Source: Parasitella parasitica NRRL 2501 (taxonomy: Eukaryota; Fungi; Mucoromycota). From it: a stretch of DNA of 64,000 bases. Made by a program: the position numbers and the translations under genes. The notes under the pieces are model-generated. The model was not told the DNA's origin. It made no database searches and was given only the letters and a program-made list of their open reading frames with translations. Position 1 is the first letter of the stretch, and each line of letters opens with the position of its first letter. The DNA is taken from contig MU619240.1 of the NCBI GenBank assembly GCA_025201805.1, forward strand, positions 419,750-483,749, read 5' to 3'. This document shows positions 1 through 64,000 of this stretch, piece by piece.

Positions 1-3
1 CTA

Positions 4-1167
4 ATGTCCACAGTTACAGAAGCTATTGAGGCTGCTGCTGCAATTGCTCCAACCATACGAAGTAGACAGACCGCAGTACCAACAAATACATCAGATATGA
101 TTATCGATACGGCTTCTAGTGCATCAGAAGGAACAGCAGAATCAACAGCTAGTCCGTTTTCTCGAATGATTGCTCAAGTGATAAGTGAAGCAGTCGTTGC
201 ATCTTTTCGTAATGGCCAAATACCATCAGCTGTACCAGAAAGTTTGCAAACTAGTAATGTAAGACAACAATTAACTATGCATTTATCACCAGAGTTATTT
301 CGCCAACTGGAGCCTGAGAGTACCGAAGATTCATTTATGCGATTCATGAGATTACCGGTTATAGTCACCAGCGTATCAACAGCATCCACTGAAGAAAATG
401 ATGGTGATACTACTAGTAGCTTACCCAACAATAGAACCCCTGCAAATAATATAACTGGCAGTACAGCAACAACAACATTTCCAAGATCAGTAGCTAGTAC
501 AGCCGTAAATGCAGATGGTGAGGCACCTACACTAACGGAAGGCGAAAGCGAGATTACTCGTGTCATGATGTTAATGGTTTTTTTATATGGACCAAGATCT
601 GTCAACCAACAAGCCAATGCTGATAATAATAATCAATCGCCACTTGATGCTTTCAATAATACCAACGAAGCTCCACCGAGACAAGGTACAAGATCAAGTT
701 CGAGAATTAGAGAAAGACGACAAAGACAGCAAGAGGAACAGCAATCTCAGGAATCAACTCAAACCATACCGTCAACAACAGGAGGTCAATGGACAGTGTA
801 CATTTTAAGTGGCAATAGTATAGAGAATGTAATGAACGACAGTCCTTCCTACGAGGAACTACTTGATCTAGCTGCATTAATAGGGCCTGCCAGACGACCT
901 ACAGTCAGCCAAGAGGCAATTGACAATTACGTCCCAATTGTGAAATATACCCAACAAGTAAAACAAACTATCCTTGGAAATTCAGAAGGGTGTCAGGTTT
1001 GTTTGAATAACTACCAATCAGAGGACGATGTCCGTGTTCTTGCGTGTCACCATGGGTTTCACAAAGATTGTATTGATAAATGGTTAACTGAGGGTCAAAA
1101 TCAATGTCCACTCTGCCGCGGTGTACCAATCCCTATAGACGCAACACCACCAACCACAAATGATTAG
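4..1167 (+). CDS. RING-H2 E3 ubiquitin ligase (probably 5'-truncated by window edge)
   Basis: C-terminal C3H2C3 RING-H2 (CQVC...ACHHGFHKDCIDKWL...CPLC) preceded by the SYEELLDLAALIG motif typical of RNF38/RNF44-like ligases; frame is open from position 1. Confidence 0.88.
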   Translation: MSTVTEAIEAAAAIAPTIRSRQTAVPTNTSDMIIDTASSASEGTAESTASPFSRMIAQVISEAVVASFRNGQIPSAVPESLQTSNVRQQLTMHLSPELFRQLEPESTEDSFMRFMRLPVIVTSVSTASTEENDGDTTSSLPNNRTPANNITGSTATTTFPRSVASTAVNADGEAPTLTEGESEITRVMMLMVFLYGPRSVNQQANADNNNQSPLDAFNNTNEAPPRQGTRSSSRIRERRQRQQEEQQSQESTQTIPSTTGGQWTVYILSGNSIENVMNDSPSYEELLDLAALIGPARRPTVSQEAIDNYVPIVKYTQQVKQTILGNSEGCQVCLNNYQSEDDVRVLACHHGFHKDCIDKWLTEGQNQCPLCRGVPIPIDATPPTTND

Positions 1168-1328
1168 AGAAACAAAGAGAAAAGAAAAAAAGAAGTTGGC
1201 CTCTAAATTTTCTATTATAAATAGATGGAGGGGCCGCTTCCTTCTTTTTTGTCAAAAATAAAAAAATTTTAAAAATTCAGAATACCCTTTCTCCTCTCTC
1301 TGCTTTGCATAATTTCTCAACATCAAAA

Positions 1329-1817
1329 ATGCTACTAATCCAGCCACTCAAAATTGATGAAATAAACATTGTCATCAACGATTTGGATGAGGACGAAGCT
1401 GAACAGTCAAACCAGCAACCAACTCAATTCTCTGCGCAATTGCCGCCTCAGCCCCAAATTTCATTATCATTGCCACAACCATCACACAATACTTCATTAC
1501 CATCACCAATCGACTTTATCGATGATGATGAATTGCTAGCCATTCTAGGATTACCAGTTTCTGCCTCATCAAGCACCACTTCTACGACTGTCAACTCACC
1601 TGTCAATGAATTATCACTATTAGATTGGGAAGATATGCCCGAATTATCCGAAGGTGAAGAAGATTATCCTTCTGTCGAGCCACTTCAGCTTTCAACAAAC
1701 AAACGAAAGCTTGAGGAAGACATTTTTGCTCAGTATGATTTTGAAGAAACTAATCCATACACTAAAAAATTGTGTAAACAATCATTATCACAAAACCCCT
1801 GTATTCAACCTTGCTAA
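1329..1817 (+). CDS. Hypothetical acidic/Pro-Ser-rich protein with NLS-like KRKL motif
   Basis: Intronless ORF from ATG at 1329; TATAAATAG near 1217 and a pyrimidine tract upstream; no recognisable domain. Confidence 0.5.
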   Translation: MLLIQPLKIDEINIVINDLDEDEAEQSNQQPTQFSAQLPPQPQISLSLPQPSHNTSLPSPIDFIDDDELLAILGLPVSASSSTTSTTVNSPVNELSLLDWEDMPELSEGEEDYPSVEPLQLSTNKRKLEEDIFAQYDFEETNPYTKKLCKQSLSQNPCIQPC

Positions 1818-2501
1818 GAAAAAAAAAGAAAATGATTAGTATATTCCCCCCCCCCCCCCCCTAAGTTTTTTTTTTTTTTTTGTCAAATGTAAAGTAGTGT
1901 AAATAATAGATAGTATAAGTGTATCATTTCTACAACTAAAATAAATTAACTTTTTTCCCATTGTCCCATATATATTACATTATTATGTAATGTAGCCAAT
2001 GACTAATACTTCATATAGCTCTTGCAAGTTATAAAAACCTAGATGGACAAGTTTCTTTTTTGTTTCTTTTCCATTTAAAGTAACTTGGTCTAACCTACTT
2101 TTGGTAATAATTTTGACAGTTTATTCCCCGATTTGGTTAGATTGCGCCGATCTCTTTTTTCAGGGATCAGTTTTCATGTCCCTATTAATGTACCGAAATT
2201 GAATTTCCGTTAGAACCTATTACAAAAAAAAACTGTTACTCTCTCAAAATTTGAGCTTTGACTACGTAAATACAACCTTCAGCGAAGGGATTAAAATTTT
2301 TGAGGCCTCATTATACATTTGGAATTCCATATAAGTTTTTAATTCTATTTTTACAAAAATAGATGACCCATATAAACAAAGAAAAAGGTGACTCGGCATC
2401 TTGGAGAGTGAGAATAAAATTGCGTCGCCCTCCGTCTCCATCTCCTCGCATATCATATCACATAATATATAACATATCGTTTCAATATCAAACGTTAGCA
2501 A

Positions 2502-3503
2502 ATGTCGACTATTTATCAAGCAGCATACGAGGGGAAATTGTTTGTCGTTCAGCAAATGATTGAAAAAGACAAAACATTAATCAACTCCTTTGACGAAGTA
2601 TGTAAAAAGTAAAAAAATTAATTTCTGTATTATACAACTCTTTTTTTTTTTGGTTGTATGATATAGGATGGACGTAATGCTCTTCATTGGGCAGCTTCAG
2701 GAGGATATGCAGATATTGTGCAGTACTTGATTAAAATGGGAGCCATTGTAAACAGCCAAGATAAAGAGGTAAATAACTGACACGTAGGTAATCGTGCAGT
2801 TTTTAATTTATCCTTCAATATGGAATATTTATAAAGGCTCAATGGACACCATTGATGATTGCTGGTATGTAATATACAAATTTGAAAAGCACAAAAAGAA
2901 AACAGTGTTGGATGTTTCATACCACTCAAACTATAGCTTCTGCTGGACATTTGGAAGTTGCCAAATTATTATTGCAGAATAAAGCAGATCCAGTCTTAGA
3001 AAATGAGACAAAGCAAACTGCTTTGTAAGTCAAAGGTGCGAGATAAATTCGTATTCATTCTCACCTGCTGATGTTTAGACATTATGCTGCGTCCAAGAAT
3101 AGAACTGAGGTGAGTTTACACCTTCAAGCTTTACTTTCATTCCATTGCTAAATCATTGCTGACAGATTGCCGAATTGTTGATTGAATACCAGGCATCCGT
3201 AAATCACTTGAACAAATACAAACAAACGCCGTTGTAAGCATTCTAATTTATTACATGTGATTATGATAAAAATCAAACGTTTTCAACAGACATCAAGCTG
3301 CCTCTAAAGGCCACATCAAGATTATCCAGCTGTTATTAGCTACAAAAGCAAGGGTCAACCCTAAAGACTCTCAAGGTAACACACCTTTGCACTATGCATG
3401 TGAAGAAGGACAACGTGATTGCGCTCTACTCTTGATCGAAAATAATGGTAACTTGGATGCGCTTAATACAGACGGAAAATCACCTACTAGTTTTTTGCAT
3501 TAA
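2502..3503 (+). CDS. NAS6: Ankyrin-repeat 26S proteasome assembly chaperone (Nas6/PSMD10/gankyrin), multi-exon
   Basis: Manual splicing gives MSTIYQAAYEGK...DGRNALHWAASGG...WTPLMIAASAGH...TALHYAASKN...TPLHQAASKGH...GNTPLHYACEEG, with 6 short GT-AG introns; missed by the ORF track. Confidence 0.85.
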
Positions 3504-3576
3504 TTTTGCGGACCTTTTTTTTTGTTTTTTTACTTGAAATTAAAACGAGATGTCTACTTTTAACATGAGAGATGAA

Positions 3577-4780
3577 TACGTGTATCATTTCAAAGTGATG
3601 GACAAGACTCCTAAATCTGAATCTATGGAAATTGGGACTGTTCAGAATGATTCATACGACACAGCCGGTGTGGAACGGTATTATCGGGGTTAACAGAACT
3701 CGACATGAAGGCTTCCGCCAAGATATTTTCATGAGAGATGAAGCATCAGATACATGTACTAAAGAATCGAAGATACCAAATCAAAACCATCGTCTGTAAA
3801 AAAATCTAATATAAAAACTCGATCAGCAAATAGTATTTCTGCCGAAAACAAAAAAAAAGCTGGAATTGTTAGAAGAACAGCTCAACATTATGTGAAGCTC
3901 TTTAGAGATGATGAAGAGAAGCGTTTGCCTAGCTCAAGAAAACTTTGTACACAAAACTTGAACTGCGATATCCCAACTTTCTCTGTGACCTTTACGAAGA
4001 AAAACCGAAATCTGTTTTTTGGGAAGCAAGTGATTCATTACTCCAAGTATATCCTGAAATTAAACCAATTTCTCTTTCTGATCTTTACAAATATCTGATC
4101 CAGCAGGCATCATTGACACTTAAAAAGCTAGAACATACAGTAATTGCGGGAGCTGCTCTTAATAATCTAACGCCACGCAGAGAAAGAGTTTTTAAATAAA
4201 AATATGATACAAATATGAGTTGGAACAATAACTGTGTTTTTATTGATGACATACACATCCGTAAACACTTTGGCAGATCAAAGTTAGGAATACCTACCAA
4301 GACATTACTTCTTCAAACAGAGGTATCACTATGGCTATTATTGGCGCTATTTGTGAAGAAGGGGTAATTGATTTAATTTTGCGGAAAATTAAGGCAGTTC
4401 ACAAAAAAGCTATCTGTTCCAAAAAGAGATACTGAAGCTGAAGTCGTTCAGGTAAATGCTAGAGTTGGTACGCATAGGGAGCATTTCCTTGAATTTTTTA
4501 GTAGCATTATGGATATGTCGGATCAAGATGGGATGGAGGTTACCTGGTTATGGATAATGCAGCCATTTATAAAGTGGACGAATTTTAAAAATTGTGGCTA
4601 TAAAACTACACATTTGCCCTCCTATTCACCATTTTTAAATTTATAGAGTTGGTCTGGTCAAAAAATCAAATTAAATACTATGAATAGTGATTGTTTAAGA
4701 CATTTTTATTCATTTTTGGTAGATGTTTGGCTCTCGAGCCAATTCTTTCGTTTTATGAAAAAGTACATTGATACAATATA
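3577..4780 (+). mobile_element. Decayed Tc1/mariner (IS630-Tc1) DNA transposon with transposase pseudogene
   Basis: Frameshifted segments read KAGIVRRTAQHYVK (HTH), NCVFIDD, IIGAICEEG, YLVMDNAAIY, LPSYSPFLN-IELVWSKIK (DDE triad motifs); left end TA|CGTGTATCATTTC at 3577, weak right-end match TGATACA near 4769. Confidence 0.85.
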
Positions 4781-7761
4781 TATCCTCTGCGCATAACACA
4801 GAAAACACCAAATTTCATACAAAAAATGTATAAAAGCACATATACTTTTGCATAAAGAACAAACCAAACCATGATTTATCCTCATCTGACGACGCCATAT
4901 ATATATACTTTATTTTTATTAGGTGATACATATCAAAACTTTTCTGAAAAAAAAATTTTCTAATTCTTTTTCGTGACAAAATATGCTTATAGAGTACTAC
5001 TTTTACCAAATACTCTGTAATAATAGTGTATCATGTCTGGCTATATTACTAATGTTTTGAGAGATACATTCTTCTCTCGATTTTTTGTACATGAACACTT
5101 TCAGTAGTCCATACTAATGAGAACAGCTTGTTCCTTACTGTTTTTTGCAGTATTGTCTTTGAACTAAAGTAAAAATTAGATGCTTCTTAATCAAAACTTC
5201 ATTTTTTTGAGGGAAGATTGTCCCCTAGACACCCTACTATCGGCCCTAATAAAGATATACTCTTCAGGTTTCCCTCAATTTCTACTCGTTGATAATTGAT
5301 AGTGTTGTCCTGAAGAACCGTAATGTTGTGTACAAAGGATATAAGAAAATAATTTGGTAAAAAATATACAATTTAACATATATAAAATAGAGCTTTACAA
5401 GAACACGGCAAAATAAACACAATCCAGCGAGTAATAGAGTGTATAAATGCTTTGTTTGGTTTTGTAATTCCCATTCAAGTTTCCAATTTTTGAGAAGTCG
5501 GCGTTAAATCAAGTATATCTCATTTTCAATAACTGATTAAAAATATATAGAAGCTTTAGAAAACTGTGAAAAAAAATATGTGCGTATGCAACAAAGCGTG
5601 AAATAAATGGTCATGTATTTTGATTTGAAATAAGAGCTCTTTCAATAGAGTAAATCATGTTGAAAGTCGGGCGAAATAGCTTGAATCAACCAAATTAGGA
5701 GATTCGAAATCCAAAAAAGGCGATTTTTTAAGCTGTACACTCCGTTCTAATTAATTAATAATATGTTGAAAGTAAAATCAGACAAAAAGACCAATAACTT
5801 TTTTGATAAGAGCATGTCATTCTTTTTACACTACATTATTTCTAATTATAATGATTAAACATTGAACTTTGTAGTATATATATAATTTACTTATTTGTTG
5901 TACATCAGTAGCTTATTTATTCGATTGTATACGGTACAAAAAATTACCAATCAAGTAATTGCTTAATCTTGAGCCTCATCTCCCAATTGGGCGGAGAAGA
6001 TCTAATAAAAGCGTTTTAAACTGTGAATCATTTTAAAAGTGTGCGATTTCAAGATAACCTACAAAAAGAAACAACTTCGTATGAATTTCAGATAGAAGTA
6101 GAATAAAAAGTGTATAGTTAGTTGAGACGATGAATCAAATGCTAAAACTCTTACATCAAGTGTTTTAACGCTCCTAGAATATCATATGCATAATAAGTAT
6201 CTGATAAAACATGTAACATAGTCTGTCTCATCAATCTGTTCTGAAAGTCAATTTAAAATATGTGAAATTATATTGTACAAAGCCCCTCCCTTCTTTTTCT
6301 GGTATAGAAAGTTGATCATTTACCGTTTTTATACCAAACTTTGTACCAATTTAAACTCTTTCTATACAACTATTCTTTGTTATGATGAATACATGTTTGA
6401 TATTGTTTACAAAACTTGCGAACAATGAAAATGACCTGATTTCCAATACCTGCATATACAAACATGCAGAATATCTGAGAAGCATGTTACAATGCAAGAT
6501 ATTGAGTATAACGTAGGGTTACAATACTAAACATAAGAAATGTGAATTGATTTACATTAAAACGTTTAAATTTTGAATAATTACTACAAAAAAATCTGTA
6601 TAAGATATAAAAACGAGGGATCATTCACATAAAGTGAAATATAGGATATTACTACAATCCGGATCCAGACTGAACATGTGTACACCTGCATGCACAAAGA
6701 AAAACTGTTTGTTTATATACACATTTGTGTTATGTGTACATTCTGCCTTTATAAATGATAACTATTTGCCACTCATTTTCATTTTCTGTTTCCGTGGGAT
6801 AAACAGTAAACTTATTATCAGTACTTAAGGATACAGAAAGCAAGCATTTCTTTTGATTTTTTCTTTTCGTATATCAATATTTCTTTGGCAAAAGAAATGA
6901 AAAACCTTATATCACATAAACTTTTTCATAAGAAAAGATTAATCGATTAGCACATTACAATTTATTTTATGTGCACTATGGCAAAATTCAAACTTGGCGA
7001 CGATCCCCGAGATTTGAAGCTGCTTTTCCGATTGACGATCTTTTTGTGATATAAATGTACTAAGCATAACACAGAAAATAAAACAATTTATAAATGGTGA
7101 TACAGAAGAAACTTTATATACAAGATAAGGTTTGCGAAAAAAAATATTAAAAACTGGACTCATTATCTGGTATTCTTTGAATGTAAATAGATAATGAGAA
7201 GACCTCTTCGGGTTAATATATTCACGATATACCCAAAATACAGAAAAACAAGAGGGACAAAATGTGTTTTTATCTATTTGTGTGTATTTGTGGCTGAACC
7301 GAGGGAGAGTGTCCATTATCTCTACCTTGCTCCCCTTCCCCCTCTCTCACTTCTCCCCCATTTTTCTGCAAAAAAAGAATAAAACCTCGATCAATGAATA
7401 CTCTCTCTCTCTATTTTTTTTGCCCCTTTTTATATCTTTATGTTGTAAATGTGTACGTTATTTGTCCTCTCCTGAAGGAATTTGGATATTAATAAGTAAC
7501 AAAGTGAATGATGATTGGATGAAATCTACATCATCGTCGTCATTTTACTACAAATCGAAGAGTTGGGCCCAAGGTGACCCGCATTTACATTTGTGAAACT
7601 CTCTCTACGTCATGGACAACTCCGATTATTATTATATCAAGTATTTCCTGGTTTGGCCCCTTAAAAAATACATAAATAAGAAAAATTTTATAATTGAACA
7701 AAGCAGATTTGCTCTTCCTTTTTCTTTCTTCCCATCCAATTCACAAAATAAAACAAATACA

Positions 7762-8820
7762 ATGGCACAACCCACCACAGCAACATCTTCTACTACATTT
7801 AATCACTACACAGATCAAGCATCTCTGTTGGAAAGAAGACAACAAAATGCCCCATTTCTGCAGCAATTGGAGTTGCCATCGTTACCACCCTTATCACAAT
7901 TATTGACATCTGATACTGGTTCAAATAAAGATCAGCCAATGCCAAACACACAAGCAGCAACAGAAGCAGCCATTGCAGCAGCTACCGCAGTGACAGCATC
8001 CATGATCACATCTACAACCCAACCCATCATTCAAGAAACATTTTTACCCAGCCATTCTCAAAAGAATACAAACACTAATTTACTGTATGGCTTTCATCAA
8101 CAAACTGCAACATCGACATCTCCTATCTTGACATCTAATGCGCTTTTAAACGATTCGGTGGCTATATTCCCTACTACAACAGACACTACATTAGATCAGT
8201 CATTAATGGCCAGTAATCATCACTTTTTGGATTCACAACAACAAATGTTCAATGCAGCAGCAGCAGTAGCAGCAGCTACCGCGGGCCTGACCGATCCACA
8301 TGCAGTGAATCCAACCATGGGTATGCCACCTTCTTTTATGGAGAGACAAAGACAATCGTCAGTATCATCCACATCATCTGATAAAGTATATTCATTTGTA
8401 GCTATTCCTGGTACCAACCAAAGAAAGAGACCACGCAGACGATATGACGAAATTGAAAGACTTTATCACTGTAATTGGCCCGGATGTACAAAGGCCTATG
8501 GTACTTTGAACCATTTAAATGCACATGTGAGCATGCAACAACATGTAAGTCTTTTTTTCTTCTGTAAAATGTATAGCAATACCTAACATTTCCTTGATTT
8601 TCAGGGACCTAAACGTCATCCTACTGAATTCAAAGAAATGCGTAAAGAATGGAGACGTCAAAAGAAAGAAAGAGATGCAGCAAAGAAATCAGCCGAACAA
8701 GCTTATCGTAACCAGCAAGAATCAATGATGCAGCAACAGCAACAACAGCATCAAACAATCCCTTTTGCTTTCCAACAGTCTTTCATCCCGAACAATATGG
8801 CTCTTGGTAATTTCTATTAA
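7762..8820 (+). CDS. Con7-like C2H2 zinc-finger transcription factor
   Basis: RKRPRRRYDEIERLYHCNWPGCTKAYGTLNHLNAHVSMQQH|GPKRHPTEFKEMRKEW across intron 8545-8604, the Con7 family signature; in-frame upstream ATG at 7612 is an alternative start. Confidence 0.85.
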
Positions 8821-9562
8821 AAAAATGAAAAACTGGTTTTTTTTCTATGTATACAACATCCACTTTCTGTACATTTTCTTGCGTTTCAAAGCAAGGAGAA
8901 ATCTATAAAAAAGAAGGGAGTCTTTTCGGCAAAACAAACATTGCAAACACAAAGAACTCACTTTTCCCCTCGACCCCCCCCCCTATATCTATTACTTGTA
9001 TATTTCCTTCAAAATCACGCTTCTTTTTTTTATTGTTGACTCTCCTTGAATATCATGAAAAACAAAATAAAAATACAATATTTGCACCATGATTCAAGTA
9101 CATTTTCTCACAAACATCTTGTATTACTTGAACACAAGCTGAAAGTTCTACCAAAAGAAGGATCAGTGGTATCAGTTTTTCTGAAAAAGACAAGATGACG
9201 TTTTTTATTAATGTTGTACACTTTTACTCCCTCCAGATGAAACTATTTGTATTTTACTTCTGTGCAGCATTTAAAATAAAAGATCTGAGTTACTCCGTTG
9301 GGCATATATCAATATTGGTTTTTATAAGTTGTAGATACACAGTTCAGGGCAAAAGAAATTGGACAGTTACGTAGCATCAGAAAGCTTAGGTTACAACTTT
9401 AGTTATTTGTAAAAACACCATTATTTTATTGTATAAGATAAGACGAGCTGGTTGCCCCGCCCACTCTGGTGATTTTTGCACCTTCATGGGGTTCATCTCG
9501 CTCCGCGAGGATGCGAGTCTCCAAAATAAATGAAATTTTATTGTTTTCAAGTGTATATGTTG

Positions 9563-9782
9563 CATCCATAGAACTCCATACTTACCACTCAATTGTCACG
9601 GCAGCAGTTCCTGATCGAATCCAAGATTAAATATTACCGATTATTCTGTAAAAAAAAGGCAATCATAGAATATCTTGCACATAAGTTTTTTGTATCCATA
9701 GAATAACCACCGTTACCATAATGTTTCAATTTAGTTGTCATGGCAACCGTCCCTGATCGGATCTAAGGTTAAATGTCACCGG
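9563..9782. repeat. Degenerate tandem duplication (about 130-140-bp period)
   Basis: atccatagaa...ttacca...ttgtcacggcagcagttcctgatcgaatccaagattaaatattaccg recurs as atccatagaa...ttacca...ttgtcatggcaaccgtccctgatcggatctaaggttaaatgtcaccg. Confidence 0.7.
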
Positions 9783-10204
9783 CAAATATATATTAAATAG
9801 AAATGTATTGCATAGGAAACCTCTTCAACAATGCATTTAAGCTGCCTCTACTGCATTGACAAGCAAAGTGTGCTAAAATTTAAATCCAACAAAAAAAAAA
9901 GAATACTCTTACTTAGAATGAGCAATGTTCGGTAACATTATACGACTTTAGGTATTTTTACAACATGACACTTGTCTTTAAGACGTAGAATCATGGTTCA
10001 TCATGAGAGCGAGTGAACCAATTACCAAGAGCAAATTAAAATCACCAGCGTCTACACAATAAGCAAACAAATATATAGACCTTTTTTATTTATGAGAAAC
10101 AGAATAAAGAAAGGGTAATAAGAAAAGAAATAGAGAGAAAAACAAGGGAAAAGAACAAATAAAATGTACAAAAAAGAGTGCGATTTTCTTCTTGTATCTT
10201 AAGT

Positions 10205-11169
10205 TTATACGAGTAAAACAGCATTGATGCAACCATCGTTTTCTAAAGTCCAATTAGTTCAGAATAAAAACCCTGTGCACATCAAATGAAAAGCTTACCT
10301 GGATTATTAGTTACTTGAGCATATTTGCCCCAAACGACTTTACCACCTGTTGTAACCAAACCCAATTCGGAGACATTGACTTCGAGTACAGTACCCTTAG
10401 TAATGACACCAAGTTGAGTATAAAGAGGTGATTGAGGATTCTTTTTTACACCAATGATAGGTAAACAAAAGGTTGCTTTCAATTCTGGATGAGTGACATG
10501 TGCCTTCTTATAACGCAGACCCATAGGACGGACAAAACGTTCATACTTTGGTGGTTTACGAGTAAACCCTTCGCCCACAAAGGTAGCCTTTGTAACCAAA
10601 CGCTTCCATTGTTTTGTCTTATGCTTACCAGTCTTTACAACTTTGAACATCTCGTCTTCTGCCATACCACGAACAGTAGGCAGAGGAACCGACCATTTGC
10701 CAGCTTTTTCCTTACGCTTTTGTTTGACCATATTACTTAAAATCTTTGCACGATCTTCACCTTCACGATCCAGAAGATAAGTAGGCACAGCACCCTCAGG
10801 GATGGCATCGGCTGACTTTTGCTTGGCATTCTTTTCCTCATGTTGTTTGATGGTTTTCTTCATTTGAATCTTCTCCGCATGGCGCTTCTTATTCAACATC
10901 TTGGCTTTAAGGCCATGCACCTTCTGAGCATATTGTGAAGCCTTGTGAACCTGACGAGCCTCTCTCTTACGTCTAAAAATAATTTTTTACATCAATTTTC
11001 GAAATTTCAAAAATTGCGATCGAATTACTTACTTTCTCTCCTCATAATCGAGACGACGACCATGTCGTTTAATATGCTCTTCAATATGCTCGTTTTGAGG
11101 CTAATTAGAAGAAAATTAACAGTTATTATTGTATGTTTTTCACAAAATTTGCTTTTTATTTAGTACCAT
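10205..11169 (-). CDS. NSA2: Ribosome biogenesis protein Nsa2
   Basis: M|[20 protein letters not shown]...[15 protein letters not shown]...[12 protein letters not shown]; first coding exon is the ATG only; 3 introns. Confidence 0.97.
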
Positions 11170-11273
11170 ATTGCTATATGTGTAGATAAGGAAAGAGAGG
11201 AACTCTGATTTGTAAAAATTTGCATGGTATCGTAAAAAATTAGTTGAAACCGGTCACTGTACATCACCAATCA

Positions 11274-12884
11274 TTATAGAAACATATCCTCTGAGCTCTC
11301 GCTCAAGATCGCTCCTTCCAGTCTGATTTCGACGCCTGATGCTCTATTGTTTGTTCCTTCTTTAGGAAAAGTAGCTCCCTTCAGATAGGTGAATGTAAAG
11401 TCAACTTGATGATCAAAGTCAAAGCCGAATCTGGAATTTTGGAATATACAATTTTCTAAATAACTATCCTTGAAGCATGATTTGGGATCGATGTGATAGT
11501 CTGAGAAATCAAGATTAGAGAGGTTTTTCTCTTGCAGTTGAAATATAGTAGGCCTGTATACGACAATTTCGTTTGGGTTTCTTGGTGGAAGTGGATATAA
11601 CTGGTGTAACTCCTCTGAATAGATAATGTCAGTTTATTATTTAGGTGTATTTGATTAAGCGTTACCTTGTGTAATGACAGGCAAGTTGCTCCATCTTAAT
11701 TTAAGTAAATCTAAATGTGCAAATAATGAATATATCTTTATAGATACTTGAAAAATTACTGCAAATACCATTCAATCCGTAGAATCTTGCTTCTTGCATC
11801 AACTCATCCATACTGTATAAAGCACATTAGATGTTTATTCTGCTTAAAATATGGGGTATACCTTACATTTTAGGATCCTGTGTAACGCCCGCAGGTATCT
11901 AACGCAAAATTAACTACTGTCGTTTATATAAGTAATTGTCTGCATACCCTTAAATCACGTAAATAGTTGAGCACTAAGCGGAAGTAGGTACCATCTCTAT
12001 CGATGAAGTATGAATTATCTGCGTCTGGCTGAATAGCGCTGTCGCCTAGATAATCTAATCAGTAATGCGTTTATAATGTTGCAGTAAGGGTTTATTACTG
12101 GAAAACATGGATGCCAGCATAGAGTCGGGATCTTTTCGCAGTGTTGTCAAGGATGTTTCGAATAACTGGCCACCTACATTCAGTTTGATCTATTACTGTC
12201 TCGTGAGAAAGACATGTCAAATGATGTAGATATCTTGTAGTCTTACCTTTTCGTCTTGAAATCTCTTGATTTCTATCAGTTTATAGCGGTTAATAATGCT
12301 GATTTTCGAACTTGATAATTCTGCATGTACCTTTTATTATACTCTGCTCTTTCTGGAATTGTTGTTTTTCAACAATCATATGCTGCTGGTGATCCATTAT
12401 ATTCATGGATAGCTCATGGTAAGAGTTCTCGATTTTAGAGTGTAACTCAATATTGGCTTTGTCGAAATGTTCCTCTATTTCCTCAAGCGCTATCAGTTGA
12501 TCTTTCAGATGTTGGCTCAAAGCTAAAGAAGAGAATAGTCATCAGTGATTGTACAGGTACACATAACATGCATAGCGCACCTTCTTTTTCGAGCCTATAA
12601 CTTGCTACCAATTCATGCCAGGTGGCAGAAAAGCTCTTTGGACGCTGTTGTGAGGTTAGAGCGTATGTTCCGTCCGTTACTTCCTCATGCTCTTCTTTAT
12701 CTTCTTCTTTTTCATCTGGCTTGATCGTCTCTAAAGAACGGCTGTTCAACAGTTGCTTCATGTTATGCTTTTGCTGTTTTTCAACAGTTAGACATGTCAC
12801 TCCCATTTCATCCTCATTGGAAGACTGCGAAGTAGCAGCCAGATGTTCGAAAAAGGCAATAGGGTCCATATTGTTTTCGAACAT
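11274..12884 (-). CDS. BTB/POZ (KCTD/T1-type) protein with C-terminal pentapeptide-like repeats (KCTD9/FIP2-like)
   Basis: Spliced IKLNVGGQLFETSLTTLRKDPDSMLASMFS...YFIDRDGTYFRLVLNYLRD...EARFYGL; C-terminal NLSNLDFS...YLENCIFQNSRF...YLKGATF. Confidence 0.8.
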
Positions 12885-13013
12885 GGTTGATTTTGTAAAT
12901 ATATCAAAAAGAAAAAAAAAGCATACGAAAAAATCAAAACAAGTTCTTCATAAATATAGATAGAAGGCATGTGTTACCCTGTTTTAGTAATACAAAAGGT
13001 CATGCTTAATTGT

Positions 13014-16000
13014 TTATTTACATAATACATTTGAACATCTTGGACAAAGGTTACCATCTTGAGTGGAGTGATAATTCCAACAGCGGGGACATTTGCTGTG
13101 CTTCGATTTATAAAGAACAATTTTGCAGTTGTCGCCTATAAATTATGTAAGTAATTTTGCTTGCAAATAAAGCATCCAAAGTTACCTTCAATTACAGAAT
13201 CTCTTCCAGATTCACCCTGAATAAAATCTGACTTTTCATCTTCTATATTCACCTGACTGGTCATAAACAAAGACGATAGTTCTGAGGCTAAGTGACATAG
13301 CTATGAGTGGTGGTTATCATTGGAAGTAACTATTGATATACTCACAATCCATTGATCTTATTAGTTTGGCGAGTCTTGAATCACTGCTCAAGAATAATGA
13401 AATATCTGCCTCTTGTGAAGATCGAATATGTCTATCAGAAAATGAATGAGTTGGAGAAAGTGTAATTTATATCAGGCTACGCACTTTTCTTGACGAGCAG
13501 CTTCTAGTACTTGATTTACTTCTCCTTTGAGAAGTAAAAGTGTCGACCATTTAGTGTTCAGGCCAGTGTCATACCATTGTTCGTTCTAATGTTGCTTTTT
13601 GGATTAACACCTAATCAAGATAAAAATGCTATTATACGTACAGATTTAACCCACCCTATCTTGAAAACTGATGATTCTGGGCTGGGTGTGATATCCTTAT
13701 AGTTTTCATAGATTTCTTCTGCTGTATGACACACAAATGGCGCAAAGGATGTAGTGTATGACTTCAAGACTTCAAACAATACTGTTTGCGCCATTCTGCG
13801 AGATTCTGAGGTTTCAGACTCATTGTACAATCTGTCTTTAATTGTGTCAAAATAGAACGCTGACAGCGTGTTGTTGGTGAAGTGCTGGATATTTTGAACA
13901 ACTAGCTTGCTATTAATAACAAGATACTAAATATGTGCATAAGATCTCACCTCTGTTGAAAGCAAAATCATTATATGCACTTGTCACACGATCATTGTAA
14001 TTATATAATTGATAAAGCATGTATTTATCCACCTGCTTTGATTAATAACAAAGCCTTTAAATGTTTAGATCACCTACCTCTTGTAGTCTCTCATAGTCAA
14101 CATAGTGTTCTTCCTTGAAATCATGGAGATTACCAAGCAAAAATCTGGCAGTAGTGCGTATTTTACGCAAGCCGTCAGATATTTGCGCTATATTGCAATG
14201 AGAAATTTGAATTATAATAAATAGTCCTTATACTTACAGATAATAGAAGGCCCAATGCTTACATCTCGTGTATATTCGCAATTAGCCACCCAATAACGAA
14301 GCACATCACTACCGTAGGCAGGATTCTTCTTCTTATCTTTACCGCCCTCTGTGATGAGAATAGGCTCAAGCGTATTACCAATGCTTTTAGACATTTTTTG
14401 TCCTTTTTCATCTAATGCAAATCCATGGGTAACAAGAGTTCCGTAAGGTGCTTTCCCAGTGACAGCAATTGATGTCAACAGAGATGACTGAAACCATCCA
14501 CGATGTTGATCACTGCCTTCGAGATAAACGTCAGCTAAAGGCTTATTTGGGTCTCTACCTGGCATATTTTGAAGCATAGTCCACGAGGTACCACTATCAA
14601 ACCAAACATCCATAGTATCATATCCTCGTTTATACACCTTTCCATTATCTCTATATTTAGGGGCAACAAAGACGCTATCATCTTGTTCCTCCCACCAGGC
14701 ATCGGTGCCCTTTTCTTGAAGAACTTGAATGATATATTCAACAGAATTTTCAGTCAATAGAGCCTCTCCGTCTTGATCATACAAGGCGGGAATTGGAACA
14801 CCCCAAGACCTTTGGCGAGAGATACACCACTCTTTACGAGACAGGGTAAATTGCTCAAGACGACGAATAGCTATTAGATAGAATGATAATGTAAACTAAG
14901 ATAATTATCTTGTAAGGAAAAAAAAAAAGAAACTTACAGACTTCAGGAATCATGCGGATTTTCTTTAGGTTTTCTACAGCTTGTTGTTGCAGATGTTCAA
15001 CGTTGGCAAACCATTGAGCAGTAGCACTGGATTTTGCTAGAATGATGAGTGGTTCCCCGTCAGATAGCGTTTCATTAACTTACCGTAGCATTACAGGCTG
15101 CTTTGTACGCCAATCATATGGATATTTATGTATGTAATCTTGAGCAATGACTAAAGCTGATTCTCTTTCCAGAAGTTTAATAATGGCTGCATTTCCATCT
15201 GTAAAAGCCATCTTGCCTTCAAGATCAGAACCTGCTTCCTTTGTAAAACAACCACTATCGTCAACTATACGAAAAGTTGGCATCGTAAGCCATCAATCTC
15301 TTTATGAAACCTTACCTGGACTTAGCATTTCAATTTTATGTTGGAGGCAGACTTCATAATCCTCCATACCATGACCAGGAGCAGTGTGAACCAACCCTGT
15401 ACCTGATTCAGCCATAACGTGATCACCACCAATGATTGGCATGGTACCATGGTTCAAGGGATGACGGTATGTTGACCCTAATAGCTCTTGACCAGAAACT
15501 TGATCAAGGATATTAAAATGCTCCGCGTCGATCTCTTGCTTAAATGCTTCTACGCGGTCCGTACCTACGATATAGGTTCCTTTTTCATCTCCCTCAGGAA
15601 TCTCAACCAAAGAGTAATTCAATGCAGGATTTACAGAGATGGCTTTATTGGAAGGAATAGTCCAAGGCGTTGTTGTCCAGATTAATGCATATAAATTCTG
15701 GTTTTTAGTATATGATTCCCATTTTTTCTTCAGGGCGGGCCCCAATCCTTCCAAAGAAAAGCGAACGTGTATCGATTTAGACACATGGTCCTCTTTATAC
15801 TCTAGTTCTGATTCTGCTAATGCAGATTTCGATGAAGGAGACCAATACACAGGCTTCAGTTGTCTGTAAATATGCCCATGTTTTATCATATCTGTCAATA
15901 CTCGTAATTGACGGATCTCGTAATCATTTGTCAGTGTCAAATATGAATTATCCCAATCACCCATCACTCCCCAGCTCTTGAAGCTACGACGCTGTTTGTC

Positions 16001-16737
16001 TACTTCAAGAAGGGCTTTTTCTCGAGCTATTTTTCGAATATCGGTTGGTGATAAGGTTGCCTCCTTTCCTTTTCTCTAATTTTAAACGATCAATGCATTG
16101 ACCCGAATTTAACATTATCAAGGACCTACGCGGATTTGTTCCAAAGCCTTAAGCTCAATTGGAAGACCATGGCAATCCCATCCCGGTCGATAACTAACGT
16201 ATCCAGCGAAGCCATTAAAATAAATGCCATACTATAAATGATATCCAACTTACTAAACTTTATGTCCCTGAAGAATTTTGTAACGATTAACAATGTCCTT
16301 AAGGATTTTATTCATAGCATGGCCTAGTATGTTTTTTTGTTAGAATCTGAAATCAAGTAATTCCCAGAACACTATTATACCAGAGTGAACATTTCCATTT
16401 GCATAGGGTGGACCATCATGAAGAACAAAGAAGTCTTTGGGGTTGTTCTCCAACTAATAAACCAAATTAGCATAAAAAGAAGGGGCGTAAAGAAACAATT
16501 AATTACCTGCCAAGGATACAATTCCGTTGTACATCGATCTCTGAATAAATGCTCTCTTTTGGCAGCGTCTGCTCTCAGGGGAAATTTTGTCTTGGGCAAC
16601 AGGATTGTATTTGTATATGGATTGTCTGATGCTTTGGCTAGAACGCTGGTAGAATTCCAAAAGTTGCGACTTTTTACCTTGCTGAAACCGCTTGATGGGA
16701 AAAAGCGCATTGTGCGTAAGTGCAGAATTGTTGCCAT
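13014..16737 (-). CDS. ISM1: Mitochondrial isoleucyl-tRNA synthetase
   Basis: N-terminal transit-like peptide, [83 protein letters not shown]-terminal CPRCW zinc finger; many introns. Confidence 0.95.
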
Positions 16738-16819
16738 GACGGAAAAAATGAAACTGAATTGAAATGACAGGGACTCGAGGTTTTGAAAGTACTAGTTATG
16801 CCTTAGCCAGCAGCAGCAG

Positions 16820-17607
16820 CAGCCAACCGAATTCAAATACCGATCTGTCTTTTTCTTGTGTTTTGAAAACAAGACATGGTTTTTGAAAAGCTTTTCGCGC
16901 TTTTTTGCAAATATGTCTACAGTTTGTTAACAAAGTATGTAAAGCTTAATAAGAGACTTTTGTAGAGTAATTGATTATGCATCTGATGATACAACTTTCA
17001 AGCAAATTTGTCACTAAATTCCTAGAATAATTTTTACTTGAATAAAAAACTGTTTTTGACCAAAAGTCTTCATTTTCGATAATGAAATGTTCAGAATAAA
17101 CAAGTTCATATGAATTTTGAACCATTTGCGATCATCTATTGTTAGTATGTATCATAGTAAAAAATCTCAATCCTGTGGCTAAATCCGGAAAATAGTAAAT
17201 CCGGAACTTTTGCCCTTGTGGACCTTCATGAAAAATGGTTGAAAATTAGGCAATTTACGATTGACCATTTTTTCTTTGCAATTGCATCAGGTAGTAACTA
17301 ATAGTCTTAGGAATTGATTTGATGCTATTTTGAGGATCTTTAGTCGACCAAAAGGTTGTGATTTATGCCATCAAAGCTCCAAAGAATAAGCTCAATTTTT
17401 GAGATTAAAGAGTTCTTTTAAATGTATTTTAGTTATCCAAAGTACTCGAATTAATTTATTATATGCTTCATGAAGTCTAGTTCATGATGGGATTTTCAGT
17501 ATCGCAATAAAACAAGTTTTAGATGTAGACAAATTCAATTTTCATTAAGAATTTGGGTTGGTAGCTTTGAAGTTTTGAATATCAATCGAGCTGTGGAAGT
17601 GTTGAAG
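16820..17607 (+). repeat. Left arm of 788-bp inverted repeat
   Basis: Reverse complement of 20938-21725; only mismatch found is 16849 vs 21696. Confidence 0.97.
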
Positions 17608-18086
17608 CGATGGTGAAGACTTCTAAACCAAGTACTTTAGTATGATATATTATTCACTTTTCTTTATGTACACTGTACAAAAGAAAGCCAAACGTATTGT
17701 TGATTTTATCGATGAAATATCACTACCGCTCTGCATTGGCGAAGCTGAAGGCTTGACCAAATTCATGAAACCACCTTGATTTAAGTGGATATAATGAGCC
17801 ATATGTATTTTGAACATTTCGAATGCCATATTTTTTGACATAGAATGCTGAAAACGATATCAATTTTACAGCTTTATTAAGTTTGTTTCTGTTAAACAAA
17901 AAAGAGTTGGGGTAAAGATAAAAAAGATGAATCATATAGTATTATAATTAAGATTAAAAAGTGTATCAATTAGAGCAGAAACAACCAGTGTTCGTATTAG
18001 TTGTGGGTAGGTGGGTGGGTTAATGTAATGGGAATAATGCAAACATATTTAAAAAAATTGTTTAGCTCGTCTTCAGAGCTAGTGCC

Positions 18087-19713
18087 TTATTTTCCATGGA
18101 TAGAGTAAACAAAGAACAATACCCATGCAGTGATAAGAGCAGAGACAAAGAAACCAACAATAGGGTAGCTGAACTTCTTGGTAGGCGTCTCAGAGTAAGG
18201 ATCCTTGCCTTTTGATGTTAATTGGAGCTCCTTGTCATTGATTTCTTGCATGCGGATAACACGCTTTGAGCGTCTCATTTCCAAAAGATTACCGTAAAAA
18301 TAAAATTGATTCCACCAAAGAGCACAAATCAAAACGAATCCAAAACCAGCCAAAATAATGAATACCAACATGACATTGACATAAGATTGACCAGCAGTTT
18401 TATCTTGCACAACGCCAACAGCGACATCAAGAATGGCAGTACCAATATTATTGGAGCTCTTATAGATACCTAAACCAGTACCAATGTACTCTGATGGTAA
18501 GAGCATCCCGATCGAAGTAATCATAGAAATAGGACCGAAGGCAAGAGAAATAGAGTAAAACACCATACCAACAACAGCATCAACGTAAGTCCAGCCCAAT
18601 AAGCCCGAACTGAGAATCAAGAAGATGGAAGAGATGAGCAAGATGACTACACGTAGACCATAGAAATCCATGATAAAGCCTAAAACTGGCGTAGCAACGA
18701 TGGGAACAGCTTGAGATGCACTAGCTTTATAACCAGCTAAGCGATCTTCGGTACCAAAATGCTTGGATATCAAATCTGTGGCAATGGTTTGGAAAGACGA
18801 CCAGACAGCAGCATAGATGAATTCAATCAGGATAATGTGCCAAAATATAAGGGGGAACTTGAAGATGGATCTCCACTTGAAGGTTTTTTTCTTTTTCAAC
18901 GCTTCCTTTTCCTTTTCGGTCATGACAACTTGGCCCTTGAGGTGTCTGACCACCAGAGCGTAGATCAGATTCATGGCAATAGAGAAACAGCAAAGAATAA
19001 AAGATAACCAGAAAGCCCAGACCCAATCACCAGTGGCAACAGATATAGAGTTAGCTACCAATGTGCCTAAAAAGGTAGATAAACGACTAATTGACAGTTG
19101 AAGACCAATGGCAATAGATAAATGTCTTGTACGGAACCACTTTGAAAGCAAGGATTCTTGCATAGTCACAATTAAACCACTACCGATACCGAATACAACG
19201 CGAGCAACTACCATAAGAGCATATGATTCGTATTTAGCAGCAATGGCAGTTAAAAGAGACCCGAGAATGATCATGAAATTAATAGCAAGAGTACCCCAGA
19301 CGGAACCAAATATATCGATAAAGATACCGCCAGCGATAGGAAAGATTGTATTGATGATAGACACCGAAGCAGATATGACACCGTATTGAGTATTTGAAAT
19401 AGCAAGATTAGTGGTAATCTGCTTCTTCATGGCAGAAAGAGCACTGGCAGAGAAATGAGAGCCAACTACAAACTATATGAGTAATTTGTTTTTTTGACAT
19501 GTACATGTTTAACATACATGGAAACAGTAAGGCAGTGACCAAGGCAATGATCTTATATTTCCAAGGAGCATTGGCAAGTGCAGTGTCACCACCATGCGTA
19601 ATGACTTCTTCGCTTTTATCATCTTCTTTAAAGCTTCTATCATCTTGGATATATTTTTCAGAGGCTAAAGCATTAGACACGACCTGTTCCTTTTCGCTTG
19701 GCTTATGATCCAT
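18087..19713 (-). CDS. Major facilitator superfamily transporter, MFSD1-like
   Basis: About 12 hydrophobic segments, motif A-like GGIFIDIFGS, ARVVFGIGSG...QESLLSKWF; ATG 19713, one intron at about 19467-19518, intact frame. Confidence 0.9.
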
Positions 19714-19811
19714 TTTAAAAAAAAATGAGGAAAAAGAATAATTCAAAAAGAAAGAAAATATGTGTTATTTATACATAAAAGCTCAGAAATCTTGGTTTGG
19801 CAGCAAGAATA

Positions 19812-20275
19812 ATCTGATCCTATAATGCATGTTCTTGATGTGGAAGGGTAACGCCAAAAATATTATCTGATTCCAAATTGCGTTCAGATGTACGACCTTA
19901 TATTCCTTTTCTCCGTTATTTATAGTTGTATTCCAGCTTCTTGATCAAGAGGATGAAAAAAAAAACATCAAGATAAACAAGAGTTTGATGCTTGAGTATC
20001 CACAGCGAATCTACATTCTTACTATATTGCAAGTTTTAAAGCCATTGTATTTAAATCAGATAAGCAGAACTGCAAAATAGATATCAGATTGTAAACAATC
20101 ATTTTATTTGTTCTTATTCTAAATCGTACTCAACTTTGTAGTAAACCCAGGTATATCAGATTGTACCCCGTCTATTTTGAGTTGAAACTATAACCATCTT
20201 GTACGGTAGTACAACGAAACAGACAAAAATTTCTCGCTGATTGAGTAAGGAAATTACTAAACATCAATCTGATAA
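19812..20275. promoter_or_regulatory. Cluster of GATA-factor (SreA/Urbs1/Fep1-type) ATCWGAT(AA) sites upstream of the MFS gene
   Basis: Exact ATCWGATAA at 19863-19871 (minus), 20055-20063 and 20267-20275; ATCWGAT also at 19812, 20083 and 20155, the last two within a 13-bp direct repeat ATATCAGATTGTA. Confidence 0.65.
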
Positions 20276-20937
20276 ATAATTCCTAATTGGATACACGATG
20301 AATATGAATATGATAATTCCGGTAATATTTTGACGTTTAGGAAAATAACATAGGCTAGAAAAAATACATTAATTATAAGTATATGGTAGGATGATTTTGA
20401 TTAATGTAAATAAAGATCTTCCTAGCCATTGCAATTGAAATAAGTTTGTCTTATATATTTTACTTCGTGTTTGTGCAGGTTTAAATTTTACTTTTTTGTA
20501 TTATTTTACAATTATTATAACTAATAGATGGAATCCTCAGAAGCTATCTGTGTCATGTAACCATTCATATTCAAAGAACGAATTTGATTCTTGTGTTCTA
20601 AACATAAGAAGTTAAAATGTAAGCGGAAACAATATACAAATCAACACTCAATGAGACTACAATGTATAAGCGATTGCAATATATGCATTGTAAAGCGGTA
20701 TCAAGCTTAAATCAGTATTTTTTGGCTCTCAAAAATGCAGTAGTGTCTTTGAGATGAATTGATGAGGTGCGGGTAGTACTTGAGCATGGAGAATGGTATA
20801 CACAAATGTTAGCTTTGAAAAACGGAATATAAACGAACATTTACAAGTTAAAGGTAATGCATTCTAGGGAAACAATTATCACTATAAAGATAAATAACTT
20901 ATAGTGTTTGTAAGCATGTAAGAAAATACCATCATCA

Positions 20938-21725
20938 CTTCAACACTTCCACAGCTCGATTGATATTCAAAACTTCAAAGCTACCAACCCAAATTCTTAA
21001 TGAAAATTGAATTTGTCTACATCTAAAACTTGTTTTATTGCGATACTGAAAATCCCATCATGAACTAGACTTCATGAAGCATATAATAAATTAATTCGAG
21101 TACTTTGGATAACTAAAATACATTTAAAAGAACTCTTTAATCTCAAAAATTGAGCTTATTCTTTGGAGCTTTGATGGCATAAATCACAACCTTTTGGTCG
21201 ACTAAAGATCCTCAAAATAGCATCAAATCAATTCCTAAGACTATTAGTTACTACCTGATGCAATTGCAAAGAAAAAATGGTCAATCGTAAATTGCCTAAT
21301 TTTCAACCATTTTTCATGAAGGTCCACAAGGGCAAAAGTTCCGGATTTACTATTTTCCGGATTTAGCCACAGGATTGAGATTTTTTACTATGATACATAC
21401 TAACAATAGATGATCGCAAATGGTTCAAAATTCATATGAACTTGTTTATTCTGAACATTTCATTATCGAAAATGAAGACTTTTGGTCAAAAACAGTTTTT
21501 TATTCAAGTAAAAATTATTCTAGGAATTTAGTGACAAATTTGCTTGAAAGTTGTATCATCAGATGCATAATCAATTACTCTACAAAAGTCTCTTATTAAG
21601 CTTTACATACTTTGTTAACAAACTGTAGACATATTTGCAAAAAAGCGCGAAAAGCTTTTCAAAAACCATGTCTTGTTTTCAAAACACAAGAAAAAAACAG
21701 ATCGGTATTTGAATTCGGTTGGCTG
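20938..21725 (-). repeat. Right arm of 788-bp inverted repeat
   Basis: Reverse complement of 16820-17607. Confidence 0.97.
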
Positions 21726-22352
21726 GTTGTGGTAGTAATTTGAGGACGTATAAAATAGACTGTGTTTTTCTAAATAAAAGAACCAACTTTATTGTTTGTT
21801 AATTAAAATAGCTTAATACTAAGATTGCAATAATTCATACCAAATAGTTGTTGGTGAAGTTGTTAAAATATAATATAAAATTGAGAGAAGAATGTGTGTA
21901 GAGTGGGGAGGTGTTTTTAAATGTATTTATATAGTAAATCATGATCTCGATTATGAGCTTCGTATTTTTAGAGGATTTGCGCTTCCTCAAAACAGTAGTA
22001 GTCTGGGCAACTTTGTCAATATGTTTAGAACTTAATCCCTAATAAAATCGTTTAAATAAAATGAATATATTCCTTAAGGCAATATTATAACTAAATTCTT
22101 CCTTACAAGTCATTTTTTTAAATATAAATAAACATAATTCTGGTGATAATTGCATGCAAACAAGTCAGACATACAGAATAAGAATCACTTTAATGTACGT
22201 TTTGATAGGTTACAAATGACAAACCCAAATTAAATTGACGAGATAAAGACTGCCAAACACAGGTTGGTGTCGAAATCGCGTCCCCCTTCAGTCCTTGAAA
22301 AAAAAAAAAAAAAAAAACCCTTTTGACTTCCACATTTTTTAAAGAAAAGGGA

Positions 22353-25300
22353 ATGACAATTAGAAAGATTAGGAGCGATTCTGAAAGCGATGATGAGAAG
22401 GATGTTCCATCTGCCAAACACATCAAACTTTCCAACGACGATGTTCATATGAATGAAGAAGAGGAACAACGGGTCGAGGCATCTTCTTCCGAGCCTGTTC
22501 CAGAAATGCGCAATTTGGAGCTGAAGCCTTTGGCAGTTGATACTGATGGGTAATGATCTTTTTTAGGGTCCAAAAAATTATTTGTCTAATATCTAATTTT
22601 GTACAGATTTGTTGAGGGTTCCATAGTTAAAATCACCTTAACAAATTTTGTTACATATAATTACTGTGAGATATCCCCAGGACCTCATATGAATATGATT
22701 ATCGGTCCTAACGGTACCGGTAAATCAACCATTGTCTGTGCCATTGCTTTAGGATTAGGTGGTACTCCTGCTTTACTAGGAAGAGCTAAGGATATTAACG
22801 AGTTTGTCAAGACTGGTGAAGATGAAGCAACCATTATAATTGAGCTTAAGAAGGTGGGGACTCGCAATGTCATCGTTCAACGTTCTTTCAGAAAGTCCAA
22901 CAAAACCAATAGCTGGAGAATCAATGGTCTGTATAGAGATAAATCGGCTTCGAAAATACATCTTGTCTCATAAAAAACTTTAGGTAAAAATTGTCCTTAT
23001 AAAGACGTTCAGAGTGTTATAAATGGCTTCAACATTCAGGTTGATAACTTATGGTAAAATGACACAAGGATTTATGATGACATGTAATATTAATATACAA
23101 TTTTATTCTAGTCAATTTTTACCTCAAGATCGAGTAGCTGAATTTGCAGAAGTAAAGTGTTACAAATACAACTTGAAATACAAACTTTCTTATAAGCTTC
23201 GTTAGTTGACCCCTCCTTTGCTATTGCAAAGAACACAAGCTGCAGCTGGTAAAGCTGAATTACATGAAATGCAGCAAAAATTAGTCCAAATCCGTGAAAA
23301 CGAAAAGAGCTTAATGAAAACTCATGAATCAGATCTTTTACACTTGCAAACTTTGAAAAACAAAAATCAGGAACTGGAAAGAGATGTTTTCAGAATGCAA
23401 CAAAGAGAGAAAATTATCAACAATATCAAGCTTTTAAAGGCCCAAATTCCGCTTGTTAATTACACAGAATCAAAGGCTAGATATGATCGCGCTGAAATTG
23501 ATTATCAAAGTGAAAAAGACAAGTACCAAAAAGCTAAAGATGAAGTTGCTCCTATCAAAGCTTTAATTGAGTAAGGTCCCTCAATAACCAATTCGTTAAT
23601 ATGAAGCATTAATTTTTTACCCTAATAAGCCGAGTTGCAGGTGAAAATCAAAGAGCGAAAAGAAATTTGGATCAAGCAGAAACGAGTTACAAAGCAACTA
23701 TAGCAGATGTCAGAAAAGCTATTGAGAAAATCAAGACAATGGTAAACAAAGCAAAGATTGTAGATGTACAGCATACTTAATTGATTTGTAGAGAGTCGAA
23801 ATAAATACCCATAAACGCACAATTAACGACAAGAAAAGGAAATTACCTGAGAGAGAAGCAGAAATCGAAAAAGCTGTAAGAAGGATCCAGCAAATCGAAG
23901 AACAAGTGGCTACTCCACCTAGTTCTGACACTTCTCAGTTCGAAAGTGCCATTGTAAGTTTTCTTATTGAGTAATGGCTGAGTACTAAGCACTAATCGTT
24001 TTCAATGTATAGAATGAAATCAACCAAGAAATAAACAACTTGCAGGCAGAGAAAGTTGAAATTAAGGACAAGTGTGATGAAGAGGACAGAAAAAAATATC
24101 AAATAAATGAACGTTTGAAATCAGGACATGCACAGTAAGTCAAGGTCCCATTATACTATAATTAGTAGTTAAAAGCATTTCTTTTTCATAGAATGAAGCA
24201 GCTTGAAAATGTCAAAGAGCAACGTATGAGACTCTTGACGGGCCAGTACCCAGATGTTGCTCGAGCATACGAATGGTTAAAGGAGAATAGACATAGATTT
24301 TCAGGCCAAGTCTATGACCCTGTTGTTCTTCTACTCAATCTGAAGGATTCACGATATGCGGCACAGGTAGAACAGGCTTTGGGTGGCTTCAGAAGTTCAC
24401 ATCTTAGAGTAAGTATCTTTATTTCAAACATCAAAAATCAATCGTCTAATTACCATATTAGCAATTTATATGTGAAAAAAGAGAAGATTATCAATTGATG
24501 ACAAGAATTTGCATTGACCAGCACAAAATGAAAATCAATGTCTCATGGCCTGATCTTGACCCTGCTGTAGACTACAGAAGAAAGCCTGCGCCTACAGAAG
24601 AAATTAAAGCAAAACTTGGCATGGAGTATTATGTTGTTGATCTCCTTGATGGACCCAAATACGTCATTGATACATTGTGTCAAGATGCTAATATCAATTT
24701 GATCCCAGTTACTATCAATCCCATCAATGAACAGGCCGTCGTTTCTGCTAATCTATTCCAAAAATTTGTTGCTGGTGACACATTCTACAATACAAAAACA
24801 AGTATTTATGGCAGAAGATCTAAACAAACACAAACCAGCATTATCCAACCTGCTAGGTTTCTTGATAATACGATTGATACCGATGCCCAAGCCAACTTGA
24901 AGGAAGAAATGCGATCTCTTCAAGCGAGCATTCAACAAGCTGACATTATTCTTAAGGAGTTGGGCCGTGAACACGATAAGATTAAAGCGAAATTAGAAGA
25001 AAAAAAACACCTAAAAGAAGACCAGCAATCACAAAAGAGAGATGTACAAAAAAGATTTCAACAATATCAGCAAATACTGCGAAAATTGACTCAATATAAA
25101 GCAGAGCTGGTTGATATAAGAAAGCGACCCGAAGAACAGAAAGCAGAAATTGCTCGAATGGAAAAAGACGTTTGGCGAATGGCCGACGAAGAAGACATTC
25201 TATTGATGACTTATACAAAACTTTTAGAGAAGGCTATAGACGAGTTTGAACAACGCAATAAGGCTGCCATGCTTTACCATTTTATGGGGGTCAAGAGCAA

Positions 25301-26315
25301 AACTATTGAATCGTTTGCAAATACTCAAACCGAAAACTTGAACAATGCTCGCACTGCTATGAACAACGCTAAAAACCAATATTTGACCGCTAAAAAAGAA
25401 ACCAAAGAATACATGGAAACGTCTAAAACTGCTGGAAATGATCTGCCTGATGAGTTGAGAGAAGAATTCAATGAAGTTGTTCTCAAATGGAAGCAAGAAG
25501 AAGGCTTGAAGGTAACACTTACTGAATTGAACAACAAAATTGCCGAGGATGAGGGAAAAGTTTCTGCTATTCGCTACGCTAATGCTGATGCCATGAGTCA
25601 TTACCAAGAACGAAAGCAAGCTGTAAGAGTTGGTTGGTATCTATTTTCTGTTTGATATTAAACAATTCTGTAGATCGAAACATTAGAAGCCAAGGCTAAT
25701 CAAACTGGAGACATTTTAAATAAGTATCGTATTCAAATTCAAAAAATCAAGAGCCAATGGGCACCATTGATTAAGGAATTAGTTTCAAGAATTGACGAGA
25801 AGTTTTCTGCAGCATTCCAACGCATCAACTGTGCTGGAGCAATTCAACTCGAGGAATCAGAGGATTTCGACAAGTGGGGTATCAACATTCTCGTTAAATT
25901 CAGAGATTCAGAGAAACTCCAGCTCTTGACTGGACAAAGACAATCTGGCGGCGAAAGATCCGTATCGACTATTCTTTACTTGATGTCACTTCAGGATTTG
26001 GCTGCTTCTCCTTTCCGTGTTGTAGACGAGATCAATCAGGGTATGGATCCTCGTAATGAGCGTATGATTCATGAACAGATCGTGCAAAGTGCAACTCGTG
26101 CTGGCACCTCACAGTAAGTGTGCACATTAAAAAATAGAGCACATTTGACTGATACTCCCATTAGATACTTCTTGATCACTCCAAAGTTGTTGCCTGATCT
26201 CTACTACAATCAAAGAATGCGTGTACTTTGTATTTATAATATTGAGTGGTTGCCTGAAAAGATCCAGCCATTACAATCCTATTTAGATCATGCTAAAGCT
26301 ACTGGAATTGTGTAA
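22353..26315 (+). CDS. SMC5: Structural maintenance of chromosomes protein 5
   Basis: NFVTY, Walker A GPNGTGKST, QFLPQDRVAEFA, coiled coils and hinge, signature QSGGERSVST, Walker B FRVVDEINQGMD, YFLITPKLL; multiple introns. Confidence 0.96.
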
Positions 26316-27540
26316 CTCGAATTGTATACCCCATCTCTAAATTTGAGCAATATAATAAATATTCAAGAGACTCAAAATTACTGAATTAAAGTAATGACAA
26401 ATAATGTATCCAGCTCTGTTAAATTACTGCTTGCTAGAATATTTATGTTCGTATGTGAATATAAATGCATACACACAAGACCATTGCGATGCTCAGCAAG
26501 AGTACGAAATTTGAAGAATTTCACCAGTATTTGGGTCATCTAATCTTTTTAAAATCAAAGAACAAGAAAATAACGTTTACAATCTGAACTGAATATACAA
26601 AGTCTCATTGGTGTAGATATCGTGGTTGCAATACCTTGAAAAAGTTAAAATGTATTGTTGCTTACTTTAGCAAGCATCTTGGATTATCATATGAATAAAA
26701 AACAAAAAACTTTTTGTATCTGCATCTCAACTTCTCTAATTTCTGCCGATGTATCCATTAAATTCGGACATGTGTAAAACTACGTTCATCACAAAATATA
26801 TTTTACATGCAATACAACTATTGTTTGACGATTTTTAGAAATTAATTTCACTTGTACTGGCCGACAGCCCTGACTTAGCAGTTGGCTTTGCAGGCAATCC
26901 TGACTGCATCATATCAATGTCCCGGCACCAGACAGATGGCAGCATGAACATACTAGCTTAAGGTGAGGAAAAGAGAAAGTCAACGTAGGGAAACTATTAT
27001 TTAGTCAATTGGAATCTTAAACGGCTTGAAAAACACGATTGATGAAAAAAAATTATCAATTTGATGTATGAACCATGGCAAGTTAATGTCCATGATATTT
27101 CTGGGTACTTGCCACTGCCCCTTATCCTGGTTCACAGTTGCCAAGTTTTTCCTTTCAGATAAGCACTAAAATTCAATAGTTTATTCACTTTATGTGAGCG
27201 CTACAAAATTAAACAACTTGTGAGCCATACAAATGTATAGTTATGAAATGGCCAGTAGCGTTTGTCTGTATAATACGCCAATAATCAATCTAACATCATG
27301 TACACTAATTCATTCGAATAAAAAATTACGTTACTACTCCTGATTCCTTTTGTCGAATCTATGTTGGCTCGTACATAAATGAAAAATTGTTATTAGTGTA
27401 CAGCGTTTTTAATCAAGAATAATAAAGAAAAGGGAGTGTATGTGAGTAAACGAGTTAGGGATAGAGTGGAAGAAAAAAATTATAGTTTAAAAATTGGAGT
27501 TAAGATGTACATGTATATAATTTTTTTTTTTTTTGTCTAT

Positions 27541-29195
27541 TCAACACAATCGATGGTTTTTGAGAAAGAGTGAAGAATTGTTTCGAACTTTGAATCGCCA
27601 TCGTTTCAAGGCAGATGAGGGAGTAGCGGAAGATGCTGCTGTAGTATCCAATATGGTGGGGGGCTCCTCCTCATTGATTTGCAACTGAGTTGTTGTTGTC
27701 AACACCATGGTAGGTGGATTTGCAGGAGCGGTGATTGATGGTGATCTTTTTCTATTATTAAAACACGATCTACGTGTTGCTGATGTTGACGGTGTTGCTA
27801 CTACTGCCGGTGCCGCTATGGAGGCTGACGATGATCTCTTGGCTACCGTGTTATGAAGAATAGGCAACCCTGGTTTTGATTTTGCAAATGACGTTGTTGC
27901 TACCGTTTCTGAGCCTTTCTTTGTTGAGAATGACGGTGTTTGAGATACAGAGAACATGGCATAAACTCTGTCAGATTCGTCTGACCAGTGAGCCGAACAT
28001 AACCGGTATTCTAAAGGGACCCATACATCGTTGCGCTCCACCCAGCGACCTCTTGTTACAAACGACTCAAAATAGGGCCCATGGCAATGACTGCAGGAGT
28101 TGAATGTAGATAGATATTGATATAATGGATCGGTGATGATTGACTTTAACGATTCAAAAGCCATTGGTTTGCTATTGCTCTGCTTCTTCTTCTTTTTCAT
28201 AATTGCTGACATAATATGCTGTTCATTTTTGACTATATATCTTGCACATGTCTCTAGCAAACTTGGAGGATTGTGAGTCAACTCATAGGGATGGTCAAGT
28301 GAATTGGTGAATGAGCAGCCGTCCAACCGAAGTCGGCGTAGAAACGGCAGTTGTGTAATTTCGGCGGGCAAGACAGTGACGGGATTATAAGAGAGGTCAA
28401 GCAATGTTAGGCTGATGAGATTCTCGACCGAAACAGTTACCTGCTCCAACTGATTGTGTCCAAGCTGTAAGGTTTGCAATCCATGCAAATGGCTGATGAA
28501 TGGAGTGATATTTTTCAGCTGATTGTGAGATAGGTTTAAATCAACCAAGTGAACAAGATGGCAAATGGTGTCAGGTATAAAGGTGATCTGGTTATGTGAC
28601 ACAGATAGATTTTCAAGTTGCTGTAGATGACCAATGGCTTCAGGTAGCTCTTTCAGCTGATTATGTGATCTAAGTGCATTAATGTTACTCCTTAAAATTT
28701 GCCACTCAATTTATTAAATGTGCCTTACAAGTCCAGCCTTCGAATCATTGACAATAAACCAATGTTGGGAGTAATGAACCCAAAGCCTCTTTTTGAAAGG
28801 TCGACTTCTTGCAAATTTTGCGACGTAGACGAGATGTCTTTAAGCGTCAGAGTGTCTCCAACTAGCAGGTCCTCCATCTCGGCTTCATCTGTTGGCTTTG
28901 GCTGCTTCTCTGGGTAATATGTCTGGTCCACGTACATCAGGTCTTTCCAGAGTTGGCTATCTTTGCCGCTCAACAGAAACCCTGAATCTGTTCTTCCTTG
29001 TTTTCTTACTGAACCAACTGAGGTGCTTGATTCAGAGGACGCAAGGCCATACAAGAATGGTTTAAACAATACCTTGTCTTCTTGCTTGGTGTCATCTGCT
29101 TCTTTCAAGTAAATAGATGAAGCAGAGGTAGTTGTATATCCAAATACGGTAGAACCAAAGTTTTTGTTGTTGCGGTGGCTGACAGTTTGGCCCAT
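27541..29195 (-). CDS. Leucine-rich repeat protein with BC-box and Cys/His motif (LRRC58/LRRC28-like)
   Basis: MGQTVS start, LxxLxLxxNxL repeats, PPSLLETCARYI, CSHCHGPYF...LCSAH; one intron at about 28671-28726. Confidence 0.8.
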
Positions 29196-29355
29196 GGTGT
29201 ACTCCAGAGAAAGAAATAGAGAAAGAAAGAGAAAAATATAATAGTATATATATTTTATATACACATACAGAATACGAGTAAAAAGAGAAAAGAAAAAAAA
29301 AGGAGGCCAATTTGTCCATCATTTACACAATATAAATTTATTACACCAAGGGGCT

Positions 29356-30178
29356 TTATACAGCTGGGTGAACAACCACATTAATCTCGGCAGTTTGTTG
29401 ACCAATTTGAACAAACACTTGGTGTTTGCCTAAAGATTTGATACGACCACCCTCGGACTTGACGACAATGGTTGATTTATCTACATCCAAGCCATATTCT
29501 TCCTTTAGTTTACTCGTCAAATCGTCAGCCGTTACTGATCCGAATGTGTGATCACTGTTCGGCACAACTGCTCTGTTAAATTCAAGTTGAGGGACCCCTT
29601 CTAAATGGCCCAATAATTCCTTCTTTTTCAGCTCGACTTGTGCAAGATGCTGGATCCAATATATATTAGTCAAGCATTCAAACTGACAAGTCTCCCTCCT
29701 ACCTCTAAATTGGCTGCACTCTGTGTTTGTTCATCGGCAACAGCAGCAGCATCCTCATCATCGGCCTGATCTTGCTGTTCTTTAGCGATATAAGTTGCTT
29801 TGCCAGAGGGATATAGTATATTTCGCATTAGTCCCGCTATTGCACCATCATGTACATATCGTATTAATTTCATTTAGATCAAGACCGTATTTAACTTGAA
29901 AAACTTACGTCTAACGCTAACAATTTCATCTATTAAGGCAAAATATAAGTAAATTTCAACTTGATGTTTATTCAATTGCGCACTTTATTTTACCTTGGAG
30001 TCCAACACCTTCGACAAATTGATTCAATTTTACCCGGATACTAGTCTTTTTATGAGCTTGTCTCTATTCGTTCGTGAGACATACATCCTTCCACAAATCT
30101 TATATTGCTGAAACATACCTTGGTAATTTGAATGCTGCACAAGAGCGCTCTGGAAGAAGAACGTAAAACAAATGACAT
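29356..30178 (-). CDS. Mitochondrial ribosomal protein bL9m
   Basis: Spliced MSFVLRSSSR...IRVKLNQFVEGVGLQ|DEIVSVR|PGLMRNILYP (L9 N-domain) and FGSVTADDL...IKSLGKHQV (L9 C-domain). Confidence 0.85.
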
Positions 30179-30340
30179 TTCTATATAATTGTTTTGTTAA
30201 GCAAAAGATGGAAAGTACAAATGTCAAGAGGATGATTGACTTAGAGGAGTTTCAACAGAGCAAAGCAACTGGGGTGGTCCTGTTCTTTGCTGCAGCAAGT
30301 AGTGGCTTGTAAAAGCTCCTTCATCTTTCCCTTTGCACTA

Positions 30341-31002
30341 ATGATATTTCAAAAATTAAAAAGTAATCCATACACTGCTTCTGTGATTACAGCCCTAACG
30401 TGGGTTCCTGTTGCTATTTTCTTTGTGGACCACGGATATAGCTATGCAACCGTCAGTGGGAGATCGATGCAGGTAAATTTCATCGGGATTATTCAACAAA
30501 ACACATTGACAATATAAATGTATAAAAAAGCCAACATTTAATCCTGATTCCAACATGATGAGAAAAGACATCGTGCTCTTGGATAAATGGTCAACAACAA
30601 GCCATAATTTTGAGAGAGGACAGGTTGTTACACTCAAGTAAAAACGTATACCGACATGAGACTCTCTATCCATGTCTAATCTTGCCAACGAATAGATCTC
30701 CAATTGAACCGAAATGTATAATTACAAAAAGAATACTGGCGCTACCTGGTGATACGATCGTTCCTCTGAGAAAAAAAGATGATATCGTGTCAGTGCCTGA
30801 AGGGCATGTATGGATAGAAGGCGACGAAGCATTCCACTCGAGAGACAGTAACTCATTCGGCACAGTGCCAATTGGTCTTATCAATGCTAAAGTTACTTAT
30901 ATTTTATGGCCTCCATCGAGATTTGGCCCTGTAGCAAAGAAACCTGTAGACAAGGATCGAGTCAAAACTAATATGTTTAGCCCAAATATGACGCAAAATT
31001 GA
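30341..31002 (+). CDS. IMP2: Mitochondrial inner membrane peptidase subunit 2 (S26)
   Basis: VSGRSMQ|PTFNP (catalytic Ser), ITKRILALPGD (Lys), VPEGHVWIEGD, SRDSNSFGTVPIGL; 2 introns. Confidence 0.9.
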
Positions 31003-31174
31003 AGGCACACAAAACTGCATAAATATCGTGTATTATTGGTGTTGATATAACCACATTCAAATATAAGCTTTCTGTTGATTTACATCAATTATAAAACCAG
31101 GGCAATTTATTCTTTTTTTCGTTTTTCACTATAACATTTACTTCTTGTACTCTCTTTTTTTTTCCCTGATAAAA

Positions 31175-33005
31175 ATGTTACTACCAGGAGAAACAATCGA
31201 ACATGTTGCTGCTTTTCTAGAGAAAAATGACAATCCAACTGTTTATAAGTGTGTAAATCATGGTATCCTGCATTCCTACCACATTTATATCTCATCAGAT
31301 GCAATTATAGTGTGCATAGAAGTCGGAGTATTTGGTGCGACATATCCCTTTCCAGCGTTGAATCTGGGTTTGTAAATGAAGGAACATTGACCGGTAAAAA
31401 TTGCTGAATACTCTAGATCAAGCTTGCCATTTGATAGAATTATCGAGCTTTGATCAAAATCAGTGGGATTGTGGGCTGATATCTCCACCAAAATCATTAC
31501 AATTGGGTCTGTATCAACTTCCAACACTCAATTTTAATATATTTACACAGATCATGGATCAATTTAGCAGCACCTTTGATTGCTCGACACACTTGCATAT
31601 TTACAGCAATGTAGACATGATACAGAATCGGGTTTCTGCAATTGATTTACTTGTTTTTGCGCCAAATCTTACTCAATTGATTTCCGAGCGAGATGACTTG
31701 TATAACAAATATAAGACACCTGTCCTATCATTGGAACTTTTAGACAGAATACACCAACACTTGCCTCAGGTTATTGATTTGAAGTCTACCAATCATTTTA
31801 ATTTTGGATTATCTAATTATTATATGAACCAGGTTCAACCTAACGTCCAAGTTGCCACCCCAAACCTAGTTACGACATCTCAAATTCGAAGTAAGAATAC
31901 AAAATATCAATGGAAGCAGTATATTTCGCAATTGTACTCCTCTTTAAAATCCTTGACTCTGGATATCGTCCATTCTCCTTTCAATGGCGTGTTTTCGCCT
32001 TTTCCTATGCGATTAATTAATATTAAGGTCCAGGATTTCCTTCAAGCTATAGCTGAGCAATGTCAAAATTTATGCATTGTATGTATCTGTGGTCAAAGTA
32101 AATCTTTATAGCTTTTCTTAAGATCTATAGCAGCTTTTGAGAGCAGACATTTTTAACAGAGGTAGATGCTCAGCTTTATGGACTTGATTTCTAAGGAGAA
32201 GTAGCAATTCAATCACTCACACTCAATAAAATCAGGAACGTCAATTTGACTAGAATCCGGCTACCTATTCGACGAAGACAGAACCACTATATGAATTCGT
32301 TAGGGACATGGCGAAATACTATCCAACCTCTTACGGCTTTTAAAGGATTGGCTCACTTGAAACTGGATGCTGTGAGCATATCTTTTGTGATTACATCAAA
32401 CCAGGGCGATGGCTTTGTATTAGACACTATTGTCAGTTTCCTTCCATTGCTGACCCGTCTTAAATTAACTGGATCAACATTACAATTGCCCAAAATAACG
32501 ATCAATTCAGCAAAAGAAAGCGCCTAAAGAATTGAAAAAGCCGATTTTGAATACAAATAGTTTTCTCCACTTCAATCATGGACTATCAATCGACCTGCTT
32601 CAATAAACTGAAGCGTTTTATCATGTACGATTGTCAACAAAAAATAGCTCATGATAATCAAAAGATGAAAATCACTGTTGATCTGCATTCACAAGATCTC
32701 GATTTACTTGTATTGTATCGTATTCACCATTCCTATCAATTAGATGAGAGCCGCTTGATACTGGGAGCATCTTTCTTTGGAATCTGAATGTGTTTGTAAG
32801 GCAAGGCCGATACACGATCCATGGGAAATCAAGCAGATCACTCAATTTAATGGAACCAAGTTGGAGAAATGGCACAATAACAGAGCAAAACACCAACTGG
32901 AGACAAATGGCTGCAAAATTTAGTCTTTGGGTATATCCATGTTCAATGCTACGAAGCAAATCTTTTTGGATGAAAGCCTTGTTTCCATGGCTTATTAGTT
33001 TTTGA
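31175..33005 (+). pseudogene. Frameshifted F-box/LRR-type gene
   Basis: MLLPGETIEHVAAFL followed in another frame by VCKSWYPAF (F-box); downstream LRR-like fragments (LKSLTL, LPLLTRLKL) broken by stops and frameshifts. Confidence 0.55.
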
Positions 33006-33178
33006 TCATAATAAATTTTCTAAAATACAGCAGAATCAGACAAGCGTTTAAAAAATTTATTTAAATGATAAAGTAAATGTAACTGTATATACTGCATCAA
33101 TACATATCATGAATATGGAATAATACACATGGCCGACCACAGGTACTTTGATGTGCTTAGATACAATTTGAATTTTAA

Positions 33179-36100
33179 TTAGATTTTGCCCGTGTTGAAA
33201 TAGTCGAGATACACTTGTCCTTGCCCTGATTTATAAAAATCGAGAGGTATTTGTGGCTGGTAAAAGTCATGCTCCTGCTGCTTGAGTTTGTGTCTAGCAG
33301 CAGCACTGAATGGGTTGAGTAAATCTATGTTTCATGTTAAGCTTTGAGTTTTCCATCACAAATCACTATCTTACCTCCAAATTTAATTGATGAATCCACC
33401 TTCAAAGACCTTTTAAGGGCTACACATTCTTCAATTTCATCACTCGTCATTGATTTCTTGTTTTTTTGCATCAAGTCTTTCGCTAACAAGAACCCTTCCT
33501 TTCGCATTTGATGCAATTGACAATACTTTAACATGAACATTTTTAACTGGATATTACTAGTGTTCCAGCAATAATTGCCCATTGCGTCGATCTCTGCCTG
33601 TGAAATAGAGTCCAAATCAACGTTATTTGAGCCAAAGCAATGATCAATCATCTCTGCATATGCCAACACATTCTCATCTACAGGCTCTGCATCTGCTTTA
33701 TGCTCCATGGCTTCAGTGGCTTGAGAGTGATATGATGGAAGAGTAGCGTAGTTGTCAATATCCATAGAATCAGCGGCGGTATCCTGTGCGTCGCTTAGAA
33801 GTCTAAGAAGGTCTTCTGAACTTACAGGGATATAATCGACAGTGGTATTTGAGGATTGTTGTTCAATTTGTTGAGTGGGTATTTGTTGGGGAATTTTCTT
33901 GTCAGCAACATCTAAAAGTTTTCCACCATAAACAAAACTGATGTTATCTTGTTTACTCAAGAAATCTTTATCCTCAATAGGATCCTTTTCAAGAACATCA
34001 CTATTCTGAACTTGGTCGCTTTCTTTTAAATAAGTCTCTTTTCGCAAGTCATCATTTCTTTCCTCGTCATTCTGTCTATAAGAATTGTTTGGGTTCAAGG
34101 AAACTTCTTGTTCCTCGTTCTGAGAATATTCCAATCCGTCTTTGCTACTAGAAACGACGACCGTGGTATGGCTTTGCTTTACAAATGTATCGTAGGCTGC
34201 CTGATCGAACATTTCATTCTGACCATCAGTGTCAGTGTAGTCTGGACCAGAATGTTCATCCATCATATAAGAAGCCTCGTCAAGTTCCGCACGATTTCCA
34301 AGATTCCTATCGTTATCATCTTGCTTTTGAACTTGATGGGGTTCAAATGGTGTTATATCTGTATCCTCTAAATTCATCTGATCAACACTACTTGCAGGAG
34401 CCTCATAAGTATATCGAACATCTTCCAAAACTTCGTTGGTAAGAAGGATTTGTTGGAAGAATTCAGCTGATCCATCTCTCTGCTCTTCCTGTGGACGTTC
34501 AACAATAATGTCGCTCAATGACTCGACATCTTGGAGAGTATAGCTATCTCCAATCGAAAGAACGCCATTGTTTTCAATACAGTTGCTTGCTAGGTCTATA
34601 TCAATATTCTGAGTCAGCGCCGGGCTGGGGAGGGGAGACTCTGCAAAATCATGAATATCCGTTATAGCGTCTTTATGATCAATTACTACATATTCTTCAT
34701 CTAATGCATCAACTCTTCCGTTAGAATTATCCTGCTTATCTGAATCAACATTTTCTACATTTGCACCTTCTGGCTTGTAGTGTGGCTCCTTCATCACTAT
34801 GTTGGCATTATTTTGTCGATTTCTATCAAGTGTACGAGAAGGATCTGAAACACCATAATCTTCAATGAGAGTTTTTTGTCTCTTCACTTGAGCTTCAATC
34901 TCGTCCATGTGTTCGCATTCTCGTTTGAGGGCATCGCCGTTAGTTCCAACGTCCGTTGTAGATGTGTCATCTTTAGTTTCTTCCATCATCGACGTATTTT
35001 TGGTTTCCATGTCACTTCTTTCTGCCACTGGAATATCGTTGGTTTTTGCATTAATTTCTGTTAAAGCATTCAAGCATAACCTGTCATGTACGCTTCTGAA
35101 GGCCTCCAGTTTTAAATTTTGGTCTTCAATGTCTCGATTTTGCTCAATTCTGTCTATATTCTCAATTAATTCAGTCATTTTTGCATCTTCTGAGCCCGTG
35201 GCGTCTTGATCATCTATTATCGAATGGTTTGTACTATTAATAGTAGCTGCATGCTTGGCATCCTCATCCTCGTTCTCTTCGAGTATGATATCGGCAATTT
35301 TTTGAGGTACATGTGTCAGATAGCCATTGGTGTCCAGCTTTAGGTTTTTCAGGGTATCAGAATTTGCCATTGCATCAACGCAACTTTTCTGATCCATCGC
35401 AAACGTAATTAGCTGGTTTACTCTCGTAGGCGACACTTCCCAAATAGCCAAATTGTAGCTTGTTTCCCCGTTTTCAAAAATAATAGAGAGTTGCAAAGTG
35501 CTATCAGCAAGTGTGGTGGTGGATGGGATCAGTTTCGTCTCCAAAATTTTGGCTGATGATTGGATGTCTTGGGGAGGATTTATGATGGCTCTTTGTCTTC
35601 CAGTGAGATCTCCACGAGTTTCAACTAACTTTATGTAAGATTGACGGTATTGGTATTTGATTTCATCAGGCTTCTGTTGAGCAAGAGCAACATTCATTAG
35701 CAAACTATTGTAGGAGCGTGCACAAGATAATTGTGTTATTGGATCTATGCAAAACTTTTATTAAATAAATGGAAATATTGATGTTCCTTGGCACTTACAT
35801 CCAGGAAATTCAGTAAACTCGGACAAATCGACAGGAACTCGTATTCTTGATGCTTTGTACGAATAAACACTTGCTCTAATCCTGTAAACCAAGATAGCGC
35901 CTTGGCTAAAACCTAGTAATATTTGAGGATCACTATGGCCCATTCGTTTATCTCCTTTATCAGCTGCTAATATACAAATTGCTGTGACATGACCAATATT
36001 CTGCTTATCTTTGGCGTTGGTTTTGAACGATTCTGTCAGCTTTTTTTTTTTGTCAAGAGATTAATAAAAGTAAAAATTATGAACTTTATAAACATACCTC

Positions 36101-36709
36101 TGCATTCATAAGATCGTTAGATGAATCTAATGTAAGTAAAATCAATGTAGCATCATCTTTCGTAGTGCCAATCACCATGGCATATGACAATTTAGTATCG
36201 ATCGTGTTTATTCTATCGACATAAGCCTAGACACAATATTAATAACAGAATTGCACGAGTGAATTCTATACTTTACAACTCTGAATGGAAAGCAGGTTAT
36301 ATCTGCATGCGTAATAACACCCTTGAGAGATTTAGTGGATCTTACAGGCTTGAGAGTTTTACTTCTGACATTGTGAGAAAACATGTAGTTGCTATGACCC
36401 TCATCGCTACAGATAACCAACAAATAAGGATCTTGGTCTGCTCTGAAACATAATACGGATTCGATTTTAAGCAACTACGGAAAATTGAAGTCAATACTAT
36501 TGGCTTTAATTAAAGTAATGATTAATTACTTCAGGTAAATCAAACGAATTCAGGGCTTCCAAGGTAATTGTATCATTTATTTCGTGTGTTCGATTTGGAT
36601 CCGTGTAAACGTAGTCTATAATATGACTATCGAAATTAAAAATTAGATCAAGATCCAATTCATAGCTGTATTTTTGGTGATTTATCGATATTTGTTGATA
36701 ATCACTCAT
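33179..36709 (-). CDS. Large hypothetical protein: N-terminal beta-propeller-like region plus long acidic disordered region
   Basis: Multi-exon; 788-aa acidic ORF at 33337-35703; WD-like GHVTAICIL...ILLGFSQGAILVY; last exon ends YFNTGKI* at 33179. Confidence 0.65.
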
Positions 36710-38899
36710 GTGTTAAATATTATATGGAAAAAAAAAAAAAAAAAAAAAAACATTTTGCTTGAAAGCCATCGAGACACTATCTTGTGACGATTTTCATGCA
36801 CACAACATATATTTGTATTTTTCAGCAATTAAGAAATAAAATAAGATCAATTAAGAGAAAATAAGAGAAAAATTAAGAGAAAAAAAAAGGGACAATTTTA
36901 GCCTCACAACATCCTTGACGACATCTTTAACGCGCTACTGTTTATCTGATGCTTGATCAGTTTTGCAGTAAACACCTGCCCCATAGCGGAAAAATTCCGA
37001 GGGCCTTTTGTACGTATGTTCAACACCTTTGGAGTGGAAGTAAACTGATGAACCAATATGGACATTTTGGGGCATTTCTTGCTACCAGGTAAGGCACAAA
37101 TATCAAAGTGTGACAATGGTTGCTTATTTAATCTTTTTTTTTATTTCTGATTGAGGAACTAATTGGGAACGAGGGTCATTGTAAAAGAAAGTTTGCATCT
37201 CTGTCTCTCGGAATTGTCCCTCCTTTCCTGTTTCTCAATGATTTATTTTGTAAGCGAAAGCAATGTCAAAGACTATGATCATGACCAATAGACAACAAAT
37301 CGCAGTCAAGTATAGCAGAATTGCTTTAGGTGTGATACTTGAAGCAATCATATCAACACGTTGAACGCAAACTACAAATACTTGGAACTGGCCAAATTAC
37401 TGCTGTGAACCTCTTATGTGTCGCCGTTGTGATATATTTTTAACTAGACTTGTGGACTTCCGGACTTTCTTTGAATTTCATAAACGAATTTCGTATTAAA
37501 TTGGCGTTTTATTCAAGCATTCATCAAACTTTTCAATAGAATATTTGCAAAATCCTAGAAGATCTCCAATAAGAATCTGATTGCAAGCCATTTGAAACCT
37601 GGTTGTCAGGGTCTCTTCTTCCAAAAGCAGTTCTCTCTTGAGTTTGCTTTCACCGTGGTAAAAAAAAACTATAAAAGTCTATGAAAGTTGCATTTTTCAT
37701 ATATTTTCACATAAACATATTTTCCCATCAAAAATCGATTAAATCACAAATATATGAATTTATATGAATTATATGTGATTCTATGGAGACTTCTTATCGG
37801 ATTACATTTAACGATTTTATTACGTATTATATTACCTTCTGCTATCTGATCCGCAATGGCACTTACCTGATCACCCATTCCATGTTGATCTTCCAGACTA
37901 TAAAAGGAATGTTAGGTAAACTGTTGCGCTGTTGATTTGTCTACTTACATTATTCCTGTGCGTGAGGTGTTGCTTCTTAAGGATGTGATTGCCTGTCAAT
38001 GAATACATGCCTCCAGTTAATATTACTACAATCTAAACTGCTATACAACGTTACACCTACCAAATCCATAACCAGCAGTGCTTCTTGCAGCAAGTATTCA
38101 CCATGACATTGATGATGCAGCAATCTACAACCAAGCAACGACAACATGTGAGTGAGATGTCCATCTCGTCAACGTACACTTACTTGAGCTATCACCAGCA
38201 GAATTTCATGTATGTCGCATCCGCCATGAGGACTGGCTAGTGACTAATTTGAGGTAAAAGCACACTGTGAGTAGAATACTTGCCCATCTAATACTTGTGC
38301 CTCAACAGGACTGAAAAGTAGCAGAACAAATGAACATAGATTTCACATATTCAAACATTAGCTGCTTGACGATGTACCCAGATTACACATTTTACGTAGA
38401 TGAATTTCATGATTTGGCTACAATAATCTATTGTCCTTTGACGATGTATTATATATTGCAACAGTTGGCACTTCTTGCTCTAAGCATGTTTTGTTAAGGA
38501 GTGGGCAAATGAGAAGATATGGTGCTTGTTATATCAGGTATAGCGTTATTAACGGACTGAACGAGATTACTAAAAGGTCAACATTGTTCATACAAATGGA
38601 TATTATTCTACAAGCCTACTTTTTGTGAATAACCCATAATATTTAAGCGTACCTTTTTCCAACGCTTCTTCCGATGACTGACATGATAGATATTTGATGT
38701 TCCCGGAGTGAAAACTTTAGGCCTGAATTTTTCATTTCTTTTGTCGTTTTCATAATCCATAAGCACATTGCGAAAGTACAATGCCCGTAAAACTAATATC
38801 AGGCGCACAATATCAGATCCTTATCCCAAGATTTTAAGCTAGTAAATCTTCTGCAAGCATGAGATTGTGGTTTACTATAACTTGATATTATTCTTTAAT

Positions 38900-39120
38900 A
38901 TACAGAGAAAAAGACATGACAAGATGCACTTGCATATTATAAGACAATTCTGATAGAACTTTGTGTGGGGCCAGCCCCAACAAGACTATTTTCGAATCTT
39001 TCTAAAGAAGGCCTTTGGATGGTCAGAAACAAAGGCTGATCAAGTACTTTTCCCGTATTATGTGAGATGAACAGCAGAAAGGTCATATAACAATGAGTAC
39101 ATTATCATGTCATATTTTAT
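38900..39120 (+). pseudogene. XPG/Rad2 endonuclease C-terminal gene fragment
   Basis: 38960 onward reads FVWGQPQQDYFRIFLKKAFGWSETKADQVLFP, then after a 1-nt frameshift VLCEMNSRK, matching the conserved XPG/Rad2 segment FxWGxP...FGWxxxKxDxxLxPV. Confidence 0.7.
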
Positions 39121-39201
39121 GGGGACTAAAGTTAGAGCTATTGGCTGATAGGTCAAGACAGATATTTCATCGTTACACAAAACGATAGTGGCAAGGCGAA
39201 T

Positions 39202-39500
39202 TGATGTATCAATTTCTCAAACTTAAGTAAACTCATTCTTGAATACAATCCAGGAAAAATATCCCAATGGATCATGTTCCCTATTTATAACTCATCATGA
39301 CATGTTCATGGCCAATAGAAACAATCTATCGCCCCATTCTCTAGATCACACCATGCCTCACACTTACACCTTATCCTGCCATCAGTCTACTTAAATTCAC
39401 TAGAGTATATAAACCATCATATTTTCCATGTAATAAACGAGACCTTTACCTGATGAATCAAAACCGTTTTATTTGAATAATTTTTCATTCTGATAAATCA
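39202..39500 (+). repeat. Dispersed repeat, copy A (about 300 bp)
   Basis: Collinear with 63182-63500 (shared tatcccaatggatcat, catgacatgttcatgg, ccatcagtc, aaaccatcat, ctttacctgat, aaccgttttatttga). Confidence 0.85.
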
Positions 39501-41129
39501 CGAATATTTGAAATTTTGAGTATTTCTCGAGACAGCGCAATCCTGGAAAAATACGAGGTCGCAATATTGTAAAATATCTGTGCAGACCCAAAATGTCTTA
39601 TTAAGAAGAGTAGGAAGCTCATCAATAACCTCTCCATGGTTTTTGTTTTATATTATGTGAAATTGAGGTATTATCAAAGTGAAATTTGACCATAAAAAAG
39701 ACAGTATTGAACTTTCAGGAACGGACGTTAGTAAGAAACCATGATACAAAATTTGAAAGCGGTACCTCTGTCTATTGAGTTTCTTTTCTTGTTGTTGTTT
39801 TTTTGTTCATTTGCTACGTATACTTTCATAAATATCATGAAAAATGATGATGCACAACAACAAAATCTTCAATATCAATATCTTTGTAAAAACTCTAACG
39901 CCCAGGTTGTAAGTATTAATAATGTCCTACATCTCTTTTGCACCGCAACTTTTTCAATGTTATTTATCAAATTTGGACAATTCCATAACGCCGTATTTTA
40001 GCTATAGAAAACACGTCTTATTTACACTTGTACATTTATTGTAAGAAACACAAGATATAGTTATGGAAATGATATTATAAAACCTAATAGTGGAGGTTTA
40101 ATCTGGTTTTGCTGGTCAAAGATGTCTCAAACAGATAATTCTCTTCTTTTCTTTTGCTCGTGTGCATGCACTAACAACTTGAATTTGTACACTTTCAACA
40201 TTAATGTGAAGGATGTATTGTGTATTTATTAGACACATAGTACAAGTACCTTTTAAATCTAAATCCTGAGTTCCACCTTTTGTAATAATACTACGTATAA
40301 GCGATAGTAGCAACTTTTTTAGTTTCATTATAGTTACGATACATTTCAATATTTAAAATATTTATTAGATTTTGTTTGTTTTGAAGAAAATTCAAAAATA
40401 GTGTCAATACACACAGACGAGACATTAATCAACGTAATCGATGTGTGCGTGTGTGCGAATGCCCTTTCGAAATGGGATGAGTATCCCTCTAAGGTACATG
40501 TATGCAAGTACCTGGAAAAATTTAACACGTCTTATTCAACAGCTATATAAAGTACTAATTGGATGTTTGTTTGATCTCTACAACTGTAAACATCTAAATA
40601 TAATAAGATTATGTATTAGGCTATTTTTAAGATCAGGTAAATAAAGGCATTTATATGTACCATGGTCATGAAATGTTTAACAAACGTCGTTGGTGTATAA
40701 ATAAGCAGCCCTGGATTGTGCGTATTATGCACACAGAGGATTATGTAAAGCAAATCATGTGATCCAGTAAAATCCCAGGGCAATACATATTACAAACAAT
40801 CAATATAAAGTACCATCAAGCTTATTCTTGAATTAGTAACTCGTAAATTTATTTTTATTGGAAATAAAATAAAAGTTTTATAATGTGTGTGTGGCTATGT
40901 GGTATACACATATAGAATGCGGAATGAAAAATATACCCTCCATAAAAAAAAAAGATATCAGTAATAAGGTTACACTTTGATCCTACTGTTCAGAGTGAAT
41001 AAAACACAAGAATGGCAACAAAGGAAATGGACGAATCCGTTATCAAAAATAAGGATTAGATCTCACCAAATTCGGGACTGAGTAACCACACTGAAAAAGA
41101 ATAAGCGGGTATTACGATGATTTATCGTA

Positions 41130-42327
41130 TCATACCATGATTAGTTGTAGCGGACTAGGTCGGTGCATAAATCTGTCTGATCTCTTGGGCAGCACTCTGC
41201 GAGGTCTTAATGGACCAACAATCTTTTGGGCACGCATCATATTCACTTCAGCAACAATCATTCTCAAATAAGCTGCGTTGGCACGGGTATCACGGTGATG
41301 GTAACAGCGGTTCATAATGACGATATCTTTTTGCTGTTCTTCTACTTTGACTTGTTCATCAGGCTTCTCCTCTTCTTTTGGCAATTGTCGAGATTGCAAC
41401 TTTGGTTGTAATCGCTTTGGTTGTTTGGACAAGGTCTCTACCAATGTCCATTCTTTTGGTGGTTCGTCTAATAAAAGGTTTCCAATTGTCCAGCTTTGAT
41501 TACAGTCCGTGGGAGAGGAGCATGAAGATGATGAGGAAGGCGCTTCATACATGCGAAATGTCTCCAATGGCACATCAATATACTCGTTGTTGTTGTTGCT
41601 ACGTGGTGTGTTTATTTGCGTTTGAACGTAATGATCGCAGAGAATGTCGGATAACGCTGTAGTACTCATACTATTGTCATTTGTGAGACCATTTCTAACT
41701 TGATCTCGAGCGTCGTCGTCCATGTACATCGAAAAAAGAGAGCTGTCTGAATTACTGCTACCGCTACTGGTACTCAGGGAGCTGCAATTATCGAGGCATG
41801 TGGAATCAGTATTTTGGTCGCTGTAGTGGCAATCAATTGGGCTGCTGACTGACACTGGAACAATGACATCTAATTGCGACATTTGCGTTTTGCTGGCATG
41901 GTGCGTATTACGAGGCATGAACCCTACAGGGGGGCCCAAATCTTTACAATGCTGCTCGTTGCCAAATAGATTATTGATAAATGACAGAAAGGATGAAGGT
42001 GAAGTCGGAGCAAGGGAAGAGAAGAAGGGGTATGGCGCACTCGTTGCAGCTGCAGTTGCTGTGGGCTTTTTGCTGGTAAACTAGATATAGTTTTACGATA
42101 AATACATTGGATATAAATTACATTTTATGAAGAAATTAATTTTTATTTATATATTCAATATGTAACATATCAACTATCAAAAAATAAAAACTACTTTTCT
42201 TCATTTCATTATTGGCACTTACATTGTTTTTTTTATTGCGCTTGGGTATAGTGCCATAGGGTTTGATAAGCAGCGCTTGCTTTGTAGTTTTGGGGGTATT
42301 CTCATTGGGGGTTATTAATGCAATCAT
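41130..42327 (-). CDS. Uncharacterised Ser-rich protein with structured-looking C-terminal motif
   Basis: Exon 1 (42327-42223), GTAAGT intron to 42082, exon 2 in frame with ORF 41130-41939; ends RDTRANAAYLRMIVAEVNMMRAQKIVGPLRPR. Confidence 0.75.
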
Positions 42328-44339
42328 GGTATTGTAGTGGGAGAAAAAATGGGAAAATGCTTTCTTGTTAATGAGGTCCTTTTATAAGTTTTCTAAATCA
42401 ATTCGGGGAACTAATCAAGGGGTGGGGGGCCATGGGGGGGGGGGGTCATTGATTAAGGAGCACAAATTAGAAGGGCAGGCAGATACGCTTAGCTTAGAAA
42501 GGTAAAAGCAGAATGAATTGAATCACATGTATGCCCAGCAAAAGAGAAGGCAGTTTTAATTCAAAAATGTTTAAAATATACATATGATCCATTCTTTCCT
42601 TTTAGTACGGAAATGACGTTTAAAAATCATACCAACTAATTTCAATGTTAGCAAAACATTGGCTTGATCTGCAATTTATTCAAGAATAAAGTCAAAATTT
42701 ATAGATATGTGATTCAAATTGTAACCACTGCGTACCATACTATTATTCTTACTATTTATGATGCAGGAGTGAAACCGCTAGTAGCTAAATCCGTAAAAGA
42801 AAATTGCATTTCGCATTTTAGTTTGTGCTTTCAGCAGTATGATATTATACGGAAAAGGGAGAGCAAGGTCGTCATGAATAGTTTGTTCGGGAAAAGTACC
42901 TTTGTACGGGTTATATATAAAAGGAACTCTCACGGGGCTCATGACAATTCTCTATCTATTGTAAAATTAAGCTTTTTATATTTATGACGATAGAATACAA
43001 CATGAACCAAAAAGACATGCTTTAATCACATTGTACAAATAAAACTGCAATTTCTTGTTATGATTTGTGAATGTAATACCATTTCAACAGCTTAGAACCA
43101 TAATCAATGATCACCATAATATTTCTTTTTCTATAAAATGGCTGAATAAAAGAAAAAGCTTAATACCTTTACCTTGTACAACCACCCATATGATTAATAA
43201 ACACAAATATAGTGTCAAATCTACATACAAATAAAATATTGCTTGTCCTACATTCCATGTATCGAGTGATTGGACTGGAGCAGCCCACAAATAGTGTTTG
43301 TTGCTCGGCAATGCAATTATATCGGAAACTAACATTCCATTTGTGTATATAAGCAGTCTGCGAAAGCAGACAACATACGGTACATGCTTACATTAAGAAT
43401 ATTCTGGATACTAAGGACTTGTTCCTCGGTTTATGTTTTAAGGATATTCTCGCCTTGATTATTACGTTTACTGACATAAATAGATGGTTCATTTTCGATA
43501 AGCTATCAATAAATATATTTGTTTCTATATACCATGGTCAATAGGTAGGGGTTACTCACCAATTATGAAAACAGGCTAATGCATGCAAATGCCTACTTTT
43601 CTTGGTAGAAATGGACACATGGTAAAATCTCTCTCTGTTTAGCCCTTTAAAAATGGTTTAGCAAACATATATTGATTTTTTAATAAACCTGTTATCTTCT
43701 TTTCTTTTGGTCTAGTTAGCCTCCTTGGGCTTATGTGTACTATGTGTTGTTATAGCCTCGAAATATTCACATTATATTCTACATTCTTATTTTTTTAGAC
43801 AGGTGTGTAATTCAAAGCTGCCTCAGTCTCGCCGATAAAGTCACCTAATTCAGTAGTTTAAAGGGTGGGTTTTTAAGGGATCTGTTTATTTTCAGTGATG
43901 TATATGTAAGCTATCAATCAAAATATTTGGAAATCACATTCCATATAAAAGTATATAACAGAGGTTCTTTGAAATATGAATACGAAGCTATATCCATCAA
44001 GAGCCAGCCATGGACCCGTTTCTGCATCAATAATACTCATAGTATTTCATTAAAGATTAAACATATATAAAATTGATACATCATGTTTTTTACACAACAT
44101 AGGCTCACCTTATTAGCTATATTATAGGTGATAAATATACTGATTTGCGATTCGTATAAATTAAAGAGATCGGCGTGCACCCACTGTCTACATATCCTAA
44201 GGTTTAAATTCTCTGATCACAACTTAAAACAGTCTGTCTGGACGTTTCCAACAACTAGAATTCGTGAAAATGACCTTTGTTGTGTCTAGATGATTAACTA
44301 AGACAAGTTTTGGTAACTCAAACTCATTGTATATCTACT

Positions 44340-45400
44340 CGTTGCACTCCAAACTTTTTAATACATTAATGACGCTTGAGCAGAGCAGTTCAAATCTCTG
44401 CAGCTATTGCACATTGAAACGTGCAACTACATTCATTTCAAACCTATCGACAAAGCTTTACGCGAGTGCTCACTGAAAGAATTCCATTGACATTCAATAG
44501 CCTAAGATTCAAGGATACTCGTATCCTTTCGTACTGCATTAAAGCCTGCCATACTATTGCAAGGGTAAGCATTGCATTTGCCAAAGAGACACACTTTGCC
44601 CTTGATTACCTTGCATCCAAACTGAAGAATTAAAACGAACAATGGTGTGTTACATTAAATCAACTCTGCTCGAACGCCAGGAAGCTCATAGCTTCAATGA
44701 GTTTCCAACGGCCTTGGGCAGTCAGCATCAATTGGAAAGCTGCGATAAGCTATTGATTTAAGATGACGCGATATAATTGCATCCAGAATCTAGATTGGGG
44801 CTACATGAGTGATGAAGGTTTTAAATCCACAAGAATACAACTATAAAAAATCAACATCATCCTCCAAATCTCAATTAGCGTAGATGAAACCGAGGGCTCT
44901 TTTGGCACCAAGAGTAACTTTTCCCGCGCTTGATCTTATAATTGTCAAATTTGATACACATTCGTAAGATTGAATTTATTACAGGTATCTACGCAATGCT
45001 TACTGCTGATTGACACAAAGTGCGTAAGCGATATCAAAAGCGCTTTACGCGAATTAGCAATGAGTGAAGAACGCTACTCTTGTACGATGTTTTCGCGCTA
45101 ACAAAGAAAGCAACCGAGTCAATTATATCACTCAGCGGACTCATCCTTTACGATATGCCACCAGAAAGCTAAAACGTTCTCAAAGCTTTACAAGTGTGGG
45201 ACACTTTTTACTTGGTCAATTCAAATATATGCAACACAATATTTCTAGAGTTATATAAACACTTGTAATCGATACGAGTAGCTTTCTATACATCCTATTC
45301 TTCAGTAGCTGAAAATCAATCCTTTTGGAGATGGTACCAAAGAATGTCTTTAATGGAAACTGCACCTTGAGAATAGAGGCATACGCACAGATACTGGCTT
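44340..45400 (+). pseudogene. Possible decayed LRR/RNI-like (F-box family) gene
   Basis: Fragments FKSLQLLHIETCN, ALRECSLKEF, ALDYLASKLKN interrupted by many stops. Confidence 0.3.
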
Positions 45401-46234
45401 ATTGTAAAAGAAGCAATAAAAATCTTTTTTTGACTGACGGTATTCAGATCTCCCTATTCCGAATAGAACGAAAAAAACTTTTTTATACGAGAAAATTGTA
45501 AATGGCTCTCTATAAGTTTCAACTGTTACAAAGAAGATTAAAAATTAAAAAAATCAATGATTGTACACAATGTAATAACAGAAATAATGCGCTTGACAAC
45601 TTCTATATAATATCTGCCAATTTAGCAAGCATTGGAAATTTAATTCTAGATCTGATTATACTACTGTTTCAACATAATTTAGTAAAGTAGGATCCCGCAA
45701 AGATACTTTGTGCATGGCACATTTTTATTGCAATTACATTTATACTGTTATGTATGACATTAGATCTACATCACTTGTAAACCAAAGAAAATACCCTGGA
45801 GTGTTTATAAAGAAGTGATGTCAAATGCTACATTTTATTACTACTATGTGTGCACTTTTTGTGTGTGTATATGATGAAATCATTTGATTCATTTTAATCA
45901 CTGAAATGATCATTTCGTATTACCGGCTCAATGCGCTGTTCTGGCATCATTAAACACAAAAGGATAAACTGGGTATCTTTATCTTCTTCTTACTAAAAAC
46001 ATACATTTAATCATGGTGATAATAATAATCAGACGTAGTAAGGAAATTAAGCATGTAAAATATGTTTTTCTTCTTATAACGAGGTTTCTATCGTATCATT
46101 ATCACATGGTTGTTAAACAATACAAAAACAATTGTACTAAATAGACGTCATGTTATGATTTGTGTTGTTATTTCAAATATAGTAACCACTTGCAAAAAAA
46201 AACTTTTTTCTTTTCTCTTGTTCAAAGAAATAAG

Positions 46235-47309
46235 ATGCTTAAAAAGATTTTCAACGCTAAAAGAAAACGTCAAGAACCAGGGCGTCATAATACCAACAAA
46301 ATTACGCTAGATCCAGCATCGGCAGCCATTCTATCCCGCCATTTTTCCCCATTGTCTTCAAGGGCAAAGTCTCCTTCTGATTTGCTTGATATCGTCGGTT
46401 TTCCTCTGGCAGCAACCACCGTCAATTTTCAGAAATTCAGTCAATCTTCCCCTGACTTGATAACTTCATTGAATGAAGAAGATGGAGACAGTATAACAAC
46501 AACACCAGCAGTAACCATAGCTACATCATCTGAACCTACCTATCGTCTTACCATTCGAAACATGACCACGCCTCTATCTTCATCAGCACCAGCTTCCCCT
46601 GATTTGACAAAAGATCAACTACTTCTGGAAACAAGTCGGGAAGACAAAACTTTGATTGAGAAAGAATTTGGTATTTGATTAAATATTTCGTATTAAGCAT
46701 ATATAGTAACCCAAATTGACAGATCATTCCATGGAGGTATATAAACTACGACAAAAATTGTGGGAATTCGAAAATGAAAGAGAAGCTTGGAATCATAAGT
46801 TACAAGGCTATATTGAGCGTGAAGAACAGATGAGAAAAATAATTCAATTAAATCAATTACAAATCAATCAATTGAAATATGGCTACTCTTTCATTACTAC
46901 ACCCTCACGACATGATTCATATCCTACAATATCCACTCGTTCATCGTGGCCCACAGAAGCCGATGAGGAAGAATTAGAAAAGGAAGAAGAAGATAAGGAG
47001 GAAGAAGAGGAAGAAGAGGAAGAAGAGGAAGAAGAGGAAGAAGAGGAAGAAGAGGAAGAAGAGGAAGAAGAAGAAGAATCAAGTATTCCTTACGATGCAT
47101 ATCAACAGCATCTGCAACATCAGCAATATCAGCATTATCAGCACCACCCTCCATATCAATTGAGTAATCACCATTTATACCAATATTTCAATAAAGGGAG
47201 GTATCATGACTACAATTATTATCCTCAACCACATCAACAAAGAAATCAATCCTGGTCTATTCAACGGCAACAGCAACAACAGCAGCCATATTATTTCTAT
47301 CATGATTAG
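46235..47309 (+). CDS. Hypothetical coiled-coil protein with poly-Glu and Q/Y/H-rich tail
   Basis: ATG 46235, intron at about 46672-46722, coiled coil LRQKLWEFENEREAW, 27-Glu run. Confidence 0.75.
46998..47078 (+). repeat. Coding minisatellite (GAGGAAGAA)8 + GAAGAAGAA encoding poly-Glu27
   Basis: Directly visible perfect 9-bp tandem repeat. Confidence 0.95.
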
Positions 47310-47904
47310 ACAACTCTCATTTATTTACTTGCCATGGCAATTCAGGCACATTTTTATTTATTTATTTAAGCTTCAGATCAGAAAATTAAATCAACTTGCA
47401 ATGAGTCCCTCGCTATGTATTACGTTATTGTCCATATATAATTGCTGTAATTTATTTGTGAGCTACTGTACATATACGTCTATATATATACAGCAATTAT
47501 ACTATTTAAAACATTGTATTCAACTGCCCGACTTCTGGGGTTCCATCCGAAATCTAAAATAGATTCTGATAGGCATAAACTTGGGGGAGAGCAAATATAT
47601 AAAAACATATATTTTACTTGAACGTGTGAAAAACAATGGACACAAAGCTCTATACAAAAAGAAATTTAAATGTTTTTTTTTTTGGGAAGGATGGGGAAAA
47701 ATCAAGATTGGCAGTGAAATTAATAATGTCCTGCGCGAATATGCGGATCCTTTTCCCAGTTTGGAAGCTTCACCGCGGCCATAGTGGTAGGTACGGTCAC
47801 ATTAGGCATGAAATGAGAGCCTATATATAATTATGATGCTTGGCTTTCATCCCCTTTTTTCTTTTCGTTTACTTTTGTTTCGAAACACTTTCTCGGATTT
47901 CAAG

Positions 47905-49095
47905 ATGGCTCCAATTGACAATACACCTGTTGATCCCAATGCACCTTTAAAGAAGAAGGCTGTTTCTTACAAGAATCTCTTATTGGGTGCATGTAAGTGA
48001 TCTGGTCGCTGTTATACACAGCGGGATTTCTAACACACATTTTGGTTGAACAATAGCCCTCAACATGTTCGAAGTATCCACTCTCGGTCAACCTTTCGAA
48101 GTGATCAAAACGCAACTTGCTGCTAATCGAGGTCAATCATTGAAGACTGCCCTTTCAAACATTTACAGTCGAGGTGGTGTCTTGGGATTCTATCAAGGTT
48201 TGATCCCTTGGGCATGGATTGAAGCTTCGACTAAAGGTGCTGTTCTACTTTTCACGGCTTCTGAATTCGAATATCATGCTAGAGCTGCTGGTGCATCTCC
48301 ATTTCTCGTAAGTTCTCTCTTGTTATCTGCAAGCTATTTGTATCTTATCTTAACATCTCATGTGTTTCATATGATAATTAGGGAGGTATCGTAGGTGGAA
48401 TGGGTGGCGGTATTGCTCAAGCTTATACAACTATGGGTTTCTGTACCTTTATGAAGACTGTCGAGGTTACGCGCCATAAATCAGGTAAGTTTATTAGCAT
48501 ATGGAGGATGTAGATTGTAAAGATCTAACATAAACATGCAGCTACCAAGGAATCTACATTCAAAATTGCCGGTGATATATTCAAAAAAGAAGGTATTGCT
48601 GGTATTAATAAGGGTGTGAACGCTGTTGCACTTCGCCAATGTACCAATTGGGCATCTAGATTTGGTATTACACGTTTTGCTCAGGAATCCATCGTGAAAA
48701 GTCGTTACGGTGATTCACCTGATGCTCATCTTCGTGCAACGGCCCTTGATAAGGCCCTTGCATCCATCATCGGTGGTGCATTATCATGCTGGAATCAACC
48801 TATCGAGGTCATTCGCGTCGAGATGCAAAGTCAAGTGAAGGCAGTAGGCCGTCCAGAGAAAATGACCATTGTTTCAGCAAGTAAATATATTTATCAGCAT
48901 AATGGTATTAAAGGGTTCTATCGTGGTGCCTTGCCCCGTATTGGTTTGGGTATGTGGCAAACTCTCTGTATGGTTGCACTTGGTAAGTTGATCCCCCCAC
49001 CCCTATTTTTTGTAAACGAGAAACAACAAACAAATCCAACTCATCAATTATGTTCTTTAGGTGATTATTTCCGTGCTTTCTTCGGTACAAACTAA
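47905..49095 (+). CDS. YHM2: Mitochondrial citrate/2-oxoglutarate carrier
   Basis: NLLLGA|[19 protein letters not shown], [43 protein letters not shown]; 4 introns. Confidence 0.93.
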
Positions 49096-49370
49096 ACTAT
49101 GAATCTATATTATAGACTATTTTACTTGTTGTACGTATTCAACTCAAAATTGCCTTCCCCATTATTACGAAATCCCCCAACAATTTATAGTTTATTTTTT
49201 CCCGTTGAATTCCAAACCCAACATCAGCATTTTTACAATTAGTAGCTAGTAGTAAGTTCTTATACCAAGGAGTTTATGTATAATAATGTTTCATGATTTT
49301 CATACACAAATAAATAAATAAAATAAAAACTATATTATGTCTGTATACGTATATTAAGCTATAAGAATTT

Positions 49371-52300
49371 TTACATGATGGAACAATCAGTCATGTCCTT
49401 TTGAACCACTCTTTTAATAGTCGGCCAATCGCTTCTACAAGCAGCAAATTCAAATAAATCTTCAATCCTCATTAATCCATGATATCGCTCTAAATCATGA
49501 ATCAATGACTTAATATCCGCTGCAGATTCAATGATGTAAAGATTAGCGAGTGATTTCAATGCCAAAAAGTAAGGTGTAATCGTTTTTTGTCGAAGGGTCA
49601 ATATAAAATCATAGTAAGCGTTCATGTCACTAAAGACATTAACTCCAGGTAAATTGCTGCTTTTTTTTCTCACTCACAATAAAAGACTTTTTCCTCACCT
49701 AATGTACCGAAATCCTCCCATTTCATTCACTGTTTGTAATTTCAAATGCTTGCAAAGAATCCTACGCCCTCAAAGGATCAATATCTAAAAAAAAAGTCTT
49801 GTTTTTGATTTTCTGGCTTACTCAAAAAACCTCCGTCCAATTTCACTAAAGAATAGATCCATAGTGCCTTTTTCCGCTGCGCCAACCAACATGGATGTGT
49901 TTGTCTTTAAACATTTGATTGTGTCCTGACAAGCTTTAGTTGGCTTCAGGTCTGGCATAGAATCTGTCGATGGACTGTAGTCTTCTTTTCGTTGCTCATG
50001 AGAGAGAATAAATTCTACTTGTGATAGCAGTACTTGAATACCACGATCCATTCCCTGTGCAACGCAGTCGTCTAACAGTCTCTCAAACGCCTTCTTCTCC
50101 TTGTTGACTTCGTTCATAAAGTCAAGTTTATCCACATTCTTGGTCTGATATATATATGTTAGTTTTACTTTTCTGTTGTCATTAACAGTTTTCTCCCTTA
50201 CAATCTCTTCGTCGTAATAGAGCTGGATCATTTGCTGGATCACGTCAGCAACGTGCACAAGTTCAAAAAATTCAGTCAATGGTGGTACATCTTCGCTTGA
50301 CGCATCTGTGCTTGGCCTGTAGGATGATAATCGACTTCCCGCACTATCAAAACCTGGTTGGATATGAGTGTGACCGAGTGTTTTTAGCAATTGAATGAAA
50401 ATTTGCTCGTATGTATGATGGAGATCTGATTTCATACGGCCAGGAAACCCTATATCAATGAATTGTTGTACACGACGCTCCGACTCCTTATTGATATGGA
50501 TCAGCTGCAATGATGTTTCCAACGATATGTAATTCTGCAGCATGTCTAATTCTTGTCTAGCAAATTCCAATTGGCCCGTGATGTCTTTGTTATAGGAGGT
50601 ACTGGGTGATTTAGGCGATTGGTCTGTTAAAGAGGGCGAAGAAGATCGAGGCATCTGTGTAGATACCTTGGGTGTCGATGGCGGTGTAGACTGAGGCGTT
50701 GCCATGGAGTCTGTCGACATTGCCGAAGCTCTTTTATTAGCTGTGGCCGAAATTGTATTGGCCCTTTGGAATGGGGATGCAATTGTAGTGGCAGCCGTTG
50801 AAACAAGATCGACAGGCAATGTCAAGACTTTTTTAAATGCAGCTAAATAATTTCTGTGCAGTTTGGCAATGGGTTAGCGTCAAATAAGTCAACAACAATG
50901 GAGACATGGCTTGCCTTTTGAACGTTTCACGAGATTGGTTTGTGAGACGAGCGGAAATATCTGTGTAAGCAGCCGAGCGATCATTCTGGCAAATTGTTGT
51001 AAGTACACAATAAAGCTTCATCTTTAACATGCTCTTACCCACTCCTCTATGTGTTGCTTGGTAATGTTCTCGGCGTATGTGCTTTCTTCATATAAGTAAT
51101 CATCCAAGAATGGTAGAAACAGCTTAAACAATAAGTTGATGCCCCGATCCTTTTGTATACTCATTGGCAGTTCATCACTTGTTAATACGTTGATCACGTT
51201 CTTGGTTGATGTTAACACCATAGACATTGTGCTCAAATAAAGGTGTGTACTGATCGACATGGCTCTTCCCAGTAACTGACTGACGAATTCTGCAATCTAT
51301 ATTTGAGTATTGAATGAATATCGTTCACTACGAGTTATCCGCCAACCCTTAGCCAGTGAATACATTACCACATCCTCAAAGACTCGATCTGCAATCATGT
51401 AAAATGCATCCATTTTTTCGGGGAACACATCTACAACTAGTGCAGATTGCTGCTTGAGTTCGTCAGTGACAAGCAGCATGAGTTTTTTAAAAGGCGTCAA
51501 ATCATCATGGCTTGTTCTATATAGAATAATTGAGTTGTTTGCTCTTCCGGGCAATAAGGAAATATAGTTTTACACAAAATTATCTTCTGGCTTAAAAGGA
51601 TTGTCATAAAAGATCGGATGCTTCTGAACATAAGTTTGCATACATGTTGACCCTCCATTCAACGCAATAAGCGCATTTGCATAAGACTAAATTCACAAAT
51701 CAGTAAACAATAAATATAAGCGCATCTTTGATAAATACCTTCATTTCGACTGTGTTTCGCACATCATAAGCGACTTCAAACTCATGGAGAGATGCACTTT
51801 CAAAGTACTGAGACAAAGCATCCACACCTTCATTTATCTATAAAGTCAATCTTGCTCTATTACTATGCAACCTTTTACCCCTAAAAAAAATTACCTTTTT
51901 CCAATCATCCACAATATGGCATTGGCCGATACCCAACAGCAAGTTGATCACTTTACCACATTCTTCTGGACTATTACCGAAATCACGTAAAACCTTTGTC
52001 GTTTCCTTATTTCCGTCTCTTAGATCCACATAGTAAGGCAGCAGTTGTGTGTATAGTTGCTTAAAATATTCCTTTGATTGTCCTGTCGACTTTGCTCTTG
52101 CTCGAGCGCTGTAAGGGTCTGTCGACATGCCTGGTATTAGAGTATTAAGAGGTTTGTTATTAATGTATATTGTGTTTTCAGAGTCTATCAGAGATCCTTT
52201 GTCATTGTCTCCATCTAACGTAATGTTAGTATTGGGCAAAGTATTGCATGCATTTACGTATTGACTCACCTAGCATGGCTGCCAGTGCCCCAGTATCATT

Positions 52301-52543
52301 TTCCAACATGATGCGCAGCTTTTCATCCCATATTTCATCATCATAAGCCAGCACTTTAAATCGTCTGGATGCTAATGCCACCTTTCCTAGCGAGGGTACA
52401 GGCAAATATTGAAAAATTCGAATCAGTACACTAGGTGGAATAGGCCAGCCTGACTTGCTTCTTGCTGCCTCCACTAGGGAAACAGGTTTTATAGGCTCTG
52501 CCGAGGGTATATCGTTATGAACAACATCATCTAGCAAGCTCAT
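49371..52543 (-). CDS. RCY1: Recyclin-1 (F-box + Sec10-like domain, C-terminal CAAX)
   Basis: N-terminal F-box IPPSVLIRIFQYL, Sec10-like body (EKKAFERLLDDCVAQGMDRGIQVL), C-terminal DCSIM prenylation motif. Confidence 0.9.
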
Positions 52544-53130
52544 TTTGTTGTTATTTGAGAAAAAGAAGAAAAGAAAAAACAAAACAAAACAAAAAACCCT
52601 ATATTTGGGTCAAACGAAAATTAGACTTCTCCCATGATTGGATAGCGTCTACGACAGTTGATTCAGTTGATGCAGAAACTCAATCTGTGAAAGCGTATAA
52701 ATCTTGTATTGCTGTGCATAATGAGTAATTCTTTACTAGTATCTTTGGGACAACAGCCTTGTTTTCTTTTGAACAGAGTTTTAAATGTGGTTAACAGTAA
52801 CTTGAGTTACTCTTTTATTTCTACTAGCACTGCTGTCTCTTTCGTTTGTTTGTGTCTTTGAGCGTTCAGTTTTTCGTTAAAATCTCTGCCATCACGATTA
52901 TTATGTTGACCATTATGATAGCCTTTACAAATCGTCTTTATAACTGCACAGGCATACTTCACAGAATAACTATTAGCTGCCGCAAGTCGCAAGAATGATG
53001 CAGCTCACAAATGACTTGACATGATTTGCAGTTCACTTGAAGCCATTCCACACTGACTGTCATCCTTTGTTTAAATTTTTTTCTGAAAAAGAATATAATA
53101 TATATTCCCTTGTTCCTTTAATAATACAAC

Positions 53131-53829
53131 ATGGTTAACAAATCATTGCTGCCACGGCCCCCTTCCTTAACTTTAACCAAATTTGACTTGGCAAACTTCC
53201 CCGTTACGGAAACCATCATCATGTTGACCTTTTTATTAGAGAAAATAACAATTGCTAATGACTCTATTCAGCAAAAGCAGACCAACTACACACGCTTTCA
53301 TGCTCGTTCCTTACCAAGCATCGACATCAACTCATATATGTTGAGAATACTAAAATACTGTCCCTGCGCCAATGAATGCTTTCTTAGTTTGCTGGTCTAC
53401 TTTGATCGCATGTCTCAAAACAAACAGAGCCCATTACGTATAGATTCGTATAATATTCATAGATTAATCATTGCTGGCATCATGGTGTCCAGCAAGTTTT
53501 TCTCTGATGTATTTTATACCAATGCCAGATATGCTAAAGTAAGTTCTTTATGAATACTATAATGCGACTAAGGTTTCTTATTATGTATCTCTTGAAACAA
53601 GGTTGGTGGATTGCCAGTAAAAGAATTGAACGGCTTGGAGTTAGAATTTCTTCGTATCAACAATTACAACATCTTCATACCTCTGGAACAGCTTCAGCAA
53701 TATGGAGATCAGCTCTTGATGCACACTAATAGAGAGAGAGAAGCTCAATTAAAAAACAAGCAACGTTTGTACATGGATACGTTCCACCAGCAACAAAATC
53801 AACCTTGCATCATGTACCACATTGGATAA
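53131..53829 (+). CDS. Pho80/Pcl-family cyclin (Pcl6/7-like)
   Basis: TRFHARSLPSIDINSYMLRILKYCP...NIHRLIIAGIMVSSKFFSDVFYTNARYAK|VGGLPVKELNGLELEFL; intron 53539-53601. Confidence 0.92.
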
Positions 53830-54323
53830 ATCATGTATTTAAATTCTCTGTACCATATTTTTCCTTGCTTTATTCTATTTGTATATATATATGCTGTTCA
53901 AAACCTATTATTATATCAGTTATCAATAAACACCGTTTTTTCATTATCTACAGCATCGATCTCCAACTGAAAATTGATCCGACTGCCTACAGGCCATATT
54001 CAAAGATTGTGTAATTCTAGGCATTGGTATAGCCAAACTTATTAGAGAAGTATTTGGCACGTCTTTTGGCTCCTGATTTAAGCTAATCAAAGCTAAATTC
54101 GACCAGCTAGAATAATTTCTTTCATTCAGACTAGACTTTGTCAACTTCTCAAAAAAAAAAAAAAAACAATTATGGGCACTATGGCTCGAACGAATATTAT
54201 GTTGAGATGGGTGTCATGAAAATTGTGATTTTGGCAGAGAGCTGTTGAGTTTTCAAAAACTTAACCAAATGTGAATAGAGATGAAACTTTACTTAAATGG
54301 AGAAAGATGGATTATTGACGTAT

Positions 54324-55327
54324 TTATTTAGAAGCGAGTGGAGCAACACCAGCATATCGCGAAACAAGACTTTTTACATTGACGTAGATATTTGATAAAA
54401 CTGTCAAATTTTCAGGGGATTCTGAAGATGTTGAAGACTGGTCTGGTAACAAAAGCCATTTGTCCATATGTACCGTGGTGTTCAGTATGGCATTTTTTGT
54501 ATAACTCGATAAATAGTAGCGTAAGCGTAGAAAGTGAATAAAAATAATCAATGTTAGAACAGAGGTTCTGAATCTATTGCATAAATAATATGAATTTGTC
54601 AATATCAGTGATAGTTTCCAAGAGAATTACTTACAACAGCATCCCAAGAAAAATTCTACCGAGAATGACCACTACCTCAACATAGGCAACGTAATGCATA
54701 GCATTAGTATGATGGGTAGATGTAAAATGTTTGATTTTCGCATTCACAGTGGCTGCATATGCAGTGGTGGGTATGATGGGTAAAACTGTAGACCTAAAGT
54801 AAGATAGAGTATGGAAGATAGAGAAGACGAAAAAGGGTATCAATGTCACTGAGATTTAGTTTGAATGATTAGTTGCCAATATATTGTACAATATGTATAG
54901 TGGTTAAAACTACCTGCAATTGGTTGGTATGAATACCAATAAAATGCAATTACAAAGTAATGTACATTTTCATCACTTAAAATGTTAGTGCTTAATGTGG
55001 CATCTTTTGCCTATAATTGTCAATCTTGTGTTTTTGCGATAATTTAAAAACAGAGACTTACTGCTACAGAGTTGTAAATTACGACAGCATGAGATAATAG
55101 TGCACCTAAATAGGCTCGTTTGTAATAGACTGGGTTCGTATTGAGAGATAAAATTGAGCTGAAATAGATCAAGCCATTGCATACAACAATAAGGTGCCCT
55201 AGCCACCAGTAAAATTGCCGGTGCTGTAAAACATGTTGTTTGTCAATTATTATCAATTAGAAAGAGTTTTACTACCTACCTGTACAATGGAAGATATTTG
55301 CGTCGTTAAAGAGACATGTTCAGTCAT
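54324..55327 (-). CDS. TMEM33/Pom33/Tts1 family ER-nuclear envelope membrane protein
   Basis: QFYWWLGH, YKRAYLGA, DENVHYF, LIPFFVFSIFHTLSY, FLRLRYYLSSYT; several introns. Confidence 0.85.
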
Positions 55328-56501
55328 TATCCAAACAATAATTAAGGTTTACTATCAAGGAGAGAAATGATCTTAAGTGTGGGGTTTTAGGAGGATACAA
55401 AGAAAAGAGAAGTTAAGAAATAAAGTTTCTCTTTTTATAGAAGGGAGATAAAAAAAAAAGTGATCGAAGTAGCTAGGAGGCCTCCCTTTTGCAGGAGAGA
55501 CAAGCAAAGCAAGGGGATCACCAGAGGAAAGGTGGTCACCGCATGCAAGCTTGATCTGCCAGGTTTTTCTACTCTTTGGAGTAACCAACATCAGCATACT
55601 CTGGATAAATATACATTACTTTTTTTTTTTTTTTTCAACCGCGTTACCCAATGCTGTCCTTTTGACCAATTCAAGAGCTTTAAACCATACCAAATGAGTC
55701 GTCATTGTTATCTAAAAAATTTATCAATCTATCTCAAGAGGATCTTCAAGGGAAATTGATGGAGGAGGTTTTTGTTAAATTGTCGAAGTTTCCAATTTTT
55801 TGGACTACAACTAGTCGCAAATAATCCTCAACCCTCCAATGTCTGCGCAAAAGTACCAATTTTGAACTTTCTTACTGTATACAGAATATGAACTTTAGTC
55901 GAAAAACGCTTTTATCTTCTAACTAGTTATTATAGACTATATTTCGTAAAATTGAGCGCCAAGTATTACCCACTTGGCTTTTACAAAATAGCATTGATGA
56001 GTATCTTCCAATGTTCTAATAATTCCTAGAAATATAAATTTAAAAGTGTTTGAATTCATCGAACGAGTGCGTGAAGTTAAAACACCGTTCTGTTGTCTGA
56101 TTGACGATCAATATGTAGGCTAGCAACAGACAATAGAGCGTCATGGCAGGCCAAAATAAAGAATGCAATGCTAGAGCCTACCTGTCAATATACTTGTCAA
56201 TATTTACTATTAAACCTTTAAAGCCATCTCTAATCATTAATGTTGATTGAAAGCGATCGATTACTGTAGTTGGACTAAAATTAACAACTGTTCGACGCAG
56301 GACATTAAGACCTGTTTCAATATAGACATATAGTATGAAGCAGATGGCATCATGTAAAAATTTTGTGTTTGAACGCCTAAAACGACCTCGAAAAATCGAT
56401 GGGCACCTTGTATCCAACTGAACGAGATGGAGATAGCCACGGTCACAGAAACAAAAGCACAACGTATACTGTCAGATCTTTTATATATCTTTTATTTAAC
56501 A

Positions 56502-57524
56502 ATGCCAACTCTTGAGGCGATTGAAGATGATGACAATGGCAGCCCCTTTTTAATAGGGCCCAAGAAAAGCACACCTGATATCGATCAACTCACAGAGGAA
56601 GAAAAAAATGCTTTGTTCGATCAGATTGCTTCTCAAGTTGCCGCTGACCCATTTGCGTTTCAACGTTTAGCAAAAACTTTTCTGGACCAAACCACAAAAC
56701 AAGACTTTGGTACAGTAAATATTCAACCTCAAGCAGGTTATGTTTGCAAAACACATGTAGATGAAAGCGCTAGTCAAATATACAAGGTGGGTACAGCTGT
56801 TTACATCAATGTCTGCTACCATTCAGCTATTCCTGCACCGCCTATCACAACTGAAGCCGAAATTCAAAAGGCATTGAATGCTACAATGGACGCAGTTTAC
56901 AGGGTTCCCTTGAGCTTGGGACAAATACGCTACGATGACAAAGGATCCCTGGTTTTAGATGCATGCATCAACACACAGCCATACTTGCGAAGCGAGAAAG
57001 ACTTGGATTTTCGATTATATATTCTTGAATTGTCAATCGAATTCGTTGAGTCATTAATCAAAAACCCCTTGAGCAGAGAGTTCACAATGCCCAATACAAA
57101 ATGTATCGGACAAATACCCGTAAGAGTGCTGAGATTACCAAAACCTTCCTTGATTACAGCCATTCAGACAGAAATAAACCCTCAGACCAGGTGGCAATTA
57201 AAGCCGCAATATACTGTCAATCAAGCAAAAGGATTGCTGGTGGTTGTAATTGAAATGCCAAACAATGTAAGTTTTTTTTTTTCGATTTTTGTCGCTTTAA
57301 ATATGCATAAAATAACTCAACGCTACAAATAGAATTTTGCTTCGTGGACACTAGATATCACTATCAACAAAATTTTATTGAAAATATCAAACAGTTTACA
57401 CACAATCCCACTAAAACAGCATGAAATCAAAGTGGACCATGAAGAAAATAAGGTGAATTTTTATCAAAAAAGCCTTGAGTTAGTTTTGGAACTGAAATTG
57501 GCATCAAAAAATCGATACATTTAA
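56502..57524 (+). CDS. PIH1: PIH1-domain co-chaperone (Pih1/Nop17, R2TP subunit)
   Basis: IQPQAGYVCKT...VYINVCY...YRVPLSLG...LDACIN (PIH1 N-domain); CS-like C-terminus after intron at about 57267-57332; alternative ATG at 56427. Confidence 0.8.
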
Positions 57525-57699
57525 TAAACACACCTTCTTGTTGAAGTATGTCACGTCAATTTTTAATTGGCTCTAATAGTGCCAAAAGCTTCCTCTTGAG
57601 TATCAGACGGGCAAGGGGAGAGTTGGGCAAAAATATAAAACCCACATTAAGCCATAGTTTTCTTTGTTTTCTTTTTCCAACTTAATAATACTAACTACA

Positions 57700-59028
57700 A
57701 TGACTGAAGTTGCTACCGCTCAAGCTGACGCTGTTGCCGTTCCCCAAAATGAACAACCACAACAAGAGGAAGGCCAATATCAAGATCGCTTCTTGGAAGG
57801 CTCTCAACGTGTTGTGCCTTATGACTTACTATATGCTCGTGGCAACGCTGACAAGGTAGATGACCCTGATTGCAAGGTATATATGGAGGCAAAAGAGCTT
57901 TTTCGCAAGGGTTATGAGCTCTGTATGACGATTCCTCGTTCTCTGGACGACGATGTTCTTGAAAAGCATGAAGAAGATATAAAGACTGCATCTGAAACTA
58001 TGGTTGCATCTTGGATTATGGACGATAAAGCCGCCCCTATGTCAGAGCGTATCTTGATCCTGGGCCAACAATTTGAGAAGGTTCTGTTAAAGAACATCCC
58101 AGAAGAGGAAAAGGAAGGCTTCTTTGTAAAGGATAGCCTTTTGTTCTCTGCTTGGATTTTGCTGGTTGGTAGGCAGCACAAGCACTGGTAAATATTTTGA
58201 TTTACATGTGTGGAATGATACTCATTCAGCTAAATTAGTATTACCACCTTGTCATTGGCCATCGATACCTACCCTGAACTTCCTGCACGCGTTTTCTTTC
58301 TTCGTGCGTCATGCTACCTTTCTTTGAACAAGCTCAGGTATGTTTTGTAGTTAAACGATCCAGAGAGGAATTTTAATCGCTATCTACTCTGTAGCCTTGG
58401 TATTAAGGATTTGGAAAAAGCTTTGGAAAAAGATCCCAAGTTCTCGCTTGCTCACTTTGTTTTGGGTTCTGTCTATTTGTCCATGGATAAAGAACGTGAG
58501 AATGCTATCAAGAATTACAAACTGTACATTAAAAACGGCCATCCTCAAACCAACGACACAATCCATGCCTTGTACGCTCTTTCTGTTCTTCTGAACCACA
58601 AATCGAAAAAAGCTGAAGCGAAAGGATACTACCAAAGGGCCAAGAAAGCTGAAGAAGAGTTCAAAGAATTGTATGGTGTACACACTGGCTTTAGTGATAT
58701 TAAGAAGCAAGCTATCTCGGCTTATGAAGCCCCTGAGGAAGCCAAAAAGCTCATTGCCATGTACGCTCCCAAGAAGCAATACGACCAAAAAATGCAACAG
58801 TTAATTCAAAGCGGCATCTTGAACACTTCATTCCCTCCTAATCCCAAGCGCTGTTCTCACTGTGCTGCCACACACGTTAAGGATAAACCTGCATCTCCTC
58901 TCTTAGCATGCGGCGCTTGCAGAAGCATCTGGTATTGCTCTCGTGATTGTCAAGTTTCTGACTTCAGAGCCTCCCACAAAGCTCAGTGTAAACAGTTTCA
59001 AGCCTTGAAGGCTGAAGAACAAACATAA
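57700..59028 (+). CDS. TPR-repeat protein with C-terminal MYND zinc finger
   Basis: TPR-like ARVFFLRASCYL...DLEKALEKDPKFSLAHFVLG; MYND CSHC...CGACRSIWYCSRDCQVSDFRASHKAQC; 2 introns. Confidence 0.88.
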
Positions 59029-59109
59029 ACAATAATACAGCTTAATGATATACACCACAACTCGTATAAGTATAAGACGCCCATTTATATACATTTTAAA
59101 TAAATCTCT

Positions 59110-60020
59110 TTTTTTTCGTGAGAGCAACCCGTGCATACAAGATGCATGTTGAGGCCACAACTGCCGTATAACGCTTCACAGCGGTCGAATGCACATTTAA
59201 CTGGGGCCGTGTTTTATTCAGCATTCCTCCCATTTCCAATATAAATAGCCTTTGTGAATATATTATCATATCCCGAATATTTTTTAGTAATTGATGTGAT
59301 TTGTAGACGATTATTCACTATGGTAACAATCGGTATCAGAGTTGATACCCAATATGCGTAACCGCTGATCAATAGTATATGCAGTAGAATACAGTACTGG
59401 TTCCGTATTTTCGAGGCGATCGCGGGATTTGTACCACTTTTGGCCTTTTATAAATGTTGTTGGCACCCACCCCCTACTTTTGGTGCTCTACAACTTTGCT
59501 TTGTGCTGCATAAACAGCACTTGGCACGTAAAAGATCTTCCACAAACAATTTGAGATGTAAATGTAAAGTTGCTTTTACCTGAAAGCCAGTAGAATTGAT
59601 TTCATTGCAGAAATATGAGCTATTATCTTCAAAAATTTGCTGACATTCATCCCAATCATACATACCTTTATAAGTAGCTTCATAGGCCTCTTTTTTTTTT
59701 TATTTAAAAACATTAGAATTGAAGTTTTTGCCCATTGAAGGGCCCTTTGAGGTGAGTATTGGCTCCTACTATTACTTTGCCGCTGCGAAAATTCGGCTTT
59801 GCTTATGGAGCATTTTTACTACTAGAAGAGGCCTTCACCATTGATGAAACTGTCTTCCCCAAGACTTGACATTTGAAAGCTTTAGCAGCCCAAATAGCAT
59901 CTAACTTGTAAGCAAACAGACCTTCATATACATGATGAACCGTCCAATGTTCTATTCAATAACTTTTTTCTTCATCAACAACTGCAGTTGACCTTTCTGC
60001 TAGTTCCGTTGGTCAACTGC
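59110..60020 (-). pseudogene. Possible decayed Fanzor/TnpB-like (RuvC) gene remnant
   Basis: Minus-strand fragments FCNEINSTGFQV, RILGINS, AIYIGNG...TAPVK...VCTGC and GKVIVGANTHLKGP resemble Fanzor1 motifs; many stops and frameshifts. Confidence 0.3.
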
Positions 60021-60185
60021 CCATCACACTATTATAATGTATTTCTATTTTGACACAAGATAAAACACACCTCAAGATGTGTTTATTTTCCCGTTTCCTC
60101 TCTAATTTTCGCAAGCCATAACCCCAATAAGTAAGCTGGAAACGTTTAAACCAGGATACTATAAGATGCTTGTCATCTTAAAATA

Positions 60186-60602
60186 AATGCCACTTAATTA
60201 TGACCATCACCTTTTCCCCCGCTTAATGGCCAAATTTGCAATCTCTGATATCTTTACAAATTATTAAGCGATAGAGACACAACCTTCAGCAAAAATCTTC
60301 TTTTTTTGCAGCATTTTACAACATGCCCGAGTCCCATGTATCTCTGACCATTTTTCAGATTTTGCTATGTTTGGACCCCAAACCTCATATTCCATTTTCA
60401 GTTTTCAACTTTGGGTCAACCTTCAGGGTCATTTTTAGGTACGGATTTGGGGTCTAAACTAAGAATGCATCCAAGTACTAGTATAATAACTGTACCTCAC
60501 TACGTCTTCCGATTCTAGATATTTATTTTTGCTGTCGAGATATTGCCAAAACCAGATTTTGCAGATTTCACAAATTTTACAGCATATGATCCTATAACAA
60601 GT
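60186..60602 (+). repeat. Dispersed direct repeat B, copy 1 (uninterrupted)
   Basis: Collinear with 61672-62496 minus the LTR (ccccgcttaa, aatttgcaatctct, cccaaacctcatatt, cagttttcaactttgggtc, tttttaggtacggatttgggg). Confidence 0.85.
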
Positions 60603-61671
60603 ACCATATTTTGCAACTAAACCATATTTAAGCCTCTAAGTAAAGTAATAAAGCACGTTTTTTTACACCTGCTGATATTAAACATGTCGTAGTCAAGCTC
60701 AAGTTCGATAAGCTTCAGCCAACTTTATCTTTTTACGTTAAACTTCGTCTCCCAGTTTCTCAACAAACCACTAAGACACTTTGGCTTGAGTAATTACTAA
60801 AATCTGTTTAAAACTTAGTTCTCTACTCGTTGTATCAGTTTTAGATAGATATGCCAAAAAAAAATTTTTTTTATGTGTTTTTAGCAGAGGCTTGATTTAT
60901 TTTCAAAACTTTCAAAGCAATAAATGATATTTAAAAATACAAAATATATCAATAAAAACATCAAGCTACAAAATAGCTACAAAACAATTCCTGTTTGGTC
61001 AAATAATACCAATTTTTGAGCGAGAAAATCTTGAAAAACGGAATCAATTTTTACCCTTTTGAATGGCTTCATTTTGACCCTCTAAACATAGGACCGGAAA
61101 ATCGTAGATTCATTTTAGTTGAGACAAGATTTTGATTTTTGGCAGAAGAAATAAAGCCACAGTTGTGAACAAGATATTGATGTGTAGGTATTGACATGAT
61201 CGTTTGTTTGGTCAACTTTATAGAGCTGAATGTGCTCAAAATATCCTTGATTTTACTCAAAAACTATCAAAAATGGCGTTTTTTAATTATTTGAAAATTG
61301 GTAATAAGAAAAAGTGTTTTAATAGCCTTGTAATCTATATGGTTGGATGCAGAATTTACTTTCTGTCATGAATCATTTAGTACGCATATTCGATATACCT
61401 ATTATGTTCTTGAGATATCTAGCAATGAACTATCCAAAAAAAAAGCTCGAATTTGGTTTGAGCCAAATGGACACACAATGCTGAGATTCAATCTACAGCC
61501 TTTTTTGTTTTTCGCTATAAATGAGTGCTCCGCCTATTTTCAACTGAGGACAAAGCACAACCCTCTAATAGATAACTTGGGTATGTCTTAATATGAATCG
61601 ATAGCCGGGATACTGAATACTATTGACTCCAAAACCATTTTTATACACTTTCATTTTTGGATGAAAAAAGG

Positions 61672-62496
61672 AATACCACCAAATCTGAAATATTACCTTT
61701 TTTCCCCGCTTAAAGGCTTAATTTGCAATCTCTAATAACTTTTAAAACTATTAAGCAATAGTGTTGAGATCTGCAAGATCGAAATAAGAAAAGTATAATA
61801 TAAAACGTTGAATTAACGAGATACGAAAACTTGAGATTACTTTATTAAAGATTCAACTTTGCATCTGCTATTTATACTTTTTACAACAACATAAATTTTT
61901 GGTGACTTATTTAAAATACTAGTCGATAGTAATCGATAAGAATAATTTGCAAGCAACATCATATCCTTAACAGGGTACGATATATTATTATACTACAAGG
62001 TTATTGATCTTTGATCTGACAGTACCTTATTGTTTGTCAATCATACAGATCTGTGTTACAGATAACCTTCCTGATTTGAAACAAAGACTTTATTCTCCTG
62101 TTTCGACCAGTATAACAACACATCATTGGACAGTCTCCAATCTTTAATTGAAGTACACTATCATGATCTCCTAACCTACATTATGGCAGATCAAATAGAG
62201 ATGTAACCTTTAGCCAAAATATTTTACCTTTACACTATTCTACAACATCTCCGAGTCTCATGTACAGTATGTCCCAAACCTCATATTCGATTTTTTCAGT
62301 TTTCAACTTTGGGTCTTTCTTCAGGGTTATTTTTAGGTACGGATTTGGGGTTCAAGTTCAGACCATATCATAATATCAGTACACTAACTTTATCTCACTA
62401 TGTCTTTGGATTCACGATATCTATCTTTGCTATCCAGATACTGTCAAAACAAGATTTTGCTTATTTAATAAAAAGCATATTGGCCTATTGCAAGTT
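61672..62496 (+). repeat. Dispersed direct repeat B, copy 2 (interrupted by solo LTR)
   Basis: Matches 60186-60602 on both sides of the 61762-62193 insertion. Confidence 0.85.
61762..62193 (-). mobile_element. Solo LTR (432 bp) with 5-bp TSD AATAG
   Basis: TG...CA termini, subterminal inverted GATCTGC/GCAGATC, AATAG at 61757-61761 and 62194-62198; minus-strand TATAAATA (about 61869-61876) and AATAAA (about 61841-61846); repeat B copy 1 shows the empty site. Confidence 0.8.
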
Positions 62497-63181
62497 ATGT
62501 AGATAAATATTGACCAAGGTATTATAGTCTTAGTATGAATAGAAGTTATATCTTTCATGTCAAGAAAAGTCTCCGATTTTGCATCTGGTTTTATTCTCAG
62601 AAATTCTTTATCATGTTAAAATAACAAGTTTATTATATTATACAACATTTTGCTAAAGCTCCCCCCCCCCTTTACAGTATGTTGGGAAAACAGACATGAT
62701 CTTCCATTTTATTTAAAGAGAGCCCATTCCAAATTATACGCGAAGATGTTCCCTTAACTAAAAATATAATAATAATCGGAGGGATCGTTTTATTAAATTC
62801 TAATTCAAGAAAAACTCGATCTGTGTTATTAGGGCCAGAAAGCGTTTGATACGCAACATACTCACGACGAAACATTTGTTATTAGAGATATTGTTGTATT
62901 TGCTTCACTCGATGAATGAATTAAACAAATATATTTAGTTAAAGTGTAAAGACACTGCTGAAAAAACCTAGAGGATATACTATATATTATCTATTATCTA
63001 TTAGCTTTAGAAGTAGTATATGTTATCTACAATTTTTGTTCGTACATTAAACTTTAAAAATCAGACTCGACGTCTTGGCCTAAAAAACAAAATTTTGGTT
63101 TCTCTGTTTAATCCATTAATTTTTCAATACAATTTAATTTAATCTTTTCATAGTTAGATAGAGCACCAGTTCCTGTATCAG

Positions 63182-63500
63182 TGATGTGTCAATTTCACAA
63201 CCAAAAGTCAAACTTTAATAAACACAATCTTAAACACGATTCAGGAACTTATCCCAATGGATCATCATGTCCCTTCTTATTATTTATAACTCAACATGAC
63301 ATGTTCATGGACAATAGATACAATCGTCACATCTTCTCTAAATACACCATGAATCACACTTATACCTTATCCCCCCATCAGTCCACTTAGATTCAATAGT
63401 ATACAAACCATCATTTTTTCCATGCAATAAAGGAGATATCTTTACCTGATTAATTTATACAACCGTTTTATTTGATAATTTCTCGTTCTGAGAAATTAAT
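63182..63500 (+). repeat. Dispersed repeat, copy A' (about 320 bp)
   Basis: Collinear with 39202-39500, diverged with indels. Confidence 0.85.
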
Positions 63501-63605
63501 CAGTTTGTCGATGTATTATGCTTGGAGGAGACTCTAAACATGCAAACAAAAAGCTTACAAAATGTTTTTTGTTTTTTTTTTTTTTTTGGCAAACTAAACA
63601 ATTTA

Positions 63606-64000
63606 TGTCATGAACCTGTCGAGCCTTCAAGCCCAAACAATTATACATCTTGATCTAAAGATATATATCACCTCGTTCTTCCCTAATCAATCCACATTGC
63701 ATTCTTGCCTCTCTGATTCACACTGTCATTCTTGCCTTACTCATCCACATTATACTATTGACTTATTGATCCACGATATCCTATTTACCTATTTGATTCA
63801 CGTTATAGTAAATAGTCTAGTTCACATTTCAGTGAACTAGACAGCTCGCAAAAAGTATAAATAGAGGCCATTTTGACCAGCAAAGAGGAGTTTTCTTCGT
63901 CAGATCTCCTCATCGAATTCCCTTATTAAATATCCCTAGCAATCTTCTTATCTTTCTCCACCTTTCTCTTATTAAATCATAGCCTCCTTATTTGAAATAA
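63606..64000 (+). mobile_element. Possible LTR running off the window end
   Basis: Begins TGTCATGAAC; TATAAATAG near 63857 followed by ATTAAA signals; 3' end not visible. Confidence 0.35.

What the first reader, a model, noticed from the sequence alone, without database searches (positions are those of the whole stretch)
16820..21725. 4.9-kb cassette: one intact MFS transporter enclosed by a 788-bp near-perfect inverted repeat (candidate invertible switch or gene-carrying element)
Seen: 16820-17607 is the reverse complement of 20938-21725 with one mismatch found. The arms have no convincing ORF, no TIRs of their own and no TG..CA LTR ends. The 3.3-kb interior holds only an intact MFSD1-like gene with its promoter. 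The outer flanks (..CAGCAGCAG| and |GTTGTGGTAG) show no target-site duplication, and there is no transposase inside. Other dispersed repeats in the window are visibly diverged, so these arms are either very young or actively homogenised. Known precedents: Pack-MULE/foldback elements capture host genes between long TIRs, and IR-flanked segments flip in yeast flip/flop MAT switching (Ogataea, Komagataella). Inference: a mobile cargo element, a composite of two inverted copies of one repeat, or a recombinational flip-flop segment carrying a transporter. I do not know of such a system described in Mucorales.
Basis: partly seen in the sequence, partly recalled or inferred. Interest (0 to 1): 0.92.

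Follow-up and report, generated by a model that had tools for sequence, protein, structure and literature searches.

The report
Inverted duplicate DNA flanking transporter gene
A pin-mould transporter gene sits between two mirror-image copies of an otherwise unique 0.8-kb stretch of non-coding DNA; this is real, but it looks like a scar of chromosome breakage and repair at a rearrangement-prone spot, not a jumping gene or a purpose-built genetic switch.

Summary
16820-17607 is the reverse complement of 20938-21725 with one mismatch (16849/21696), and the match runs to 17615/20930 with two more. Contigs of three public DNA runs break exactly at the arm ends, and the arm has 2.1 times the depth of its surroundings. 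It is therefore not an assembly artefact. The arm occurs only twice in the 32.8-Mb genome and has no ORF, no target-site duplication and no terminal repeats of its own. It consists of unique DNA around an old ~340-bp low-copy repeat.

The enclosed MFSD1-like gene is the resident ortholog. It is spliced and strongly expressed. It lies between ISM1 and SMC5, in the same orientation and without any inverted repeat, in the other assembly labelled Parasitella parasitica. It is inverted relative to two Mucor species, and SMC5 has a different orientation in Thamnidium and Gilbertella. Both flanks of the gene are thus reused breakpoints.

Best reading: an inverted segmental duplication left by break repair. 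It is a passive substrate for homologous recombination, which would flip the interior and homogenise the arms. A mobile cargo element is rejected. A programmed switch has no support, but orientation could not be tested because only contigs, not long reads, were available. The scan found a similar repeat-flanked gene (XPB) elsewhere in this genome, where the arms were read as transposon relics.

The parts
16820..17615 (.). Left arm of the inverted repeat. The 16820-17607 core has one mismatch; the last 8 nt have two.
   Evidence: 2x depth
20930..21725 (.). Right arm, the reverse complement of the left arm.
16849..16849 (.). The only mismatch in the core (C here; the mirror position 21696 carries the other allele). 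It lies 30 nt from the outer end. Each allele stays with its own flank contig in all three DNA runs.
17053..17388 (.). Old low-copy dispersed repeat (~340 bp) in the centre of the arm (mirror copy about 21157-21492). It is 67-72% identical to copies on contigs C13 and C20. The 233 bp and 227 bp on either side occur nowhere else in the genome.
17616..20929 (.). Single-copy 3314-bp interior, unique in the genome.
17909..19713 (-). MFSD1-like MFS transporter gene. CDS is 19713-19518 plus 19465-18087. The RNA contig covers 17909-19465 and 19518-19694. The product equals P0123 (524 aa) over the 447 aa tested.
19466..19517 (-). 52-nt intron of the MFS gene (GT..AG on the minus strand).
   Evidence: table 5
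20523..20601 (.). 79-bp conserved non-coding block about 0.8 kb upstream of the MFS ATG, 85% identical in two Mucor species. It travels with the gene, so the old inversion breakpoint lies outside it.
16808..16823 (.). (CAG)5.3 run that straddles the outer end of the left arm.
21727..21994 (.). ~268-bp dispersed repeat, at least 14 copies in the genome, up to 95% identical. It starts 0-10 bp outside the right arm.
   Evidence: multi-copy depth
12101..16737 (-). ISM1 (mitochondrial isoleucyl-tRNA synthetase). Its ATG lies 83 bp from the left arm. Two introns are confirmed by an RNA contig.
22353..26385 (+). SMC5. Its ATG lies 628 bp from the right arm.

Best explanation
This is a real inverted segmental duplication. 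One 796-bp piece of otherwise unique, non-coding intergenic DNA is present twice, in opposite orientation, on either side of the resident MFSD1-like transporter gene. It arose in this lineage as a by-product of DNA-break repair at a locus whose two intergenic spacers have broken repeatedly during the evolution of Mucoraceae. Two routes fit. One is a staggered-break inversion that duplicates the DNA between the nicks, later flipped back by recombination between the new arms. The other is a one-step template-switch copy of 0.8 kb into a nearby break. It is not mobile and there is no sign that it is a dedicated switch. How it behaves now is inferred: the arms are substrates for ordinary homologous recombination. 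Crossovers would invert the 3.3-kb interior and non-crossover conversion would keep the arms identical. Because the gene carries its own promoter and 3' end, a flip would only change which neighbour it reads towards.

Shown: the repeat, its two-copy state, its absence in relatives, the synteny of the gene, and the reuse of both breakpoints. Inferred: the repair mechanism, the youth of the repeat, and recombination between the arms.
For: The IR is real and present twice per genome. The arm is found only at these two places in 32.8 Mb, and its outer 233 bp and inner 227 bp have no other match. There is no TSD, no ORF and no terminal repeat. The boundaries are sharp, with no decayed extension on either side.

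The MFS gene is the ortholog: 98% aa identity to the CBS 412.66 assembly and 94% to Mucor. In L007 it lies between ISM1 and SMC5 in the same orientation with no IR. Two Mucor species have ISM1 and MFS divergent, that is MFS inverted relative to this window, with no IR. Thamnidium and Gilbertella have SMC5 and MFS in tandem. That makes three configurations in four genera, with every difference falling in the two spacers where the arms now lie.

Inverted duplications of ancestrally unique sequence, 46 bp to 1.9 kb, at inversion breakpoints, together with breakpoint reuse, are a described outcome of staggered breaks (PMC1885836). The outer ends coincide with a (CAG)5 run and with the end of a young dispersed repeat. 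The inner junction shows 6 of 8 imperfect homology, as expected of microhomology-mediated joining.
Against: The nearest relative has the same gene orientation without the IR, so a single staggered-break inversion does not fit. A second flip or a template-switch insertion has to be assumed. Which arm is the parent copy could not be determined, because the intergenic DNA is unalignable with L007. All three mismatches lie within 30 nt of the arm ends. That pattern would also fit an older repeat whose core is kept identical by conversion. The three DNA runs show no difference from the assembly over 6 kb, so they are probably one strain. Nothing is known about other isolates or about orientation.
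Confidence: 0.65

Rival explanations
1. An old inverted repeat, created with the Mucor-versus-Parasitella inversion, kept identical by continual gene conversion and re-inverting from time to time. This would be a passive flip/flop region like the 24-kb one on S. cerevisiae chromosome XIV.
For: All three mismatches lie at arm positions 30, 789 and 794 of 796. If mutations fell evenly, the chance that all three lie within 30 nt of an end is about 4e-4 (my calculation). Conversion rarely reaches repeat ends. The segment is inverted relative to Mucor, and the arms sit inside both breakpoint intervals. The yeast precedent has a homogenised IR, recurrent re-inversion and an orientation that is stable on laboratory timescales (PMC9731477). 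An earlier scan note reports homogenised repeat arms around XPB in this genome (not tested here).
Against: No IR, not even a decayed one, is found in L007, which shares the gene order and orientation. No zone of intermediate identity lies beyond the arm ends. The two inner mismatches may be junction microhomology rather than mutations. The only other nearby repeat pair in the window is 79% identical, so it is not homogenised.
Confidence: 0.2
2. A programmed or regulated invertible switch in which orientation controls expression of the transporter or its neighbours, as in Ogataea flip/flop mating-type switching.
For: The architecture fits: long identical IRs around a single highly expressed gene.
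Against: The promoter, the CDS and the 3' end (mRNA contig 17909-19694) all lie inside the interior, so a flip does not uncouple the gene from its promoter. A 3.3-kb flip barely changes the distance to any silencing region. The IR is not conserved in any relative. There is no recombinase gene in or beside the cassette.
Confidence: 0.04
3. A gene-carrying transposon (Pack-MULE or Foldback-like), or two independent insertions of one low-copy element on either side of the gene.
For: Long terminal inverted arms. The centre of the arm belongs to an old dispersed repeat family. Another repeat abuts the right arm.
Against: There is no TSD around the cassette or around either arm. There are only two arm copies, and the unique arm flanks around the old repeat show that a segment was copied, not an element. 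The cargo is the syntenic ortholog. There is no transposase.
Confidence: 0.03
4. An assembly artefact, such as a chimeric or mis-joined repeat.
For: Near-perfect IRs can arise from mis-assembly. The runs may be the assembly's own source data.
Against: The contig graph was built independently of the assembly, and three runs give the same result. The arm has 2.08-2.11x depth, the interior contig ends in the same arm end on both sides, and each flank has its own allele of the mismatch.
Confidence: 0.02

Closest known systems
Inversion-associated inverted duplications from staggered breaks (Drosophila melanogaster group; Ranz et al. 2007, PMC1885836)
   Same: There are inverted copies of ancestrally unique, non-repetitive DNA at the two ends of a segment. 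The size lies within the reported range (46 bp to 1.9 kb). The duplication comes from one breakpoint only. The locus shows breakpoint reuse across lineages.
   Different: The segment here is a single gene of 3.3 kb, not a chromosomal inversion. The copies are 99.6-99.9% identical, against about 88% in flies. The nearest relative has the same orientation, so the simple one-step model does not fit.
Saccharomyces chromosome XIV flip/flop region (Salzberg et al. 2022, PMC9731477)
   Same: It is a non-programmed invertible region bounded by almost identical IRs that are homogenised by recombination. This is what the cassette would work like if it recombines.
   Different: The yeast IRs are 4 kb, contain genes, and are conserved for at least 17 million years across the genus. 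Both orientations are documented there. Here the arms are non-coding, lineage-specific, and only one orientation is known.
Flip/flop mating-type switching in Ogataea polymorpha (PMC5720833)
   Same: IR-bounded segment that is inverted by recombination between the arms.
   Different: In Ogataea, orientation decides which MAT locus falls under centromeric repression, and switching is induced by starvation. Here no element is separated from its promoter and no position effect is apparent.
Pack-MULE and Foldback transposons
   Same: Long inverted termini around host-gene sequence.
   Different: There is no TSD, no family of termini in the genome, and the gene is the resident ortholog at its ancestral place, not a captured copy.

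Membership tests
Pack-MULE / Foldback gene-carrying transposon | Target-site duplication flanking the element | tested here: not met
   The flanks GCAGCAGCAG| and |GTTGTGGTAG share nothing. Neither arm has a TSD of its own.
Pack-MULE / Foldback gene-carrying transposon | Terminal repeats belong to a multi-copy family in the genome | tested here: not met
   The arm is found only at its own two places. The outer 233 bp and inner 227 bp are unique.
Pack-MULE / Foldback gene-carrying transposon | The cargo is a captured copy or fragment, not the gene at its ancestral locus | tested here: not met
   The gene is next to SMC5 in Thamnidium and Gilbertella. It lies between SMC5 and ISM1 in L007 and next to ISM1 in two Mucor species.
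Inversion with staggered-break inverted duplication | Inverted duplicates of ancestrally unique sequence at both ends of the segment | tested here: met
Inversion with staggered-break inverted duplication | The segment is inverted relative to the state before the duplication | tested here: inconclusive
   It is inverted relative to two Mucor species but not relative to the nearest relative L007, which lacks the IR.
IR-mediated flip/flop region (passive or programmed) | Both orientations exist in cells or populations | not testable with these tools
   Only short-read contigs were available. All four junctions are the same in either orientation. The interior ORF was not on record in other contigs.
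IR-mediated flip/flop region (passive or programmed) | The IR is conserved and homogenised in related species | tested here: not met
   No IR of 40 nt or more in L005, L006 or L007. No residual inverted similarity in L007.
Programmed switch (Ogataea type) | Orientation changes expression through a promoter or silencer outside the invertible segment | tested here: not met
   The mRNA contig and 1.2 kb of upstream DNA, including a conserved block, all lie inside the interior. The effect on expression itself was not measured.

The most novel reading that the evidence does not exclude
The arms recombine often enough for the transporter cassette to exist in both orientations within a mycelium or population. 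Orientation would then matter. It could matter through read-through of the very strongly expressed MFS gene into the arm that holds the ISM1 upstream region. It could also matter through hairpin RNA made from transcripts that span both arms and feed the active RNAi machinery of Mucorales. That would be the first natural invertible gene cassette described in an early-diverging fungus.
Probability: 0.06. Interest if true: 0.7.

Novelty: new member of a known kind. Interest (0 to 1): 0.3.

Why it matters
It is a clean, well-delimited example in Mucorales of an inverted duplication of unique DNA sitting exactly in two spacers that have broken repeatedly in related genera. It is therefore a useful case for studying how small inversions and breakpoint reuse arise in these fungi. 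It also marks a place where assemblies and short-read mapping cannot fix gene orientation. It does not reveal a new kind of mobile element or a new regulatory system.

Tried and rejected
(1) Parent copy. I aligned both intergenic spacers with those of L007 and ran a shuffle-controlled local alignment. Only an SMC5-proximal block at 22248-22288 is significant. The weak 52-bp hit did not hold, so the parental arm stays unknown.

(2) A supposed low-depth variant of the arm, suggested by loose ends at 17046 and 17351 in runs X3 and X5. The loose sequences map to contig C20. The low depth is a bin average of short chance matches, so this lead was dropped.

(3) RNA genes in the arms. There are no tRNAs. 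The only Rfam hit is a sub-threshold snoR9 hit at 20291-20376, which lies in the interior.

(4) Closer relatives. All Logan and NCBI members of the 90% protein cluster are Mucor species or the two Parasitella-labelled assemblies. The interior ORF and P0123 are not on record for context look-up.

(5) Other long IRs nearby. None was found in 264 kb.

(6) Orientation from reads. Only Logan contigs were served, and they cannot span a 0.8-kb repeat.

Searches used exon 2 of the MFS gene by reference (447-aa ORF).
Full report
OBSERVATION. The repeat is there as described. The repeat finder gives a single inverted pair, 16820-17615 and 20930-21725, 796 nt, separated by 3314 nt. A base-by-base comparison gives one mismatch in 16820-17607 (16849, mirrored at 21696) and two more at 17608 and 17613. 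Beyond both ends the similarity drops at once to the random level. A sensitive search for a decayed extension on either side found nothing. It is the only inverted repeat of 80 nt or more in the window. It is also the only one of 100 nt or more in the window plus twenty 10-kb samples of the same contig. The window has just one direct-repeat pair, 180 nt at 79% identity. Chance is not an issue.

NOT AN ARTEFACT. Logan contigs of three public DNA runs were laid on 16300-22250. All three show the graph that a true inverted repeat must give.
- A 758-nt arm contig (16850-17607, equal to 20938-21695) has 2.11, 2.09 and 2.08 times the depth of the flanks and interior.
- A 3390-nt interior contig (17578-20967) carries the same 30 nt of the arm's inner end, reverse-complemented, at both tips.
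- A left-flank contig runs to 16879 and a right-flank contig covers 21666-21793. Each carries its own allele of the single mismatch.

A direct repeat or a single arm would not give this graph. The runs show no difference from the assembly over the 6 kb apart from a multi-copy repeat, so they are probably one strain sequenced several times. They are independent of the assembler but are not independent isolates. The four junctions are identical in either orientation of the interior, so contigs say nothing about flipping. No raw or long reads were served.

ANATOMY. The left flank is the 5' end of ISM1 on the minus strand. Its ATG is near 16737, 83 bp from the arm, and two of its introns are seen in an RNA contig. 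The right flank is the 5' end of SMC5 on the plus strand, with its ATG at about 22353, 628 bp from the arm.

The interior holds one gene, an MFSD1-like major-facilitator transporter on the minus strand. Pfam MFS_1 matches at E = 1.6e-33. Its CDS is 19713-19518 plus 19465-18087. The 52-nt intron and the mRNA body (17909-19694) are seen in a contig of a run guessed to be RNA, at about eight times the depth of ISM1. The promoter, a 79-bp conserved upstream block (20523-20601) and the 3' end therefore all lie inside the interior. Neither arm is part of the mRNA.

The arms have no ORF above 59 aa, no tRNA and no Rfam match. The arm is not a repeat family. In the whole 32.8-Mb assembly it matches only itself and its partner. 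The one exception is its centre (17053-17388), an old ~340-bp low-copy repeat that is 67-72% identical to copies on two other contigs. The 233 bp outside and the 227 bp inside that centre are unique to the two arms. A segment of the chromosome was therefore copied, old repeat and unique flanks together. This was not two insertions of one element.

The outer end of the left arm lies inside a (CAG)5 run. The outer end of the right arm lies 0-10 bp from the end of a ~268-bp dispersed repeat with at least 14 copies, the closest 95% identical. The exact distance depends on how the repeat's first 20 nt are aligned.

WHOSE GENOME, AND THE RELATIVES. The 447-aa second exon, searched by reference without joining exons, is 100% identical to P0123. 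This protein is labelled Parasitella parasitica and lies on a contig of 483,749 bp, which is the length of the window's contig. I fetched the orthologous locus from five other genomes.
- In the other assembly labelled P. parasitica (GCA_000938895.1, CBS 412.66 by PMC9540331), the order and orientation are the same as here: SMC5, MFS, ISM1. Coding DNA is about 83% identical, and there is no inverted repeat and no residual inverted similarity.
- In Mucor fragilis and M. lusitanicus, ISM1 and MFS are divergent. The MFS segment (window 17871-20601) is inverted relative to this window, the right-hand neighbour differs, and there is no IR.
- In Thamnidium elegans and Gilbertella persicaria, SMC5 and MFS are neighbours in tandem orientation.

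Drawn with MFS pointing right, the states are: SMC5> MFS> (Thamnidium, Gilbertella); <ISM1 MFS> (Mucor); <SMC5 MFS> ISM1> (both Parasitella-labelled genomes). The gene is thus an old resident of this neighbourhood. All differences fall in the two spacers beside it, which is where the arms now lie. The 79-bp upstream block is shared with Mucor but not found in L007. This adds to the picture of repeated remodelling.

WHAT IT IS. A mobile cargo element is excluded on three tested criteria: no TSD, no family of termini, and cargo at its ancestral locus. What remains is an inverted segmental duplication of unique DNA flanking a resident gene at reused breakpoints. That is the signature described for inversions made by staggered breaks. 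There, the DNA between two nicks is filled in and ends up, inverted, at both ends of the inverted segment. Reported sizes are 46 bp to 1.9 kb, often from one breakpoint only, and breakpoints are reused (PMC1885836).

The fit is not perfect, because the nearest relative has the same orientation without the repeat. Two explanations are possible. The event may have happened in this lineage and the interior later flipped back by recombination between the new arms. Alternatively, 0.8 kb was copied in inverted orientation into a nearby break by template switching. The 6 of 8 imperfect homology at the inner junction, the CAG at the left outer junction and the transposon end at the right outer junction are compatible with the second route, but they do not prove it. 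I could not tell which arm is the parent, because the spacers are unalignable with L007.

HOW OLD, AND WHAT IT DOES NOW. With 1 mismatch in 788 nt (3 in 796), the duplication is either very recent or kept identical by gene conversion.
- For youth: it is absent from every relative, and its edges are sharp.
- For conversion: all three mismatches lie within 30 nt of an arm end, about 4e-4 by chance if all three are real mutations. There the arms were transposon relics, unlike here.

I put roughly 65% on a lineage-specific repair scar without any dedicated function and 20% on an older, homogenised, occasionally re-inverting region. The second would resemble the yeast chromosome XIV flip/flop, whose orientation is stable on laboratory timescales (PMC9731477). 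In either case it follows from general knowledge of homologous recombination, and was not shown here, that 0.8-kb identical inverted arms 3.3 kb apart will sometimes cross over and flip the interior.

A programmed switch is unlikely. No promoter or silencer is separated from the gene by a flip, no recombinase is nearby, and the structure is not conserved. In Ogataea, by contrast, orientation places a MAT locus under centromeric repression (PMC5720833). The candidate centromere-like island noted by another reader about 26 kb away (unchecked) is too far for a 3.3-kb flip to matter.

VERDICT. It is a new member of a known kind, of moderate-to-low interest. Long reads or orientation-specific PCR would settle the only open question that could raise it.

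Noticed in passing
window 21727-21994: ~268-bp dispersed repeat with at least 14 copies in the genome (74-95% identity). It has short inverted termini (TTTGAGG...CCTCAAA) and a possible 3-4-bp duplication (GTAG) at this copy. It may be a young non-autonomous element. An RNA contig of a related copy touches it.
   Followed up: partly
window 17053-17388 (and mirror); L003:1496-1835; L004:1320-1659: Old ~340-bp low-copy repeat family, 67-72% identical between copies, with several well-conserved short blocks. Its nature is unknown.
   Followed up: partly
window 10053-26385 versus L007: The two assemblies labelled Parasitella parasitica are only about 83% identical in coding DNA here, and their spacers are unalignable. 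They are unlikely to be the same species, or one of them is mislabelled. Collinearity with L007 also ends just past SMC5.
   Followed up: partly
window 20523-20601: 79-bp single-copy non-coding block about 0.8 kb upstream of the MFS ATG, 85% identical in two Mucor species, which is more than the coding DNA. It is absent from L007, Thamnidium, Gilbertella and Cokeromyces loci, and no RNA was seen over it. It may be a cis-regulatory module.
   Followed up: partly
window 22248-22288: The only significantly conserved block between this genome and L007 upstream of SMC5. It contains GACGCGA, which resembles the MluI cell-cycle box as far as I recall.
   Followed up: no
window 60395-60574 and 62293-62472: The only direct-repeat pair in the window: 180 nt, 79% identical, 1.9 kb apart.
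   Followed up: no
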